A stretch of DNA of 64,000 nucleotides, taken from Rhynchobatus australiae. Its lineage: Eukaryota. Below, one piece after another: positions 1 to 64,000 of the stretch. Under the pieces are notes generated by a model. The model made no database searches. It had not been told where the DNA came from and worked only from the letters and a program-made list of their open reading frames with translations. The position numbers were made by a program, and so were the translations under genes. The DNA is taken from NCBI GenBank assembly GCA_034780895.1, contig JAUZTB010000066.1:22816963-22880962 (forward strand), in the 5' to 3' direction. Numbering within the stretch: position 1 is the stretch's first letter; each line of letters begins with the position of its first letter.

Positions 1-639
1 CTTTCACTATACAACCAGGGATGAATCATAAATTTCCTTTGCCAGCTGAGATGCCCAACAACTTTATTAGTTAGTTAAGGTTTGAATGTGTATCTCTTGG
101 ATTATACATCTCCTCTGCTGGATAAACAGAGATTGTGTACAACCTCCCACAAGCAGCAGACCATTTGGGGAAGAAGATTTTTTTAAAGATTGAAAAATAA
201 ATGGAACCAGTGATAAGAAAAGACCAGCAGTGATAATATTGGTTTTACAAAAGAACAAGTTTACCATGAAACTTTTATCAGTAAGGTATTTTGTTAAGGC
301 TTTGCAGTAAACAGTCTCATGACTGACTCATGGGAGTCTGCTCACTGTCTCTGGGTGGTGCTGCTATATGAAACCAGTTATTGTTGACGTCCTTCTGATC
401 TAATTGCCATCTGTGTTATGTCCTCCTGGGAACAGGAGGTTGTAGAACAGTTGTAGTTGTCAGCGTCCTAAATCAGTTTCTATACGTCTATTCATTCCAG
501 ATAGATACCTTATGCTTAGTTCTTCATGCCCTAATTCCTGGTGGAATAGCTTAATCCTTTGGAATGGGAGGATTCCTGTTTCCACTTGCAAGCCCCTTTA
601 TTAAATAAATCCCTTTGATTTATGTAAAACACTGAGTTA

Positions 640-698
640 TTGTTGTGTGTGTGTTGTGTATGTATGTGTGTGTATGTGTATATGCATGTACATATGTA
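640..698. repeat. Imperfect (TG)n/(TGTA)n microsatellite
   Basis: tgttgtgtgtgtgttgtgtatgtatgtgtgtgtatgtgtatatg seen directly. Confidence 0.8.
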
Positions 699-1177
699 CT
701 TTCTCCTTCATGTGTTCCTCCTTCAGGATTCTGAAATCCTATAAAATGCATGTTTGAGAGAGGAAAAGGTGGACAAATACAGCCAACATTATCATGCATA
801 TTCTGAAATTAGGAAGTGAATGGGAATAAATCCCATGATGCTGCTGTTTTGTCATCAGTTTACGATTTTTCATTGTTTCCAGTTGCTTCACTAGTGAGGC
901 CCCTCACCCTAATACAGCAGCTGGAAGCACCCCCCTCACTCTGTGAGCTTCACACAATGATAGGCACACCCATGCCCATTAGAACCTGCTTGTCAAAATT
1001 GGGCCACTTTTAGTTTCTAAGCAAACATCTAACACTTTTTATGCCTCTATTACATCTGTGATCTTGCTGAGTTTATTTACATAGCAATAGGGTGTTAAAA
1101 TAAGGCTGATGTTGAAGTTCAACCTTGGAGAATTGTAAACAGACTCAAGGGAATGGATTGCCTGTTAGTTTACATAT

Positions 1178-1646
1178 TTAGAAAATAGGAGCAGGAGTAG
1201 GCAATTTAACCATCCAAGCCTGCTCTTCCTTTAAATATAGTCATGCCTGATCCTCCATTTCAATGCTATATTCCTGCTTGCTCCCTATATGGCTTGGTGC
1301 CTTTTGTGTCTCAAGAAGTACCCACCTCCTTCTTAAATATACGAAGAGGCTCGGCCTCCACAACCTTCTGTGGCAGGGGTCTCCAGAGGTCCATTACCCT
1401 CTGGCTGAAGAAATTCCTTCTCAGTTCAGTCCTACATGTCCTTCCCTGTATCCTGAGATTGTGACCCTTCATTCTTGAGCAGCTGGCCAGGGAAAACATC
1501 CTCCCAACCTCCAGTCTTCCCAGCCATATAATAATTTCAAGGAGATCTTCTCTTGTTCCTATTATCTCTAGTGAATACAGGCCTAGTTGACTTCTCTCTT
1601 CTCTCCTCATGTGACAAGCTGGTGAACCTTCACTGTACTCGCTCAT
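1178..1646 (-). mobile_element. CR1 LINE 3' fragment (ORF2 C-terminus and 3' UTR)
   Basis: ORF 1311..1646(-) reads LGLYSLE..REDLLE..KGHNLRIQGRTCRTELRRNFFSQRVMDLWRPLPQKVVEA, the typical CR1 ORF2 end; tail reads aggagcaggagtaggc on +. Confidence 0.9.
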
Positions 1647-1883
1647 TTTGTTTTGTTCTTATGTTAGATTCAGACTAAAAAACATTTGGGTTTGGTCTAT
1701 GCTTAATTTGATTCTTGCAGTTCTCAATAAGAGAAATTAAAACTTCAATTGTTTTGGCTGGTGTACATTTTCTGCTCGTACAGACTTGCATCAAATAGTT
1801 AATTCCTCTAATTTAGCAAAGACAGGGAAATGATGTAAACATTTCAGGTTTGTTTCACCAACAGAGACCCAACAATTTTAGAA

Positions 1884-2268
1884 ATAAAGAAACAGAAAAT
1901 AGAGGGAAAGCTCAGCCAGAGTCCCTCCCCAATGACAGAGAAAGTAGCCAGGTCAATGATCCTCTGTTGGAATTGGAAATGTTGGAAATAAACCACTTTT
2001 AAATACAGACTTTGTGACAAAGGACAGGGAAAGAATGAAAGGGAGGGTCTGCAGGAGAGTTGAGGGCAGGAGAGATTAAATGGCAAAAGTGATGATGCTT
2101 TAAAATTAAAGGAAGGTGACAATAACTGGCTCACCCCCTTGCTTAATAGCTCTTCATCTTCTGATGAAAGATCTTCAACCTGAAATGTTAACACTACAGA
2201 TGCTGCCTGTCCTGCTGAGTGAATCTAGCAAGTTACGAGTCTATTTCAAATGTCTAGCTTCCGTTTTT
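1884..2268. mobile_element. Penelope-derived fold-back element with degenerate hammerhead core
   Basis: Left arm aaacagaaaatagagggaaagctcagc; right arm ctgatgaaagatcttcaacctgaaatgttaac..cagatgctgcctgtcctgctgagt; purine-rich spacer; same family as 7491, 11968, 25108. Confidence 0.65.
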
Positions 2269-3659
2269 GATTGACCAGCAGTTTTAGGCTTGGTGAACAG
2301 AATTAAATTTAGAAATGCCTTTATGTAGATGACAGGAAGGAGTTGAAATTCATTTCCAAAGTCTCTGACCCCAATCTAAATTGAGACAATAAAGAGTGGT
2401 CTAACTGGAAGTGAAGTGATACCAGAGGGAGGTTGAAGAAAATTAAATTTTCTGCATTTTAAGGGTTATGGAATGAACAAATGCTCTTGCTCTGCATACG
2501 ACTGAATGAAATGGCATCAATCAACACTTCCCCACTTACATAGATTATGATGTACTCAGCAGCCCTCAGCACTGTCAAAACACATCAGTTTAATGGTCAC
2601 TTTGCATCATTCTTATAAACCACATGATTCCCTGTGATTTCAGTTCCCATTGTTACTTGCACACACTACCAGTGTGCATGCACAAGAACCCGAAATCACC
2701 CTGTTCCCTGGTCATGCCTTGCTCTTCCTTGCCTCTTCCATGTTGAACTGAGCCACTGACGCAGCCTACAGATCCAGAAGGGTTAGATTTGTGCTGATTA
2801 TAACTTTCCAGTTGTGATTCAACAGTTATTCTGAAGGCTGTGTGAGTTGAGGGTTATATTTCTAAAGGCCCTGACAGGAAGCCAACAACAGTATGAAATG
2901 TAGTTTCATTCGTACACCCTGCTCCTCTGCTTTCTACCTTCACAAATCCAGCAATGAGCTAGTTGTATAACTGCCTGCATTCTTTGAATTTTCTCTGTGC
3001 TTCTTAGTAGAAGAATGTGGCCATTGTCCGAAAGTAATTTTTAAATCAGTTAATATGTTGCACTGACCAAAATCTGCATCACTGACTCATTATGACCACA
3101 AGTAGATGGCTGCCATTGACCTGTTTATTTAGATGAGTGTTTAACCTTTCCAAACCTCTGTCAATACTGAAATTAAAAATTTTGTAGATGTGAAATTTTT
3201 GACCAGTAATGTTTGTACACAGAAGCCCACATGTGCTATTTAATTCTCTGACTTTAACAGTGGTAAGTCAACAGAAACAATCTTTGTTGATTTATTAGTA
3301 ATAGGACTAGAACATTTTTTACATAAGGCAGGATGCTTTATTGTGTCACACAAGTGTATTATGTTTAAAATCCAGTCACTAAATGTAAATGGGACCATAG
3401 CACACTGCCCAAATTCAAAGATGCATTTACACTCGTACACCAGCAGCCACATGCAATGACCCAGTGCACATGTTGCCATCCTGTGTAAGATTCAGTTATG
3501 CATTCGAGTCCCACAAATGATGCCAGCCACTCACACTGAAGCCGGCTCTTGGTGAGGATTGCTCTGGCAAGAGTAAACAGGACAGTCTTCCCTGGTTTGT
3601 TGTTGGTGAGTTCAAAGCAACTGCTGTCTTGTAAATAGATTCTCTTTGAAGTACCTCCC

Positions 3660-4010
3660 TGAACATTCATTCCTCCCCCTCCTCTTCCACTCATGTAACT
3701 AAGGCTACTGATGGCCTCAGGAACCTGTTTGCGTGTCCTCCTGCTCTCTTCCGCTGATCCCCAGTTTAATTGTCTCTCCAACCAAGTCCCCACCTTTGAC
3801 ACAAGCACATCTTACAATCCCCACCCTATGCCTCCCCATGACACAACCAATTCCCAGAGCTGATCCTCCTCCCCTCCTTCCAGGTCCAATCTATTCTCCC
3901 TTCCCTACTCTCCAGCCACCCCCTTTCTTCCCCATGTATGCAACCCCACTCCCACTCTCCCAAACCTCACCATTGATTCATGGTCTACCTGACTTTCTCC
4001 CACAGAACTA
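3660..4010. repeat. C/T-rich low-complexity tract
   Basis: Dense ccc/ctcc runs on + strand, which also explain the Pro-rich ORF 3733..4011. Confidence 0.6.
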
Positions 4011-4861
4011 GTGGTGAAAAGGCCTTTACTACACCAAGTTGTGCAAAATCCATTCTCCCACTGACAAAGGGCCTCATACAAACCAAGTGCTGCTTCAACA
4101 TGCCTTTCCTGGCGGGAAAGAAATTCCAACCAGCTTTCTGAAAGCATTGTGCTATATCCCTTTATGTTTTCCTTTGGACAGAGCAATAACTTATGAACTA
4201 TAAATGTTAAAGCTTGCCACTCAAACCAATATGCAAACAAAACTTCTTTAAACCTCATTTATCTTCAAAAATGAGCAAACAAAACCCTCTCTCTGCTCTC
4301 TGTGTACAGAGCCTCTCAAAAATTAGGTCAAGATTTTGCTCTCTGCTGGATTAGCATTGTAGACATTGACAGCACAGAAGGAGGTCTTTCAGCCATGGTG
4401 TTAAGGGGTAAAGGCTTGGTCTACTCATGCTGAATATGCAGTCATTGGAGACAGCTGGTTGTTTTATAAGTTACCACCCATGTTCAAATCTTCTGTTTGA
4501 TTTCTGATCCAAACAGATCCTAGTTGTGGTAGCAGTTGGTGCTTCAGTGGGACTTGCTTTGGCTTTAGGTAAAGGAGACAATCTTATCTGGTTTGTTGCC
4601 AGTGAATCTAAGGCATCCACTGTCTTGCATGCTTCTGAACTTAGAAGAACAACTAAAAGAAAGGCAGTGTCTTACTCATCCAGTGATTCTCAGAAGAAAT
4701 GGATCCAGTTGAGTTCTGATGCACTCCAAACTTAAGTGATTGAATTTGAGTAAGGTAAATCAGTGGGCACTTAGGGACATGGTCTTGGATGTCAGCAAGA
4801 GTTGTCACCATCAGCACAGAAAAGGATACAGCTTAAAACTAAATAAATAACTTTAAACAAA

Positions 4862-5100
4862 AATGTGCACTCATAAATGTAACAAAATATCACAAAGTGC
4901 ATCATGAGATATCACTAGAAAACACTGAGAGCACACCAGTGAAGGACATGACATACCAGTCGGTCAAGGTGGTAATTTTTAAAAAGAGTCTGAGGGGAGG
5001 ATGAAGTGGTGAAAGACAAAGAGATTTTGAGATGAATTCCAGAGTGTGGGGCCTTAGCCAGCTAAAGGCACAGCGGCCAATACTGAGATGCACAAGTTTC
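4862..5100 (-). mobile_element. L2 LINE 3' fragment
   Basis: Minus-strand translation IGRCAFSWLRPHTLEFISKSLCLS..LFLKITTLTD resembles the L2 ORF2 end GGRAFS..P.LWNSLP..LR...FK..LKT.LF. Confidence 0.75.
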
Positions 5101-5399
5101 CAAAACTGGAGAAGTGCATCTCATTGTTGGCTGCAGTTATTATCATGTCGGGAGGGAGTTAAAGAGTAAGGGTTTCTTGTTAGTTTTGGACTTGCACAGA
5201 TTTGTCTTGTCAGTCAGACATACAAAGAATGTTAAAGCTGAAACTTGACCAGTTTACTGATCATGGCTAAATTTCAAAATGGAGTAGTTCTTTACCACTG
5301 CTTTTTGACATCATTGAAGATTTTTATATCTGAATGAGAACTAGTTTGTGCTTAATTGTGGACAGTTCTGTGATACTGATTCATGGCCATGATGACTCC

Positions 5400-5525
5400 A
5401 CTGAAACTGTTCAAGCCTTGACTGCCAGTTGCTGCAGGAAGTACTCCTCACATCAGTCCTGGTTGGATTTGAATCCAGGTCCCAGAGGTGAAAAACTAAT
5501 GCCTAAAACAACACACTAGTCAGTT
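5400..5525 (-). mobile_element. tRNA-derived SINE head (LF-SINE-like)
   Basis: Reverse complement ttttcacctctgggacctggattcaaatccaaccagg has a B-box-like ggattcaaatcc and resembles the recalled LF-SINE head. Confidence 0.5.
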
Positions 5526-7039
5526 TCTCATTGACTGTTGTTATTTTTCAAAAGAGTTAAACATTTATTATCTGAATAAACATTTTATTGTGTAAGAATG
5601 ATAGAAACATAGAAATTCCCAGACTGGGAGGAGGTTGTTTCGCCCATTGTCTGGGGGAAATCTCTTGAAGTAACCATGCTAAACATACAGTATTTGGGAA
5701 AAGCTGGGCAGTTTGCTAGTTGCCACCCATTTTCAAGTCTAGGGTTTGGTTTCTGATCCAGACTGGCTAGAAATTGGATTTCATTCATTTTTTTGTTGTG
5801 CTGGATTTTTCCCCCAAAAATCAAAGAAATCATTGTTGTGGTTTATTTCCTTTAAGGAGCATTAAACCCAGACTTATATGTTCATTGGTTGCAGCAGCTG
5901 CCTCCCTCACACTACCTTCTGGGAAGTAGGTCAGTGTCACTGAAGGGATCTTTCCATGGCAGGCCCCTATGAAGATGAGGGAAAAGTGGAGGTGGGGGGG
6001 GGNNNNNNNNNNNNNNNNAGTAACTGTAGCAGAGTGGAGGAAGGATTTAATGTTGCCAAGACCTGGTGCTGCGATTGACTCCAATGTGCTATCAGACCCA
6101 TCAGGTCACTCCATAACAATCATTGGAGCCACGGTGCTGCTCATCTGCAGGTGAAGGAAAATGCATCCAATTTCTGGACATTTGAGTTAAACGGAGCTTA
6201 GGGAACATAAATGACATTTTGCAATCCCTTAAGGGTTTCTAATGGCCTGCAGTCTAAGAACATGGACAGATTAATCTCCGGATTCCACTGAGTGAATTCA
6301 AATCTTTAAATAACACCGCATTTTTTTAATGAATAGGATTTTAGGAACTTTTGAATATTAAGAAATAAAGGACCTGAAAGGGGAATTTTTAAAAATTTTA
6401 ACTATAGGGAAAAGCTAATATTTGATTCTTACTCCATTTTTCTTTTTTTACCTAATACTTGAGAACTAAATCTAATTCTTCCCCTGTCAGTTTCCTAAGG
6501 CAATGATTAGATCTAGGTGTCAGTATGTGTATTTGTAGATAGAACACTATTACTGAACACTGTGATATGGAAGGACAGAGTAGCTGAATATTATTTTTAT
6601 GATTCAATAATAGATAATAATAATTGTATTTTCATCGGTTAACCTCAGCCCCATTCATTTACCCAGGAATAAGAGTCTGACTTCCCTTCTCTGTTTATCT
6701 CTGTCATATACTGAAATGGTGAAGCTGTGCATCAGGCCCTGTGGCTGGGTTGATTGCAGTGTCTTAGTGATGTTTCTCACAGTTCACGAACAAAACAAAA
6801 TAGATTAAAAACATTGCATGAGATAACCTGGTGGTTCTGATGGTTAGTCTGCCAATATGCTGCTCCAAAGGAGAGAATCCAGATTTGTCTTCCTTAGAAC
6901 CCTTGGCCAAGGAAACACTTTCAGTTAACAGTTGTGTGTTTAACCTCTTACTGACCATTCTATTATTGGTTCCAGATCCTCAGACTACATCATTGTGTAG
7001 TTTAGGTTAAGGTACCATAGGCTTCAAACCTTTTTCTGG

Positions 7040-7490
7040 GAGGCAAATAGACAGCAATACCCTGGAGAATATGGACCATTTACTACATCTCAGGAGCCAC
7101 CTCTTGGTGAAGGAAGACATTGATGGTGAAATTCACCAATGCTTTTAGTGTGCCATCACAGCCTTTGTTTGGGAGAGGAGGAGGAGGATATTTGAAGGTC
7201 AAGACCTTAGACCCAGCACAAAACTCATGCCCTATGGAGCATCGATGATCACTGCCGTCCTATATGCTTCTGAGACCTGGACTAGCTGCAGCAGGCATTT
7301 CAAGGAACTGACAAAATACCACAACACTGTTCTGGCAAAACACTCCAGGCCCAGCATCAGAGTCCTCTCCCCAGCTGACATCCCCAGCAATGCCCCTCTA
7401 GTTGCACTCAGCTGCCTACGATCTGCAGGCTATGTAGTTCATTTGCCTAATACCAGTAGTTCATTTGCCTAATACCAGACTGCAAAGTTA
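7040..7490 (+). mobile_element. RTE-clade LINE fragment, 5' part (decayed RT C-terminal region)
   Basis: Translates as LENMDHLLHLRSHL..DIDGEIHQ, then ITAVLYASETWT..RHFKELTKYH..LRSAGYVVHLP, with stops and frameshifts. Confidence 0.85.
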
Positions 7491-7816
7491 GGCAACAAAT
7501 AATCAGCTGGAGGAACTCAGCAGGTTGAGCAGTATCTATGGAAGAAAAGGAATTGTCCACATTTCAGGTCAAAATCTTGCATCAGGGCTCCTTCCTCAGT
7601 TCACCAATCACCTCAGATTCCTGTCTCACCACTCCTCTTCTCCCTTTTATACTGGCCATCACTCTTCTGCACTCCCAGTCCTGATGCAGGGTCTCGACCT
7701 GAAATGTCTACAGTTCCCCTCCCCCTCCCCACCAACAGATGCGGCACGACCTTCTGAGTTCCTCCAGCAGCTTGTTTGTTGGTCCACATTCCAGCATCTG
7801 CAGTCTCTTGTGTCTC
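7491..7816. mobile_element. Penelope-derived fold-back element inserted in the RTE; hammerhead-like core in each arm
   Basis: ~95-bp imperfect inverted arms (7493-7589 / 7677-7781), including a perfect 15-mer gctggaggaactcag 7506-7520 / ctgagttcctccagc 7754-7768. Confidence 0.8.
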
Positions 7817-8050
7817 CAAAAATAGGCATTCTAATGTAAGTTCTGTGATGGGAAGAGATTACCAGGCAGGTAGAGGAAAAGACTCAAGGCCGAGCTCAAA
7901 ATTTCCTTGAGAAAAGACAATATCCCTAGTCCCTTCTGGAAATCCCTGGCACATAACTGCTCAAAATGGCAAAGGAGCATTCAGATGGCTTTGAGAACCT
8001 GAAGTTCATGTGTCGGAAGCATACAGAAGTAGTGGAAGGAGCGCACCACT
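7817..8050 (+). mobile_element. RTE-clade LINE fragment, 3' continuation
   Basis: gggaagagattaccaggcaggtagaggaaaagactcaag translates GKRLPGR*RKRLK, followed by WKSLAHNCSKW; continues the RTE ORF after the insert. Confidence 0.8.
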
Positions 8051-8489
8051 TCACGAGCTACACCACTTGGCCACAACTTCTGTCCCATTTGGGAAGGAAG
8101 GATTAGTGTGGGGATCACAGATGATCCAGATGATGTGTATTTATGTATTTTTAAGCAGGAGTAGAAACAATGGCTGACATCACTGCTTCTTAGCCAATGG
8201 TGCTAAGGCCCATTATAGTAAGCCAACCACCACCCCGACTGATCAACCTTCTCAGCACAAGCTGTGATGTTGGGTAGGCAACTTCATGGCTTGTTTACTC
8301 ATTTCTATTTTGGTGAGTAAACTGGTAACTCACCCATTGGAGAAAATATTTAAAACATGTTCAGAGCACTGATGGATGGAGGACTGTGTATTACTGTTCT
8401 AACTGAGGATATTTTACAATACTAGCCCAAAAATCACTGAGAGCCATTGTGTTCAGATTTGTCTTTTGGAAAGTGCAGCTTCAATTCAA

Positions 8490-8745
8490 GCATAGACTTA
8501 AGGGAGAAGGTTAGGAGAGTAGATAAGAGAAAAAAAAATCACCCAGAGTGTGTTGGGGTCTGGAATTCATTGCCTGAAAGAAACCCTCATCATATTTACT
8601 ATAAATTGTACTGGATGGGCTTGATGGGACCTTCAGGGCTATGGACTTGGTGCTGGAGGGTGGGATTAGGTTGGGGAACTCTTATTTAACTGGCATAGAC
8701 CTGACGGTCTGAATTGCCCTCTGTGTGTACATCTGTTGCAATTCT
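8490..8745 (+). mobile_element. CR1 LINE 3' end
   Basis: cacccagagtgtgttggggtctggaattcattgcctgaaag (TQ..VGVWNSLPE) followed by a CR1-type UTR. Confidence 0.75.
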
Positions 8746-9514
8746 AAGCAGAGGTTTACATTTGACAGAAATTAGTCTTTAAATCACATATCTCTTTGCT
8801 GTCTTTGGGCATTGGGTTTTCACAGCCAACCCAGAGATTGTTAAAATTCAAAAATAAGTCATTCTTAGATTTAACAGCAAAACTATTGCCTGCTGAAGAT
8901 AAAAAGCTGACAAGCTACCTGTGAATGAGTAATGATGTCTCCAGTTTTGCTGACTGGGTTCAAGTTAGTTGACAAGAAAAAGAAGTCAGAATTATTGACT
9001 GCATGTAAATACAGGCATTGTAATGTTCATATTTTTTTCAGTTCAGCCAGGATGGGTTGAATCAATCAGCCCATCAATAAAGCACAGACAAGTTTAAAGA
9101 GAGTGCTCTTGAATTTTTATTTTTAAAAAAGCACGATTGACAGAGGTGCCTAGATTAATATTTTTCTATTTTTTTCATGCTCAGCAAAAGCACATTAATG
9201 CTGCTTTGATATATTCAACATTGAAAAGAAACATTGAGAGGTAAAAATTGCTTCAGTTCACATTCATTAGTCTGCTGAAACTTTCCCCTGGAAAAATAAT
9301 GCCCTATTGAAATGCAGTGGGCCTGTTGACTTCTTAGAGGAGGAATTTGTTTTTTTGTAATCATTAATAAACAGCAAAGCTAAAACTATCGGTTATCCAG
9401 AACTAGCGCGTGAGAGATGTGCCACACACCGTCAGTTTGTTTCCTCCTCTGAAATTCCTCCTTAGTTGATGTGAAATCATTAGCTTGCTGAGGACCAATT
9501 TACTGGTTGTCCCC

Positions 9515-9595
9515 ATCTCCTTGTTCAAGTAATGACTGTTAGAAGGCTATTTGACCCTAACTGTGTTGCAGCTGAGCCCAGCTCTGCTCTCACAC
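9515..9595 (-). mobile_element. SINE body fragment, same family as 57925-58150
   Basis: Reverse complement gtgagagcagagctgggctcagctg..tcaaatagcctt..cattacttgaacaagg aligns loosely to gtaagagggcaagatcaggctaagcag..ttgaataatctt..aattacttggataagg. Confidence 0.45.
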
Positions 9596-10229
9596 AGGTC
9601 TAGAGGTAAACTGTAGGAACATTGTATGGACTTGCCACTGCAAGCTTCATTACTTCTGGAGACCCAAGGTGTAGAGTGCTATTGAGTGACGGTGGCACTC
9701 TTTGTATGAAGTGCTCTGGAACAAGTGAGGGAAAGTACAGCATCCAGGACCGAGGCTGGGACAGGGATCAAGAGGAAACCAATAATCGGGGACCTGGTTG
9801 GACCCCTTTGGAGGTAGGGTCTTGTTAGTGGTGGCCGGCTTGAGATTAGTTCTTGTGGAATCAAATTTCCAGAGAGACATGATTCAACCAGGAAATGCTT
9901 GCTGTCACATTGCACTCTGGACAATAACTTGATTTATATTCCAATAACATTGAAAGAAAAGTGCTGAACATGTGAATTGTGAGGCCACGGTATTCCAGAG
10001 GTGATCATTGTATGACAGCTAGCGATAAACATCATGAACAACTTTTTGTCCATACAACGAAATATTATTGAGATGTGCCCATTTCCCAACTTGTATCTAG
10101 TAAAATACACAGCTTAGTATGACTTGTGTTTGTTTACTGAGCCACGGAGAGAGCATTTTGTTTTACACTGCAATTCTTTTTGTTGCTCTGTTAAGATAAG
10201 GTCCGCAAAATAGTCCTGCTTGGCTGAAG

Positions 10230-10445
10230 GATTGTTAAATACTTCCTTACCAAAGTCCTCCTAAAATCTATAGATGCTACATCAATTAAGCTTTCAAGAC
10301 TGCAAAAGATAGCTTTGTGTTAGGCAATGGCATTCAGGGATCTTTAGAAAAGACAGATGTATGGATTTGAAAGACAAATTATCCATAAACAAGCTGAGGC
10401 AGGAGGCCATTCTGTCTTGGCTGAATAGCCTCCTGTTATTCTAAC
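10230..10445 (+). mobile_element. Old CR1 3' tail
   Basis: tagatgct..ctttcaagactgcaaaagatagctttgtgttaggcaatggcattcaggga..ggctgaatagcctcctgttattct. Confidence 0.55.
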
Positions 10446-10785
10446 ACCAGAAGGAGCAAATTAATGTCGTACTGCCTCGTTGTACAATGATGTATCTCCT
10501 CAATTCCCCTGATACTTTCTTTGATGAAATTTGTCATCAAAGATAAAATGTTAAAATATTCCTAAGTGCTACCAAACTGCCATGCTTGTTGATTAACCCA
10601 TTCCTCTGTGCCTGCCACCACCTCTGGCACATGACTCAGAGGTCTTCTTTACCATATGGGTTAGAGTGAAGGCTTTGAGCAGTGGGATCACTCTAGGTAA
10701 AGCGATAACACCTTGCATCCATAGAGTAGTTTAATATTCGAAGGCTACTTGCCTGACATGAACCTGGAGCCTGCAGGAGAAAGCT

Positions 10786-11010
10786 TTTCTTTTTCAATCT
10801 TTTTATTAGTTTCCAAATTAATGCAGATTAATATATAACATCAATGATTGTACATGTAATACAAAGAGATCAAGAGAATAATCACGGCATAGATAATCAT
10901 AAAGAATAATAAAATATAAAAAAAATCTTTAGGTCTCACAATCTCTTAGTAGATGAATATAGTATAACAGAAAGGAAAGAAAAAGATTTATTGTATATAT
11001 AAAAGAAAAG
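10786..11010 (-). mobile_element. L1 3' UTR, copy 1 (runs into a gap)
   Basis: Closely similar to 12311-12530; begins ttttctttttcaatctttttatt (aataaa and A-rich tail on minus). Confidence 0.85.
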
Positions 11011-11110
11011 NNNNNNNNNNNNNNNNNNNNNNNNNNNNNNNNNNNNNNNNNNNNNNNNNNNNNNNNNNNNNNNNNNNNNNNNNNNNNNNNNNNNNNNNNN
11101 NNNNNNNNNN

Positions 11111-11240
11111 TGTGTGTTTCGATCTACATATGACTAATAAAGATATCTTATCGTATATGGGCTGAACTGGATTGTTCTTTCAAAGAGCCAGTATAGGTAC
11201 AATGGGACGAATGGACTCCTGGTGTAATATTCTATGTTTC
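11111..11240 (+). mobile_element. Rex1/Babar-type 3' tail followed by a CR1 3' tail
   Basis: tttcgatctacatatgactaataaagatatcttatc then gagccagtataggtacaatgggacgaatggactcct..attctatg. Confidence 0.55.
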
Positions 11241-11779
11241 TCGTGTTGCAAATGTTAATATATAAAAACTTGTGGGACGTGAGTTGCAGCAAAACATACA
11301 CCGCCATCACCTGCACCACTTAAATCTGTGCTTGATGTAACATAGATCATTTCCCACAAGTCCCCTTTTGTGACTCATTTATTAGGTGATATTATGCCTT
11401 TCAAATTCTCTGCAGTAATCTTCTGCTCAAGTTTACATTCCAGGGCTAGGTGCCGTGGTTTATGTTTACATTGCTCTAAATTCACTACTTGATCTTGGGC
11501 GGCAGGAGGGGAAAAGGTACCAGTATTTTGTCAATGCCCACAGATTTACTAAGTGCAAGGCATTAGAAATGGTCATGTGTGCTGAGTGATGTGCTGTGGT
11601 GTGCTGAGTGACTGAGCCTTAACACAATAGTAGCTGTTTAAAGAAAAGGAATTGGTAGAAGATTGTTAAAGTTGTGCATGAAAGGAATTAACTTGAGCTT
11701 TTGAACTCCTTTTGGCTTAATATTCTACCAACAACATAATGATTTGTCTTTTTTTTGCTTGCGGATCCAAGAATAAATC

Positions 11780-11950
11780 AGTTGAAATGGGACTTGCAAG
11801 TATAGATTATATTGATCAGAAAAGAAGTAAATGGTTTGGGGCTATGTTCTTTCAAGGAGAATGCTGAGGAGTGGCCTGATAGAGGCGGTGAATATGAAGG
11901 GGTTTGATTAAGATACAAATCAAGATGTTTTCATGAGAAGAGATTAGTAT
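11780..11950 (+). mobile_element. Decayed CR1 ORF2 fragment
   Basis: ttggggctatgttctttc..ctgaggagtggcctgatagag..atgaaggggtttgat resembles LGLFSL..LRGDLIE..MKGFD. Confidence 0.6.
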
Positions 11951-11967
11951 ATAATCGCCCATAAGGA

Positions 11968-12310
11968 ATTAAAACAGAAAATGTTGAAAATTCTCAGCAG
12001 ATCAGGTAGTATCGAAGGAGAGAGGAACATTCGAGCCTTATAGACTCAACATTGAATTCGGCAATTACAGATAATCAGCTTTTTCCACTTTGTATTTTGC
12101 ATATCCATTATTCTTACAGGTTCTTCTACTCTTCCAGTAGTTTCAGATTTCACTTATCTTCCCTTATTTGTGGCTCCCCAGATGTACCTTTTGTCATTAA
12201 CTTCCTCTTTCAGCACCTTTGTGCCATTCAGTCTCTCCTGTCTTAAATCCTGTTTTATCTCTAAATTCTCCCAGTTCTGAAGAAAAGGCCATTGATGTAA
12301 AACTTTAACT
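11968..12310. mobile_element. Penelope-derived fold-back element, right arm truncated by L1
   Basis: Left arm aaaacagaaaatgttgaaaattctcagcagatcaggtagtatc; right arm cagttctgaagaaaaggccattgatgtaaaactttaact abuts the L1 tail. Confidence 0.65.
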
Positions 12311-12975
12311 TTCTTTTCTTTTTCAATCTTTTTATTAGTTTCCAAATTAGTACAGATTAATATATAACATCGATGATTGTACATGTAATACAAAGAGAAC
12401 AATTATGGCATAGGTAATCATCAAGAATAATAAAATATAAAGAAAATCTTTAGATCTCACGATCTCTTAGTAAATGAATATAGTATAAAAGAAAGGAAAG
12501 AAAAAGATTTATTGCATATATAAAAGAAAAGAAAAAGAATCCCCAAATCAATAAAAAATTGTAAATAACATAACAGACCAAACAATAAAGAAAATTTCAA
12601 GAAAAAGAGACAAAAACAAAAAAAAACTGGACTGAAATTTCTCAGTGGAAACAGAGCAATTATATCGTCAATTCCGTTCCTCTAAATTGAAAAGTTATTG
12701 AAAAGGGATCTATATCATATGAAAGTATTGAATAAATGGACTCCAAATATCTTCAAATTTAAGCGAAGGATCAACAGTATCACTTCTAATTTTTTCCAAG
12801 TTTAAACATGAGAAAACCATTGAAAAGTAGTAGGGGGTATTGGATCCTTCCATTTAAGCAAGATGGATTGTTTGGCCATTAATTTGAAAAACGCAATCAT
12901 ACGGTAAGCGGAAACAGATAAATGGCCAGACTCTATCCTTGGTAATCCAAAGATTGCAGTGATAGGATGAGGTTG
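12311..12975 (-). mobile_element. 5'-truncated fish-type L1 (ORF2 C-terminus and 3' UTR), copy 2
   Basis: ORF 12802..13077(-) includes QPHPITAIFGLP..RMIAFFKLMAKQSILLKWKDPIPPTTFQWFS; a shifted frame continues LNLEKIR..FEDIWSPFIQYF. Confidence 0.88.
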
Positions 12976-13219
12976 AGAAAGCTGGCCCCAACCTTTCTGT
13001 TGATGACCTAAAAGCATCACAGAGAGCATCAAAACAAGTCCTGTCTGTTGGAAAAAGATTGACAGCCAGCTAAACAATGCCTACTCACTTATTTACCAAA
13101 AACAAATTATTTCTGAATGCTTCAGAAATACTTTAAAACATTCAAAGATTGAAAACCATTCAAAACATTTTGAAATGACCGAAAGAGAGAAAGTCCATTA
13201 GGCGTATATTGACCTAAGT

Positions 13220-13583
13220 TCAGTAGAAACCTACTAAAATTCTAGCAGGACTGGGCAGATTAGATGCAGTAAGGATGTTCCCGATGGCAGGGCAGTCTGA
13301 GACCAGGGGTCACAATCCAAGGATAAGGGATAAGCCATTTGAGATTGAGATGAGGAGAAAATTCTTCCCCCATAAATTGGAGAACTGCAAAATTCTCTAC
13401 TACAGAAATTAGTTGAAGCCACATCATTAAATATATTTAAGAAGGCATTTTTTGTAGCGCCAGGGAAATCAAGAGGTATGGGGAGAAAGCTGGAACAGGG
13501 TACTGAATTTGAATGATCAGTCATAATCACATTGAGTGGCAAGGCAGGCTCAAAGGGGCGATGGCCTACTGCTCCCATTTTCT
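13220..13583 (+). mobile_element. CR1 LINE 3' fragment
   Basis: KILAGLGRLDAVRMFPM..TRGHNPRIRDKPFEIEMRRKFF followed by UTR ending gatggcctactgctcccattttcta. Confidence 0.88.
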
Positions 13584-13775
13584 AAATAAAACTCTAAACA
13601 CCTAACTGAATTAAAACATAATGGATCACTTAAAAAAAATCTACACCACCTTAATCCTTGGAGCCATTCTCCTCCTACAGGGAGGCAGAACCTGTTAGGA
13701 CCCCCTTCAGGATCTTTGAGTGGATTCCCCTTAGGCAGTGGTGGGGAACCACCACACCTTCCCTGTTCCATGCTT

Positions 13776-13910
13776 CATTCTGTTACTGTTCTTCCCTTGT
13801 ACCACCTTGAGGTACTGATGTTGTGAAATGATCGGTATAGATGGCATGCAAAACAATGTTTTTCACTGTACCTCAGTACATGTGACAATAATAAACCAAT
13901 TACCAGTTAC
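13776..13910 (+). mobile_element. Rex1/Babar-type LINE 3' UTR
   Basis: tttttcactgtacctcagtacatgtgacaataataaaccaattacc matches the reverse complement of the tail at 41710-41762. Confidence 0.75.
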
Positions 13911-14662
13911 CGTGCTGCACTCTATGAGGCTAAACCACTGGAGTGTCATGGGCTGTGTGTTATTCAGCAAAGCATCGTCAGTGACTTCGATATTCCCAAG
14001 CAGAGAAATGAAGAAGTTGCTTTTTGTTAAGTAGGATGATGTTGTCAAAATTGCTTTTTTTATTATTCAAGTCAGATATTCAATAAAAGAAATTCATATA
14101 AAACAAAAGCATAAAACATTTTAAATTCCTATGAATTTTCTCCAAAGTTTCTTGTTTAGGATGGATTTTTGAGTTTGGAATGGCAAGAATATACTTATAT
14201 CCTTGCGATTTATGGAGGAGCAAAGTATAACTGTGTTGCGTGTCATAACTCTGCATTTGACAAATAAAATCACTCAGTAATTTCAAAGGTTTGTTGATGA
14301 GCTGCAATATTCATTTTTTGATATTTAGTGTGTAGAAGTCTNNNNNNNNNNNNNNNNNNNNNNNNNNNNNNNNNNNNNNNNNNNNNNNNNNNNNNNNNNN
14401 NNNNNNNNNNNNNNNNNNNNNNNNNNNNNNNNNNNNNNNNNNNNNNNNNNNNNNNNNNNNNNNNNNNNNNNNNNNNNNNNNNNNNNNNNNNNNNNNNNNN
14501 NNNNNNNNNNNNNNNNNNNNNNNNNNNNNNNNNNNNNNNNNNNNNNNNNNNNNNNNNNNNNNNNNNNNNNNNNNNNNNNNNNNNNNNNNNNNNNNNNNNN
14601 NNNNNNNNNNNNNNNNNNNNNNNNNNNNNNNNNNNNNNNNNNNNNNNNNNNNNNNNNNNNNN

Positions 14663-16760
14663 TGTTTGTTCCCCCTTGATATCATTAGCTAACTTGGTCT
14701 GAAACAGTAACTGACCTGTTGCCTCTTCCTGTTCAAGTGACACACCATAAGATTGAAATTAACGTGATCCTATTTTTGGTTGTTATTGGACCATGGGGCA
14801 ATCTACAGCAGCACAAGCAGTACCTCAAGTAGTTGAATGCCCTGAGAGTAAACCACCATTTTCACACAAACTCATTTGTTGTAACTGATGAGATTTGTTG
14901 CCTCTTGGCTGATCCACAAACTGGTGAGAGTTTGTGTGATGACGGTTGCTGTCTTGAAGAACAGCAAATCTGAAAATGCCCTATTCCTTTTGTATGAATA
15001 ATAGTGTCACTTTGTGAAGGAACATGATTATAGAAAAGCCTCTGGCACAATTTGCCCTGCTCTCTAAACTAATAGAAGATCCATTGTGTCAATTATCTGG
15101 CAGAAGAAAAAAAATCTAATTAACAAAATAAATTGATGCTCACACAAGTACAAAATACTCTTGTGAATTAGTGATACTTTAATTTGTGAATTTGGATGAT
15201 TGACATGCTTCTGGTGGACCCCATGTTACAACACTGGTACAGTATGCTTAAAAGCTCATTGTCATCTGATAAAGCTTCTTGCAAAGCAAGTTGCTAGTCC
15301 TGCAAAATAGGAGTAGGTGACATGTCATGTCTCCTCATGGTAAGAAACTTGAAATGGATCATTGATAGTGGCAGTTCGTAAATTCAGAATGATATTTGTT
15401 CCTTGTGTTAGGAAATAGAGTATCTGAATTTAAATTTAGCTAAGATTTTCTACAAAGCAACAAATCCAATATTATTAGCTTTGCAATTATGGACTATTCC
15501 AATCTTTAGTTCCTGTGTGCTTCTCCGTTATCTAACCATTCTGATGGTTGGTTCAATTTACAAGCTTTCTAACCATTCTTTTTTGTTTAGGATTTCAGTG
15601 CTATCTAAGAATAGAGCTTGAACCTGGGATAACTTTGCAATGTAATCTCTGTAGAGATAAGCAAATACCTTGCACCATGAGTATAATTAATATTGGAGCA
15701 CATGTAGAATCATTTATTTTCTGATCAATGATTTTTAAAAGAAAAATGATCCAATTAGAATTGAGAGACAGTGAAGGAGAGTGTTCATTTAACTTATTGG
15801 AGGTGTCAAAATTGACAGACAAAGATAAAGGAATCCTATAATTTTGACAGAGCTTATTGCGTAGTTCAATTCTGCTAATTTTGTTTGTATAGTCAATCGA
15901 ACATGTGCTGTATTAAAAATTAAAGAGCCTTGTTTTTTCTAGCTGGGACAGTGGACCGTCTGTTACAACACAGCAGACATGTAAAACCCAAGAGTCCATT
16001 ACCATAGGTTACAGCAAATGTTAATCAGTACCAATGCAGTTAAATAATGCAGTTAGTACAGATGGCAGCTACTACATTCAGTTGCAGATGCGTCCTAGTG
16101 TCCCTAAGGCAGTCATATCACAGTAGTTGTCAGTTACTGTCAGGGAGTATGCTGAGCAGTGTGTCGACTTTTTTGTTGGACTCTGCCATATAATCCAGAC
16201 AGAGAGTATGGCTCTCCTTTATTGTAATCACATGAGCAAGATTGTAATATATCACAGAGCTGAATGAATACATAACACAGCTAAATATTCATTTAAACTC
16301 AACATTTTTCCTGCTAAGTGACATAAAAATTGTGAAGCTTTTCACAACTCAGATACTTGTTAATAGTTTCCAACTTCACATTTTAGACCGGGAGCTTTGG
16401 CTGCAGAGAGACGTGAAAATTCTCATATACATTGCAGCCAACTGGTCAGAAAATCCTGCTTGTTAAGTCCAGGTGCCTCCTCTTATCTGCAGGGACCAAA
16501 CTAAGCTTGGTATTTCAGAATGCCAGCACTGATATACTGGCAAGTGATCCCATAGAATGGCACTAAAGATCAGTTGCAGACTGCAAAGGCCACTTCTCCA
16601 GGAGAATGACACACCATGGGACCCTCATTCTGGTTCTGTGCCAGTGCAGAAAACATGAACAAGGAACTCCTATTTTTCTTCTCTCATGCCTCTCTGTTTT
16701 GATTGCTCTTGGATACTCTCATTGCAATGCATTTCCTCCACTGATCTTTATCAGGGTTCC
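14663..16760 (+). pseudogene. Possible decayed Ig-superfamily (V-set/C2, Siglec/CD22-like) exon cluster
   Basis: Acceptor-like sites end at 15590, 15942 and 16386; Ig strand-like motifs LG....LTC, CYW, ASWLIHKL, ITLQC, GECSFNLLEVSKLTDKDKG, QWTVCY, LNNAVSTDGSYY, AWYF, HHGT; all broken by stops or frameshifts. Pattern recognition only. Confidence 0.3.
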
Positions 16761-17896
16761 TAGTCAATTCTACAAGTTTCATCCCAACAATTAGATTCCT
16801 GAGTTAGCATATTAAATTGCTAATAACTAATTGTGAGCAGAAACTAGATTGGGGAGCAATTATGGGAGATAACTAGAGAAACCAGAGCCAAAAAATTTAC
16901 CAACACTGGCCTTCAGAAAGATTAGTTTGAAGCTGCACTTAAAATTTATTCTAGTGCAGTGAATTCTCATCTTACATTCAGAGAACCTGTCTTCTTATTC
17001 ATTGTTCATAGTAATTTATTTAAAATTTCTAAGAGACAATAAGAGATAAGTAGGGATTGGAAATGTGCTGATGCAGAAGAAGTTATTCTTCTGACAGGTT
17101 TTAACGAACTATCTAGATAAGACCTGTGTTTCAAATAACCTTGCTATCTTCGCATTAGAGCTCCTGATGCTAACAGTGAATATAAAAATGTTTCATTCTC
17201 TAAGGATGTTCATAATCTTTGAAAATCTATATCCACAAAATTATAAATTGGCAATAAGATGATAATGAATTGTTTACATGGGCACACTATCAGTTAAGGA
17301 ATCTGGCATTAATTCTTCAGTAGTGAAAAAGTTTTTTTCAAAAATGATTTAGTTTAAATCAAAATCTTTCTGTAGAGCCAGAAGGAGCATGNNNNNNNNN
17401 NNNNNNNNNNNNNNNNNNNNNNNNNNNNNNNNNNNNNNNNNNNNNNNNNNNNNNNNNNNNNNNNNNNNNNNNNNNNNNNNNNNNNNNNNNNNNNNNNNNN
17501 NNNNNNNNNNNNNNNNNNNNNNNNNNNNNNNNNNNNNNNNNNNNNNNNNNNNNNNNNNNNNNNNNNNNNNNNNNNNNNNNNNNNNNNNNNNNNNNNNNNN
17601 NNNNNNNNNNNNNNNNNNNNNNNNNNNNNNNNNNNNNNNNNNNNNNNNNNNNNNNNNNNNNNNNNNNNNNNNNNNNNNNNNNNNNNGCCCCATGTCCAAC
17701 TGTCTCTGGCACCTCCCCTACCCCCCTAGACCCAGCCTTTTGCCCGATCATCCTAAACTCCCTCCTTGAGTTCATCTGAGGACCTTTGGTGATGATTTAA
17801 AATTCATTTATTTCCACTTGTGCTGGGCAGAAACTAGATAAGGCCCAAAGTCCAAATTTGGGAGGCTTTGAACATTTTTATTTGTGCTTGAACTCA

Positions 17897-18085
17897 TCTG
17901 GACTACAATGGACTTTGGTTTTTTTTGTTCTAATTGTGTTCTTTCTTGTAAAGATTGTGTTTAATTAATGCTTTTCTTGTGAATGTTTTGTATCTGATGC
18001 TGTGTGCCTGTGATGCTGCTGCAAGTAAGTTTCTCATTGCACCTCTACAAGCGTGTACTTGTGCATATGACAATATTTCAATTCA
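17897..18085 (+). mobile_element. LINE 3' UTR (Rex1/Babar-like family)
   Basis: tgcctgtgatgctgctgcaagtaagtttctcattgcacct..tgtacttgtgcatatgacaata, a Rex-type tail. Confidence 0.6.
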
Positions 18086-18643
18086 GATTGTCAGACTAGG
18101 ATATCTTGACCTTTGTTTGTTGCAATATGACAGTAGTTCTTCACATAGCAGTTTATCTTGAAAATTCCCAAAAACCACCTTTCCTAATAGGGTATACCAA
18201 GGTCTCAATTGATTTGTCCTAATCATATTTTAAGGTACCACAGTTTTTTANNNNNNNNNNNNNNNNNNNNNNNNNNNNNNNNNNNNNNNNNNNNNNNNNN
18301 NNNNNNNNNNNNNNNNNNNNNNNNNNNNNNNNNNNNNNNNNNNNNNNNNNNNNNNNNNNNNNNNNNNNNNNNNNNNNNNNNNNNNNNNNNNNNNNNNNNN
18401 NNNNNNNNNNNNNNNNNNNNNNNNNNNNNNNNNNNNNNNNNNNNNNNNNNNNNNNNNNNNNNNNNNNNNNNNNNNNNNNNNNNNNNNNNNNNNNNNNNNN
18501 NNNNNNNNNNNNNNNNNNNNNNNNNNNNNNNNNNNNNNNNNNNNNNNNNNNNNNNNNNNNNNNNNNNNNNNNNNNNNNNNNNNNNNNNNNNNNNNNNNNN
18601 NNNNNNNNNNNNNNNNNNNNNNNNNNNNNNNNNNNNNNNNNNA

Positions 18644-18878
18644 CAGTGAAATGCATCTTTTGCATAGAGTTTTCTGGGGGCAGCCCACAAGTGTTGCCAC
18701 GCGCCCGGCACCAACATCGTATGCCCACGACTTCCTAACCTGTATATCTTTGGAATGTGGGAGGAAACCCACGCAGTCAAGGGGAGAACGTACAACCTCC
18801 TTACAGACAGCGGCCGGAATTGAACCAGGTCGCCAGCACTGCAATAGCGCTATGCTAACCGCTACACTACCGAGCCTG
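18644..18878 (-). mobile_element. V-SINE (tRNA head plus V domain) with Rex-like tail
   Basis: Minus strand reads ggtagtgtagcggttagc (A box), ggttcaattcc (B box), then tgcgtgggtttcctcccacattccaaag. Confidence 0.85.
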
Positions 18879-19099
18879 CTCTGGTGTGATCAAATTTGAA
18901 ACTTTTCACATTTTGATAAAACCAATGCTGTTCGTATTAGCAGAGGTAATAAAACCAGTACGAATCATAGTAGCTACACAAAACAGGCATTTGAAATGTT
19001 TCCTGCTGCTCTTTTACTCAATATTTTGAAGAGAACCATTTTAGGAGCTGGTACATATCTCAAAACCAGTGAGTGCACCACATATGATTATAGAGAAAT

Positions 19100-19620
19100 G
19101 TGATTTTTCTCTTTCCATCCCACTCTCCTACACCTTTGACAGACCTCTAAACCTGAAACTTAAAAAAGTGGTTTCCTTAATGTGCAAGGCTTCATTGATA
19201 TGCAAGACTCTGTATGAATTGTATAGGCTTTGCTTCATCCCCTGGCGGTCTATGTCTCTTGTTGCTACACGCAGGTACTCTGATGCTGGGCTTTTACCCC
19301 ATGATGCATTTGACTCCCCATTTAAATCTCCCAAAATGTATGTTTATTGTGCTGGAGCTTCTATTATTAGGAGTTCTTGATGGCTTCTCCATTGACAGGG
19401 CAACTTTCTGGAGAGTTTTGTTACCACTCCTTGGGACTCCTACAGAAGGAAAAGGAATCATATGATAGCCTACAGTTTGGAACAAATGGCTAAGTACATT
19501 GCAGCAAGACCAGCATAACGTCCTGCTACTCTTGGTCATTTGTGTGACTCACTGAGTAAGTTTGAAGGCTCTGGAGAGTAATAGTGGGTAAGAACACCTG
19601 CCTTCATAAGTTGGTGTAAT
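19100..19620 (+). mobile_element. Highly decayed L1/Tx1-like ORF2 C-terminal fragment
   Basis: KTLYELYRLCFIPWRSM..SDAGLLPHDA, FWRVLLPLLGTP and EQMAKYI occur in the order expected for the Tx1 C-terminus. Confidence 0.4.
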
Positions 19621-20940
19621 GCCACCATGCCTTGCCCAAGTTATCCATGGCCTCCCTTGAAATAACTTACTGAGATTGCTTCTCAGGATGAATGAAGCAT
19701 TGTCATTTTAATACTTTGCCAACAGTGCACTAACTGTCTCAATTAATGTAGGCAATCTTACTTTTTGTTTTGAAAGAAAAGACCATACACATTTATCTGC
19801 CACATTTAGATTTAACAAGCGAAAAGATAAGTGCAGAACATACGAGTTGTTTTAGGAATTACATGACTCGGTGACTTAAAGTATAGGTTTTTTGATCCCT
19901 GTCTCCATGGCAAATGTCCATTGTTCTATGGTAGATGGGATTGGAAGAGGAAAGGAGGCTGGGATGAATATTCTCCATCCTGCTAGTTTAAGCTGGTTCC
20001 ATGCCTGGGCTCAGCAAGTGGTATCTGTATGATTTCTATCCTTCCTTGGGAATGGGCACACATTAATAACTGTTACAATTGCATTGTTTCCTGGTCTTAT
20101 CACCAGTGGATAATGGAAGCTGCTCTGCCATGTTGTGCAGAACCTGTTGGCTCAAGCAAAGGTTTCCAAGTCATCCTGCAAGGTTTTTGTGTTCACCACA
20201 CTTCCTCCAGCACAAAACACCAGGCCTTCTTGGTAAAACAAATGCTCTTCTCCCAGTTGCAGCTAGTTGAGTATTGCAGTCGGAATCCTTAATGGTAGCT
20301 CCAAAGGCAGTGAGATTACATTGGGTAATCCCTGTGCCACTTAACCAGTTTGGTGTCTCATTCCAGAGTTGGGAAAGTAGCATCAAATAATTAGGTACAG
20401 CTCCCAAAAATGTTGTTCATTCAAGAAGAAAAAGTCAACCTGAAATATTGGCCCCTGGCTAGAGTACAGCTTCACAGTGGCTGATTAAGTTAAGTTTTAC
20501 TCCTGATACATGGTACTCCATTACCTATGGATCAGATTCTACAGTTGGCCAATTTTCTTATAAGTTGAAACTCACTTGATCTATGATGTGTAAAAACAAG
20601 TTACTGCACTGAAAATGTAGTGCTAAATCAGCTTGTTTGAACTTCAGCAATCCTTTGGTACATTAATAGACATCCCTGTTATAATAGTGCTTATCTAACT
20701 CCTCACAGAAAATGAAAAATAGCTGAAAAAAAACTTTGCATCATTTATCACAATGATCAGGAAATGTACAATATTAATAAAATGCACCATTGTTCTCAGA
20801 TTTCCTGTTTATCTATAAGATAGAATCTAATGAATTTGCTCAAGTACATCTAATGATATGATGTCATAGTGATCAGACTTTTTTTGGGATATGACTAACA
20901 ATAGTAAATCAGTATTTGCTACTCATGTCAAAGTGTCGTA

Positions 20941-21187
20941 AGGGTATTAGGAATCAACCATGTAGTGTGTGACAAGACCCATGTGTTGGCCAGATTGGGT
21001 ACAGGATAGGACTGCTTTTCTGAAGAGCATTTGTTGGACTTTTATGATAATTCAGCAGTTTTCATGTTTTTTTCGGTTGGTCCTATTTCCAAGTTACCAG
21101 GTCTATTAAATGCCTTTGTACAATTCTCAATAGTGGGATAATAAAATGATTCCCTCTAATAATGACCAGGTTACTCTGTTACACCAG
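20941..21187 (-). mobile_element. Decayed tRNA-SINE, family of 59790-60635
   Basis: gaatcaaccatgt..tgttggccagattgggtacaggatagg is the reverse complement of the SINE body near 60495-60555. Confidence 0.55.
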
Positions 21188-22594
21188 TGAATATATCGTG
21201 TAATATCTGCATAGTCCAGATCCTCATCTGATTAGTATCCAAGTGATGTGTTCATCATGAAGTCTTGTCTGCTACAGCACTCAGCAATGGATTCATGTAG
21301 GGTAGTGTTCTCTCTCACACCCTTCAAAGGTTTTCCTTCATCCCTATATATCTGTCCCACATGCCAGAGGAAGATCTTTCAATGCATTCTTGGAAAAGAA
21401 ACTGCATGGTCACATATGTCCACATGCATCAAGTTTGATCTGCATTGAAACTCTGCTGTTGTAAAATTTGAAGGGGAAATTGCTTCTCTTTCTGCATTGA
21501 AAGCGCCCTGGCTGAAATGCAACAGGAATGCCTGCTGGGAACACACAAAGAGACAAACTCTCAATAGATTTAACGTAGGGCTGCATTGAGTGCTCCTTCT
21601 TGATAAGCTCAGAGACGAGAAGTGGAAATATTTACTGTAGGGACGCTAAGATTATATTGAACTAGTGGCAGATAGAAGGGAGCTTAAACATCCAGGCATT
21701 TAACCTGATTTGAAAGTTCATGATGATGACACTGAATGCCAATTGTGCTTCATTCTCAAAGTGGATTTCAATCAACTCTCTGAGCATAATATCAGTCCCA
21801 AATACATGCATTCAGATGATGAGGGTAATTTTCCATTGAACGTTGTTTTGCAGTCCATTGCTTCATTTATGCCACAGCAAAAGCTGGTCTATTAATTATT
21901 CATCATTTTATTAGAGTCTAGACAGTAGAAATATCCTCCAGTAAGCTCTTCAAACAATCCTAAACCATTGCAAATATAAAACATTAATTCTCATATCCAT
22001 GGAATAATAACTAATAACTAACCTATTTTCAATTTATATTTCTGAACAGTTGAAAATCAGGAGTAGGTGGTTCCAGATTCCATTGGTTCATTAACCAGCT
22101 TACTGACTTAGCATAAAAGCTTTGCACTTAACACAATAACACTGTTCATGGTTACAACATTGTAAAGACAAGGAAGCCCATATTTCTGGGGCAAAGTTTT
22201 CACTTTTAATGCAGCAGTGATTCTGTTGCCTGACTATGCCAGTAATTTTTATGGCCTGATCGGCAAAGTAAAGCAGTCTGAGACATAACAAAATCATAAA
22301 TAAGATTTTGGCACATTCAGATGTGGTGAAAATATTGCAAATATTTTTAATCATGATTAAAGCAAAATCAGAAGCTTGAAGATTATTTTGGTTATCACAT
22401 ATTATTTAATGCAACAATAATGACACAATCTCAGATAATAACTACTTTTACTAAACACTAAATATCTTAACTTCTTTCTTTTTAGTATGTCAGCTCCTTG
22501 TTACATTACAGTTCAATGGGTACCAGTAGCCCCTTGATACTTGGTCTTAGTGGCTAATATTCACAATTCTTGTCAGCGGACAGCATCAATCACC

Positions 22595-22640
22595 ATGATG
22601 CTTGGTTGGAAGCACACTGGCTCCTAAGTCAGAAGGTTAT
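22595..22640 (+). mobile_element. DeuSINE (SacSINE1-like) 5' head, split by a LINE
   Basis: gcttggttggaagcacactggctcctaagtcagaaggtt; the element resumes at 24349. Confidence 0.6.
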
Positions 22641-24348
22641 TCTATTGGGTGTGGGTGTTGAGGGCAAGTTGTCCAATCTACTGACAGTAGTGAAGGTGGC
22701 CCTGAGCCACCTTAAGCGCTATCGTCCTTCTGGTGATAATGTTGTGGGTTGGAAGTTCTCAGAATTATTCCTAGTAATAATGAAGAAACAACAATATATT
22801 TCCATGTCAGGATGATTGTGGTGTTCACATACATCTGCTGTTCCTATCCTCCTTGGTGGTAGAGGTCACAGGTTTGAGAAGTGCTGTCAGCATAGCCTAG
22901 GTGAGTAACTGGTAGGTGGTGCACATTGTAGCCACAGTGTATCAGTAGTAGAGGGAATGAATGTTTAGGCTGGCTGATGGGTTGTTGATCAATCAGACTG
23001 CCGTATCCTATATGATCCCAAGCTTCCTGAATGTTGTTGAGCTGCACATCCCAGCAGGTGGAGAGTACTCCATCAAGTTCCTAACTTGCTGCTTAAAAAT
23101 AGTGGAAAGTCTTTGGTGTGTCAGAGGTGAATTGCTCATCACAGGATATCCAGTCTCTGTCATGCTCTCTCAGCCTCAGTATTGATGTAGCTCGCACAGC
23201 TGAGTTTCTGGTCAATGGTAACTCCCTGGATGTTGATGGTGGAAGACACAGCAATGGTCATGTCATTGAAAATCAAAGCTGGTGTTTAGAGATGATCATG
23301 ATCTGTCACATTGTTCCTTGCCAATTAACATCTCATGCCTGAATATTTTGTACTTGCTACTGAACACAGCCATGGACTTGGCATAGATTGAATATTGTGT
23401 GATCATTAGCAAAGATCCCCACTTTTGACTTTGTAATACAAGGAAGATCATTGATAAAGCAGCAGAAGATCTGGAACACTGCCCTGATGGTCCTGGGGTG
23501 ATTGGCCTCCAACAACCACAACCATCTTCCTTTGGGCAAGCAGTGGCTGCAACCATTGAGATGTTTTCATGCTAATGCCCTTTGCCTTCATTTTTGCCAC
23601 GGCTCCTTGATGATGCATACCTGGTCAAATCCTGCCTGCCTGCATGCCAAAGGCAATCATTTTCACCTCATCTGTGGAGTTCAGCTCTGATCCATATTGG
23701 AACCGAGGCTGTGATGGCGTCTAAAGCCAAGTGGTTCTGTCAAAATCCAAATTGGACATTGGTGGGTAGGTTATTAGAGAATAAATGTCACCTGATAGAA
23801 TTGTTGATTATGCATTCCATCACTTTGCTGATGATTGAGAGTAAACTGATTGGGCAGCACTTAGCTAGATTGGTTTTGTCTTGACTTACCTGGGCAGTTT
23901 TCCACATTGTTGGGTAGATGCCAGTGTTGTAACTGTACTAGAAAATCTTGGCTAGAGGTACAGCTTGCTCTGGTGTGCAAGTGTTCAGTACAAAGGTTGA
24001 AATGTTGTCTGGCCCCACAGCCTTTGCTGTATCCAATTCTGTCAGCCATTTCTTGATATCACATGGATTGTATTCAATTGGCTGAAGACTGGCTTGTGTG
24101 ATGGTAGGGATCGCAGGAGTCATCTGGGATCTATTATCAGCTCAGCACTTCCAGCTGAACATGGTTGCGAATGCTTCGGCTTGCTTTTAGCCCTCACACG
24201 CTAGGTTCCATTGAGGATGGAGATGTTCTTGCAGCCTCTTCTTACTGTTAGGTGTTTGTCACAGTATGAAGTGGTAGGGCTGCAGAGTTATGATTCACTC
24301 CATGGAGTTTAGTTCTGTCTACTGCATGTTGCTTCTATTTAGCATGCA
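22641..24348 (-). mobile_element. CR1-clade LINE (here family B), decayed RT domain
   Basis: ASLQPI..DIKKWLTELDTAKAVGPDNI..PLAKIF (23938..24123) and CFINDLP..KVGIFAND (FADD-type motif, ORF 23357..23539). Confidence 0.88.
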
Positions 24349-24752
24349 AGTTGTGCAATCAAGACTCATTCTGAAGAAATGGGCACAAAAATCTAGCCTG
24401 ACACCTCCAAACAGTACCAAGGATGTGTTCCTTATTGGAGGAGCTGTCTTTCTGATGAGATGTTAAACCAAGGACCTGATTGCTCTCTCAAGTAGACACA
24501 AAGAAATCAGGTAGCTTTATTTTGAAGATGAGTTGTATCATGTTTTATGGCTGTTATTTATCCTTTGATTAACATATCTGAAACTGATTACCTGGTCATT
24601 ATCAGATCATTGTTTGTCACAGCTTGCCACATGCACACCAACTTCCTCATTTCTGATATTACAGTAGTGACTATGCTTCAGAAATACTTTGTTAGCTTTA
24701 AAACACATTAGAACATTGTGAAAGGGAAGTGAAAATACAAAATAAATGTATG
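24349..24752 (+). mobile_element. DeuSINE (SacSINE1-like) body and tail
   Basis: gcacaaaaatctagcctgacac..gtctttctgatgagatgttaaaccaagg..tatttatcctttgattaacat..ctggtcattatca, resembling the Deu domain. Confidence 0.85.
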
Positions 24753-25107
24753 TTAACCTTTTTATCCTTTAAGTTTAGAAAATCACAACTCTCCCTTTAA
24801 TTGGTGTTCGCACACATATACTTCGAGGAGAGTTTCTGATGAGTACTTGGGTTTCAAGGTCCCAAATAATTTTCTCTGGCTTCTGCCTGGGTAGTGAAAC
24901 TGAACAAAAGGATTCTCATACTGCCCTGGCTGAGATCACCAAGGTAGACATAATATTGGTACTGTTTAATATTTGTGCTCCCACTTCCTTATGCAACTGG
25001 CAACAGCCTCATAGTAAATCTTCAGATTTGGTAAGAAATGCTTCCAGTTTTGTTCCTAGGTCTATTTGGGTTACCAGCCTTCGCATATCTTTCAGGTTTA
25101 TCTTTCT

Positions 25108-25260
25108 CAAACAAAAACAGAAAATGATGGAAACATTCATCAGGTCAGGCAGCATCTGTGGAGAGAAACAGTCAGTGTTTCAGGTTCCTTCTTCAGGATC
25201 TGAGCTGCTGAGTGTTTTCAGTGTTTTCTGTTTATGTTTCAGATTTCCAGCGTTTTTTTA
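25108..25260. mobile_element. Minimal Penelope-derived fold-back with a minus-strand hammerhead core
   Basis: aaacagaaaatgatggaaacattcatcaggtcag .. ctgagctgctgagtgttttcagtgttttctgttt; minus-strand ctgaaga-agg-aa-cct-gaaa at 25178-25196. Confidence 0.75.
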
Positions 25261-25439
25261 TTTTCCTTCAGGTTTATTTTGCTGGTGGGGCGAGCTTTGC
25301 ACTTTGTAACATTTATCTGGGGGACTAATGTTCCAACAAATGGATTAAATATTTAAAAATAACAAGCAGCCCAGCAATGGCAACACATCTGCCCTGCTGA
25401 CACTTGATATACACTCTAGAGTACAGACCAGCGTGTCAT

Positions 25440-25900
25440 ACATAATTAAAGGAAACAAAAGATACTATTAGAGCAGCTAAAAGGTCACAAGAGAAAAAGG
25501 ATAGTGGACCAATGCAGCAGCAATGCTAATATCAGAGGGTCATTAAAGATTATTGGGCCACTGAAAGGCACCCTGAGACAGATTCAGTGGGGTCACTTGA
25601 TGTGATCGGTATATTAACTGATTACTTTGCATAAGTATTTACACTTGAAATTGTCATTCAACTAAAGAAAACCAAGTTTAACTGTAAGCAACATCGCTGT
25701 ATGTCTTGAAATTAGTCAAGATTATCCTTGTAGGTTGATTAAGGAAACACAGATTTGGACTGCTATTAAGAAGATGTCCGTAAAAGCCTTTGGAATAGAC
25801 AAAGTGTTTTGAGAAATGTTTGCTCACATTATAGCCTGTGAGAGCCAGGGACTGTTCCTTAAACTGGAAGGACGTTCAATTGGCTTGACCTCTTATTTAT
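25440..25900 (+). mobile_element. Old CR1 ORF2 fragment (pre-RT region)
   Basis: IRAAKRSQEK, IGPLK and ILTDYFA*VFT motifs in the expected order. Confidence 0.6.
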
Positions 25901-26399
25901 ATTAATTTGTTCATGGCATGTGATACACTGAGTTAGGCNNNNNNNNNNNNNNNNNNNNNNNNNNNNNNNNNNNNNNNNNNNNNNNNNNNNNNNNNNNNNN
26001 NNNNNNNNNNNNNNNNNNNNNNNNNNNNNNNNNNNNNNNNNNNNNNNNNNNNNNNNNNNNNNNNNNNNNNNNNNNNNNNNNNNNNNNNNNNNNNNNNNNN
26101 NNNNNNNNNNNNNNNNNNNNNNNNNNNNNNNNNNNNNNNNNNNNNNNNNNNNNNNNNNNNNNNNNNNNNNNNNNNNNNNNNNNNNNNNNNNNNNNNNNNN
26201 NNNNNNNNNNNNNNNNNNNNNNNNNNNNNNNNNNNNNNNNNNNNNNNNNNNNNNNNNNNNNNNNNNNNNNNNNNNNNNNNNNNNNNNNNNNNNNNNNNNN
26301 NNNNNNNNNNNNNNNNNNNNNNNNNNNNNNNNNNNNNNNNNNNNNNNNNNNNNNNNNNNNNNNNNNNNNNNNNNNNNNNNNNNNNNNNCTGTGTTATGA

Positions 26400-26632
26400 A
26401 AGCACAACCTCTATCTCTACAGATATTCAACAACAACTGGAGTTATTGAGCTGGCATTGACTTTAAGGTTCTGGTGCTGGTCCTCACCGTCGAGTTCATC
26501 TTCATGTCAATAAGTTTTTTATCTGTGGCCACTGATCAAACTGGAGCACAGCACATTGTGGTAGAATACACAAGTGTGAGAGCTGAGACCCATAATATCT
26601 CTGCGTCAGCACCCCTGCCTGTGACCTTGCAG
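26400..26632 (-). mobile_element. Ingi/Vingi-clade LINE fragment
   Basis: One frame: GADAEILWVSALTLVYSTTMCCAPV*SVATDKKLIDMKMNSTVRTSTRTLKSMPAQ*LQLLLNI; both stops fall where Vingi has Trp. Confidence 0.75.
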
Positions 26633-26875
26633 ATTAGATAAATTTAGGAAGGATGGCATACTTCCTTACTAAAAGATAAGATTGAATCAGATGGATTGTA
26701 ATGACCATCTGATTGTTTCATGGTCAGTTTCAATTACACTTGCTTTATAATTCTAGATTTATTTCAGTTCCTTAAATTTAAGTTCCCAGACATAGTGGTA
26801 GGTTTCAAACTCATATCTCTGGTGAATAGTTTATTGTTCAGTTGGTAGTCCAGTAACATAACTACAATGCCACTG
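26633..26875 (-). mobile_element. tRNA-SINE, family of 59790-60635
   Basis: aaggatggcatacttcct..cagatggattgtaatgac..tttcatggtca..ggtaggtttcaaactc..tagtccagtaacataactacaatgccac. Confidence 0.65.
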
Positions 26876-26959
26876 GAGCCCAGCTGAACCAAGAAACTGT
26901 AGCCTAATCATTTTGACCTTTTTGGATAAAATGCTGAAAAAAGTCAAAAATTCTAAAGC

Positions 26960-27281
26960 TATAGAATTATATTGCAAAGGAACAGGCCCTTCTGCCCACT
27001 GAGTCCATACTGACTATCAAGCATCCATGCTGAATTTATTCTCTCATCATTCCCATCAACTCCCTTCAGATTTTATCACTCACCTGCAGACTAGGGGCAA
27101 TTGACCTACCAACCCACATGTCTTTGTGATGTGGGAAGAATACCAGAGCATCTGATGGGAACTCACGCAGTCACAGGGAAAATGTACAAGTTCCACACAG
27201 AGTGCACTGAAGGTCAGGATTGATCCTGGGTCACTGGAGCTGAGAGGCAGCAGCTCTACGAACTGTCCCACTGTGCCACCC
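26960..27281 (-). mobile_element. V-SINE with CR1-type tail
   Basis: aacaggcccttctgcccac tail, tgtgggaagaataccagagcatctg V domain, aggattgatcctgggtc B box. Confidence 0.85.
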
Positions 27282-27289
27282 ATTGCAAT

Positions 27290-28000
27290 CAACCAGATCA
27301 AGAAAGAGCTTTCAAGAACTTTCAACACAGCATCTGGAAAAGTAGGTCATTTCAAACTGTTATCATTGAATTCTTTGAAGAAGTCACAAGATTAATACAC
27401 GAGGATTGACATTGCCTGCCTCGATATTCAGAAATTCTTTGACAGAATACCTCTAAAAGATAGAATCTTGTGGAATCAGTGACAATCTTCCAACAGTGGA
27501 TGGCGACTCGATTACATGCCTGCAGGCAAAACTCAATGGTTGTGGGTTTGGCTTGGAGACCAGTTTCCACAAGAAATAAACTTTGGGCCACCTGTCCATA
27601 TTAATGACAAGATGATCATGGTGGAGAATGATCCACAAGTTTGTGATTGATAGAGAGATTTGCATTAGTGTTGGATCTGCTGGGGTGTCTGAACTGCAGG
27701 CAGATCTTGAAGACTGGAGGGAATGGGTCTGCTGTTTGCAATTGTTTAGTACAGGCAAATTAAACTTTATGCACATGAGCAAATGCTAAGTATGCATATG
27801 CTTTGCATGGAACAATACTAAAGCTTGTGGCTTTTCAGAAAAATGGCTATGATAGTACACAACCTAGGAGATGTATGACCAGTGCAGTGAAAAGAGGTTC
27901 CAGGCTGCATCTACAAGGTTTTAAGTGTAAAATGAAACATGCCATTGTGTTCCAATATATGACCTTGGTTAGACCTTCTTAACCATTCTGATAAGCAGAA
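27290..28000 (+). mobile_element. Old CR1 RT fragment, continuation of 25440-25900
   Basis: QHSIWKSRSFQTVIIEFFEEVTR from 27323, then IDIACLDIQKFFDRIP, and TLVRP near 27960. Confidence 0.8.
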
Positions 28001-28947
28001 AAAAATCTGGATAAATATGCTTTTGTGAAGTGTAGACTTGGGCCAATTGTGCTGAAATATGTGATGTAAATTTGATGAAAAATGTGATGGAACTAGATTC
28101 TGTTCACAATGACAGTTTTTATTTAATTTACTTGGGGACAGCTGGATGGCATGCAAAAATCTGCAAAAACCTGGAAGTGAAAGAAAGATAAATTATAAAT
28201 TGGGACACTCCATAGTATATAAGAAATGTGGTTGTTAGATGATTTTCCCTTCCTGGGAAAGCAGCCTGGGAGAAGTTGTTGCTAGTTTGTGCATTATACT
28301 TTGATTCACTGTCTGATTTTTAAATGAGAGCTAGCTGGGGCAGCTATCACATCATACAAGAGGTAGTTACTAAATAATATGTCACGGTCAGTGTGGTCTC
28401 CTTAAATAGTTTCAAATGCCAAGGGGAATCTGAGTAGCTTTCTGTGTTTTTGCTCCTTAATTGGCTGTGGGTTTTTTGAGTGTTTATTTTTCACCTCTCA
28501 TGGGAGATGTCATTGCTCCTGGTGCAAAAGGGAGAGCCTTAATCTTGATGCATATGACAGCCCAGTCCAACATTTTCTTATCCATCCATGTTTATGTGTA
28601 CTTTGTCACTGAAGAAGTTAACCATCTTTTATAACCACTTGTTTCAGAAATCATCCTAAAATATTTTCAATAACAATTTCAACTCCCCTAAATAACATTT
28701 GCTTTATAAATTAGAGCTCAAATTCTATATTTTAAGAGAAACATTTGCAGAGAAAATGTGATGAAAAATCAGAGAACATGGTAATAAGGTAACATTTTCA
28801 AAGAGGAATTGAATGGCATAATTTTGTACTATATGATTCCAGTTGTTCATATAATCTTGGGTTGCTTTTAACTCATTTTTCTTATTGTATTCAATTTCCA
28901 AAGGGAGCATTTTGACAAGGGAATTACTGGGCTTTATACATTTAACC

Positions 28948-29235
28948 TTTGGCTTGACTCAGGGGTAGCATACTCATCTCTGAACAAGAAGTCATGAGTT
29001 CAAACATCAGTCCATTTCCGATGACCCTTGCCTGTTTGGGCAGATAAATGAGATTGGGGCCCTTTATGTGAGAAGTTAGTGGACATTTATCCTTCAACAA
29101 TTTGCCAAAACAAACTCAGTCTTGCAAGGTAAAAATTGAAGGTGACATTGACTGCAACTCAAAAGTGATTAATTGTTTGCTCTGTACATTACATTGTCCT
29201 GAGGATGTGAAAAGTATTCCAGGAATATATCTTTT
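28948..29235 (+). mobile_element. Decayed DeuSINE
   Basis: gactcaggggtagcatactcatctctgaacaagaagtcatgagttcaa head; catttatccttcaacaa; tail gtcctgaggatgtgaaaag. Confidence 0.65.
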
Positions 29236-29514
29236 TTATTGCGATCTGTCTAAGTAACAAGTTACACTAACCAACAACTCCATTATCTAATCTGTTCCCT
29301 GAATGAAATGTTGGTGGTCTACTAATTGAGGCAAAATCACATACACAAATATGAAAAGTAAATTTATTCAATGTGGAACATGGGAATCACTCCCCACCTT
29401 GGTTATTGCCTGTGAACCTATCCCTGGGAGCTTGTAAACAAGATTCCACTTCAATGAACAAAAGATGGCTCCACAAACTTGCCAAACTAAAATAGTTGCA
29501 GGATCTGGGCACCA

Positions 29515-29810
29515 CATATAAAGCTGGCATGTCTTGACCATCCTTGGTTGCCCTAAGAATTTGGTGGTGTGTTACTTTCTTGAGGTGCTTTAATCTTCAT
29601 GCTGAATGTGCTCCCACAGTGTTGTGTGGGAGGGAGTTCCAGGACTTTGACCCAGTGGAATGAAGGAAATGTGAGTTATGACATTGTATGAATGTGATGG
29701 TGGTGGTCATCCCATGCAGCTGCCCCTGTTCTTCTCATTGGATGGCTTCAAAGGTAACACTGAAGAAACCTTAGTGATTTATTACAACACCTCCTATTGA
29801 CAGGATACAG
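29515..29810 (-). mobile_element. CR1-clade family B 3' fragment
   Basis: ccatccttggttgccctaagaatttggtggtg..gggagggagttccaggactttgacccag, similar to 55300-55655 and the start of 22641. Confidence 0.75.
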
Positions 29811-31214
29811 GGCACTTCTCAGCAAAAGGACCATACGTGTTTCTTTTTCTCTCCTATATTAAGACCACTGTGCGCAAATATTATCTACCACTTCTTTTCA
29901 CGGGTTGGGTGGGGAGCAATAAAACACTATCATCATCCTGCCTGCAAGCCACCAGTTAATATCACAACAGATGAAAAGAGCTGAATTCTATGTGGAGAAT
30001 GTTGCCCTTCTTCATGATTTCATTTGTAACTTTCAATTTTTAAAGTAATCAATAACAAACTAAAGACTCCCATCTTCAAATTGTGGTAAGTTATTTTATC
30101 CAGCAAAGCACCTGTATTTTCTTTGAGTATTATAACGAGTTTCCTTTACCCATGCACATTCCAATAGTCAGCATTTCACTGGAGGCTCTGGGGATGTTTG
30201 CAAAAGAGCCTTCCTTCACCTTCTGCTCTGATGAAGACAATTGGGCAGTTCTGATTCCTTGCCATGTAAGAGTTGTTATCTGAGCTTTTTGTGCCTGAGG
30301 CCTTCCATGCATGATTTAAGTTGCTTTGTACATGTCAATAGGTGGAAAGCATTGGGTCTTGTGAAAAGTGAACTTGAATTCTCACAGATATATAAACAAG
30401 AGAATACTGCACTCTTATTTTTAAGGCCATTGCAGCTTTTACTGATGCTTAACAGCAAGTTTTGTGTGTTGCCAGCAGCAAGATGTTAGTACAGTGAGTG
30501 ATTTCATTCAACAAGGCCAGAGGCTTTGAGCTGAACCCATTGATACCTTGCACTCATGATCTCTTGTGGCAAGCATTATTCATGAAGCAGAAACTCTCCA
30601 CCATGATTATATTCTGCTCCATTGTCATTTGCTCACAGTATTTTTAAACATTTATGTTGTGCCTTACTCACTCAAATACTTATTTGGAAAGAACAATCTT
30701 TTGACCAGAATCTAAATTATTTGAACTGAGTTGATGCTCATGGGGATAAACATATGCTTCATTTGACTCACTCATTTTGGAGGTGTGCTGTCCATTTGCA
30801 AGATAAGTATTTGCGATATTGGCAACAGGACATAACTGGCAGACAAATCCCTGGTACCATGATAATTATATTGTACAGTTGTTCTGTTTACTTGCCCTCA
30901 CTTGGTTGAACCTGCTAACTCAGGCTGTGCCTCAGGGGGGTGATCCTTGGAGCTCCTTGTAAGAGTTGGGTTATCAGGACAACTTATGAGGAAATCATGC
31001 TTCTGGGTGCAATTGTTTGCCATGCTGTTGTGCTTCTTTCAGGGCTTTCATGTATCCTTCCTATGAAAGAGCAGGTATACAGAAGAGCAGGTAGAGTATG
31101 TACATAGAATTAATGTAATATTCAATCTGTGTCACATAATTAGTACCTGAGGGAGTGGAAATTGTCAGAAATAACCTTTTAAACTTTACTTCACTTTAAA
31201 CTTTATAAAACTTT

Positions 31215-31588
31215 ATATAGCATGGTAACAGGCCCTTCCAGCTCAGCCAGCCTGTGCCACCCAGTGACGCCCATGTTAACCAACTAACCCGTACGCCTTT
31301 GGAATGTGGGAGGAAACCAGAGCACCTTGAGGAAACCCACGCAGTAAAGGGGAGANNNNNNNNNNNNNNNNNNNNNNNNNNNNNNNNNNNNNNNNNNNNN
31401 NNNNNNNNNNNNNNNNNNNNNNNNNNNNNNNNNNNNNNNNNNNNNNNNNNNNNNNCCAGAGCACCTTGAGGAAACCCACGCAGTAAAGGGGAGAACGTCC
31501 AAACTCCTTACAGACAGTGGCCGGAATTGAACCCCGATCGCTGGCACTGTAATAGCGTCATGCTAACCGCTACACTATCATGCAGCCC
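31215..31588 (-). mobile_element. V-SINE with CR1-type tail (spans a gap)
   Basis: acaggcccttcc tail; tggaatgtgggaggaaaccagagcacc; ggaattgaaccc B box; gctaaccgctacacta A box. Confidence 0.88.
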
Positions 31589-32517
31589 ATTCCTCTCGTC
31601 CTCTCCTCGAGCTGTTGGCTTTGTCAATAATTTTCCTAAAAGGTTATTATTTGTGTGTGAACTTTGATAATGAGTATGCACCTGCAAGGAATACTGCAAC
31701 ACAGCTATGTACTGTTCACTACATAGTTCTTGAAATAGATATTGGCCTCACGGTGATCAGGAAATGGACCTTTCCTTGTTCCAGGTACAGACTGGTAAAT
31801 AAATATGGGATCTTCCTGGTTTTAATGGTTTAATTACTCACCACCTTAATAAGCTATGAATTACCTTGTATTTTAATCCCTCATTAAAATATAAACATTG
31901 CCTCAAAATTCTACAGCTCTGGTATTAGAGAAGGAGTTTATCTTTTGTTCCCCACTCTAAATATCTGTCATAGAAGAAGTGTCATGAACAATCATATGCA
32001 ATCATTTCTTTTGGTTAAAATTAACAATGAGATCAATGTCTTGCAAAAAGTGTAATGAATAATTTAATTAGAGATTAGAATTGTTAAAATTTAAGGAAAC
32101 CTTGCAACAAATAATATAGTTACTAAAAGACAGCGAGCATTGGAAGCACATTACAAATGAAGAACATGTAGTTCTTTGCCTCAGCATTGGAAAGAATGGT
32201 TTATAACTCATCTGGTCTGAGTTTAGGTTAATGTTATCTGAACTAACAACTTATGGTCAACACAGTCCCCGAACATTGCAAGTCTTCGAATATACAGTTA
32301 ATCAATTTTGTAATTAAATGTTGAATTACTTCCCAGTGAAAGGACGTAGATTTATAAGGCATTTTATTATATCTCTCAGAGAGCTTGACATAGAATTAAA
32401 TTGTTTGAAGACCAGTGAATGTGTTTTGTGGGAATGCCTTGCAACTGTTTTGTGCTTAAAACATTACATCTTTAGTATTGTTAGCTGGCCAAGAAACCAG
32501 GAGAACTAGTCTTCAGA

Positions 32518-32632
32518 TATTTCCATGGGAACTTGAAAGTTCAAGTGATTTACTGAAACAGGCTCATGGATGTCTGATATCTCATTTGAAGTACCGCTTT
32601 GGTACTGCATTGCACTGTCAGCCTAGATCAGA
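32518..32632 (-). mobile_element. DeuSINE fragment
   Basis: atctcatttgaag..gtactgcattgcactgtcagcctagat is the reverse complement of 24390-24465. Confidence 0.5.
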
Positions 32633-34089
32633 CGCATGACTACATTGCAGTGAAAGTACTTCTTGATCTTGAAAAAGCAAAATGTAGGGCATGGACACCA
32701 CAAGACCAAATAAGTTAGTTCTTCCTGGACTTAGCCTACTGCCTAGATTCAATACTTGTGGTGCCTGCCTAACAGGACTTGCTCATTCCTTGTGGAGCTG
32801 TGGGCCGTCAGTCAGTTTAATTCAGTCCCTGATCCGTTGTTTAGCAAGCTAAGGTATCACAATAGAGAAGGAGCACCATCGCCAGTGTCATACAGCAATA
32901 CTTTTATGGTTAATAAGCAATAGAAAGATGAGCCAGTTTTCCCAGCTTTTGGACACTTTATTTAATCTTGACCAGCTGGTGGTAAAATACCTAAAGTGGA
33001 GATATACCATTGACTGACACACTGTAAACCACATTTTGAAAGCCATCAACTGAATCAAGGACAAGTTGAACAAAGAGCTGTGATGAAAATCTTTGTTCAG
33101 ACCTTGTGCTTGAGGAGGCTGGCTTTTTACAGGAATGTGAGTGATTTTTTGTTGATCTCCTGTGAAAGTATAAATAGAAGAAAGGATAGAATGAACCTGA
33201 TTGAGTGAACCTTGAATACATAGACCTCTTTTGGATTAGGATTGTGACTTTTCCCCACATGTCTTTACAGCTGAATAAAATCATTCTGAGGTTGCAAGGA
33301 ATGGTGAAGATGTTACCTGATCCAATTTCATAAACAAGCCTAAATTGTTTTGAGCATTTGATGGCAGAGATGTAAATTGATGCTGTTCCAGACCATAATT
33401 AAGACTTCTGAAATTAGTGCCAGAACCATAGAGATACCCACATTACAGAATGTGTTCATTTCTGTGCCTGACTGTTCCTTGTACAAGATACATTTGTTCT
33501 TGTTACAATAGAATAACTGATGAGCTGCTGGGATTATTGCCTGTGGTGGTCTTCATTATTTACAAAGGAAATTGGAGAATGGTGTTTCTTGTTTGTTCTT
33601 GCTGTTGTTAGGATTATTGCAATTTTTGGCAACTAAATCCTTTAATTATGACGCTGATAATTTTCTTCATGCAGCTATACAGTTAAAATGAATGCACCAT
33701 TGTATGTATTGAAAGAATTATGCCTGGCCCCATACAATTGCTAGGTCTTTTATACATAAGAGCGCTGGCCTCATATAGAACTAATGACCCAGTTTTGGTA
33801 GCACTCATGCAGACCCTGAGCTACATTGTTAAAGCTTGCAGGTCTCAGCCAATACTTAAAGTTTAGTGGCATCAGTCATTCCCATGTTGGTTCACACTGG
33901 CCATTATCTGCACATTACCATGGCATATCCCATGGGACACAGTAAAATAAACCTCACTATATCAGCTGAATGTTGTATCTTCCCCACATAGGAAAGCATT
34001 GCACTGTTTTGCTTCACCAAATGAAGATAAGAGCAATGTTAAAGATCAGCATATGCTGCAGAACTGAGGTTCCCCAACAAGATAAACTC

Positions 34090-34705
34090 TGACCATCCCT
34101 GCTTGACATTCAATGGCATTACCATCACCAAATCCTGCATTATCAACATTCAATGTGGTCACTGTTTAATAAGCTCTGCAATTACTGAACTACAAGAGCA
34201 GGTCTGGGTTGGATATTTTGCAGCTTCCTTACTTCCCAAAACTTTATAGTCACTTATCAGGAGTGTGAAGGAATACTCTGTGCTTGCCTGGATAAGTGCA
34301 GCTCCAATGTTATCCAAAACAAAGACCAGCATTCCATCAACGATCGTTAATCCTTCTGTCACTGGTGCATGGTTTCTGCACGTTGCACCATCTACACAAT
34401 ACACTGCAACAACTTGTCAAAGCTTCTTCACCATCACTTTCCAAATCTGTAACCTCTTGCATCTCGAAAGATAAGAGCAGAAGTGCACAGGAACCTGATT
34501 GCATCCAAGTTTCCCGCCAAGTCATGGACCAACTTGATTTTGAAATGGAGCATCATTCCTTCACCTGTCAAGATCCTGGAACTCCCACACAATAGTGATG
34601 TGAAAATAGCTTCACCACATGGACTAGATGACTTGCCATCACTTTCTTCAGGGCAGTTTGGCACAATTAATAAATGCAGGTCTTGCCAGTGAAGGAATAA
34701 ATAAA
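34090..34705 (+). mobile_element. CR1-clade family B 3' fragment
   Basis: LTFNGITI..RSVKEYSVLAWISAAP..CTIYTIHCNN..WNS; ends aataaatgcaggtcttgccagtga. Confidence 0.82.
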
Positions 34706-34941
34706 CTGTGAGAGATTTAATGGCATCANNNNNNNNNNNNNNNNNNNNNNNNNNNNNNNNNNNNNNNNNNNNNNNNNNNNNNNNNNNNNNNNNNNNNNNN
34801 NNNNNNNNNNNNNNNNNNNNNNNNNNNNGCCAGTGAAGGAATAAATAAACTGTGAGAGATTTAATGGCATCAGTTATTCCCTCAAGTTGATTTCACATTC
34901 CAATGGATAAGTAATGCAATGTGATTGAAAGTGCACACAGA

Positions 34942-35001
34942 AATTGGTATTGGTATTGATTTATTACTGTCACTTGTACCGAGGTACAGTGAAAAACTTG
35001 C
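34942..35001 (-). mobile_element. Very short Rex1/Babar tail
   Basis: attggtattgatttattactgtcacttgtaccgaggtacagtgaaaaactt is nearly identical to 41711-41755. Confidence 0.75.
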
Positions 35002-35214
35002 AAAGGACCCTTGCCTGTTCAAGGCCATAATACAGCAATATTCCAAGATGCCTGATGTCCTAAGACTTAAATGCATTAGAACTGACAGTCCCAGGCTCTG
35101 CATGCTGATTCCCACATAAACCATGTGGTCATCTTACCTCAGCAAATTATCACTCTGGTAGAGGGTGAAACTTGAAAGCTTTCTAAAAGGGTGAAACTTG
35201 AGAGAAAACTTGAA

Positions 35215-35327
35215 AGCTCTTCCACACCTTCCCCTGACTCCCTGATTTTCTCCTCCTCCTCTTCCTCAAATTTCTCCTTTGCTCTTTCTCTGATCTCTTT
35301 TGAGTCAGGGAAAGGTGTGGAAGAGCT
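35215..35327. repeat. Inverted repeat, 26-bp arms (25/26 match) with 61-nt pyrimidine-rich loop
   Basis: agctcttccacaccttcccctgactc (35215-35240) / gagtcagggaaaggtgtggaagagct (35302-35327). Confidence 0.92.
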
Positions 35328-37320
35328 AAATGCTGAACTAGGAGGTGAAAGTGCCTTAAAGGAATTTAGACACACAGGGGAGCTTAAAAAGCTGAGAAGT
35401 GCCTGGTTAAATGTGGGCTTTTTGATGCAGGACTGATGGTGACAACTAGAAGAAGGTTGGTGCCTGAACAAAGGGAATCATTGACAATGTAGGTAAACAC
35501 GGAGTGTAGCACTGGTCAGAAATTGGCTGGATGCAAGTCAGAGGGACAGGGTGTGAGTCTCAAAGAAAACAAGAGCGAAGCTGCAGAGTGCTGGGAGTTG
35601 GGTTAGGATTAGGGGGAGCTAGCAGCACAATATAAACTTGAAAGCAATTTTAAGGTAGGTTCAGCAACCTTTGAAAAAACCCACTTCCTTTCGATTGCCC
35701 CACATCAAACCCTACCTCCTATGGCAGCACAAGGTACTTCATAATGCTATTCCCCCTCCATTCCTTTCCCTTTCTATATGCAATTAGATTATGCTAGTCT
35801 CCATGTTTCATAATAATTTCTTGGTGTATGTTACATTATGGCTGGTTTGCTTGCCACTACAATGATCCAGCAAAGGCACCAGGGGGACATTTCAGTCAAC
35901 TGTCTCTGTTTATAAGTCAGTGAATGGGCTTGATTATTATCTGTATTGAATTTCATGGTGCAGACCTTTTGCACCTGTCATTGAGAGAACTAATGTCAGT
36001 AGACAGAGACATCATTTTGTGGTTTGTTTTTAGTGCAGATGGAAGTGACAGTGTAATATAGACCACCTACTGACCCCAAATTACAAGAGCAGATCTAAAA
36101 AAGGCCTGTGTATGTTATCAGACTAGCATTTCATACATGAGAAGTCATATCATAGGGTGGCAAATGTTTGCTGGAAATTAAACACTTCTGTAGAGTGTCA
36201 TAAAACCTCTGACTGATCATTAATCACCCTTCAGTATCTATTACCTCAACTTCTCTATCATAAAGCCTATGGATAACTCAGGTCATGACACTCATAGATT
36301 CTGTGCAATCACGCAGCTGTGCTGTGTCCACCCCTTGAGTCCTGAGCAGACTAGATAACATTTAATAATAATTTTGGGGTCACAGTGGTCTCTTTAATGT
36401 ACCTATTTGAATAATGTGATTATTCAAATGTGTTATGCATCTTAACATTTATGTAACCCCTCCCACATCATTGACATTATTTCTTCTGGCACTCACCCCA
36501 GTCTGAGTCATGGCTGAATTCTTGGGAGGGTTGAGGCTCAATTGGATTGAGCAACATTTCTCTATCCTTTATTTTTGTTACATTCTGATGATTGAATATT
36601 CCTTTGCCTCATGTACCTGATCCTCTTAGGCAGGTTCTTATCCAAGAGGAAGCAGTCAGAACCATTCAGAGCAGCTTTCAAACCAAGCTAGTTTTAGTTC
36701 AGATCTTCATCTGTTGTGAGCTCTTTGACATTGCAGGATTGCCTCGAGATATGAACTGAAGCTCGAGACAATGGTAGAGTGTAATTCTGAATGTACTTGT
36801 CTGAACTTACAGCTCCAGTTGAGTTCTCCTACTGATATTATTTTGGAAGCTTAGAGTACCATTGGAGTTACTGACCAATCTGTGGTTGTTTCATTTGTTA
36901 TTTCAGCTGAGAGGAGAGTGAAAGTTGAGTTCATTGTGCACCAGCCACATGTGGTACTCTTCCTCACAGACCACACTACCATCACTGCCCCAACCCCTCT
37001 TCACCAACCACTTCACAGATCATGCAATAAGATCTCAAGCTTCCAAGTACATAGATTTAAACATAAGGAAATTCAAAATCCAAGCCTTTAAACCATGGGT
37101 AGTTTGAATATCTTTCAACAAACTTGATAATATTGACGTTAATACTCTTAAATAAAAAGGAAGCTGTGGTTGATGTCCAGATGGCAGCACTTATTCCACC
37201 AATATTAATGTTTACAATCACACTCACAATGTTTATCTAAGGTAAGCAAAATCTAATCATTTTACTTTCCCTTATCTTGTGAATGGCTCCTCATTCTGAA
37301 GCTTCATGACCTTTATGACA

Positions 37321-37845
37321 TAGGAAGGATGTGGAAGCGTTGGAAAAGGTGCAGAGGAGAATTACCAAGATGCTGCCTGGTTTAGAGAGTGTGCATTATG
37401 AAGAGCGACTAAGGGAGCTAGGGCTTTACTCTGTGGAGAGAAGGAGGATGAGAGGAGACATGATAGAGGTGTACAAAATATTAAGAGCAATAGATAGAGT
37501 AGACAGCCAGCATCTCTTTCCCGAGGCACCCATTCTCAATACAAGTGGGCATGGGTTTAAAGTAATGAGTGGGAAGTTCAAGGGGGATATCAGAGGAAGG
37601 TTTTTGTTTTACCCAGAGAGTGACTGGGGCATGGAATGCACTGCCTGGGATGGTGGTGGAGGTGGAGGCAGGTACATTGGTCAAATTCAAGATATTGCTA
37701 GATAAGCATATGGAGGAATTTAAAATAGAGGGATATGTGGGAGGAAGGGGTTAGAAAGTCTTAGGTGTGGTTTAAAGGTTGGAACGGCATTGTGGGCCGA
37801 AGGGCCTGTATTATGCTGTACTGTTCTATGTTCTATGATTCTATG
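37321..37845 (+). mobile_element. Relatively young 5'-truncated CR1 with probable TSD
   Basis: ORF EALEKVQRRITKMLPGLE..LRELGLYSVERRRMRGDMIEVYKI; ttctatg tail repeats; flanks atgacctttatgaca (37306) / atgaccttctaatgaca (37843). Confidence 0.95.
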
Positions 37846-38264
37846 ACCTTCTAATGACACTGAGCCATTCCTCATCTTAAAAAGTTATGTCCATTTTTTC
37901 CTTAGACTTCAGAAGAAACAAGTCATCCATACCAATGCAACCCTTAATTGTAAGATTGAGGTCAATTGGTTGTTGTTGATGGGGGCCAGACATATTTGGT
38001 TTGTTACCTGGCTTTCCAAGGTATTCACGATTTTCCAGATGTCTCCTGCTTGAAGTGAGTTTCTTAGTGTTTGCTTCTACCATTCCCTACAACTTCTCTA
38101 GCATCTGGGGTTGCTGGCCTTACAGAGAAGCCCACATCCAGTGCTTAAATAAAATATGGGATTATTGTCTGAGTTGAACTCGATGGTGAGTTTATACAAA
38201 GGAAATGATAAATGAGGCAGTTGTTATTGAGATTGGATAAGTATTAGAGCTATTACAGAGAAGG

Positions 38265-38345
38265 GACTTGCATTTACGCTGCACCTTTCACAACTTCAGT
38301 ATGTCCCAACATGATTTACAGCCTATTAAGCCCTTTCAAATTGTA
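38265..38345 (-). mobile_element. L2/DeuSINE-type 3' tail
   Basis: gacttgcatttacgctgcacctttcacaacttcagtatgtcccaacatgatttacagcc is the reverse complement of the tail at 50210-50275. Confidence 0.6.
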
Positions 38346-39349
38346 TTTATTATTGTATTGTTGGACTAAGAGGCTGAGGTAATTAGTAGCTTTGTTGTTT
38401 TAATGCTTTGGTTTTGATCCAGAATAGCTGAATTACATGTGGACACCTGAGCTCTGCCTGAGGATTGTGTGCCTTATTTTTTGCTCTTGCTTGCAAAACT
38501 AAAAATATGAGTACATTAAATGTAATTGTCCCAAGTCCCAGTACATAAAGCCTCTCTGATTGATTGGCCCCAGTGCCCTGGCCAGATGGTTCACAGTTGA
38601 GCTGTATGTGGTCATATCCAGGGTGTCAGTGTTATTCAGTGGAGACTTGTGGCTGGGGATGACAGAAAGCTCCACTAATGAGAGCTTAGTTAGCTGCCTT
38701 TCTTTTCCATAGTGAAGAATTTTGACATCCTGTCCCAGTAACCTGATCACGCGTACTGCTTTTAGAATTTAGACCTAAGACTTAGCCTCAGCAGGGAGGA
38801 TGACAGCTGTCAGAAAAAGATAGCAGTATGCACATACTGGCTGTTACAATCCATTCATTCATCCTTTCACAAATGGTTGCCCAGAGCTTGACACTGTGGT
38901 TTACAGTCCACTGGTTTGTTGGCAAGAGACATACAAACAGACGCAAGGTCGATCTGTGAGCTTACAGAGACTGCTTTGAAAGGTTTAAAAGACCCAGTCT
39001 CTATTTCTTCATTTATGAAGCCTTGATATTTTAAAAGAAATACTAAAACAAAGCTGTAAAAAAAAACTGAAGGTTCCTGAATATCCCTCAATGGGATAGC
39101 TCAACATAAATTCAGGAATCAAATCTAACCTTGATTTGTTAAACACCACCTCCACTCTTCACTACGCACTGCCCTCCCCACCCCCTCCGTCCCATTCCCA
39201 CCACTGCCACCACATTTTAAGCTATTTGGAGATGCGTTTGATCATGCACAATGTGTTTAGATCTTATACCTTGGACGTCAGCTATTTTTCCATTGATTTT
39301 CCTCAAGCACAGTGGGGCAACTAGAAAAAAGTGTGAATGTTAGAAATTA

Positions 39350-39520
39350 GAAATAAAAACAGAAGCTGCACAGCAGGTCGATCAGCATCTCAAACAGAAA
39401 AGAACTTTAATATTTCATAGGCTTTCCAGGGGTTCTGGACAAGTATTATTCCTGCAACCTTAACATTTCTTTCACTTTTCTGCTCTGATCGAGTTGCATT
39501 TCCAGCATCTTTTGTTTGTA
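39350..39520. mobile_element. Old Penelope-derived fold-back
   Basis: aaataaaaacagaagctgcacagcaggtcgatcagcatct .. ctgatcgagttgcatttccagcatcttttgtttg. Confidence 0.55.
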
Positions 39521-40869
39521 GTTGCATCAGGTTTACAGCATTACTGAAGGGTCATTTACTTGTGCATGTTTATCTTTGGTAGGGTGTACTAACACTCACT
39601 GCACAATTTAAGTAATGGAAAAAAACTTTGCAGTGTAAGGATCTTGTGAAATTCCCACCCTATGCTACAGAGAGGATTCTACAACATGGGCATCATTGTA
39701 GAAATAACCACTCTAGCATTCATGGTCATTCAAGCTTTTTAATGAAGACTGTGATACCCTATTGTACAGACCTGGCCCAGTGGCTGAACTTAGCCTGTAC
39801 AGGCAACTAATATGCAGATTAAAGTTGAGGGTATTTTGTATGATCTTTGAGGGCAGACTAAAATTAGAAGAGTCTTTTAGGAAAGAGTACTGACAATCAA
39901 ATGCAGTGGACAAACTGTAGGTTTACAGGGCCATAAATGAGTTCTGACAAAATTATTCACCAGGGACTGACCTCTCCAGATTTAAGTAATAAAGCCTGGA
40001 TCTGTAGAATGCAATATCAGTGAACTTGAGTCTTTTTCTTTTTAGAACATTCCATTATATCATTACACCTAACGATGATTTCATATGCCACTGTTTCCAT
40101 GAGCTTCAGTAGAATACACTGCTGATTTAGTGGTTTTCAATCCAGATTTCAGAAAGACAATCAATTCATGTTCAGAATAGGTTTTGCTTTGAAGAGTGTG
40201 CAAAGGAAAAATTGATCTTTACAGTGGGTGGTCTGTTAATGTATTCAGAGGTGATAATGCATCTAGTTTTCTGACTATAGTTTGCGGATGTATGTATGTC
40301 CAAACTAGCAATCTGCTTGAGCTGAGTACATAATACACAGAAAAATGGGAGGAAAAGCATATTTCCATTTCACTGTCAGTGTTACTGACCCTCTGGAGGA
40401 CCTTTGGAAAACCACCCTGAGATGGCTCTACATCCTTCAATAGCACAGACTTGATTATATTTGCTATGCATAGCACAGAAAAATGTCCATGATATTCCTT
40501 GGTGATCTTCCACATTGATTTACTTCATGGACATTCACTAAGGTTATAACTGGCCAGGCCAGGGCCAATTTTCACATAAAGAGTTAAGCATCTGAAAATG
40601 TTCTTTGCCTTTCTTTTCTGTTCACCCTTATCACCTTTCCCATTCCCACAAGCAAAAGGAAAGAAAGGGCCATTTCTGGAATTTAGTTTCCCTACTATGG
40701 GCTGGAGGTACTGTAATGCAGAAGAAGATTGTATTTATTGCAGCAATTGTACAATAATGCACATCCTTTGACCACGTATTTTTTTGTTTGTTTAAGTCTG
40801 GACTAGGCATTTGAAGTCCCTTCACTATAGCAGCACTGCTGCAGCTCTGATCACAATGTTGCAGGCATG

Positions 40870-41330
40870 TGATGACACAGGAGAGGTGCAGAAAAGATTA
40901 ATGAAGATGTTGCCAGAACTGGAATATCAGCTAAGGTTGTTTGCTTTCAAATTGAAAAGGCTGAAGAGGGAGTTAATTGAGGTGTATAAAATCATGAAGA
41001 GCACAGATAATGAGGAAGGACTTGTTCGCCTTAATATTGGAGTTAAAAACCAGGGGTCATAGATTTATAGTAATTAATAAAAGGATTAGAGGGGAAGTGA
41101 GGAAGAATTATTTCATCCAAAGGGTGGTAGGAACCTGGAACTCACTGCCAGAAAGGGTGGTTGAGGCAGAAATCCTCATTACTTTTAAACAATTTGGATG
41201 TGTGCTTTAAAAGCCATGACTTGCAGCACTCTGTAGCAAATGCAGGGATGCAGGATTGGTTGAGTTATTGATGAACAAAGAAATGAGGGCTGAGTTGCTT
41301 CTTTCTGTGTCCTAAATTTTCAATGATTCA
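40870..41330 (+). mobile_element. CR1 LINE 3' fragment
   Basis: EVQKRLMKMLPELE..KRELIEVYKIMK and KTRGHRFIV..RKNYFIQRVVGTWNSLPERVVEAE. Confidence 0.9.
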
Positions 41331-41709
41331 CTGCCACTCGTAGCATCAATGTCAAAGGCAGAGCCTTCACCCAACCCAAGAGAAAATCACACTCTACATT
41401 ATTCTGAAATGTTAAAGAAAAAAAATTGGTCTTGCTGGCAACTTCATTTCAGTGTGTGAGAGAAGAGATATCCAATTAGATCCAGATTCAATTTCCTTAT
41501 TTCTGACCAGGATAGATCTGCAAGTTTGCAGGGTTTAGATACCTGCTTGCACACATATTTGTTTGTCCCACATTATTGCAGAATGCTTTCAATTATGTGC
41601 AAGTCAAAAATATAAAGGGGCTTCTGTTGACCATACTTTGTTACCTAGACCATTACGTGAAAGGTGACTGTTCTAATCTGTTCATTGCGCATTGATTTAT
41701 ATTGAAGGG

Positions 41710-42392
41710 TATTGGTTTATTATTGTCACTTGTACCAAGGTACAGTGAAAAACTTATCTTGCATACCGATTGTACAGGTCAGTTCATTGCACAATGTGGT
41801 TACATTGAGTCAGTACAGAGTGCATTGATGTAGTACAGGTAAAAACAACAACAGTACAGCGTAAAGTGTCACAGCTACAGAGAAAGTGCAGTGCAATAAG
41901 GTGCAAGGTCACAACAAGATAGATCGTGAAGTCATTGTCCCTCTCATTGTATAAAGGAACCTTTCAATAGTCTTATCACAGTGGGGTAGAAGCTGTCCTT
42001 AAGACTGGTGGTACGTGCCCTCAGTCTCCTGTATTTTCTACCCGATGGAAGAGGAGAGAAGAGAGAATGTCCTGAGTGGGTGGGGTCTTTGATTATGCTG
42101 GCTGCTTCGCCAAGAAAACGAGAGGTAAAGACAGAATTCAAGGAGGGGAGGCTGGTGTCTGTGATGTGCTGGGCTGTGTCCACAACTCTCTGCAGTTTCT
42201 TGTGGTCCTGGGCAGNNNNNNNNNNNNNNNNNNNNNNNNNNNNNNNNNNNNNNNNNNNNNNNNNNNNNNNNNNNNNNNNNNNNNNNNNNNNNNNNNNNNN
42301 NNNNNNNNNNNNNNNGTCTGGGAGGCTGGAGTTGATGTGTGCCATGACCAGCCTCTCAAAGCACTTCATGATGGTGGATGTCAGAGCCACTG
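41710..42392 (-). mobile_element. Rex1/Babar LINE, 5'-truncated, RT core hidden in a gap
   Basis: ALTSTIMKCFERLVMAHINSSLP and KKLQRVVDTAQHIT..IIKDPTHSGHSLFSPLPSGRKYRRLRARTTSLKDSFYP. Confidence 0.92.
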
Positions 42393-43944
42393 ATGCCCAG
42401 ATAAGTTGAAGAAAATATTACGTTCAAGTTGATGGATGTCACTACTGGAGGCAATCGAGATAATCATATTCTCCACTGTATCTGCATCATTCAACTTTGC
42501 GTTCGTGGAACAGGTTCTAATTGCCCAACAGAATGGCTTAATCCTGTTCTCTGAGTGACATATCCCACTGGTCCATTGTGACACTTCCACTTCCCAAATC
42601 AGCCTCTAAGTGATGAATTACAGGCAGCATATGGATTCTCGCCCACAGTTAACTGGATTGAACCTAAATCTAATCATATTTTGATGGAAGAAAAAGTGAA
42701 AAATGAGTGATAGTTCCTCTACCAGCTTCCATTCTTAAAATCATCTGCAAGAGACGTGCACAGTGAATGTGAGGAAACTTTCACCCTGTGTTGGAAAGCG
42801 CAATTTAAGTAGAATTGCATTAATTACAATGCTTCTGAGTAAACAGTGTTGGAGCAGTTTTATACCCTTAGGTCAAAATGTTTCAGGTAAAGTTGTGGGC
42901 AGACTGCACTTAATTGGTGAATGTAATAATACAAGTTTTAAATGACTTTAAAACTTTTGACTGAGGTAGATGAGAAATTTGGCTTTTACCACACAGAGCA
43001 ACTGCTGCCCAGCTGTTCTTGGTGTTGTCCCACCTCCTACAACAAAGGAACTGAAGAGCTGCAGCACTGGTTGAAATGTCCATGTTTTACAGGCTGAACA
43101 AGCGTAATGCTCCATGTCATGTGTCACATCTGCTCATTGTAGGGAAGGTTCGCTGTTGAATTTTCTCGCGCAGCCTATCATGCTGCAATGCCAATGTGAA
43201 CAATGGAAATATGAAAAGGATGTAACTGTACAAGATATGAACACAAATTATGAGTGTTGAATTTTCAATACCAAATGTGGACAGGGAAGCAAATGGAAAT
43301 ATAATGCTGACATTCTGNNNNNNNNNNNNNNNNNNNNNNNNNNNNNNNNNNNNNNNNNNNNNNNNNNNNNNNNNNNNNNNNNNNNNNNNNNNNNNNNNNN
43401 NNNNNNNNNNNNNNNNNGACATTCTGATTCATAAACCATTTATTGCATGGGGCAATAATGTATCTGGATGGGCTCCAGTACCAGGCATTTTCCCTGAAAT
43501 TAGACATTTTTAGCAACATATTGTGATTATTTCCAGACTTTAAGAACAGAAGAATGCAGGTGAACACAATTGAAAGATCGACAGAGTAGGAAACATTTGT
43601 AATATTAAATGGTGGGTTTTCCTTTCTTCTTTTGAGATAAGACTTCAGTGGAACTCTTTCAGAAACTGCAAAATGAAATGTCCTGCTTCTGATGGCTTGT
43701 GCCAGTCTCTAAAACTGTATGTTCCTTATCGCCTCTCACGGTGCTTTAAAGGCTTTCTTCTTTTGTGTTTCTTTCCTGATAGTTTTCTTTCCTCAAGAAG
43801 CAATGCACAGGTCTGAAAGTTTAATGAAATGGGCCTTAATATCAAGGTTGCTGCATTGCGAAGGTGATCAATTTAAACTTTATTTGTGCCTAGCTTTGGT
43901 CAGGCCTCGCCAGGAGAATGAGGTTCAGTTTATACACCATACTC

Positions 43945-44510
43945 CATGAAAGGTGGAAGGAATATGTCGCCAATTCACCAGAAAGATGTCTAAGCTTCGT
44001 GGGTTAAATTATGATTTGTTTCATAAACTTTGCTTTTGTGTCTTGTGTATAGAAAATTGAGGGGTGAGCTAATTTAACACTTTAAAATAGCCAAGTGATG
44101 AAAGGATAAATACAGATAAGATATTTCCTCTGGAAATAAAAGAAATCATGGAAATCCACTAAATGATCACTCTCTAATGTCAACAAGAGCAAATTTCAGG
44201 CTTTGCCTTTTTTCTTATAAAGGGCTGCCCGATTCTAGAATGAGAAGGCATAATCTTAACATTAAAGCCTTTTAATATTGAAGCTAGGAGAGTCCTGTTT
44301 ATGCAAAAGGCAGTGGAAGTCTGTTGCGAGCTGAGGATGCTGCTTGAAATGAGATTTAAAGGTGGAGATCAATTATTTTATAATTGAGTGTGGGTATTAA
44401 GCAACAAGGGCAAGTTCATGGAATTGTGGTTGGTCATCCCTGGTTTACATTGGTCCATCTGAATGGCAGAACATACTGAAGAGCTTGAAAGGCTTGCTCC
44501 TTGTCCCATG
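43945..44510 (+). mobile_element. Old CR1 3' fragment with a ~100-bp insert (44133-44230)
   Basis: ttcaccagaaagatg..aaattgaggggtgagctaatt..tatttcctctgg, then tctagaatgagaaggcataatctt, and tail gaatggcagaaca..ggcttgctcct. Confidence 0.65.
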
Positions 44511-46799
44511 GCCTTCATTACTGCTCTTCCTGTCTTAGATATGGTTCTTGTATCCTGTGGCCCGTGATGACTTCCAGTGTGATTATTGGAAAAGAAGAAA
44601 CACGCAGAACTGGATGTTAAACATGGCTTGCTGAATTAGGTGATCTTGCTCTAAAAGCAGATATGTGTGACCCTCTGCAAATTGGGTTGTTTGTACTTGT
44701 GACTGCAGGTCCATCCCTCTGTTCTCCCTGAAATTCAAGTATCATTTCATTATATAACTTTAATTGCCAGAGTCAGTATCGTCGGCATGTTTTGTAAAGC
44801 TTATTGAACTGTCAAGAGTTGGCATTTAAAGCAAAACAAAACTTCAGTTGTTAATAGTCGCATAGTTTAAGGGATTTGATTTGTAGATTCAGCTAAGGTA
44901 CTAACTATAAATAGTGTAAGCATGTTACTTACACTGGATAATGTATTGAATCCAACAAGCTAAAGGGATGTGTGGAAGTTATAAACCTGGAAATCACTGT
45001 TAACAATCCACACACTTAACACAATGTTCCTTTGTCAGCTCTTTTAATGTAAGTTTTTTCTCTGTTTATTTTAAATGGATTTACACCTCGGCTAAAATAG
45101 CAGACAGAAAAATTTCAGCAGTTCTCTTAGTGATTCTCCCTGAATGTTGCCAAGAGTAAATTTTACCTCAGTATTTTTAATAATGGAAATTTAGTAGGTT
45201 TCATAGTTCAGATTCAAACCTAATGTAGAGTGGCATTAACCTATTACTTTTTTTAAAAAACCTCATTTGCCACTTTTATGGTATCTCGACTCTCAGTTCA
45301 GTACTGTTCTAATTAAATGTCAACTTAACGAGCTTGATCACAGTTTCCAGCTCTTTAAAAGTAACTGTTCGTGTAGGTGGATTTTCACTGTTTGACACCA
45401 TTGACTTGGTGTTGTAGAACCATTCAGCACTTTGATTGGGAGTTTTAATTGAGCTTCTCTTCTACAATTCCCTGCGGATGGAACAGATTGTTTTAGTATT
45501 TCTGTTTCTTTTAAGTTACTATTTTGCCTTTTCCTAGCATGTAAAAACAGGCTCTATTTCCTTTTTAGCTCCACAGCCACCATCTTTAACTACATTTATT
45601 TAGATTGTCCTCTAAATTATCATGCTGGAACATGTAGGAGATAATGGCCTGTTGATCTGATTGCAGGCAGATTTGCAATCCATTGAGGCAGATGCAACTA
45701 CCTTTTCCCCCAAGCTCAATCTTCTGGAGATTTCTAAGAATACGTTCATCACTAAACTGGGAAAATCAAGCTGTTCTTAACTTTGCACTGATTTTTCAGA
45801 TTCAGTCCTTGTTTCTTTATCGCTTGAAAATTAGAATTGTAATACTGTCATGCAGCGTCAAGTCTGTACTTTTTACCTCAAATCTATCAATCGTCAAACC
45901 ATGAATGGATGGAACTTAGCTCAGTTACAGATGGGACTTTTTGAGATGAAAATACACTTACTTTTTTTCAAAATGCAAAACAACTGGACTTTGAACCTGG
46001 TGGAACAAAGGGGCTAGTGGTAGAAGTGCTGGAATGAGCGTAACACCATATAGGGAGGCTACTGAACCGACCCATCCACACGTCTCTACCCAGCCTCCGG
46101 AGTTGTTTGTCATTCCCATAAAAATCAGCTCTACTGTCTAAATGAGACTCTCGGTGAATGGATCCCTTCTCAAAAGCACGGCTCCCAAGGAAGAATGCTC
46201 ACAAGTTTTCTGAGCAGTAGTTCCCAATTAACTGCTGGAGATACTNNNNNNNNNNNNNNNNNNNNNNNNNNNNNNNCCTCACAAACACAACTTACCCCAC
46301 CCGGATAAATTGGCAGGTGTAGCATGTTTCACATCTAGGGGACCGGAATGCCAGAGAAAGGTGGGAGTTGCTACAATCACATCAGGTGATTGAGAAACAA
46401 GGGAGTTCTTAGTTTTCATTCCCCTCTCTAGCATAGCAACATCAACAAAGTTACAGAGATTCCTAGAGATTATCCTCCTGTCCCTAGAAATAATTTCTCA
46501 GAAGTTATTTCATAAAATGTACAGTAACTATCATGCTGAGACAAATACAGCCACCCAGCCAATTGAGGAATTGGACCAGATTCCTGGATCTCACTGGCTG
46601 TTTCTACCCACAATAAACAGAACACTTAATACACCAAGAATAGCAATTTAAAAATCATAGCCAAGTAGTGTATACTTGGCTGAGGAGCCAATAGTGTGAA
46701 GCTACCATCCGTGTGATTATGATTGAGTGCCTCTAAGTCAAAATTCCCCCTAATTTTGACATCTTAAAAAAGAAAATACAGCAAGGTTTCCATATTTCC

Positions 46800-47040
46800 T
46801 CACGGCACAGAAGAAGGCCGTTCTGCCCATCAAGCCTATATTGGTGCACAGAATAATCCAATTCTCCCTATTCTAACCAGATTCTGTGGGATATAGGAGG
46901 AAATTGGAGCACCCGGAGGACACCAACATGCTCACAGAGAGAACATACAAACCTTCATGCAGGCAGAGGGGGTCAGGATTGAACCCGGTTTGCTGGTACT
47001 GTGAGGCAGCAGCTCGACTAGCTCCGCCATTGTGCTGCCC
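46800..47040 (-). mobile_element. V-SINE with CR1-type tail
   Basis: ggaggaaattggagcacccggagga..caggattgaacccgg..gaggcagcagctc..tgtgctgccc. Confidence 0.82.
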
Positions 47041-47549
47041 TGGTGGAAAAAAAAACCTTTGTCTGTGGCTGGTTTTACACACTTATGATTCTTCCATCAT
47101 GTGATAAGCTGGCTGATTTCACCTGGAACTGCCATGAGTTGCTATGTTCTATTGAGCATAGAAATCAGTGAGGATTCCTCTTCCCAATCATGATTAAGTG
47201 ATTTTTAATGTTGAATGGTGGACAGCCACGGGCTCCTGCCTGTCTGCCATGCCTCTATGCTTGACTGAGCTGCCCATGTAGAATGTTGATCTGGGCTTGT
47301 GCATTGGTCAGCAACTATGGACAGGGAAGGGGAAACAGTTACCAGAGAGAAATGGCATGGCATTTAGGAAATGCCAGGTTATGGTAATATCACTGATCAA
47401 ATCTGAAATATAACATTTGTATGAGCAACTGGTACAACATCCAGCCTAGGTTTCTCTTGCCTGTTGCTCGAGTTTCTTTTGACTGTTTAAGCGTTCATTA
47501 AAGATGTTTCATTCCAAGTGTGTTAGTGACAATTCTATGGCCTGGGAAT

Positions 47550-47625
47550 GTGATAATTAACTGCTGCAAAAGTAAAAATGATAACTACTTGCAGTTAATT
47601 ATCACTTAGCGCTCCTCACTAAGTG
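47550..47625. repeat. Perfect 15-bp inverted repeat plus adjoining 7-bp hairpin
   Basis: gtgataattaactgc (47550-47564) / gcagttaattatcac (47591-47605); cacttag..ctaagtg (47603-47625). Confidence 0.88.
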
Positions 47626-47749
47626 CCACATTCTAGAAAGCATTTATCATCTAAACTGTAGAATGAATAAGAACATAGGAGGGTAGCCAACTTGGCCAAA
47701 AAGGTGGTTGTGTGGATTAAGCAATGAGTCTGTTGTGGAGTTTTGCAGT

Positions 47750-48090
47750 TGGACCATGTGGATCATGATATGGGACAGTTCAAGACCATTCTGTGGGACA
47801 GTATAAGATCATGAAGCAGGACAATGCGGTGCTGCGATGTAGGATATTGCAGTGTGTACTCTGGGACAGTGCAGAATTCTGCTGTGGGACAGAGTGGTAC
47901 ATATGGTGCCATGCTGTGAGATGGTGAGAAACTGTGAGCGATGGGGTGTGCGACGGTGAGAGACAGGGTGTGGAATGGTGAGAGGTGTACAAGAGATGAA
48001 TGAGAGATGGTGTGTTGGTATGGGATGGTGTGTAGGACTGTGTGGGTCAGTGAGAGACAGCACGTGGGACAGTCAGAGATGGAGCGAAAT
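47750..48090. repeat. Decayed G-rich minisatellite (~10-bp units like tgtgggacag / tgtgagatgg)
   Basis: tgggacag recurs five times; gtgaga and gatgg variants are interspersed. Confidence 0.65.
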
Positions 48091-49429
48091 TCACTTTCAG
48101 CAGGGGTGCAAATTGGGCAGTGATAAGTAAGTCTCCCTTCGTGTAACCCACACACTGTTCTCTGGAACTAGACCTGGTCACACTGACTTTTTAGTTAATC
48201 ACCAGTTGCGAGTTTGCTGTCTGCCCTCTGTCTCCTAATTGTGTAGCCTCCCCCTCAGCAAGTACCATCAGCTCTGTTTCTCAGATTGCAATGCACAGTG
48301 ATTGCATTTAGCTTTCTTCACAACTTGTTAAGCTAATAATTGCTGCATTCTCTCAACTCAGTTATTAAAACTGAAAAATAATCTCCTGATTGGACGAGCA
48401 ACAAAAAAGGAATCAGATGTCACTGTGATTTAGTAATTTTGCTGAGGTACCTTGTAGAATCTTACAGCTGTGTAGCCAAGTGCAGACCCACATAGTTTTT
48501 AGAGCTTTTGGTTTCTGGTTTGTTCAATTTAACACCGACTCTGAATTTTTGAAATCAATAGAAATATATAGATATTTCCCAATTAAACATGAAAACTAGA
48601 ACCAGAGAAACAATTGGTTGATATGTGAATAGATCTATTGCCAAACATTATCATGTGTACTCAAATTATGGAATACAGAGAATTATTTGCATAAGGAAAA
48701 TTCTCCTTTGCAGCATCCTGATTAAATTGATACATTTGTGAGAGAGTTTGTGGATGGGAGTCCCTTGACTTTTCCGTAAAAATTGCAAGTCAAAAGATAG
48801 TTGATATTTCTGTTACAACTGGCTGTACATTTGGAATTCTCCTTGCAGGCTATCGCCCATCCTAGGAAAATTGGTTAATTACTTCTTTTGATGATAAGAT
48901 GTTATATTGAATTATAGATCTGAGGTCTAATGAGTCAATTCAATAATTGAGAGCTTTAGACACATAATAATTTGTAATGGTCAGGTTTGTGCACATTTCT
49001 ATGCAGAGTGATTCCAATGACTTGAGACAGCACAACAAACTGACAGTACAACAGGACAAGCAGATTTGCATCTGAATTCCCTCTGCCCATCATGATTTGA
49101 TATCCCTTTATACTCTTGGCTGACAATAATCTATGAATCTCAGTTTTTTAGGGAGTGAGTTCTAGATTTTCACTATCTTTTTGGTGCAGAAACAAGTGGA
49201 AATACTGAAACTAAACTCATGGCTGATTTGGCAGATGTAGATTTAATGCGACCCTTTTCCTTCCTGCCTGTGAGCTGCTCTTGACTACTTAAGTTGATAC
49301 ATTGAGATGACCATAAACTATTCTTGACATCCTGTGTTCCTCTGGCTAACCTTGCTTTCCATTTTAACGTTATGGATAACCAAGGAGAGGGATATTTAAG
49401 ACAGTGGGGAAATTAAGTTGTAATAGTCA

Positions 49430-49743
49430 GGGGCTCTTCAGTTAGCGGCTGGCAGTTAATGCTGTTGTCTCACGGCTCCAGGGATCCGGGTTCAGTTCTG
49501 ACCTCAGGTGCAGTTTACAGGTTCTTCCATGACTTTGTGGGTTCCCATTAGGTGTTCTTGTTTCCTCTCACATCCCACAAGTTAATTTGATAAAGTACCC
49601 TTTGGTTTAGGTAAGCAGCATAATAATCAAAAGGATGATGATGAGCAAAGGAAGAAATAAGTTGCAGAGCTACAGGGAATTAAGGAGGAGGGACTGGAAC
49701 TGATGGAATTGCTGGATCCGAGGGACTATATGGTCTTCTGTAA
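49430..49743 (+). mobile_element. V-SINE, decayed
   Basis: ctcacggctccagggatccgggttcagttctgacctcaggtgc..tgtgggttcccattaggtgttcttgtttcctctcacatccca. Confidence 0.78.
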
Positions 49744-50169
49744 GTGGGAACATAGGTGTTTGCTGAAGCATTCACCTCATCTACATTTGGTTCTTATTCC
49801 TAGTTTTATCTTGAATATTTTGTCCTGGATGGAAGTACATGTGCAAGAGCATCATGTTTGGAACCACCAGTAAGATGTGTTAAAATCTGAACTCTCTTTC
49901 CTGCAGACTTAGAGGAGCAGATGGGTTTAGACATCCTTGGTTTTCTTTTTTCAATTGTGCCTTTCTCCACTCCTCTTCAAATTTATTAATGTTATTTTTT
50001 GCTGACAGTTTACTCAATGATATCTATTCATAAATGTTCTGACTCTTGCATTCTCCTAAGTTACTTAGTTTGACGAGAATAAAGTGTAGCAATTCCATTC
50101 TTAGACACAAACAAGTATGGTTTCAGTACTGAGATATCCATGTTCGTCTGATTCCTAATATGTAAGATT

Positions 50170-50278
50170 GCCCTGCCTTTCCTGAATGACCAGAGTGACA
50201 ATGTTTCATTGGTTGTAAAGCACTTTGGCACATCATGGGGTTGTGAAAAGTGCTGTATAAAACTGCAGGTCTTTTCAA
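50170..50278 (+). mobile_element. DeuSINE 3' part
   Basis: ttcattggttgtaaagcactttggcacatcatggggttgtgaaaagtgctgtataaaactgcaggtctttt. Confidence 0.7.
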
Positions 50279-53200
50279 AATGTATATCAATTATTAAGAT
50301 GTGAATTGCAGGTTTTCCAGTGAAGGCTGAAATTGCTGTGGAGTTGAAAGAGCTTGGATATGGTTTCTCCTTTTGTTGTTTGTTGACACTACTGGGAAAT
50401 GATCTGATAATCCAGTCCCCCATAGATTGCCAGAAGCCAATGTCTTTGGTCTCTCCCACAGATTTATTTTTCCCACAAGGGATTAATATTTTAGCAGTGG
50501 TTCTAAATACATTTGTAGTGAAACAGGAGGGTTAGATGGGGAACTTCAGCATCAGTCCAATAGTTCATCTTATAAAGCAAAATCAATTAAGATGGTTGAC
50601 TGTGAACATTTATCCCTTTAGTTTCCACTGTTGAATTTTCATGATGGGCTTTGACTCTTTGGAGAGTGCAGAGTTAATGGTAATTGTTCCCTTCTCTTCA
50701 AAATTTATTATCTGGTTCATTCAATGGCAAACACTCCATCAACTAGATTGAGGCCTATGGTTCATTGATAGATCTGCCTTATGTGGGGCTAACACAGGGA
50801 GTTTTATCACAGATGTCTCGCTTTGAAAGAAAATTAAACAAGTATCTCATTACCAAATGCTTCAGTGGTCCCCGGAGGTGGCCACGGAGGCAGAGTTTTT
50901 AATGAGCTGGGAACTCTGCCAGTGCTAAAGTCTACAGTCTCCCTGTTTTTCTTGGGGAGCATTCGGAAGAGCCCTTTCTATTCAGACCTGCTCAGGCAGA
51001 GGAGAAAAGCACCATGCTGATTTCTTCTTTTCAACTCCTAAAGAAGGAGATAATGTACTTTTGTGCGATGTGGCTCANNNNNNNNNNNNNNNNNNNNNNN
51101 NNNNNNNNNNNNNNNNNNNNNNNNNNNNNNNNNNNNNNNNNNNNNNNNNNNNNNNNNNNNNNNNNNNNNNNNNNNNNNNNNNNNNNNNNNNNNNNNNNNN
51201 NNNNNNNNNNNNNNNNNNNNNNNNNNNNNNNNNAGACATCCTTTCAAACCCAACAATATAGTGGATTGCTATGGTTCATATTGGGATAATCAGTTTAGAA
51301 CATTTGCCTTGCCCCAGAATACAAATTGCATTTGGCATTCCCAGTTAAACGGTTCAAGGGATAATGAGATTAATGTAGTAGTGAATTGAACTAAGCAAAA
51401 GCCTTTTTACAGTGTTGCCTAACTAGTTTAGAGGAAACTCGTTTGAAGTTTTTGCTTTCATGCAAATGCATAACTTTAAACTCACCCAAGGTTATGGATG
51501 TTCCTTGGCTGAGTGCGTGCGCACACTCCTAACCCTGACAGAAGCTTGGAATTGAAACGGCCAAGAGCTAAAGCTTTATTGAAAGCTGTAAGGCCCAGAC
51601 AGATGAGCGGTCTCAAGCTAGATTTCTTTCCATCTTCTCCATCTGTTCACTGCAATTTTAATTAAATCTACCGAGGGCTCTCTGGCATGTTCATGCAAGG
51701 AAGAAGGAGCCTGCCTTAGTGTCCACATGTCTTTCATTTTTACCGTGGGCCACTAATGAGCTGGAACACAAAGTGCAGTCCATTGGTGTGCTCTCTGCCA
51801 TTTGCTCCCCATCTTCAGCTGTTAGTAATAGATAAGTAGAAAGCAACAGCTGGCCTGCTGTGTACTTCCACCAAGCAAAACAAACTAATGAAGGATTTTC
51901 ATTTGTGAGCAACATGCTAATGTGAATGACAGGCTTCCAGTAACCTTAGAGCAAACTCTAGAAAGCTGTCTATCTGATGAGGACTCTTCTGCTGGCACAT
52001 GACACTTCTAATGTTATAATGGCTTTCACGTGCATTCTTTTTGAATGCTGTCATATATGAAGATCATGCTCCCCTTCATTTTCTGCAGGCTTGTCTAGCA
52101 AAGCTATTAAGGCTGCGATGGAATTGACACTTAACCACCAGCATGTCAATCTCACTTCTCATGTCAGCACATCTTGCTGCTCATTAAGAGTATATCACTA
52201 AACTTCACAAATACCCATCTGACATAGTACCTCATGTCTAAACATAGTATTAATTGAGTTGCTGATGATCCTGTTTTGGCATTGGGGGTTTACAGCTACA
52301 CTCATCCAGAAGTGTATTATTTGTACAACATGAGTACAGGCACTGGAATACTTGATAGCTAAGACCTGGTGTCGGTAATTCACAATATTCTTTTTATAAC
52401 CTGGGTTTATTATTAGCATCATCCCTTTATACTAAAATGGGTCTAAACTTGAGCCTTACATGCAATTTGATATTGTACAGCACATTACTGAAGCTCACAC
52501 AAAAACGTGCGATGATTTGCTCCCTTATCCTCTGTCGTCTTTTCTGGAGAAAATTTTGACCAGAAAAAAGGCAATTGAAAGAGCCACTTAAAAATATTCC
52601 AAGTGATCCATCAAATTGAAATTTAGAATGTTTTCAAATTGGTCAGAAATGTTCTGATTCTAAGTCAATTGAGAATTTCCATATGATTTGTCATCTATCC
52701 CATGGAAAAATGTACATCCCGCTGCTCCTATGGAGACATAATTCTCGCCTGAGAGTTTTTCTAAACCATTTCAGGACTGCTTAAGATAAGCACGTCATGT
52801 TAAGATATTAAGTAATGCAGGTAAGTGTGTTTTATGATATAGCTTTATCGAAACTAGGACCATACGATAAACTTGACTCAGTTTAAAAGTGAAGATCACT
52901 ACAAAAGTGGGACCAGTTTCATCCATGAAAAAAGTCTTCAGAAAGTGAAAATACTCTTCTCAGATAGAGTAGGGATAATTGGGTAATGCCTCCCGGTGAC
53001 CACACTGGAATAAATGACTGAAATTTATTTTATACACAGTGCTTGCCTGCAGTTATCCTCCACTCACTGCATTCTTCTGGAGTTATTACCAAGCTTTAAC
53101 TTGGAAAAGTTTCTGCAGTTGCTGTTTTTCCGTCCTTTTTAAAAGATTCTGTTTCCTGAGTGAACTTTCATTTGGTGTATAGTGACTCTTTGCTGTGAGC

Positions 53201-53349
53201 CTAGACACATGCCCTTTCTGTCCTATTATATTGGAATACACAGCATTATGAACTGTTGGGAAAAAGAAACAGCCCAGATTTTGATTCCTCATTTTCATTA
53301 GTAATTATTCAGATTTATTGACAAGATTTCAGAAAAGGCAAACTGTTTG

Positions 53350-53718
53350 TCTATTTGATTGGTGTTCCAGCTGCTGAATTCAGTATCCCTATTGTCTCTC
53401 GCACATCATGCCAATGGAATGCACTGTCTCCAGCGATACACTGCAGCCACTCCCCGAGTTTACTGCAGCAGCACGGCCCAGTCTCACAAGTTGACCAGTG
53501 TTGTGAGATCAATTATCAACTCTGTGTCCTTATATAGCCACTGTGGCTTGGTCAAAATCCTGGATTTCATTCATGCACAACATCATTGCAACACAGCCAC
53601 TGCAAAAATTATACCTGTGCAAGGAGAAACCCATCCTCATCTGAAGGCAACTAAGAATGGACAACAAATGTTGCCTTGACATTGTTATTCATGGCCCAAA
53701 AACAGATTTAAAAAAAAA
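53350..53718 (+). mobile_element. CR1-clade family B 3' fragment, old
   Basis: gatacactgcagccactccccgag..ggtcaaaatcctggatttc..ggcaactaagaatggacaacaaatg followed by an A-tail. Confidence 0.7.
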
Positions 53719-54849
53719 TTAGGACTGTCTTCATCTTCCTGCAACTACATGATGTTTTAGTATAATGCTTCGTAAAGCATTCCCCAAAATGTGTCACTTC
53801 ACTCCAGAATCAAACCCTCCCTTCAAAAGAGAAGTAATTTCAAAGGATGTGTCTGGGGTTAATTCAAAGTATTTCCTCAGGAGTAATCTTCTGTTATAAT
53901 TGGAAAAGTTTGATAAAGGAAACTGCCAATTAAAATCATTCCACATGGGTGTTCCCATTCTTGTGTTGTAATCCAAATCCTTTGGCAGAACCCCCTTAAC
54001 ATGGCAAAATTGACTCATACTAATTCTGCCTTTAGCTTTGCGGGGATAATAGCACAGGAGAGCTGGAGATGCAGGCATTTTGCACAGGTTGCTTTAAAAT
54101 GCTGAACTGTTTCTGTGGCCCTCATCTACACAAGGCAGTTACTCAGAGTTTGTAAATAGATGGCCAAGTCTCATAAGAAAGTGTCTTTCACTTTTTTTGA
54201 GGTGAGGAATCCCTTCAGATGCTGTTGCATTAAACAGTAAATATTTAGTTACCAGGACAACAACTACAAACCTTGAAAAATCCAGTTTCCTACTTTCTGT
54301 TTCTGAGGAAGTAGGTTGTGAGTTCAAACAGCACTCAGGGCTCTTGTGTATATAATCCTGACTGTTCAGATACAAGGGAGGGTTGAACTGTTGGAGATGT
54401 TGGGGAAGATCTGCCAGTGGCCACCCAGATCTGCTGGTAGACATCCGATGGGATAACACCAGGTTCCACCAATTTCCCAGTTCTCAGGGTGAGAAATTTC
54501 TCCAATAGGGCTGTATCAGATTAGACCTGGCACATGTACAGAGGACCCCTTAAAATGGATGGGGAAATCGACTGCTGCGAGAAAGCTAATTAGAGCTTTA
54601 TACTTGATTTCATTTAAATTAGTTAAAATGTTTTAAACTGAATGAAGTGAGTATATGTTATGGTCATTTTTAATATACGCTTTTTTTATTTTTAACATTC
54701 AGTCAAGCACTTTTGAATGGAGATGAATGTCAAAAACCTTCACAGACATTCAATAAGATTGTCATCTTTGACAGCTGGTGAACCTAGGGGTGGGACCTCA
54801 TGGTTGTCAAAGACATTCTGTCAATGGAGCCAGCAATTACTCTGGGAAA

Positions 54850-55210
54850 TGCCTGTGCAGCACTACACTGTGCTGTCCTTACCAATGAGAGCTCAGTTTC
54901 TAGTGGAACACTGCTCTCGAGAAATCGAGGGCTAAAGAACCTCTGCACCTTCAACCCCTATCTGACCTCTCAGCTTGGTTAAAATGATTCTGTGGCATGG
55001 AACAGGAGAGTTCATCCGGTGTTCACGCCATTAATTATCCTTTAATCAATGCCGTTAAAGAAGTGTTGTTATGATTTGTGGGAACTCGTATAAATTGGCT
55101 GCTGTATTTTCCTGAATTATTGCACTTAAACAGGACAACTGCAGCAGACACATGGCTGTGAAGATTCTTGGAATATTCTGGGAAAGTGGAAGATGTTACA
55201 TAAACATTGG
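54850..55210 (+). mobile_element. Decayed DeuSINE
   Basis: cctatctgacctctcag..gattctgtggca..caggagagttcatccggtgt..tttgtgggaac..aaattggctgctg. Confidence 0.65.
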
Positions 55211-55299
55211 AACATTGGAGAAATATAGGTCCTCTCTTTTTGTTCTTTAATTTTGACAAGTAGCAAGCAAGATCATAGTTTTAAACCCTCTTTTTTCTG

Positions 55300-55655
55300 A
55301 CTTATTCATTTTTTAGACATTACTACCAAAGCCAGCATTTATTCCCCATCCATAATCACCCTTGGGAAGGTGGTGGTGGACCACTTTCTTGAGTTGCTGT
55401 TGTTCTTCTGTGAAAATGGTCCCATTCTGCTGGTAGGTTGGGACTTCCAAGATTTAGAGCCATTCTCGAGAAAGGACCAGCAAGATATTTCCAAGTCAGG
55501 AAATGGAGGGGAACCGTTAAGCGGTGGTGTGGCCATGTGCCTTTGTGGTGTTGGAGGTCATGGGTTTTGGAGGTGTTGTCAGACCAGCCAGGATAAGTAA
55601 ATGCAGCCTGTTTTGTTGCCATGGTGCCAAGAATGCCCAGCCCATTCATAGTGCC
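55300..55655 (-). mobile_element. CR1-clade family B 3' fragment
   Basis: caaagccagcatttattccccatccataatcacccttgggaaggtggtggtg..atatttccaagtcagg..gaggtcatgggttttggaggtg. Confidence 0.8.
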
Positions 55656-57924
55656 CATTCTGCACCCAGCTGGAGAGAGTCTAACCAACTGGGCCAAGAG
55701 GCACATCCTCCTTCTGGTCTGCTTGGCTCTGTTTCATAGTAAGCAATGGCTTTGCCGCTAGGGAGGCTACAGTGTTGCTCAGTTGTAAATATTAAAGTGT
55801 TTAATGACAAATTAAACAAATAGTCCACTTAAAAATCACAGTCACTAACATTCTGCCTGAGGTAAAATTCTGTCCCGACTTACAATATAATTTCAAGTTA
55901 GTGAAGCTGTTCCAAGCTACAACACCAACATCTGTTGGCCCTGTCTTCTCTCTCTTTCCCTTCCCCCCCTCCTTCCCCAATACTACTTGCCCTCCAGTTC
56001 TAACATAGTTTTAAACTTCTTAAGAATTTATTTGTTGTGGAGAACTTTACTTGTGAGGCTATTTAATTGGACTACTTCAGACTAAATTTCATCCTTTAAA
56101 ACTCTGGATCAGTGTGGTTCCATTAAAAGCAACTCTTACAGTCTTAAGCGCAAGAGTCATTTTATATATTCAGCTGGGGTTTATTAGAGATTGGAATCCA
56201 CCACCCACTCCACTATTTCCTTTAATCCTTCCTCTGGTTTATTTTACTCTACTCCTGTGTACTGGAATTTGTGCCATATTTACTGGTGTGTTTTCAATTG
56301 AAAAGAAGCCCTCTTTTCATATCTGAAAGAAACATAGTATTTTATAAGTCTCACTGGGGAAATACAAATTGACAAAAAATAAACTTATACATTAAGTTCC
56401 TGGTGCTGTAAAAATGCTTATTTAGTCGGGCAAAAATATACTGTAGTTCTTTCTTCTGCAATCAATAGGATCTGAAATGTCTCTTGTAATTAGCACGCAT
56501 AAAAAGTATATTTATAGGGTTTAAAGGGACAGTATTGTTTATTTTTTCTTGTGTATGATTAGTTATAATATCTCGATTGAGATTCTGTTTTAAGTTAAAT
56601 ATTTTTGGGATAGTTGATTCACCATTACTATTAACATCATCTGGGGTCATTGTAAAGGAAATTATGGAGGAGGGCTTTTGATTCAACTTCTGAGGTCTGC
56701 TCTAAAAAAAAGAAAATATTCTTTGTTTCTTCCAAACAAAGTGACATAACCTCGTGCCACATCACTTCTTTTTCTCCCAATGGTGAAATGGCTGTCAAAA
56801 AAGAACCCTTATTCCTTCTGGAGAGCTGGATTAATTTTAACAAGGACTGTCACTTCATAACCACCTAAATATCCAGGTGGATCTGCCTGACCTCTGGCCT
56901 CAAGATAACAATCCTACCAATGAGATTGACTGCACACACAGTCAAAGGCTGTGCCATTGCCCGGGAATACTGGTGGTCTCGATCTATCAGTGATATTGAA
57001 GGAGCTTCTGACGGAGGAAATTCTCATGTCTCTACTGGAGTTATTTCTAACAGTTAAGAGATCTAAATACAGTTGCATTTTGTAGAAAAAATACAATCTG
57101 TTGGCTTTCTTTAACTTTAAAGAGAGTATATGTCTGGTTTGGCACCATTATATCATAATTTTTTTCCTGATAAAATAATGAAATTGAAATGCATGGTATA
57201 GAGCCACATAGCCAGAATAGATAATGACCTAAAAATTGTTTGGCACCTTGCTGCTGCAAAATGATTTTGTCACAAGGCTCAAATCTTCAGGTGCAACTGA
57301 AGAGGCCTTACTTGATTAACATCACGATGGGGTTGTGGGAGAAGTTGGTGCATGGGGTTTGAAGTGTGTGAGAAAGTTGAGCTTCAATCACTGAAAGAAT
57401 CAGGACCTCAAGGTACATAGTGGGGCATTGCTGCTGGTGGGTGGGATACAGTTGTGTGAGAAATAGTGATGGGGGTTTGGGCTTGAGGGAGAGTTCCTGC
57501 AAGCTTCCTACCTGCAGCTAGTATCCAGCATCGGCTTCATGAGTGGCAGGACCCTTTGAGTATTGCCAAAGTATTACTTGTACTGAAGGCTTGGTCACAC
57601 ATGACTGATCTATGCCATCAATGAGCAACATGTGCAGTGAGGGAATTTCTTGGAAGTAGTGTCCAGCTGTGCATTGCATTAAATTGAATGCCACTGCACT
57701 TGTCCAGACATCTTTGTGCATTAGCATGTCACATGCATGGAGGTGGTATGAAGTAAATCACTGATCATATTCAGTGATTTTTTTAATGAAATTCTAGTGC
57801 ATACCACTCATAAGCATTGCTTCTCATGATGGAATATCTATCCTCAGTTCACTCCTTCCTCTGTGCTGTCCTAACTTATTTCAGATAATTAGCAGTGGAG
57901 ATATTAGAATTGATTTAACAATCC

Positions 57925-58150
57925 CCAGGCTAGTCGAGGCCAATAAAACAGCCAGGATTTCTGTTCCTGATCAATATCCAATGTCTTTGAAATTGTTGGC
58001 TTGGATATTGTAAGAGGGCAAGATCAGGCTAAGCAGTGTTGCTCCTTCAACCATTGAATAATCTTATTGATACATCTTTTGAGGTTCATACTGTGTAAAA
58101 CTACAAGTAATTACTTGGATAAGGAACTGAGTAGGCGCCAGCATCATTGA
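57925..58150 (+). mobile_element. SINE body (unclassified, resembles a recalled chondrichthyan family)
   Basis: aaacagccaggatttctgttcctgatcaatatccaatg..caagatcaggctaagcagtg; related copy at 9515(-). Confidence 0.5.
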
Positions 58151-58939
58151 GATGACAGTTGAGTGATAGTCACTGACTTCAGCAAAACTACGATGATCCA
58201 TTTGTGCCTTAAATTTTCCTGGTTCCAGTTTCTATAAATGGAGGGGGAACTGTGGAAAAGCGAAACATGAATGGGTTCCTGCAAAAATAGGACACTATTT
58301 AAAATACCTTTATTGTTGAAATCATGGCTGATTACTCAAGTGTCTCCCAGGAGACATGGATCTCCTGGCCAGTGATGACGGCGACCAGGGAACACTTTGT
58401 GATTTAAATTTCCCACCATGCTAGTGAATGAAAGCTAGGATCTGCTCTGTGGGTAAGCTGTGGAATCTAGTTTTCACCAGTGAATAAATGGGCAACTTGG
58501 GACTGTGGACCAAGGATGCTCAGTGGAAGAGAAAAGATTCTTGATCTGAAAGCATCATTCATTCAGTATGTTTCATTCAGTAGATGCAGGGTCATGTTTA
58601 AAAGTGAATGAGGAAAATACTCCAAAAGGAGCAGTGCAAAAATAAATCCGCCGGGGAGGAGTTGGTGATTTAAGGAGAGCTCGTCATCACTGGCATAAAT
58701 GAACTGGGTTGAGCGAGAGGGGGGGGGTAAGCAGATGGACTCTTTCGGTTCTACAGTTCTGAGTCTGCAGTGAAAACTCCTAAGAGTCTGAGACCAAGGG
58801 GTGAAGTACAAAAGATGGTGCTGAGTTCAGGATTCTTACCTATCCTGGAGTACAGAGAGAATCACCTGAAATAGTTCCATTTCCTGCTCCTGCACTATCC
58901 TTGGTCTCCTCTGACTTTCCATCTGCACACTGTATCACC

Positions 58940-59765
58940 CTGAAAACACAAGCTCTGAGTTATCCCAGCTCTCTTGATGCCTTTGTTTCCTCTGATTTGT
59001 CACAATGCTTGTCCATTATCGAGCTCTGGTTGAACAGAAATCGCCTCCATCGAAATAATAGTGAGAACTCCAATACCTGACACAGGCATCTTCATCCCTT
59101 TCCCACCAGCTGTCTGAGGCTGAACCAGATGTTCACAGCCCTGATGTGATAGCCATCCTGAGATTAGCTACGTGTTCTTCCCATTGCTGAGGTTGCCCAT
59201 TTCAATCCCTGTAGAGTTACCTTTCCCAACCTCTGCTTCCACTCATCTCACCCTTTTCCATCCCTTTGTTACTTGTGCTCTTCTTATTCAAAGGCTGGTC
59301 TGGCTTCTCTCCCATCTTGGGTTCTCCATAGACTTGAGCTAATCTAAAACTGAATGATAGTTTCCAGTTTCCGAAGGTCTCCTCACCCGTTTCGTATTAA
59401 CCAACAAATGCTCCTGGTGCCAACGCCAAGATTTTGAACAATACTCATTTTTGTTCATGGCCTCCACCCACCCTTCTCAGTCACCTCTTCCTGCCAACTC
59501 TATTGTCTCTGAAATTTCCAGTTCTGATCTCTTAATCATTCCTGAACTTAACACTCCGCTATTGGCCATGACTCCAGTTTGTGACACACTTCCCAAATTT
59601 CTATGCCTCTCCATTTCTCCTTCAGCCATTCCTTAAAACCTTTGGTCATCTTCCCTAATGTATCCATTTGTAGTCCAACATCAGGTTTTATCTGAGAACA
59701 CTTCTGTAAACCTTGATAAATTTCAGTACATTTAGGGTGCTATATAGATGCATGTCATTGTTAAT
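58940..59765 (+). mobile_element. L2 LINE 3' fragment, decayed
   Basis: LSQCLSIIELWLNRNRLH (58998-59051) and tgtctgaggctgaaccaga; tail gtgctatatagatgcatgtcattgtt. Confidence 0.75.
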
Positions 59766-59897
59766 GTTATTCCCCTTCCCCATAACATTGCGGTTAATTT
59801 ATTGGATTAGCAGTCAGACCCTGGACCAATGCACTAAAATCACAGAAGGACAGCTGAGGGGATTAAGTTTTAGGATATTAAACATATTTAATATCCT

Positions 59898-60073
59898 GGG
59901 GCAGATACATTAGGGACATTTAAGATACTCCTAGATAGACACATGAATGATAGAGAAATGGAGGTTTATGTGGGAGGGAAGCGTTAGATAGATCTTAGAG
60001 CAGGTTAAAATGTCGGCACAACATTGTGGGCCAAAGGGCCTGTATGATGCTGTAATGTTCGATGTTCTATGTT
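59898..60073 (+). mobile_element. CR1 3' tail nested in the SINE
   Basis: gcagatacattagggacatttaaga..attgtgggccaaagggcctgta..gttctatgtt, similar to 37665-37837. Confidence 0.88.
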
Positions 60074-60155
60074 TGGAATACATAGTCACCATCAGTAATA
60101 GTAATCACAAAGCTACTGGATTGTTGTAAAACCCATCAGGCTCACCGATGTCCTT

Positions 60156-60487
60156 CAGCAGCACAGTTCATTGAGCTGCTGTCCCACAGCACCAGGGACT
60201 GAGGTTCAGTCCTGACTTCGGGTGTTATCTGTGTGGAGTTTGCATGTTCTCCCTGTGATGTCCATGGGTTTCCTCCAGGTGCTCCAGTTTCCTCCCACAT
60301 CCCCATGTGTGTCAGCGGGTTAATTGGCCTCTGCAAGTTGACCTAAGTATGTCTGTGAGCAATGGAATCCAGGAGGAGTTGATGAGAATGTGGGTAAAAT
60401 TTAAAAAAGGATTAATGTGGGATTAGTGTAAATGGGTGATTGATGGTTGGTACAGATTGTGTAGACTGAAGGGACTGTTTCCATGAC
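60156..60487 (+). mobile_element. V-SINE nested in the SINE
   Basis: ggttcagtcctgacttcgggtg..tgtgtggagtttgcatgttctccctgtga..gggtttcctccaggtgctccagtttcctcccacat. Confidence 0.88.
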
Positions 60488-61259
60488 CAAACCTTCCATC
60501 ATTACCCAGTCTGGCCAGTATATGTCTCCAGACCCACCAGTTGTGATTGATTCTTCATTTCAACAGCATTTAGAGTTGGACAATAAATACTAGCATTGGT
60601 CAGCAACATTCACATCCCAAGAGAATTTAAAAAAAGCTGCTCGTGACTGTCCTTTTAGTTTGGGGGACTTCAGAGCAAAACCACGAGCAAAGATGCCCCA
60701 CCTCACAAACACAATCATAGAAGGGTAAGGAGTGAATGTCACATGGTCGGGGTGGCACATGACCAAATCTCTTGACACGCCTTCAATCCCAGATGGCACA
60801 GTTAAATAATCCTTAAAACTCTTGTAAAGTTGCGGCAAGTATCAGCGGGTCCCAGCGTTGGACGTAACTTATTTGGTGTCTGCAATGTTCAGTCTCTGAG
60901 ACACGTGTAATCCTCCAGTGGCTAGCAGAGTTATTGGGGNNNNNNNNNNNNNNNNNNNNNNNNNNNNNNNNNNNNNNNNNNNNNNNNNNNNNNNNNNNNN
61001 NNNNNNNNNNNNNNNNNNNNNNNNNNNNNNNNNNNNNNNTTATTGGGGTGCAGACTTTGCATTCATTGTAGGTCCACGCCTTTATTTTGCCAGCAATCTC
61101 TGTTGCATTTTGAAGCAGGCGGTCGGAAAATGCAAACTACTTCTTTTAAAATCTGTACATCGCATCAATCTGAGTCAGGCTCACTATATGACAGAGTGAG
61201 GCAGAAGCAATCAATAAAACGCAATTTACTTAGCTGTTAAACTGCAGTAAATCTGAAGC

Positions 61260-62042
61260 CTCCCGTTCCTTAAACACACCCCTCTCTGTTCCTCCCTCCC
61301 GTCTCCCCACCCCTCTTGTATTAGCTCATTGGCTGCAGGTATTATCTCCCAGCAGCCACACCCCACCTCTCTGTCATCTGTAAATGCTTTGTTATGGCAC
61401 GGGTTATTTTTTTGAAGTGAGATCACCGTCTCTTCGTTTGATGGATCTGGTCTAGCCTCCGAAAAGCCTGCAAGAGACTCCAGTCTTTGCGATCTGTGGC
61501 AGTGCAAATTAGCTCCAGCCAGCTTTAGGTTCTTAGTACAGAACAGGATTGGTGTGCGAGTGCTGTTAAGCATGAACAGTTGCAGTTTCAGAGAGGCTTA
61601 TCATGGGAATTAGGTGTATCCGTGGAGAGGGACAGAGTAATCTAATACGAGGTGACCTTTTGTTGGCTCAAATTTGACTTGCTGTTGTGTTATCGGTCAG
61701 AGCAATAACAAGCGTTGCCATCTGTGTGGCTGGGGATTACTGGGGAAATTGCACACCACTGATCGCATGCTGAAAGGAAGCCGCTGTGTAGACGAGAGAG
61801 CCAGGCTGCCTAGAGGGCCACTCAGATGCCTGCTTGCAGTTTGAAACCAGTTGTCTTCACCATCCATTCGCGGGGGCTCTTGTATACCAAAGAGGATTTC
61901 TGCGCTGTTGCCGGCGTGTCCGACTCCAGCGCCCCTACAGCACTCTATCAGTCCACTAGCATAGCTGCTTGAACATCGGGGAAAGAAACAGTTACTTTGG
62001 ACAGGGAATATTCTTGGAGCCCTGCTCGTTTCTGGATTTGAT

Positions 62043-62079
<37 letters not shown>

Positions 62080-62188
62080 TATATATATACCTATGTATGT
62101 ATGTTAACACACATATACATCATTTCGATTGAGATCTTGGGATGTACAGTGGGATCTGAGACTTGCAGTGCTCTCTTCAGTGGTGAGT
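61260..62188 (+). promoter_or_regulatory. Putative promoter and non-coding first exon ending at a splice donor
   Basis: CpG-enriched and lacking recognisable TEs; C-rich boxes 61278-61370; reverse CCAAT (attgg) at 61328 and 61548; donor TG|GTGAGT at 62183. Confidence 0.45.
62045..62089. repeat. (AT)16 microsatellite with imperfect extension
   Basis: Direct inspection. Confidence 0.95.
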
Positions 62189-64000
62189 CTGACTTCTTAC
62201 TAAAATCAGTGCATAAGAAAAAAAATTGCATGCAGGTTCCGAAAGCAAAGCTTGTTTGGTGGTAACCCACCTCTTCTGTGTGTTGTCAAGACGCCGTCCG
62301 GTGCATTCGCAGCGAAAGGCATTGATCAAAGACGCGTTGTGCACTGTCTGAAGAATAACTGTTTCCGATCTGTCCCGAATACTGGGGAGGCGGAGGGGAG
62401 TGGGGGGAGGTTAGATCAGTTCCATGAGTCGCCTTCATCGTTTCTGCACCTTTTTTGTGGGGGGGGGGCAATGTATCGTTATTTTAGCAACGAATTCGTC
62501 CATAACAGGTCAGCGGATGGTTGTAGAATTGACGAGAAGGTCCATTTGAAAGGATTNNNNNNNNNNNNNNNNNNNNNNNNNNNNNNNNNNNNNNNNNNNN
62601 NNNNNNNNNNNNNNNNNNNNNNNNNNNNNNNNNNNNNNNNNNNNNNNNNNNNNNNNCCATTTGAAAGGATTTACCGCCGTCGTAACATTTGTGTACACTT
62701 GCCAGGGCTAGCGGTGTTTGTTGAATGCTGTACATTTAACGGTTGGAGGGGGAAAATGTGCAGATTTTTCATTGCAAGTGGAAGAGTTCTATCAAAGAGT
62801 AATCTTAACGTCGAACCTCTATACAAGTACACTGCAAACTACTTTCTCTGAATGAATGAAATTGTTCTTCAGATGAGGTCTTGCCGTCAGCGACAACTGT
62901 GTAACTAGAGTGCAGGGAATGACTTCAGGAACAGAAATTACAACCTGACACCTAATGATTCATTATTTCTGCAATGAATGGAAGAGAACGGTAGAGAAAT
63001 TCCTGAAGGCTTTAATCACAGTTCTTGCTAATCGCACTGTGACTCTTCCCATAGAGCCCCGTTGAAATGGAGGGGGGAGGAAATTGTTCGTAATAAAGAT
63101 GGAGTTTAAAAGATTTACTATGTGGCGGTCAGGGTTAAGCAGCCAGTACAGCGGTACTTCATCATGCAAGAGGCATTGGAGATTATCTGCTCTGCTTGGA
63201 TGCATTATCATAAAAAGTGATTTAAAGCTGATTGATGCAAATGGTCCTGAGTTCTTTTTTTATCATTAATGGACTCTTTCAGTGGCCAGAGGCAGTGATT
63301 AAGGCTGTCATTTAGGGGCAGCTCATTAAAGGCAAAACGTGAAACAGTTGGAGGGAGTAGTCGGTTTTCAGCTCGGATATTTTAAAGATGAACCCCACCA
63401 CCTCACGGGTTGCTGAGGGATTAGCATCTGCCAAACAAATTACAGTATGTTTGATGTTTTGAGATTGACACGCTGGACCTGATCTTATTTTAATGGAGGG
63501 GCACAGTAGGGACCCCTAGCTTTCCTGCTGAGCTTAGTGTTGTGGAAGTGTGAAACGGCAGCCGCGCTGAAGGACGCTGCTGACAGGAATCGGGGCATGA
63601 TGTTTAATTTCTTGTTGCTGGAAGGGACGGGAGAGGGAAGTAAAATCCTTACTGTAGACTTCTAGCCAAAGCCTCCAACACACAAACTGATGCCACCTAT
63701 TCCAGTTTTTGGAAGATTTTTTAAAAAGACTTTTATTACAAAGAATTAAATGTGCAAATTTTGCTTTAAATACTCCAACTTTACAGACACCACAAAGTCT
63801 TAAATGGACAGAGTGAATTCGATATTCCAGAAGGCATTCTCTCCTCCTCCCATCTCCCCTTAAATTCTAGTCAGTATGTATTGAAAGCGGGATTTTTGGT
63901 TCCATCTTATTGAGGTCGTACTTGATAAATGAACGAATTACTTGTTTAAAAAATGTTCACGAGCCTGGAATGAACAACCATCCATTTCTACAGATTGTGT

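Follow-up and report, generated by a model that had tools for sequence, protein, structure and literature searches.

A decayed, probably Penelope-like insertion with an inverted pLTR and a hammerhead-like motif in each arm in Rhynchobatus australiae

Anatomy of the insertion and its surroundings

Near the left end of the window, by which we mean the whole 64,000-nucleotide stretch of Rhynchobatus australiae DNA analyzed here, a decayed host repeat is interrupted by a fold-back insertion. The features of the insertion and of its host repeat are as follows.

7040–7482, plus strand: left part of the decayed host repeat, recognized by raised contig depth and a joint from 7229 to 7842 in three of four runs
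7483–7494, plus strand: left TSD copy of about 12 bp, the last three letters of which also fit the end of the inverted arm
7492–7589, minus strand: inverted, 5′-truncated pLTR copy without a tail, the counterpart of about 7677–7782
7558–7585, minus strand: hammerhead-like core of the left arm, from the motif read-out
7590–7592, no strand: seam joining the inverted arm to the sense body, judged from the depth at 7591 and apparently private to this insertion
7593–7676, plus strand: pyrimidine-rich spacer of 84 nt, family sequence upstream of the hammerhead-like motif, cut at about 7593
7676–7713, plus strand: minimal type I hammerhead-like motif of the right arm, with core 7681–7708, from the motif read-out
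7677–7782, plus strand: sense pLTR part mirrored by the left arm, from the arm alignment
7783–7818, plus strand: tail of about 36 nt, on the right arm only, reaching the family 3′ end
7817–7828, plus strand: right TSD copy, the first two letters of which also fit the family end
7829–8055, plus strand: right part of the decayed host repeat, from the contig alignment

An earlier note on this DNA, made from the letters alone, had described a fold-back with an inverted repeat of about 95 bp around a pyrimidine-rich spacer, with one hammerhead-like core on each strand, and this description was confirmed, with small corrections. The arms (7493–7589 and 7677–7781) align with 72% identity over 105 columns (E = 1.3e-10); compared in register, they are identical in 76 of 97 columns and are further separated by an 8-nt indel, and transitions make up 14 of the 21 differences. 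The spacer is 76% pyrimidine (C+T) over 7593–7676, and the cores lie at 7681–7708 on the plus strand and at 7585–7558 on the minus strand. Both strands fold into one long hairpin, with z-scores of −7.6 (plus) and −4.8 (minus), and none of 100 shuffles was as stable. The outer end of the left arm was set using the majority letter at 7782, and the right arm continues for about 36 nt past the inverted part, to 7816–7819. At its 3′ end the spacer consists of a pyrimidine tract followed by CAG (7676–7678), which, to judge from the letters, may resemble a 3′ splice site.

The two TSD copies are identical at 10 of 12 positions (12 of 15 when counted from 7480 and 7814), a score equaled by 18 of 2000 random site pairs. 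Within 6500–9000 only an inverted pair, and no tandem units, was seen. The statement that the element contains no ORF held in so far as no coding evidence was found, but a stop-free frame of 115 codons does span the element (7492–7839); this frame has no Pfam match. A perfect 22-bp tandem duplication lies just left of the insertion, at 7434–7477, and is missing from one contig of run X5.

Because of the joint from 7229 to 7842, both flanks of the insertion are assigned to one decayed repeat (7040–8055), which we take to be an RTE-type LINE and for which no Pfam match under E 0.04 was found. Contigs from two organisms, D and E, enter the element 20–25 letters from the unique flank with about 8–9% differences, suggesting that the insertion is old and shared with these organisms, the overlap being below our 31-letter bridging rule.

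Hammerhead-like motifs of this copy

In the right arm, stem I (7676–7680 with 7709–7713) forms three of five pairs, its closing C·U pair being broken beside the core. The core (7681–7687) carries C9 and is followed by a bulged A (7688), by a stem II with five of five pairs and a closing G·U, and by GAAA, U15.2 and a GUC site, which places the predicted cut between 7708 and 7709. The left arm likewise has C9, GAAA and U15.2; its stem II is closed by A10.1–U11.1 and contains an A·C mismatch, stem I forms two of five pairs, and position 17 is a G, so that the site reads GUG and is not NUH. The A9 of the core C3 U4 G5 A6 N7 G8 A9 is thus replaced by C9 in both arms; changes at A9 lower hammerhead activity. 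As the strict hammerhead core given by Perreault et al. (PMC3088659) includes A9, we do not class this copy as a hammerhead ribozyme.

Apart from position 9, the architecture is that of the minimal type I hammerheads published for Penelope-like elements (PLEs), as the earlier note had recognized. The published form, CUGANGA-H-G..C-GAAA-N-palindrome-NUH (PMC4209133), shares with the motif described here the type I order, the bulged base present between positions 9 and 10.1, the short stem I, the lack of a stem III loop, the C15.2–G16.2 pair (here probable at the level of the family) and a pyrimidine-rich 5′ flank, while C9 and the further breaks of this copy set the two apart. Dual minimal hammerheads on opposite strands, 100–700 bp apart, are also described in that source.

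Since the loose pattern CUGA.GN-x-GAAA has 25 matches in the window, the motif by itself is not beyond chance; what gives it weight is the repeat family together with the element's anatomy. The Rfam check proposed in the earlier note, run on this copy, gave no hammerhead family at the gathering score and only three chance matches to snoRNAs (E 0.8–2.6). A model built from 78 coral-like motifs (R1, see below) scored the right arm at 12 bits (E 1, sixth of 20 matches) and gave no match to the left arm up to E 10. Neither Rfam nor this model, then, scores the motifs above chance.

In the predicted folds of whole-element RNA from either strand, pairing between the core and the opposite arm has a probability of 1.0, and formation of stem II a probability of 0.0; even for the right arm alone, the predicted probability of stem II is only 0.03. 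Read-through RNA of either strand is accordingly modeled as locking the core in an arm-to-arm duplex. In addition, two cores on opposite strands cannot make a cis dimer, which is presumed to be required by minimal hammerheads. The suggestion that RNA made from either strand would contain a ribozyme therefore stands as far as the letters go, but not for the predicted RNA, in which the core is fully paired. Both motifs are predicted to be inert in this copy, in agreement with the earlier suggestion that it may be inactive: each core departs from the consensus and would, by prediction, be masked in the hairpin.

The repeat family in contigs and in the window

To place this copy within its family, we relied on contigs of four of 11 listed runs aligned to 7000–8300 and on those of two runs aligned to 7560–7735. 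The family is matched by thousands of contigs across the four runs. The 176-nt stretch 7560–7735 is matched by 4,306 contigs in X1 and 6,761 in X5, and summed depth in X1 reaches about 6e5 at 7748–7835 versus 5–9 in the unique flanks; the family is very large, although this depth is not a copy number. In the 5′ direction, X1 depth declines to 1.4e5 (7680–7691), 3e4 (7668–7673), 3e3–9e3 over the spacer, 1.1e3 (7590–7595) and about 110–120 over the left arm, the coverage of which is lowered by its divergence. At 7591 the depth is 6.9 in X1, which corresponds to this copy's own contig, and 19.3 in X5, and many contigs start aligning at 7593, with other or unaligned letters before that point. Behind 7816–7819, loose ends with unrelated flanks of low agreement accumulate in all four runs, and we therefore place the 3′ end of the family there.

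Among the joints listed, the inversion joints of other copies lead from 7525, 7532 or 7537 to 7676–7679 and from 7585–7591 to 7673–7681, each in one to four contigs per run; eight of the nine joints listed for the 7560–7735 alignment are of the inversion type at other points, with one or two contigs each. From the pattern of depth and joints we conclude that the spacer belongs to the family sequence and is cut at about 7593, that the seam looks private to this copy, and that inversion is recurrent with variable breakpoints. The depth gradient and the listed joints also show that copies are often 5′-truncated and that their inversion points differ.

Given the private-looking seam and the inversion of other copies elsewhere, the hairpin is not a fixed unit, which bears directly on the proposal of the earlier note that it represents a non-autonomous, retrozyme-like fold-back family. 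Such a dedicated mini-element, copied as a unit by PLE enzymes and carrying a working ribozyme on each strand, would agree with the single TSD that bounds the unit and with three to four other window copies that look inverted too; PLE ends can mobilize sequence in trans (PMC3846280), and non-LTR retrozymes derived from pLTRs are present in one chondrichthyan (bioRxiv 10.64898/2026.07.22.740005). However, the X1 depth at the seam is that of this copy's own contig, eight of the nine listed joints invert elsewhere, the arrangement is not tandem, and the cores, both of which deviate from the consensus, are predicted to be masked in read-through RNA. We consequently consider the proposal very improbable.

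It is still less probable that the hairpin arose secondarily, from two independent solo-pLTR insertions or from a subsequent duplication or inversion event. The divergence of the arms is 22%, with the 8-nt indel in addition, and neighboring copies of so abundant a family are common, as such an origin would have it. Nevertheless, one TSD surrounds both arms with no host sequence between them, C9, U11.1 and U15.2 are common to both arms, 14 of the 21 differences are transitions, as decay predicts, and inverted joints are common among other copies.

Two further observations concern the joints. In all four runs, some contigs join the tail end (7818) to the start of the inverted arm (7506), with the 3′ ends facing, which is the opposite of the arrangement in this copy. 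Furthermore, the 5′ edge of stem I (7673–7681), beside the pyrimidine tract and CAG, holds a cluster of inversion joints and loose 5′ starts from other copies, which is in part an artefact of aligning across 7675, where this copy has a private letter. In D. virilis, the Penelope intron has its end at this edge of stem I (PMC4209133). We considered whether the 5′ starts piled up at 7673–7681 could mark a ribozyme cut and rejected this, as they lie about 30 nt upstream of the predicted cut and are partly due to the letter at 7675.

Contigs anchored downstream read CCC-GAAA-CGUC-GAC in X11 and show CpG-decayed forms of it in X1, X3 and X5 (agreement 0.56–0.60), from which we conclude that the 3′ half of the family hammerhead was probably intact originally; the loose-end consensus of the family has CGUC in two of the four runs and UGUC in the other two. 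Using phmmer, we found two predicted proteins that match only the repeat part of the element's frame, and since one of them is from the sawfish Pristis pectinata, the family can be placed in cartilaginous fish. The sawfish gene model (XP_051885155.1, our P0086) holds about 30 codons of the repeat, which may have been exonised or may reflect an error of gene prediction. When longer proteins carrying the element's frame were sought, none was found; the downstream family pattern had no matches in viral and metagenome contigs, and the core pattern had none in viral contigs.

Searching the window with a profile of the two arms, for which the reversed control gave a best E of 0.6, we identified the following related copies.

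2161–2234, plus strand: older single pLTR arm (E 3.8e-8 with the two-arm profile), with A9 and with U-A at stem I 2.1–1.1
11965–12312, plus strand: probable older relative, weakly matched, with a short inverted arm at 11965–12032 (minus strand), a peptide resembling the end of an ORF and a hammerhead remnant at 12277
25124–25197, minus strand: decayed arm (E 1.3e-6) with A9; a short, probably inverted piece (25201–25260) lies immediately before it
39366–39417, minus strand: strongly decayed arm (E 0.008) with a probable inverted partner near 39440–39490

The inverted piece at 25201–25260 is weak (15 of 200 shuffles were equally good), while none of 200 shuffles equaled the partner near 39440–39490. 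A fold-back of the copy at 2161 through the purine-rich stretch 1860–2145 was not established, 43 of 200 shuffles doing as well against the element and 80 of 200 against the neighboring arm. The inverted arm at 11965–12032 has an E of 0.001 with a four-arm profile and of 0.79 with the two-arm profile. In this 12-kb relative, a peptide like the terminal PLE motif lies in a frame ending at 12071 and is followed by a 203-nt UTR before the hammerhead remnant, which model R1 scores at E 0.73; the E of the peptide is 2.5 window-wide and about 0.005 when conditioned, after the fact, on its place. The 12-kb relative is suggestive as the best lead in the window to an autonomous parent.

Two of the older window copies switch stem I 2.1–1.1 from C-G to U-A, giving one covarying pair. 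This switch is among the observations that speak against a MITE-like element or fold-back DNA transposon with a chance resemblance to a hammerhead in its terminal inverted repeats. The element is indeed short, non-coding and very abundant, with long inverted repeats and a TSD, but its ends are asymmetric, with a tail on one arm only, where such a transposon would be a fixed unit with symmetric TIRs; moreover, single arms occur alone, and the family shows a gradient of 5′ truncation and variable inversion points. We give this origin hardly any credence.

As regards the remainder of the window, 10784–11010 and 12313–12531 form a 227-bp duplication of 90% identity, beside a 100-N gap and directly after the 12-kb element, and may be an assembly duplicate. 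There are 14 N gaps, several of them within repeats. Reading-frame remnants at 1311–1658, 37319–37705 and 41944–42417 are presumably fragments of CR1- and L2/Rex-type LINEs.

Probable Penelope-like origin, proposed mode of insertion and the C9 core

The layout of the insertion, with an inverted, 5′-truncated pLTR by its 5′ end, a tail of about 36 nt at one end and a short TSD, matches the published PLE layout, bearing out the connection to Penelope drawn in the earlier note. In the inverted-pLTR insertions of EN+ PLEs (Pen2a_Av/Pen2_Av, PMC3846280; scheme in PMC8557442), a 5′-truncated pLTR is likewise inverted head to head, with a tail at one end and a TSD around the insert; here, in contrast, no ORF is left, and the TSD is about 12 bp rather than 8–10 bp. 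An inverted pLTR with a 31-bp tail and a TSD of 9–10 bp is described in PMC3846280, and tails of 30–40 bp at one end in PMC8557442. The Poseidon element PAc of Anolis (PMC11167929) is described with a hammerhead about 100 nt before two tail-separated ends; its ORF starts inside the hammerhead, and its enzyme cuts and extends both strands.

Non-LTR retrozymes (PMC7229834; bioRxiv 10.64898/2026.07.22.740005) are, like this element, non-coding, hammerhead-bearing, related to pLTRs and a few hundred bp long. They are, however, arranged in head-to-tail tandems with mostly canonical type I hammerheads and yield circular RNA, whereas we found a single head-to-head inversion with a minimal, broken motif; as it is not tandem, the element is not a retrozyme. 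LTR retrozymes differ in having a type III hammerhead in two direct LTRs and a 4-bp TSD, as opposed to a type I motif, inverted arms and a TSD of about 12 bp.

The element is most likely a PLE insertion, truncated and decayed, in which the inverted pLTR, the tail and the TSD are canonical, and both its layout and its motif class are already published; the host group of the PLE is probably sharks or rays. Our preferred reading, which we hold with considerable confidence, is that the 3′ end of a Penelope-like retroelement with an endonuclease was inserted here in a single, old event, that the fold-back was likely made at insertion, and that the hammerheads are, by prediction, inert passengers.

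The tie of the family to a PLE ORF is no more than suggestive. Neither an RT nor a GIY-YIG ORF was found in this truncated copy with Pfam and tblastn, six PLE ORF pieces gave nothing below E 0.1 in a tblastn search of the window, a PLE C-terminal profile reached a best E of 0.97 there (1.9 for the reversed control), and protein searches with the element returned no ORF-linked record.

For comparison, the core pattern with A or C at position 9 was matched in at least 123 metagenome stretches, and 122 loci with 128 matches were used. PLE-ORF-like sequence, GIY-YIG included, is present in 40 of the 122 loci listed, mostly in sense orientation and ending 40–170 nt upstream; the named relatives of these ORFs are mostly coral proteins, and RT or GIY-YIG domains are found in several relatives. 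Among the 127 matches listed, stem I, which was not part of the pattern, is paired at positions 1 to 5 in 116, 117, 114, 90 and 66, and in 78 distinct rows it covaries to a degree reached by none of 500 shuffles, with 89.6% of positions paired versus at most 49.5% in slid controls. An inverted partner lies within 1.5 kb, at widely varying distances, in 16 of the 56 listed matches with more than 600 nt upstream, pairs with two intact cores being counted twice. In light of these partners, one hammerhead per strand in a fold-back appears to be an ordinary PLE product. The coral-like loci serve as an analogy only, because no DNA likeness between them and the element was seen at E 0.01, this family had served to design the pattern, and model R1 is weak on the right arm and misses the left. 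Six of these loci (L034, L040, L090, L100, L077 and L113, of which L100 resembles L034) are young fold-backs with an intact core on both arms and arms that are 89–96% identical, and would be better material for the study of seams than this copy.

An insertion of this form might have arisen as follows. The GIY-YIG nuclease of an autonomous PLE would nick both strands about 12 nt apart, and a first cDNA of about 225 nt would be reverse transcribed from the tail end of the element RNA as far as 7593. The second arm, of about 98 nt, might result from a second priming at the inner tail boundary, on a second RNA or on the same RNA used twice, or from a snap-back of the first cDNA near 7677, after which the cDNA ends would be joined at the seam. 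Classic L1 twin priming is a single-pass process and, since the arms overlap in the template, does not fit. The steps of two-site priming are modeled on the in vitro scheme of PMC11167929, in which the PLE protein cuts and extends both strands and two RT start sites bound the tail; self-priming has been proposed for PLE inversions (PMC3846280). In an active parent, the minimal hammerhead would have a weak cleaving activity on the element RNA, either in dimeric form or assisted by a protein. In this copy the cores are decayed and would be masked by the hairpin.

The one point that deserves further work is the C9 core, which is apparently a family-level feature. The earlier note had attributed C9 to decay of this copy, a view that we revise, as many other copies share it. 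C9 is clearly not private, because at 7687 no letter other than C reaches 25% at a depth of 1.4e5, in a contig alignment biased towards this copy's letters, and because one protein (P0087) starts with MQG, which implies C9; it is probably a subfamily trait. The older window copies at 2161, 25196 and 12277 carry A9. In the PLE motif alignment of Cervera and de la Peña (PMC4209133), which covers no cartilaginous fish, all 56 motifs have A9 and none has C9. Among the metagenome core-pattern matches listed, 124 of 128 have A9 and four have C9, none of the latter PLE-like; these four are located in long ORFs of bacterial appearance or have no stem I, and they were dropped before alignment. A literature search, with most subscription papers, Repbase and Dfam outside its reach, did not turn up any account of shark or ray PLE hammerheads or fold-backs, any C9 core or any paper on A9 changes and hammerhead activity.

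A bolder reading, which we regard as rather unlikely, is that a hyper-abundant Penelope subfamily of sharks and rays spread from a master with CUGAUG-C-A, the core of which has kept its cleavage activity, in a dimer or together with the element's protein, and would thus be a natural variant absent from the published PLE alignment; the two arm ends would then record both RT start sites known in vitro.

One decayed copy carries little weight by itself, and the family matters somewhat more. For PLE inversion, its thousands of seams could be used to test the two-primer model against the snap-back model. In vitro, PAc inserts without any need for cleavage (PMC11167929), which fits a spread of PLEs without cleavage. 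If C9 was present in the master, either the hammerhead core tolerates C9, or PLEs can spread massively without cleavage.
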